Source: a virus (taxonomy: Duplodnaviria > Heunggongvirae > Uroviricota > Caudoviricetes). Taken from it: a stretch of DNA of 8,961 bases. The notes beneath the pieces were generated by a model. That model did not search any database, was not told the origin of the DNA, and saw only the letters and a program-made list of their open reading frames with translations. Below, piece by piece: positions 1 through 8,961 of the stretch. Positions within the stretch are counted from its first letter, which is position 1. The number at the start of each line of letters is the position of its first letter. The DNA lies in IMG/VR virus record IMGVR_UViG_2548876934_000005, one strand, 5' to 3'. The translations under genes and the position numbers were made by a program.

Positions 1-7477: not shown

Positions 7478-7532
7478 CCTCGCACTCGCGGGGATTTCTT
7501 TTATCTGAACTCGCTACGGCGGGTTTTGTTTT
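7478..7532 (+). terminator. Tandem pair of hairpin + T-run elements: CTCGC-ACTC-GCGGG (7479-7492) + ATTTCTTTT, and CTCGC-TACG-GCGGG (7510-7523) + TTTTGTTTT
   Basis: Two near-identical 5-bp stems (one G-U pair each), each followed by a T-rich run, 31 nt apart, read directly. Likely tandem intrinsic terminators for the 7176 gene. Confidence 0.45.
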
Positions 7533-7545
7533 ATGGAGATGATAA

Positions 7546-7713
7546 ATGCACTTCCGAGTCACAGGAGAATGGAATGGAGAGCCATTCGACAGGGTTATCG
7601 AAGCAGAGGACATCAACGACTGCTATAACCACTGGATGATATGGGCGCAGATAGCGCATGCAGACGTAACCAATATTCGAATTGAAGAACTGAAAGAACA
7701 CCAAACCGCCTGA
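7546..7713 (+). CDS. Small hypothetical protein (55 aa), positionally equivalent to the short ORF preceding torI in K-12 KplE1
   Basis: Absent from the supplied ORF track, presumably because of its length. ATG at 7546 with GGAG 8 nt upstream; translation MHFRVTGEWNGEPFDRVIEAEDINDCYNHWMIWAQIAHADVTNIRIEELKEHQTA. The TGA stop lies in the loop of a strong terminator. My memory that this resembles K-12 ypdJ is unverified. Confidence 0.45.
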   Translation: MHFRVTGEWNGEPFDRVIEAEDINDCYNHWMIWAQIAHADVTNIRIEELKEHQTA

Positions 7714-7726
7714 TGGCGGTTTTTTA
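7704..7726 (+). terminator. Rho-independent terminator: stem AACCGCC / GGCGGTT, loop TGAT, T-run TTTTTT
   Basis: Perfect 7-bp stem with 4-nt loop followed by T-run, seen directly. The stop codon of the 7546 ORF sits in the loop. Confidence 0.75.
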
Positions 7727-7735
7727 TTACCTGAT

Positions 7736-7751
7736 TTGCAGGTTCGATTCC
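7736..7751 (+). repeat. tRNA-like fragment TTGCAGGTTCGATTCC, identical to the T-arm of argW (1054-1069), upstream of torI
   Basis: Exact 16-nt match to the argW T-stem/T-loop region but lacking the acceptor 3' end. About 300 bp upstream of the attR core. Confidence 0.4.
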
Positions 7752-7770
7752 CTATTCGGAGATAGCACTC

Positions 7771-7971
7771 ATGCAACACGAACTACAGCCTGATTCCCTG
7801 GTTGATTTGAAATTCATCATGGCTGATACTGGCTTTGGTAAAACCTTCATCTACGACCGGATTAAGTCCGGCGACCTGCCAAAAGCCAAAGTTATCCACG
7901 GACGAGCAAGATGGTTATATCGTGACCATTGTGAATTCAAAAATAAGCTCTTAAGCCGCGCCAATGGGTAA
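7771..7971 (+). CDS. torI: TorI-like excisionase / recombination directionality factor (winged-helix; Tor response-regulator inhibitor)
   Basis: 66-aa ORF, GGAG 9 nt upstream of the ATG. The translation MQHELQPDSLVDLKFIMADTGFGKTFIYDRIKSGDLPKAKVIHGRARWLYRDHCEFKNKLLSRANG matches my recollection of E. coli TorI. It lies just inside attR, as in K-12 KplE1. Confidence 0.85.
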   Translation: MQHELQPDSLVDLKFIMADTGFGKTFIYDRIKSGDLPKAKVIHGRARWLYRDHCEFKNKLLSRANG

Positions 7972-8044
7972 AATAGCGGGTAAAATATTCCTCACATCTA
8001 AAAAACACCATTCCAATCAATCCCCTGCCACCTCAAGTAGATGT

Positions 8045-8060
8045 CTGCAGGGGACACCAT
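8045..8060 (+). repeat. attR core: second copy of the 16-bp repeat CTGCAGGGGACACCAT
   Basis: Exact identity with 1069-1084. Flanking sequence is unrelated to the tRNA body, as expected for attR. Confidence 0.8.
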
Positions 8061-8183
8061 CCCGCCGTACACTAACGTCTACCATTGTCTATAAACCCCA
8101 TGTAACCATATAAAAATAAAGAGATTTTATTCTCATGACGTCCATTGCCGTCTATTGAAATCAAGTAAATCTATGGGGCATAA

Positions 8184-8222
8184 TTGGGGGCATTGCTGGT
8201 TCGATTGTAAATGTGCCCCCAA
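8184..8222 (+). repeat. 9-bp perfect inverted repeat TTGGGGGCA (8184-8192) / TGCCCCCAA (8214-8222) with 21-nt spacer, ending 1 nt before the 8224 integrase start codon
   Basis: Arms are exact reverse complements. An extra direct GGGGCAT copy lies at 8175-8181. The spacer contains a tRNA T-loop-like GGTTCGATT. Confidence 0.5.
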
Positions 8223-8223
8223 T

Positions 8224-8961
8224 ATGTCCAGAAATACCCTCAACAAATTAACAGACCGTCAGTGCAAAGCAGCTAAGCCACGAGACAAAACTTATAAATT
8301 GTCTGATGGTGGTGGTCTTTATCTTGAAGTATCCCAGACCGGGTCGAAGTATTGGCGAATGAAGTATCGCCGCCCATCAGATAAGAAAGAAGACAGACTT
8401 GCTTTTGGTGTATATCCAACCATTAGCTTACAAGACGCCAGAGAAAAACGAGACAACGCCAAAAAGTTGTTAGTCAAGGGGATAGATCCCAAAGCAGAGC
8501 AAAGAGCAGCAAAAGCAGAAGAAAAAGGTGCATTCACTTTTGAGACAATAGGACGTCAATGGGTTGAAAGCCACCAGATGTGGAACGAAGCCCACCGAAA
8601 ACGCGTACTTAGAAGCCTTGAAATGTATATTTTCCCTCACATTGGCACTTCGGATATTCGCAAACTGGAGGCGATGACAATTTTACCTTTGTTTAAGAAG
8701 GTAGATGACGCCGGGAAACACGATACAGCCAACCGACTTAAACAACGAGTTAAGGACATCATACATAGCGCCCGTCTGAGCGGCATTAAGACAGAAATCA
8801 TCACGAATGATCTCGATGTCCGGTTAATGCAATATGAAACTAAGCATCATGCCGCACTACATCCCAGAGATTTACCAGACTTTTTCACTCGATTGGGCAG
8901 CTTTAAAGGTAATCCTCTTACCCGCCTTGCCATTGAGCTAACCATGTTGACCTTTGGGTAA
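8224..8961 (+). CDS. Second P4-type tyrosine integrase, N-terminal (arm-binding/core-binding) region only; catalytic domain absent, likely truncated or pseudogene
   Basis: First strong in-frame ATG at 8224 (track ORF from a TTG at 8155; another ATG at 8173). N-terminus LSDGGGLYLEV...YWRMKYRRP parallels the 1245 integrase (LLDGNGLYLYV...WQLRYK). The ORF stops at TAA 8959-8961 after about 245 aa, where full-length homologues continue into the R-H-R-Y catalytic domain. Confidence 0.7.
   Translation: MSRNTLNKLTDRQCKAAKPRDKTYKLSDGGGLYLEVSQTGSKYWRMKYRRPSDKKEDRLAFGVYPTISLQDAREKRDNAKKLLVKGIDPKAEQRAAKAEEKGAFTFETIGRQWVESHQMWNEAHRKRVLRSLEMYIFPHIGTSDIRKLEAMTILPLFKKVDDAGKHDTANRLKQRVKDIIHSARLSGIKTEIITNDLDVRLMQYETKHHAALHPRDLPDFFTRLGSFKGNPLTRLAIELTMLTFG

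Follow-up and report, generated by a model that had tools for sequence, protein, structure and literature searches.

We found that the leader of torI, the RDF (excisionase) gene of an E. coli prophage remnant at the argW tRNA gene, carries a 14-nt box that resembles the T-arm of argW and recurs at the same position in front of the RDF genes of dozens of diverged lineages. Sequence comparison suggests that this box derives from the tRNA and is conserved as a cis-element in RDF leaders, where it probably controls excision, and that it is neither a chance match nor a dead scar. Taken as a whole, the data are best explained if a copy of the argW T-arm was taken over as a leader element that acts as an operator, a proposal that we regard as evenly poised between right and wrong. 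All positions refer to the window, i.e., the whole 8,961-nt stretch of DNA that was analyzed, which is the E. coli argW locus and in which a sequence search found the stretch 7460–8120 to be 100% identical to NZ_CP148385 (Table 1).

A 16-mer in the torI leader is identical to 16 nt inside argW. In tRNA terms, it comprises the last two bases of the variable loop (TT), the 5′ strand of the T-stem (GCAGG), the T-loop (TTCGATT), and, on the 3′ strand of the T-stem, its first two bases (CC). An earlier note on this DNA had placed such a match within 7730–7760, just upstream of the torI ribosome-binding site and cut off from the attR core by torI, and both points were borne out: only 6 nt separate the end of the 16-mer from the torI Shine-Dalgarno region, and 293 bp, comprising torI and the P arm, lie between the 16-mer and the attR core. 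In argW itself, the 16-mer adjoins the att core, with one base (C1069) common to both. By the cloverleaf and covariance-model criterion, the leader 16-mer is not itself a tRNA gene or pseudogene; ARAGORN reported argW as the sole tRNA in the window, and Rfam returned no tRNA match in 7500–8300 even at E ≤ 10.

The same note had cautioned that chance is not negligible because the sequence is a generic T-loop motif. It is true that GGTTCGATTCC is a common tRNA motif, but the caution fails for non-tRNA DNA. Specifically, just two sites in the whole window match the 16-mer with ≤2 mismatches (expectation, 0.02), and none of 200 dinucleotide shuffles yielded two such sites. Moreover, the match is to the element's own target tRNA gene, where it abuts the att core segment, and it is found at the same position in dozens of diverged lineages. 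A chance match, the probability of which we consider vanishingly small, is excluded.

TABLE 1 Features of the argW locus, with counterparts in related records (positions in the window unless a record is named)
Feature	Position	Strand	Remark
argW, tRNA-Arg(CCU)	1009–1083	+	ARAGORN (tRNA-Arg CCT); attL at the argW 3′ end
16-mer TTGCAGGTTCGATTCC, argW copy	1054–1069	+	Inside argW
att core copy at attL, CTGCAGGGGACACCAT	1069–1084	+	Core as given in PMC2951348
Mapped TorI site CAGTTCGC	1089–1096	+	attL
Mapped TorI site CAGTCCGC	1109–1116	+	attL
Mapped TorI site CAGTTCGT	1152–1159	+	attL
Mapped TorI site TGGTTCGC	1162–1169	+	attL
Mapped TorI site CAGATCGT	1172–1179	+	attL
intS-type integrase gene	1245–2402		ATG at 1245, end at 2402
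Prophage remnant	Between intS-type integrase gene and 55-codon ORF		~5 kb
55-codon ORF	7546–7713		Upstream of torI; has an intrinsic terminator
Intrinsic terminator of 55-codon ORF	7703–7727	+	Counterpart annotated tL4 in HK022
Region annotated pI/cII in HK620 and Sf6	7726–7764		HK620 (L002), 2561–2599; Sf6 (L003), 2941–2968
16-mer TTGCAGGTTCGATTCC, leader copy	7736–7751	+	
Conserved leader box CAGGTTCGATTCCC	7739–7752	+	Anchored comparison of 28 TorI-type lineages plus g341c and phiEt88 clades
Universal core GTTCGATTCC(C)	7742–7752	+	Pentamer GTTCG at 7742–7746
torI Shine-Dalgarno region GGAGATA	7758–7764	+	GGAG at 7758–7761; ATG at 7771
torI, RDF/excisionase gene	7771–7971	+	66 aa; RefSeq annotation
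Primer attR-IHF2	7948–7967	+	Left end of 135-bp attR
GGGTAAAA repeat, first copy	7966–7973	+	P arm; presumed IntS arm-type site, since it carries the TAAA motif (PMC2951348)
GGGTAAAA repeat, second copy	7978–7985	+	P arm; presumed IntS arm-type site, as above
att core copy at attR, CTGCAGGGGACACCAT	8045–8060	+	
16-mer copies of CUS-3 (CP000711)	L001, 1761–1776; L004, 1–16		

The earlier note had proposed comparing related prophages for conservation of the fragment, and this comparison points to a functional element. A set of TorI homologues (162 loci, 43 distinct proteins) was assembled from viral contigs, GenBank phages, and a single genome for each species, and a box was scored when a sequence with ≤2 mismatches to GGTTCGATTCC lay within 70 nt 5′ of the start codon. 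The box was present in 28 of the 43 TorI-like lineages, compared with ~0.3 expected by chance, and the distance from its end to the RDF ATG was 16–19 nt in 27 of these 28, which include lineages from Enterobacter, Citrobacter-like bacteria, Serratia, Pantoea, Edwardsiella, and Erwinia phages. The anchored consensus, T-T-n-C-A-G-G-T-T-C-G-A-T-T-Y-C-C-C, equals argW at 15 of 16 positions, with position −3 alone variable; the G that completes the perfect 16-mer match is specific to the E. coli lineage. In the anchored comparison of the 28 lineages, conservation extended neither to the six nucleotides that separate the box from the Shine-Dalgarno region nor to any sequence upstream of the box. Because the box is near-invariant while all of the non-coding sequence around it has diverged, it is under selection.

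The box is also found in front of more distant RDF genes. One group of these forms a second RDF clade, the Salmonella g341c/Emek type (MRELRDDS...), which is ~51% identical to TorI and whose modules have different arm-type repeats (GGGCATAAA); another is the RDF gene of Erwinia phiEt88, the product of which is 39% identical. What stays invariant in every clade is GTTCGATTCC(C), and the CAGG prefix is typical of the TorI clade. In the g341c-type and phiEt88 modules, the core next to the integrase gene is TGCAGGGGAC, the argW core, and all box-bearing modules have this core, i.e., they target argW. Tandem copies of the box occur in an Erwinia phage group (period of 16), in L116 (period of 13), and, in degenerate form, in L010; these three duplications, which apparently arose independently of each other, all keep GTTCGATT.

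Loss of the box was seen as well. In L014 and in L239/L246/L247/L251, the terminator-proximal TTGCCTGG leads straight into the Shine-Dalgarno region, and a short stretch between the CTGG in TTGCCTGG and a CTGG or CCGG just 5′ of the Shine-Dalgarno sequence may have been deleted; these box-less variants are useful natural controls. Such sporadic secondary losses (L014 and L239/L246/L247/L251) were the only cases of related prophages that lack the fragment within conserved flanks, the result that had been expected of a chance match, and they formed no pattern. Among TorI-like clades, those most divergent from TorI (Arsenophonus, Proteus-like, and some Pantoea) also lacked a box in the 70 nt upstream of the start codon. 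Since functional-looking modules without a box exist (L014, L016, L160, L161, and Klebsiella phage Chronis), it is modulatory at most. It occurs once in the HK620 genome, and a role as the operator of a phage-wide regulon was rejected on this ground.

To judge from where homology starts and stops, the 14-nt box CAGGTTCGATTYCC is part of the torI-attP-intS module. Lambda, HK022, and many lambdoid phages share 7460–7728 (the 55-codon ORF and its terminator) with the window, and this homology stops at the T-run; K-12 KplE1, HK620, Sf6, and others share the sequence from ~7721–7729 through torI to the core, with the K-12 homology beginning at query position 262. Upstream of the T-run the context varies, with at least three arrangements joined there to one and the same TTATTRCCTGATTTGCAGG... 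sequence. Because the upstream contexts switch there, the 16-mer is the first conserved feature of the torI-attP-intS recombination module, and the box travels with torI and not with the upstream genes. The possibility that it encodes the C terminus of a conserved upstream gene was rejected, as no consistent long ORF or start was found. The leader of terminator, box, and Shine-Dalgarno sequence is common to two RDF clades, which places a mosaic joint at the start codon and recalls the lambdoid "boundary sequences" (bsq2 in the Sf6 record); in contrast to these, conservation here is confined to the 14-nt tRNA-like box and is not spread over general homology.

Two further observations concern the makeup of these modules. 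In K-12-type leaders (L006/L009) and in L167 (g341c), a segment beginning CTCGATGAGGCCTGT..., which encodes ...LDEAC.FLKIS, lies ~60–110 nt 5′ of the RDF start; it resembles the 5′ remnant of another HTH/excisionase-type gene and may have been left behind by module replacement. An attP-type order (terminator, box, torI, core, P′ arm) was seen in small "plasmid-like" E. coli records (H112 and H114–H116, of 12.8, 29.7, and 39.4 kb) and in H109–H111; its presence in the small records and in some chromosomes points to phage circles recovered by assembly or to prophages in tandem.

Where does the box come from? Since its consensus follows argW so closely and argW is the target of these elements, descent from the tRNA gene is far likelier than convergence, and we infer that the box derives from the argW T-arm, which is the left arm of attB as far as the left boundary of the att identity block. 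It is plausible that a junction formed at the crossover point (in a tandem lysogen, for instance) brought this arm to a position 5′ of an RDF gene. The identity between the 16-mer and argW ends exactly where the attP/attB identity block begins (C1069), as it would for a junction made by crossover, and in Serratia and Pantoea leaders the tRNA match is two bases (TG) longer. In line with a suggestion of the earlier note, relatives also keep a longer tRNA-like segment in their attP sites, namely a T-loop remnant of their own beside the core (TTCGATGTA-TGCAGGGG); TTCGATGTA-TGCAGGGGACACCAT agrees with argW in register at 12 of 15 positions. This core-side remnant indicates that ancestral attP sites carried a longer tRNA-like stretch. 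Because relatives have T-loop remnants at both places, however, the 16-mer is not the missing half of the att core. A single ancestral 31-nt tRNA segment split by insertion of torI was rejected, given that TTCGAT also lies next to the core in relatives and no contiguous version was found.

These same features could be read as a neutral scar with no present function, left by an older integration, by a deletion between tandem prophages, or by an ancestral attP that carried the 3′ half of argW from the T-arm onward, much as the earlier note had suggested. The tRNA origin assumed in that suggestion stands, but the neutral status does not: a neutral 12- to 14-mer would not have stayed near-invariant at one position in front of RDF proteins that are 39% to 85% identical, with saturated flanks, as the box has in 28 of 43 lineages. 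In addition, neither a terminator-T-arm-core-P′ joint nor an argW-5′/box/torI joint was present in any E. coli genome or phage searched, and T-loop remnants at both places in relatives argue against a single fragment split by torI. We therefore regard a neutral scar as quite unlikely. Ongoing copying from the host tRNA gene was likewise rejected; in Edwardsiella-type hosts the argW T-arm is TTGCAGGTTCGATTCC (TTGCAGG) and the prophage box is TGACAGGTTCGATTCC (TGACAGG), which shows that the box evolves on its own and is not re-copied from the host argW.

The 16-mer already has two annotations in public records, and neither fits. In the record of prophage CUS-3 (CP000711), the exact 16-mer is labeled as the att core (attL core, 1–16; attR core, 40192–40207), and the record ends there. 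If this were correct, the 16-mer would be the true crossover site, and a perfect 16-bp direct repeat does flank almost the entire prophage. A crossover at the 16-mer, however, would strand torI outside the phage. Genomes that are 100% identical to the right end of CUS-3 (e.g., UTI89) run past the annotated attR core into torI, which starts at the 20th nucleotide, and then into dsdC, so the CUS-3 record omits torI and the real attR core. The HK620, Sf6, Kapi1, and phiv205-1 records place att at CTGCAGGGGACACCAT instead. Furthermore, in a published in vitro excision assay, a 135-bp attR with attR-IHF2 as its left primer was sufficient; this attR starts at 7948 in the window, with the box lying 197 bp outside it, and the 16-mer is thus dispensable for the in vitro excision reaction.

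Searches for junctions gave the same answer. A synthetic joint of argW-5′, 16-mer, and torI had no full-length match in 5426 E. coli genomes, and one of terminator, 16-mer, core, and P′ matched E. coli and phages only as two pieces with torI between them. No phage record contained a junction at the 16-mer, and its use as a site of deletion or other recombination was rejected for want of junctions in the genomes searched. The att-core reading, which we find hardly credible, is refuted in practice, and the box is neither the recombination crossover site nor needed for the excision reaction itself. Like the att core repeats of KplE1 and HK620 (CTGCAGGGGACACCAT, copies of the tRNA 3′ end), it is a tRNA-derived direct repeat in the recombination module, but its sequence corresponds to the T-arm, on the 5′ side of the crossover block, and not to the 3′ end, and it lies 293 bp inside the prophage, in front of the RDF gene.

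The second annotation is that of the HK620 (AF335538) and Sf6 (AF547987) records, in which a "phage integration" promoter with a cII site, TTGCCTGATTTGC, overlaps the 16-mer. Such a CII-activated promoter (pI) has these two GenBank entries in its favor, along with the frequent occurrence of TTGCCTG 3′ of the terminator in many lineages and, as in lambda-type pI, a position upstream of the int/xis region with TTGC repeats in HK620. Unlike a CII site, though, TTGCCTGATTTGC is spaced TTGC-N5-TTGC, whereas HK620's own pRE has TTGC-N6-TTGT, and the repeats are not conserved, the first being TTAC in the window and in K-12 and the second TTCC or TTAC in relatives. A TTGC-N6-TTGC pair straddling a −35 element with a usable −10 element does not occur at the box, and a consensus scan of the region found no promoter. 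Finally, a promoter at this place would drive the excisionase during lysogenization, and the annotation is older than the identification of hkaC as the RDF. We consider the pI reading very unlikely.

Control of translation in cis, at the RNA level, could take two forms that may act together. In the first, the GGUU..AUUYCC of the box pairs with the Shine-Dalgarno region (GGAGAU..AACC) and so buries the Shine-Dalgarno sequence. This hairpin is the minimum-free-energy fold in many lineages other than E. coli (−6 to −11 kcal/mol), and 85% of the alignment cells are pairable, compared with 31% to 64% when the partner is slid; pairing would also account for the fixed spacing and for the conserved C that lies beyond the tRNA identity. 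Against it, covariation was no greater than in shuffles, the hairpin of the E. coli type is weak and no better than shuffles, and the unpaired CG is invariant. Permuted boxes were as stable in most leaders (median fraction at least as stable, 0.35–0.46), which argues that the order of the bases matters and not their composition alone. RNA structure as the sole constraint on the box was rejected, the covariation and box-permutation tests both being negative, and so was a T-arm-like RNA hairpin, as the Serratia and Edwardsiella lineages alone have a proper T-stem and E. coli has none.

In the second form, a short ORF that runs through the box (Q-V-R-F-P-x-R-R) and stops 4–5 nt 5′ of the RDF ATG would couple translation of the RDF to its own. 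Substitutions in the frame GTT-CGA-TTY-CCN are codon-like (CGA to AGA four times and to CGG once, TTC/TTT, and all four CCN codons), most of 96 leaders have an in-frame stop just 5′ of the ATG, and a TTG located 15 nt upstream of the GTT in many lineages, replaced by ATG in L135, L136, and L237, hints at an upstream ORF of 12 codons. The start is not conserved, however, the frame is different in Edwardsiella lineages, and a stop just 5′ of the box closes it in Edwardsiella, L010, and phiEt88. The synonymous excess is weak (12 synonymous to 20 non-synonymous changes observed versus 23 to 57 possible). Overall, control at the RNA level seems to us rather unlikely.

Two observations on the torI leader itself may be added here. 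Positions 7736–7765 could be read as a 9-codon upstream ORF, TTG-CAG-GTT-CGA-TTC-CCT-ATT-CGG-AGA-TAG, that ends 5 nt 5′ of the torI ATG; in HK620-type leaders, an earlier TTG extends it to 12 codons. On the minus strand, antisense to the torI leader, Rfam matched 7694–7821 to STnc130, a family of Salmonella sRNAs, below threshold; this match was dismissed because it reached 29 bits against a gathering score of 55 and was driven mainly by the bidirectional terminator.

The reading that we favor, if tentatively, is that the box serves as an operator for the module's own recombination proteins; on the sequence evidence, translational control at the RNA level comes next, and a neutral scar is unlikely. 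The mechanism itself is put forward with equal reserve. TorI would recognize the GTTCG pentamer, the defining motif of the mapped TorI sites, and the integrase would bind to the box as a copy of the attB flank that it must contact; a protein bound over the translation-initiation region of torI would hold RDF expression down or feed back on it.

The case for TorI starts from its mapped sites on KplE1 attL, which are 8-bp CAGTTCGY-type sequences with cores GTTCG, GTCCG, or GATCG (PMC2951348); we located them in the window from the block structure given there (8+12+8 and 8+2+8+2+8 nt) together with these pentamers. Like sites I1–I5 (Panis et al. 2010, PMC2951348), the box contains GTTCG, which is near-invariant, usually has the CAG prefix, and has the same orientation as the P′-arm sites. 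It differs from them in an extra G (CAG-G-TTCG), with CAGTTCG found only in L133 and L158, and in the conserved tail ATTYCC. Several features count against TorI. In 27 of 28 boxes the pentamer is followed by A, but the 15 P′-arm sites examined all have C or T there. Whereas TorI sites form cooperative arrays phased at 10 or 20 bp, the box is mostly single, as in E. coli, and duplicated boxes have periods of 13 or 16 bp. In phiEt88, the box persists without a GTTCG array in the P′ arm, and in four lineages the pentamer has changed to GTTAG, with loss of its invariant C.

Because an integrase that targets argW is the one trans-acting factor common to all box-bearing modules, integrase binding to this copy of the attB arm was also considered. 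The phage-side hexamer beside the core forms an imperfect inverted repeat with the tRNA 3′ end (GATGTC-TGCAGGG-GACACC; 8039–8064 in E. coli), and this repeat covaries in Edwardsiella (GGCGTA-TGCAGGG-AACGCC). Its arms, GATGTC and GACACC, are candidate core-type sites of the integrase, and the argW counterpart of the left one would be GATTCC, the 3′ end of the box; a contact between the integrase and the box is suggested by this inverted repeat and its Edwardsiella covariation. There is a second inverted repeat, formed by CCCCTGC in the P arm (8022–8028) and GCAGGGG at the core (8047–8053), that covaries with the tRNA 3′ end of the host (Rouxiella, CCCCTACA/TGTAGGGG; Edwardsiella, TCCCTGCA/TGCAGGGA), which makes the architecture of the core less certain.

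P2 Cox and P4 Vis are RDFs that also regulate transcription of the region in which they are encoded, and the present case would differ from theirs in that the candidate operator is a copy of a host tRNA T-arm. A more specific version of the operator reading is possible though doubtful: the box would mimic the attB left arm over the ribosome-binding region of the RDF gene, be read as an operator by the integrase and/or the RDF, and in this way gate RDF synthesis and the decision between lysogeny and excision.

In modules of the KplE1/HK620/Sf6 type, the integrase is made constitutively at a low level. According to the authors who dissected the module, what controls excision must be the expression of the RDF, which is not coupled to that of int and has yet to be explained (PMC2951348). 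The box on the RDF translation-initiation region, which contains the RDF's own recognition pentamer, offers a concrete and mutable candidate for this control point. The repeat as such is already in GenBank, where it is mislabeled, and two labels in public records, "att core" in CUS-3 and the "pI/cII" promoter in HK620 and Sf6, are corrected by the present analysis; to our knowledge, the searchable literature holds no description of its conservation as an RDF-leader box. The analysis also shows that selection can act on a tRNA fragment within a prophage and that such a fragment is not always a scar. If the operator reading is true, the box would represent a previously undescribed cis-regulatory use of a captured tRNA fragment, and the proteins that recognize the chromosomal target would also gate synthesis of the RDF.

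A second island, with a P4-like integrase gene, lies in tandem at the attR core copy (8061–8961). Its integrase gene is preceded by a near-consensus promoter (TTGAAA-18-CATAAT, 8155–8184) and, just 5′ of the start codon, by two copies of ATTGGGGGCAT and an inverted copy that form a hairpin at ~8185–8225. The loop of this leader hairpin contains TTGCTGGTTCGATTGT (8193–8208), a 13/16 match to the T-arm 16-mer. The idea that it is a general T-loop motif of integrase leaders was rejected, given that a leuX-linked relative has only TTCGATT in common with it (L171, 415–435); and since that relative keeps TTCGATT though its own tRNA T-loop is TTCGAGT, 8193–8208 is a sequence other than a copy of the target tRNA.

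Follow-up and report, generated by a model that had tools for sequence, protein, structure and literature searches.

We find it highly probable that the window (the whole 8,961-bp stretch of DNA analysed here) reaches, at its right edge, into the left end of another integrative element (island 2), which lies head-to-tail behind a ~7-kb remnant of a KplE1/Sf6/HK620-type prophage (prophage 1) at argW, and that a deletion of ~2,486 bp has fused codon 244 of the island's integrase gene, int2, to DNA located just upstream of its Rep gene. Within the tRNA 3′ end, a single stretch would serve both elements for recombination, and this shared target would therefore produce the array argW/core, prophage 1 (intS to torI), core, island 2 (int2 to a serine recombinase), core, and dsdC.

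The first 933 bp of the window are yfdC, read from its ATG; argW, a tRNA-Arg(CCU) gene, follows at 1,009-1,083 (forward strand; found by ARAGORN and annotated as tRNA-Arg in NZ_CP148385.1), and mobile DNA begins behind it. The tRNA gene carries the attB of both elements, and its 3′ end forms the attL core of prophage 1, CTGCAGGGGACACCAT (1,069-1,084), which is letter-for-letter the core that is duplicated at the two ends of KplE1 (Panis et al., PMC2951348). The intact integrase gene intS is located at 1,245-2,402 (forward strand, 385 aa), with all three Pfam integrase domains and an intS annotation in NZ_CP148385.1. It is followed by two moron-like genes: an ORF of 335 aa (2,578-3,585) without a family match above threshold, and a membrane acyltransferase (3,983-5,140; Acyl_transf_3, Pfam E 4.5e-35) that, judging by its family only, plausibly acetylates O-antigen as the acetylases of Sf6-type phages do. 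An ORF at 5,170-6,396 (reverse strand) covers a stretch that is annotated as phage tailspike in relatives and overlaps the start of the Ead/Ea22 ORF (6,077-6,973), behind which come an ea8.5-like gene and a small ORF; homology to relatives bearing tailspike prophages stops near 6,153. The last gene of prophage 1 is torI (7,771-7,971, forward strand, 66 aa), which encodes an excisionase (RDF), is annotated as torI (WP_001163428.1) in identical genomes, and is homologous to hkaC of HK620 and gene 18 of Sf6. No morphogenesis, lysis, or immunity genes are present in the ~7 kb of prophage 1.

A complete sister genome, NZ_CP148385.1 (strain Z1323HEC0011), matches window positions 1-8,956 at 100% identity, save for one IS421 insertion. 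Because its annotation names both torI and intS, prophage 1 is identified as a decayed remnant, about 7 kb long, of a KplE1/CPS-53 (Sf6/HK620-type) prophage at argW. With intS, torI, and both cores intact, excision of prophage 1 may be possible, by analogy with KplE1 in K-12 (PMC2951348). The IS421 copy of the sister genome sits between the acyltransferase gene and the tailspike-region fragment; the window lacks it.

We also observed that 16 nt of the argW T-arm, TTGCAGGTTCGATTCC, recur exactly at 7,736-7,751, in addition to their place in the tRNA gene at 1,054-1,069. The copy precedes the torI ATG by 20 nt and the attR core by 293 bp; taken together, copy and core reconstitute the contiguous 31-nt 3′ end of argW, which looks as though torI had split it. 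The free phage HK620 has the same copy, at a spot annotated there as a cII-activated “phage integration” promoter. A 135-bp attR substrate is functional in vitro (PMC3509656), and the T-arm copy falls outside that substrate.

The right boundary of prophage 1 could be placed to the base. In the window there are exactly two copies of the 16-mer CTGCAGGGGACACCAT, at 1,069-1,084 and at 8,045-8,060, and none of 200 shuffled sequences contained two matches. Free phages (Sf6, HK620, Kapi1, and relatives) match window positions 7,660-8,060 at 96-98% DNA identity and the match ends exactly at 8,060, so we set the right end of prophage 1 there. From 8,061 onward, strain 600468 has the same sequence directly behind argW, differing by one substitution in the part inspected. 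The exact repeat at 8,045-8,060 is therefore a shared core, serving as attR of prophage 1 and attL of island 2. An earlier note on this DNA had given 7,972-8,961 as the coordinates of its observation; the second element begins at the core (or at 8,061), and positions 7,972-8,060 still belong to prophage 1.

DNA beyond the window was taken from the Logan assembly SRR21142925 (contig SRR21142925_9, hereafter L003), which may or may not derive from the same isolate as the window; the contig is identical to window positions 7,676-8,961, with no mismatch in 1,286 bases, and continues for another 10 kb. The next copy of the 16-bp repeat, for which the earlier note had suggested a search downstream, is found on this contig as a third exact core (8,595-8,610), 8,224 bp further downstream and immediately before dsdC; NZ_CP148385.1 likewise has three core copies. 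At this right end of island 2, 26 nt (TTCGATTCCTGCAGGGGACACCATCC) are identical to argW; strains 600468 and 7/2, which have csc genes in place of the dsd flank, show a right-end repeat of 23 nt. The sequence after the third core (CCTTGTGTTTATCCCTAAAACC) is the chromosomal flank that in K-12 directly follows the attR of KplE1, to judge from the attR primer of PMC3509656. Island 2 is thus flanked on both sides by direct repeats of the tRNA 3′ end, and it is present or absent as a unit at the same site (alone at argW in 600468; K-12 flank after the third core). With core repeats on both sides and the K-12 flank behind the third copy, island 2 is therefore an insertion of ~8.2 kb that separates the native flank from the prophage attR core and has a repeat of the tRNA 3′ end at each border.

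Two orders of arrival would produce this arrangement, and we give each an about even chance. Either the prophage came first and island 2 entered the 16-nt core at the prophage attR, or island 2 entered a naive argW and an IntS-type phage later used the regenerated tRNA, pushing the island outward; in sequence, both give the same three junctions. Arrival of the prophage first is favored by signs that core copies away from the tRNA can be used. Four genomes have the reverse junction (island right arm, core, IntS arm), and strain TUM9754 (NZ_CP128939.1) has three elements in a row at argW, beginning with a decayed IntS remnant that includes an O-antigen polymerase gene and IS1 and continuing with the right end of island 2, a core, and a seemingly complete IntS-type prophage, so that distal core copies seem to be usable as attachment sites. 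Arrival of the island first is favored by the length of its repeat, which spans 23-26 nt of the tRNA (TTCGATTCC plus the core): of the eight bases to the left of the core, the prophage attR retains only four, so that Int2 would find the better match in the intact tRNA. Against a simple reading of either order, homologous recombination between related prophages is a further means by which the array can be rearranged. Of the earlier proposal that a second island had used the regenerated tRNA 3′ end as its attB, the separate argW-targeting element is upheld, and the prophage-first history becomes one of two possible orders.

Island 2 is an independent element that targets argW, since in strain 600468 an intact copy sits directly at argW, alone, with no prophage between them and with the same distance from core to int2 start codon. 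It is very improbable that int2 instead belongs to the same prophage, as an additional integrase gene or as a rearranged piece of it: although IMG/VR predictions lump torI, core, and int2 into single “viral” regions of 40-47 kb, phages Sf6, HK620, and Kapi1 match only as far as the core end at 8,060, and the island has flanking repeats of its own, is found alone at argW, and contains no phage structural genes.

The intact form of island 2 is ~9.5 kb long and encodes, in order, a P4-type integrase, an ORF overlapping int, AlpA, a small ORF, a Xis-like HTH protein, another small ORF, a rolling-circle (HUH-type) Rep, a variable slot for anti-phage cargo, and a serine recombinase. In 600468, the overlapping ORF is 251 aa long, has no family match, and overlaps the end of int2 by 8 nt (L005 12,614-12,621). 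In L003, the genes behind the truncated int2 are Rep, GapS6b, GapS6a, a small ORF, and the serine recombinase, followed by the third core and dsdC. Rep (350 aa) has a weak match to REP_ORF2-G2P in the L003 copy and a clearer one in the homologue from the intact island (E 7.4e-07), and its PGAP product name is “rolling circle replication-associated protein”; the Resolvase match of the serine recombinase was likewise obtained on the homologue from the intact island. The cargo of L003 (3,220-6,846) is GapS6b plus GapS6a (NCBIfam, 1064 and 116.5 bits, above cut-off); PADLOC v2.0.0 gave no match to it, because that copy of PADLOC predates the system. The slot between Rep and the serine recombinase differs among strains: GapS6 here, SIR2-STAND in 600468, an HNH endonuclease in H1827/12, and two hypothetical proteins in 7/2.

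The int2 family is found in 238 of 5,426 complete E. coli genomes (~4%), always on the chromosome; 222 of the 238 match at least 80% of the query, which consisted of the upstream arm and the whole gene. The torI-core-int2 tandem is present in 32 genomes. Among 14 IMG/VR loci, seven have the island behind torI, six directly behind argW, and one with neither marker; all 14 are integrated, and no circular junction of an excised island was seen among them.

The integrase gene of island 2 in the window is truncated (8,224-8,961, forward strand; 245 codons followed by TAA at 8,959-8,961). Its ORF is listed as 8,155-8,961, and we set the start at the ATG at 8,224, which is the PGAP start in NZ_CP148385.1. 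This ATG lies 164 nt past the core end at 8,060, on the same strand as intS. The product contains an arm-binding domain (Arm-DNA-bind_3, PF13356; residues 9-96, E 3e-29) and a central SAM-like core-binding domain (Phage_int_M, PF22022; residues 106-196, E 4.1e-19), and Pfam found no catalytic Phage_integrase domain (PF00589) in its 245 residues; in an intact homologue PF00589 spans residues 233-392, and the window product ends at residue 245. Residues 1-244 are identical (244/244) to the N-terminus of an intact integrase of 428 aa from other E. coli, which occupies the same position in strain 7/2, for example. In the phage database, this intact Int2 is closest to satellite P4 Int (57.6% identical across 96% of the length; E 2e-149), and the window product shares 31% identity with IntS over 236 aa (E 2e-37). 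The earlier note, made from the letters of the window, had placed a second P4-type integrase N-terminus 164 bp past the attR core, in the orientation of intS, had it stop after the N-terminal domains, and had proposed alignment with full-length integrases; the ATG at 8,224, the 57.6% identity to P4 Int, the two domains found, and the 244 identical residues all bear it out. Since the catalytic domain is missing both from the ORF and from the coding sequence downstream, int2 of the window is, on its sequence, a pseudogene remnant of the P4-type (Arm-DNA-bind_3) integrase family rather than a functional member.

The 163 bp between core and start codon (8,061-8,223) are the left arm of island 2, and the same sequence separates argW from int2 in the solo island of 600468, with one substitution in the stretch inspected; the distance from core to ATG is 164 in 13 of the 14 IMG/VR loci checked. 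A sigma-70-like match (TTGAAA-18-CATAAT; 8,155-8,184, forward strand) is a candidate int2 promoter by consensus match only, and with one such match found against 1.9 expected in shuffles it is not significant alone. Three of the five occurrences of GGGGCA in the window fall within the 50 nt before the int2 ATG (8,175 and 8,187 on the forward strand and 8,214 on the reverse strand; 8,175-8,219), and a pair with the same 12-nt spacing occurs 66-78 nt before the right-end core (L003 8,517 and 8,529). Judged by motif counts, these are candidate arm-type sites of Int2, overlapped by the promoter-like match; such an overlap of arm sites and promoter would fit the layout of an autoregulated, tRNA-adjacent integrase gene, as described for intS (PMC2951348). 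Just before the int2 ATG we also observed a hairpin (8,184-8,221; TGGGGGCA-N19-TGCCCCCA), which holds a 13/16 copy of the argW T-arm repeat (8,193-8,208) and two of the three local GGGGCA motifs, and which could be read as paired arm sites for Int2 or as a degenerate relic of tRNA-like sequence.

The reason why int2 stops is seen at its last bases (8,955-8,961, forward strand). Intact copies read TTGACCTTTG followed by TTCGTTCAAGCGAG (encoding LTFVRSSE...), and the window reads TTGACCTTTG followed by GGTAA. Past the window end, L003 continues with AGTGCCTGAAGACACG, a sequence that in the intact island is located 133 bp upstream of Rep and is preceded by GCTGGTG. The junction in L003 is TTGACCTTTG joined to GGTAAAGTGCC; in the intact island the left side is TTGACCTTTG followed by TTCGTTC, and the right side is GCTGGTG followed by GGTAAAGTGCC. 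Thus TG at 8,955-8,956 is the microhomology, and GGTAA at 8,957-8,961 comes from the DNA 133 bp upstream of Rep and makes the stop codon. Compared with strain 600468, ~2,486 bp are missing, with the 2-nt TG microhomology at the joint: residues 245-428 of Int2 (essentially the whole PF00589 domain), the 251-aa ORF with its 8-nt overlap, AlpA (PF05930, E 3.6e-18), a 63-aa ORF, the HTH_17 Xis-like protein, and most of a 128-aa ORF.

The exact window junction is absent from all 5,426 complete E. coli genomes, where every match stops at 8,956, and the 229 genomes that have the int2 segment all depart from the window beyond that position; an exact-sequence look-up of the 245-aa product found the junction in one Logan contig, which encodes the same product. 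NZ_CP148385.1 has a nested int2 deletion of ~2,215 bp with a 3-nt TTA microhomology (L001 10,257-10,301, against L003 1,282-1,287). Two nested deletions in otherwise identical lineages suggest stepwise erosion of one spot; the window deletion could have arisen from the ~2,215-bp state by a further loss of ~271 bp, or independently.

Given this junction, it is hardly credible that the integrase gene is otherwise intact and that the TAA at 8,959-8,961 reflects a simple frameshift or a mistake in sequencing or assembly, an idea that arises only because the window ends at the stop codon. The sequence from 8,957 is island DNA that lies ~2.5 kb downstream in intact copies, not integrase in another frame; an independent assembly encodes the same 245-aa product and continues into the pre-Rep DNA; the sister genome has lost ~2,215 bp, in a nested deletion, at almost the same spot; and no coding for a catalytic domain follows. 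When the missing C-terminal half of Int2 was compared with L003 by tblastn, nothing better than E 0.38 was found in the downstream 10 kb, and in the window the only match was to the catalytic domain of IntS itself. A frameshift in int2 is ruled out by the deletion end points together with this negative search. The same results dispose of two suggestions in the earlier note, that the catalytic domain might continue in another frame and that the stop might be an error; of its two alternatives, that the neighbor may be immobile or its gene may be frameshifted, immobility holds, being very likely from the gene content, and the frameshift fails, the cause being the ~2.5-kb deletion. Least probable of all, and ruled out by the downstream sequence, is an IS1 insertion that truncates int2 with the window stopping inside the repeat: the last five bases, GGTAA, match the IS1 left end, and beyond 8,956 none of the 229 genomes with the int2 segment follows the window, but the continuation GGTAAAGTGCCTGAAGACACG is the stretch upstream of the island Rep gene, not IS1.

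Under the tandem-element explanation, intact island 2 would integrate at the argW 3′ end by means of Int2; AlpA and the Xis-like protein, possibly with the int-overlapping ORF, would control its excision, and Rep would replicate the excised circle. The deletion at the 2-nt microhomology joined int2 codon 244 to the DNA just upstream of Rep, creating the TAA. The remnant keeps both att copies, Rep, GapS6a/b, and the resolvase; it would no longer excise by itself, and would thereby have become a fixed defence island. In the lineage of the window, island 2 is very likely immobile by itself, because the active site of the recombinase and the excision regulators are gone and no integrase coding is found downstream; it may be rescued in trans by a related integrase.

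For annotation, these results place the right boundary of the argW prophage at 8,060 and turn the 245-aa “integrase” into a dead remnant. They also explain how a GapS6 anti-phage system came to be fixed beside dsdC in this lineage, and illustrate how defence cargo can be stranded: a small internal deletion takes the catalytic domain and the excision regulators, and the att sites and the cargo stay. The intact island family (238 of the 5,426 complete E. coli genomes, with SIR2-STAND, GapS6, or HNH cargo) may merit a description of its own. A more far-reaching reading, which we consider unlikely, is that island 2 represents an unnamed family of minimal, helper-dependent defence elements of E. 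coli, whose attachment core has converged on that of Sf6/HK620-type phages, whose co-residence with them is functional (as helper and satellite, or through co-excision), and whose copy in the window has recently been fossilised.

Compared with known systems, prophage 1 is a member of the KplE1 (CPS-53)/HK620/Sf6 module, having the same core, CTGCAGGGGACACCAT, in duplicate, intS at attL, and torI as the last gene before attR. The module does not include int2: Int2 is only 31% identical to IntS, and the int2 DNA begins where phage homology ends. Int2 resembles the integrase of satellite P4, with 57.6% identity and, when intact, the same three-domain layout, and in both elements int adjoins the tRNA-proximal att in the orientation of the tRNA; however, P4 targets leuX and island 2 targets argW, and the window copy lacks the catalytic domain. 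When all genes of the intact island were compared with Pfam and PHROGs, only int, AlpA, HTH_17, REP_ORF2-G2P, the cargo, and the resolvase were recognized, and the P4 hallmarks (primase-helicase alpha, sid, delta, and psu) were not found in any of them. Gene content thus rules out island 2 as a P4-like satellite, the only P4 functions matched being the integrase and AlpA. We also rejected EcCIMP1, a PICI mobilised by the argW phage Kapi1, which is located at a tRNA-Thr gene between proA and yagU and has a primase.

In architecture only, island 2 is similar to the PICMI minimal satellites of Vibrionaceae, which carry int, an int-overlapping gene (iolg) that is needed for excision, AlpA, and a primase (PMC10803314): it fits int, an ORF with an 8-nt overlap, AlpA, a single replication gene, and defence cargo into ~9.5 kb, and the 251-aa overlapping ORF is reminiscent of iolg in its layout. 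Unlike PICMI, which combine int, the overlapping gene, AlpA, and a primase next to fis and depend on a helper phage, island 2 has a Rep of rolling-circle type in place of the primase, is located at argW, and has no known helper phage.

The argW array is an instance of the tandem arrays at tRNA and tmRNA genes, which it resembles in its repeated tRNA 3′ ends between elements, its presence/absence polymorphism, and its defence cargo, and from which it differs in nothing essential. Tandem arrays at tRNA genes are well known, and it is common at such sites for unlike integrases to share one tRNA segment, as do the two here, with 31% identity and the same 16 nt. Tandem insertion followed by decay at a tRNA hotspot is ordinary, expected biology. 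The argW-dsdCXA region has itself been cited as hypervariable (PMC3032704); traffic at ssrA and tRNA hotspots has been described, and small integrase-bearing defence islands at tRNA hotspots, whose mobilisation is unclear, are a recognised category (PMC10121019).

Follow-up and report, generated by a model that had tools for sequence, protein, structure and literature searches.

The attP arm repeats and the int promoter of phage P4 are reportedly the subject of papers by Pierson and Kahn (1987) and by Piazzolla et al. (2006). The P4 GenBank records (X05947; X51522 / NC_001609) label two 12-mers in direct orientation, TTGGGGGCATAA and TTGGGGGCATCT, and a third on the opposite strand, ATGTGCCCCCAA, which overlaps the annotated int start, as "attP arm sequence repeat", and they annotate two further copies in the other attP arm. 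According to the summary of Piazzolla et al. (2006) given in PMC2951348, P4 Int binds DNA close to the start of int transcription and thereby represses its own promoter, and int is repressed in addition by Vis, the RDF of P4, which may act by binding the mRNA; Vis binds attP DNA as well (PMC2603039). A high-affinity IHF site has been reported in the P4 int regulatory region (PMC7286903).

Two other systems bear comparison. At argW, intS of KplE1 (CPS-53) follows a like logic, its promoter lying inside attL and being repressed by the integrase and the RDF on the recombination sites (Panis et al., 2010, PMC2951348). The arm-type sites of lambda attP (P1, P2 and P'1-P'3) are likewise short repeats in both arms, far from the core, and it is the N-terminal domain of a heterobivalent tyrosine integrase that recognizes them; their sequence, however, is unrelated, and those in the int-proximal arm are all direct repeats and do not double as an operator of the int promoter.

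We analyzed a stretch of 8,961 nucleotides, referred to below as the window, in which GGGGCA repeats precede an integrase gene. The region is the known P4 module of attP arm repeats and Pint, carried by a new, decayed P4-family island at argW.

Two tandem elements at argW

The window corresponds to the E. coli argW locus and contains, in order, yfdC, a tRNA-Arg(CCT) gene at 1009-1083 (the sole tRNA found in the window by ARAGORN), intS, a KplE1/CPS-53-like prophage remnant, and a second island. The remnant (KplE1 sequence at 1084-2402 and 7771-8060) opens with intS, and at its 3' end are torI (7771-7971) and, repeating 16 nt of the 3' end of tRNA-Arg, CTGCAGGGGACACCAT at 8045-8060 on the plus strand, which was recognized from a repeat family pairing 1064-1084 with 8040-8060. 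This repeat is both the attR core of the KplE1-like prophage and the remainder of the attL core of the second island; in strains without the intervening prophage, its position is occupied by the 3' end of the tRNA.

The second element extends from 8061 onward, and its integrase begins at 8224. In strains M171-1 and B20105, an identical 163 bp and the same integrase lie directly 3' of argW. The left arm of the second island is thus 8061-8223, and the insertion of KplE1 between this island and the tRNA came later. This segment (plus strand, 163 bp from core to ATG) is, from the strain comparison and from alignment with P4 attP, the int-proximal arm of the island's attL, i.e., a P4-type attP arm. 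The locus bears two tandem elements, a KplE1-like one next to the tRNA and an older, decayed P4-family island inside it. The two differ in integrase lineage and in site sequences, and the GGGGCA repeats are outside KplE1, whose attR core lies to their left. With the arm and integrase gene (8061-8961) as query, matches were found in 238 of 5426 complete E. coli genomes.

For the other end of the island we used the closest genome (L001), which is 100% identical to the window over 7600-8956. Two direct arm units, CTGGGGGCACCT and ACTGGGGCACCC, occur there at 20861-20884, with 49 bp separating them from the 24-nt repeat of the 3' end of tRNA-Arg that follows at 20934-20957; in the window, the first arm repeat (R1, below) is 111 bp from the tRNA-derived core. 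The corresponding spacings in P4 are 53 and 112 bp. With two repeats at the other end of the island and P4-like spacings, the whole P4 attP layout is reproduced. In most homologous loci with a flanking tRNA, about 163-168 nt separate the end of the tRNA from the int ATG. At its left end (the 8037-8060 region of the window), core identity of the inner island extends over 16 nt, as against 24 nt at its right end, because the insertion of KplE1 shortened the attL core.

Some minor features of the KplE1 remnant may be recorded here. The remnant of L001 carries an IS421 insertion that is absent from the window. At 7736-7751, 20 nt upstream of the torI start codon, there is an exact 16-nt copy of the tRNA-Arg T arm (TTGCAGGTTCGATTCC; compare 1054-1069). 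Over 7680-8061 the window and the free phages HK620, Sf6 and Kapi1 share about 97% identity; if the 16-mer is kept in these phages, it is phage-borne and not a scar of local recombination. On the minus strand, 7694-7821 gives a weak Rfam match, below threshold (29.3 bits, the gathering score being 55; E = 0.035), to the enterobacterial sRNA STnc130, which covers a terminator-like hairpin at about 7700-7725 and the torI start.

Arm repeats and promoter before the integrase gene

A repeat finder returned a perfect inverted repeat directly upstream of the integrase reading frame, ATTGGGGGCA at 8183-8192 and TGCCCCCAAT at 8214-8223, with 10-nt arms that are 100% complementary and 21 nt between them. 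A preliminary description of this sequence had reported perfect 9-bp arms with a 21-nt spacer; these (8184-8192 and 8214-8222) are nested inside the 10-bp arms, and the description was also correct in noting an upstream direct copy of the motif and in placing the structure directly before the ATG at 8224. Direct copies of GGGGCAT lie at 8175-8181 and 8187-8193, 12 bp apart, TGCCCCC lies at 8214-8220, and the spacer contains the T-loop-like sequence GGTTCGATT at 8198-8206. By itself, the inverted repeat is not significant, at least one perfect 10-bp inverted repeat with a spacer of 3-30 nt being present in 22.5% of dinucleotide shuffles of the window. GGGGCA is not enriched over the window as a whole (5 copies, 3.1 expected). 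Three GGGGCA/TGCCCC motifs inside 50 bp were found in none of 1000 shuffles.

When phage records were searched for distant DNA similarity, the sole match was phage P4; a literature search for GGGGCAT together with integrase found nothing relevant. The motif had initially been thought to match nothing known, which was wrong, since it matches the annotated P4 attP arm repeats. From that annotation and the alignment, three units can be assigned. R1, TATGGGGCATAA (8172-8183, plus strand), is equivalent to the first P4 12-mer and R2, TTGGGGGCATTG (8184-8195, plus strand), to the second, each agreeing with its P4 counterpart at 10 of 12 positions; R2 is also the left arm of the inverted repeat and spans the predicted transcription start. 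R3 (8211-8222, minus strand) is inverted, and its plus-strand sequence is exactly that of the third P4 12-mer; it supplies the right arm of the inverted repeat, with a single nucleotide between its end and the int ATG. The interval between R2 and R3 (8196-8210, plus strand) contains a TTCGA(TT) at 8200-8206 that is conserved in the alignment of homologs. P4 shares the order and orientation of the units (two direct, one inverted), the 12-bp phasing of R1 and R2, the 21-nt spacer, and the TTCGATT within it.

The promoter elements agree as well. The int promoter hexamers annotated in X05947, GTTGAAA (-35) and CATAAT (-10), align with 8155-8160 and 8179-8184 of the window. Independently of this alignment, a promoter scan picked out the same positions on the plus strand, with TTGAAA at 8155-8160 and CATAAT at 8179-8184 separated by 18 nt and with 10 of 12 consensus matches. 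The predicted promoter is equivalent to P4 Pint, and its hexamers have the same positions relative to the repeats as in P4; the -10 hexamer, identical to that annotated in P4, overlaps R1. The -35 position is occupied by TTGCAA or TTGAAA in 67 of 77 unique homologous loci, and the ATAAT of the -10 region is invariant or almost so across 34 aligned homologs.

The gene that follows (8224-8961, plus strand) was assigned from its Pfam domains and from comparison with P4 Int to the P4 family of tyrosine integrases, and is truncated to 245 codons. A full-length allele, as in strain B20105, encodes 428 residues with the domains Arm-DNA-bind_3, Phage_int_M and Phage_integrase. The product in the window retains the arm-binding domain (Arm-DNA-bind_3, PF13356, 3e-29) and the central domain (Phage_int_M, 4e-19) and has lost the catalytic domain, no Phage_integrase match being obtained. 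The island integrase and P4 Int have the same arm-binding domain and are 58% identical over 411 residues.

Of the features that characterize P4-type arm repeats, the following were found for this island: 12-bp units with a GGGGCA core, two direct and one inverted, repeats in the other arm (as read in L001), a tRNA-derived core, and a P4-family integrase with an arm-binding domain; as in Pint, sigma-70 hexamers at the P4 positions are overlapped by the repeats. There are also differences. The target of the island is argW (tRNA-Arg CCT), whereas that of P4 is leuX. A sixth repeat, present within the coding region in P4, is absent from the argW island. The genes listed for the island in L001 include no P4 satellite genes, and in the window the integrase is truncated too. 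The ATG inside R3 is in frame and is the annotated int start in P4, whereas in the window it is out of frame and opens a 21-codon ORF (8211-8276) that overlaps the int start. The idea that this ATG imposes a coding constraint on R3 was rejected because its frame relative to int varies among homologs (12, 13 or 14 nt).

The preliminary description had made its reading depend on conservation of the palindrome upstream of homologous integrases. We collected 80 homologous integrase loci, one genome per species (Xenorhabdus, Photorhabdus, Serratia, Dickeya, Pectobacterium, Erwinia, Pantoea, Citrobacter, Klebsiella, Morganella, Yersinia and others), most of them with integrases 55-59% identical to the query and two with integrases 97-100% identical. 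The three-repeat layout, two direct units and one inverted, was present upstream of all 80 and in P4. The order of the blocks in these loci is a -35 hexamer, GGGGCATAAT, two variable bases, GGGGCA, a spacer with TTC(G/T)A, TGCCCC, 4-9 nt rich in A, and ATG; in most of these loci, and in the window, no Shine-Dalgarno sequence is apparent. Among 48 unique R1-R3 segments (from the 80 loci, three E. coli strains, P4 and the window), the R2-R3 spacer is 21 nt, with a range of 20-22. The GGGCA core is the only invariant part of the three units. Where a tRNA flanks the element it is Leu(CAA), Leu(TAA), Phe or Arg(CCT), i.e., four target tRNA genes. In IMG/VR, 65 contigs match the three-repeat pattern exactly, and the N-terminus of a P4-type Int follows in 62 of the 63 that could be assessed. 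The locus of Serratia oryzae (L010, about 1420-1460) has three tandem direct arm repeats, each with the GGGGCATAAT block and two variable bases, rather than two.

Two further pairs of short direct repeats occupy the same arm, both on the plus strand and both with a 10-bp periodicity. The first is a pair of GTCT (8077 and 8087; 8077-8090), and of 77 unique homologous loci, 43 and 31 have GTC[CT] at the respective fixed positions; the second is GTCC/GTCT (8140 and 8150; 8140-8153), conserved in 70 and 64 of the 77, and ends 1 bp before the -35 hexamer. The background for GTC[CT] among the same 77 loci is 2.3 per position. We considered whether these GTCY repeats were the arm-type sites and GGGGCA something else, and dropped this because the P4 annotation is attached to the GGGGCA 12-mers.

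Readings of the repeats

The reading that we favor, to which we would give a probability of about 0.87, is that the region is the int-proximal arm of a P4-type attachment site, in which the three arm repeats would be Int sites that double as the operator of int. That Int binds the repeats we infer from the way in which the P4 records are annotated, from a secondary citation and from domain homology. R1 and R3 change together among the segments to the same degree as R2 and R3, as would be expected of sites read by one protein. By homology, the N-terminal arm-binding domain of the integrase would bind the three repeats while assembling the recombination complex. Since R1 overlaps the -10 hexamer, R2 spans the predicted start and R3 precedes the start codon, Int bound there would also silence its own promoter, and such shut-off would represent negative autoregulation of the kind reported for P4. 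The preliminary description had offered an operator for integrase autoregulation as one possibility; homology lends this support, in that P4-type arm repeats overlap a P4-type int promoter and autorepression is reported for P4, and in the argW island the repression of the promoter by bound Int is likewise a presumption by analogy.

Assignment of the repeats to Int as arm sites and operator leaves the conserved spacer TTCGA and the GTCY pairs unaccounted for. The GTCY pairs are candidate sites for an RDF (Vis/AlpA) or another accessory protein and, lying in the same arm as the GGGGCA units, could be where one of the proteins truly binds. A strict IHF consensus (WATCAR-N4-TTR, both strands) had no match in the arm of the window or in P4, and the spacer TTC(G/T)A does not fit that consensus. 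It is conceivable, although we consider it improbable, that the invariant geometry shared throughout the P4 integrase family (the 21-nt spacer, TTCGA, the lack of a Shine-Dalgarno sequence, and an R3 that stands 1-6 nt before the start) marks a further, undescribed control, such as a site for a third factor or an RDF, or an RNA element in read-through transcripts from an upstream tRNA or a tandem prophage such as KplE1/torI, and, separately, that truncated arm-binding integrases persist as repressors of related incoming elements.

We consider it unlikely that the inverted repeat functions at the RNA level, as a hairpin in the int 5' leader that would limit translation or stabilize or terminate the transcript, and to which an RNA-binding RDF such as P4 Vis might bind. 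The GC-rich stem does end 1 nt before the AUG of a gene that has no Shine-Dalgarno sequence, and post-transcriptional control of P4 int is reported in the summary given in PMC2951348, where Vis is suggested to bind the int mRNA. A read-through RNA containing 8184-8223 folds at -18.1 kcal/mol, and with flanks at -29.4 kcal/mol (z = -2.5). No terminator-like site was found between torI and int, so that read-through from KplE1 is conceivable. The abstract of the 2006 study by Piazzolla and colleagues is said to agree with post-transcriptional control of P4 int and with Vis acting on int mRNA.

Against this, the conserved -10 hexamer overlaps R1, so that the predicted transcript would start (at about 8190-8192) within the left arm of the inverted repeat. 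The leader from the predicted start is less structured than shuffled sequence (-5.6 kcal/mol, z = +1.15), and on folding the hairpin formed only in RNA beginning upstream of that start. Outside the core, three outer stem pairs are unpaired in 13-23 of 34 homologs each. Among the 34 diverse sequences, the R2:R3 pairing has one pair with changes on both sides and a covariation score of 0.069, whereas for the pairing R1:R3, which served as a control since it is impossible as an RNA helix if the -10 overlaps R1, the figures are three such pairs and a score of 0.121. Because the control covaries more, the covariation reflects the co-evolution of repeats that are sites for one protein, and not a helix. 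An Rfam search gave no family match at the repeats, the best local matches being microRNA models (E 0.5-0.9). The structured 5' leader envisaged in the preliminary description is not supported by these results.

Also put forward there was a binding site for a TorI-like RDF. More generally, the repeats might be sites for an RDF instead of the integrase, either TorI of KplE1 or an AlpA/Vis-like protein of the island itself. The direct repeats to which RDFs bind usually recur at about one helical turn, and the phasing of R1 and R2 is 12 bp; as noted above, Vis of P4 both represses int and binds attP, and intact copies of the island encode an AlpA-family protein. Nevertheless we regard an RDF site as very unlikely. 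TorI belongs to KplE1, whereas the motif stays with the integrase of the second island where that island abuts argW with no adjoining KplE1/TorI, is also found in P4, and accompanies the integrase across elements whose neighbors differ. Arm-type Int sites characteristically occur in both arms and in inverted orientation, as these repeats do, and no AlpA gene is listed for the copy of the island annotated in L001. A likelier place for an RDF to bind is the GTCY pairs, whose direct repeats are 10 bp apart.

That the region is what remains of a decayed tRNA gene, or of an att core from an earlier integration, can be dismissed as extremely unlikely. Although 8193-8208 is identical to the tRNA-Arg T arm at 13 of 16 positions and a 7-bp acceptor stem could be imitated by the GGGGGCA/TGCCCCC arms, there is no T stem, since the sequences on either side of TTCGATT do not pair, and the identical block occurs in elements at four different tRNA genes and in free phage P4. 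The likeness to a T loop and acceptor minihelix lies in GGTTCGATT being flanked at a distance by a GC-rich inverted repeat of 7-10 bp. The T-loop-like sequence noted in the preliminary description is indeed in the spacer, but the likeness is superficial, TTC[GT]A being kept in 34 of 34 aligned homologs whatever the target tRNA. Since the same block is found at four target tRNAs, TTCGATT is part of the element itself rather than a scar left by the local tRNA. A tRNA or tmRNA remnant was also rejected on the grounds that ARAGORN and Rfam (E up to 10) find none there and that the T-arm likeness is common to elements at other tRNAs.

A decayed island and its integrase

Taking the repeats as arm sites and operator of a P4-type integrase, those in the window are probably relics, because the integrase is a pseudogene, the attL core has been cut from 24 to 16 nt, and the island copy in L001 lists no AlpA gene. 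At most, a retained N-terminal fragment of Int could still occupy them. As the GGGGCA repeats are the long-known arm repeats of P4 integrase, the observation is real but ordinary. The signature GGGCATAAT-NN-GGGGCA-N(18-24)-TGCCC directly 5' of an ATG is highly specific for the int-proximal arm and promoter of the P4 family, and could be used to delimit P4-like islands and to fix the start codons of their integrases; beyond correct annotation, its importance is small.

The integrase ends at codon 245 because the sequence diverges from all other copies after 8956. The final 5 nt of the window, GGTAA (8957-8961), differ from every other E. coli copy of the gene and create the stop. The terminal repeat of IS1 begins GGTAATG, and 8957-8961 may possibly be the start of an insertion. 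In L001 the integrase carries a different truncation, to 258 residues.
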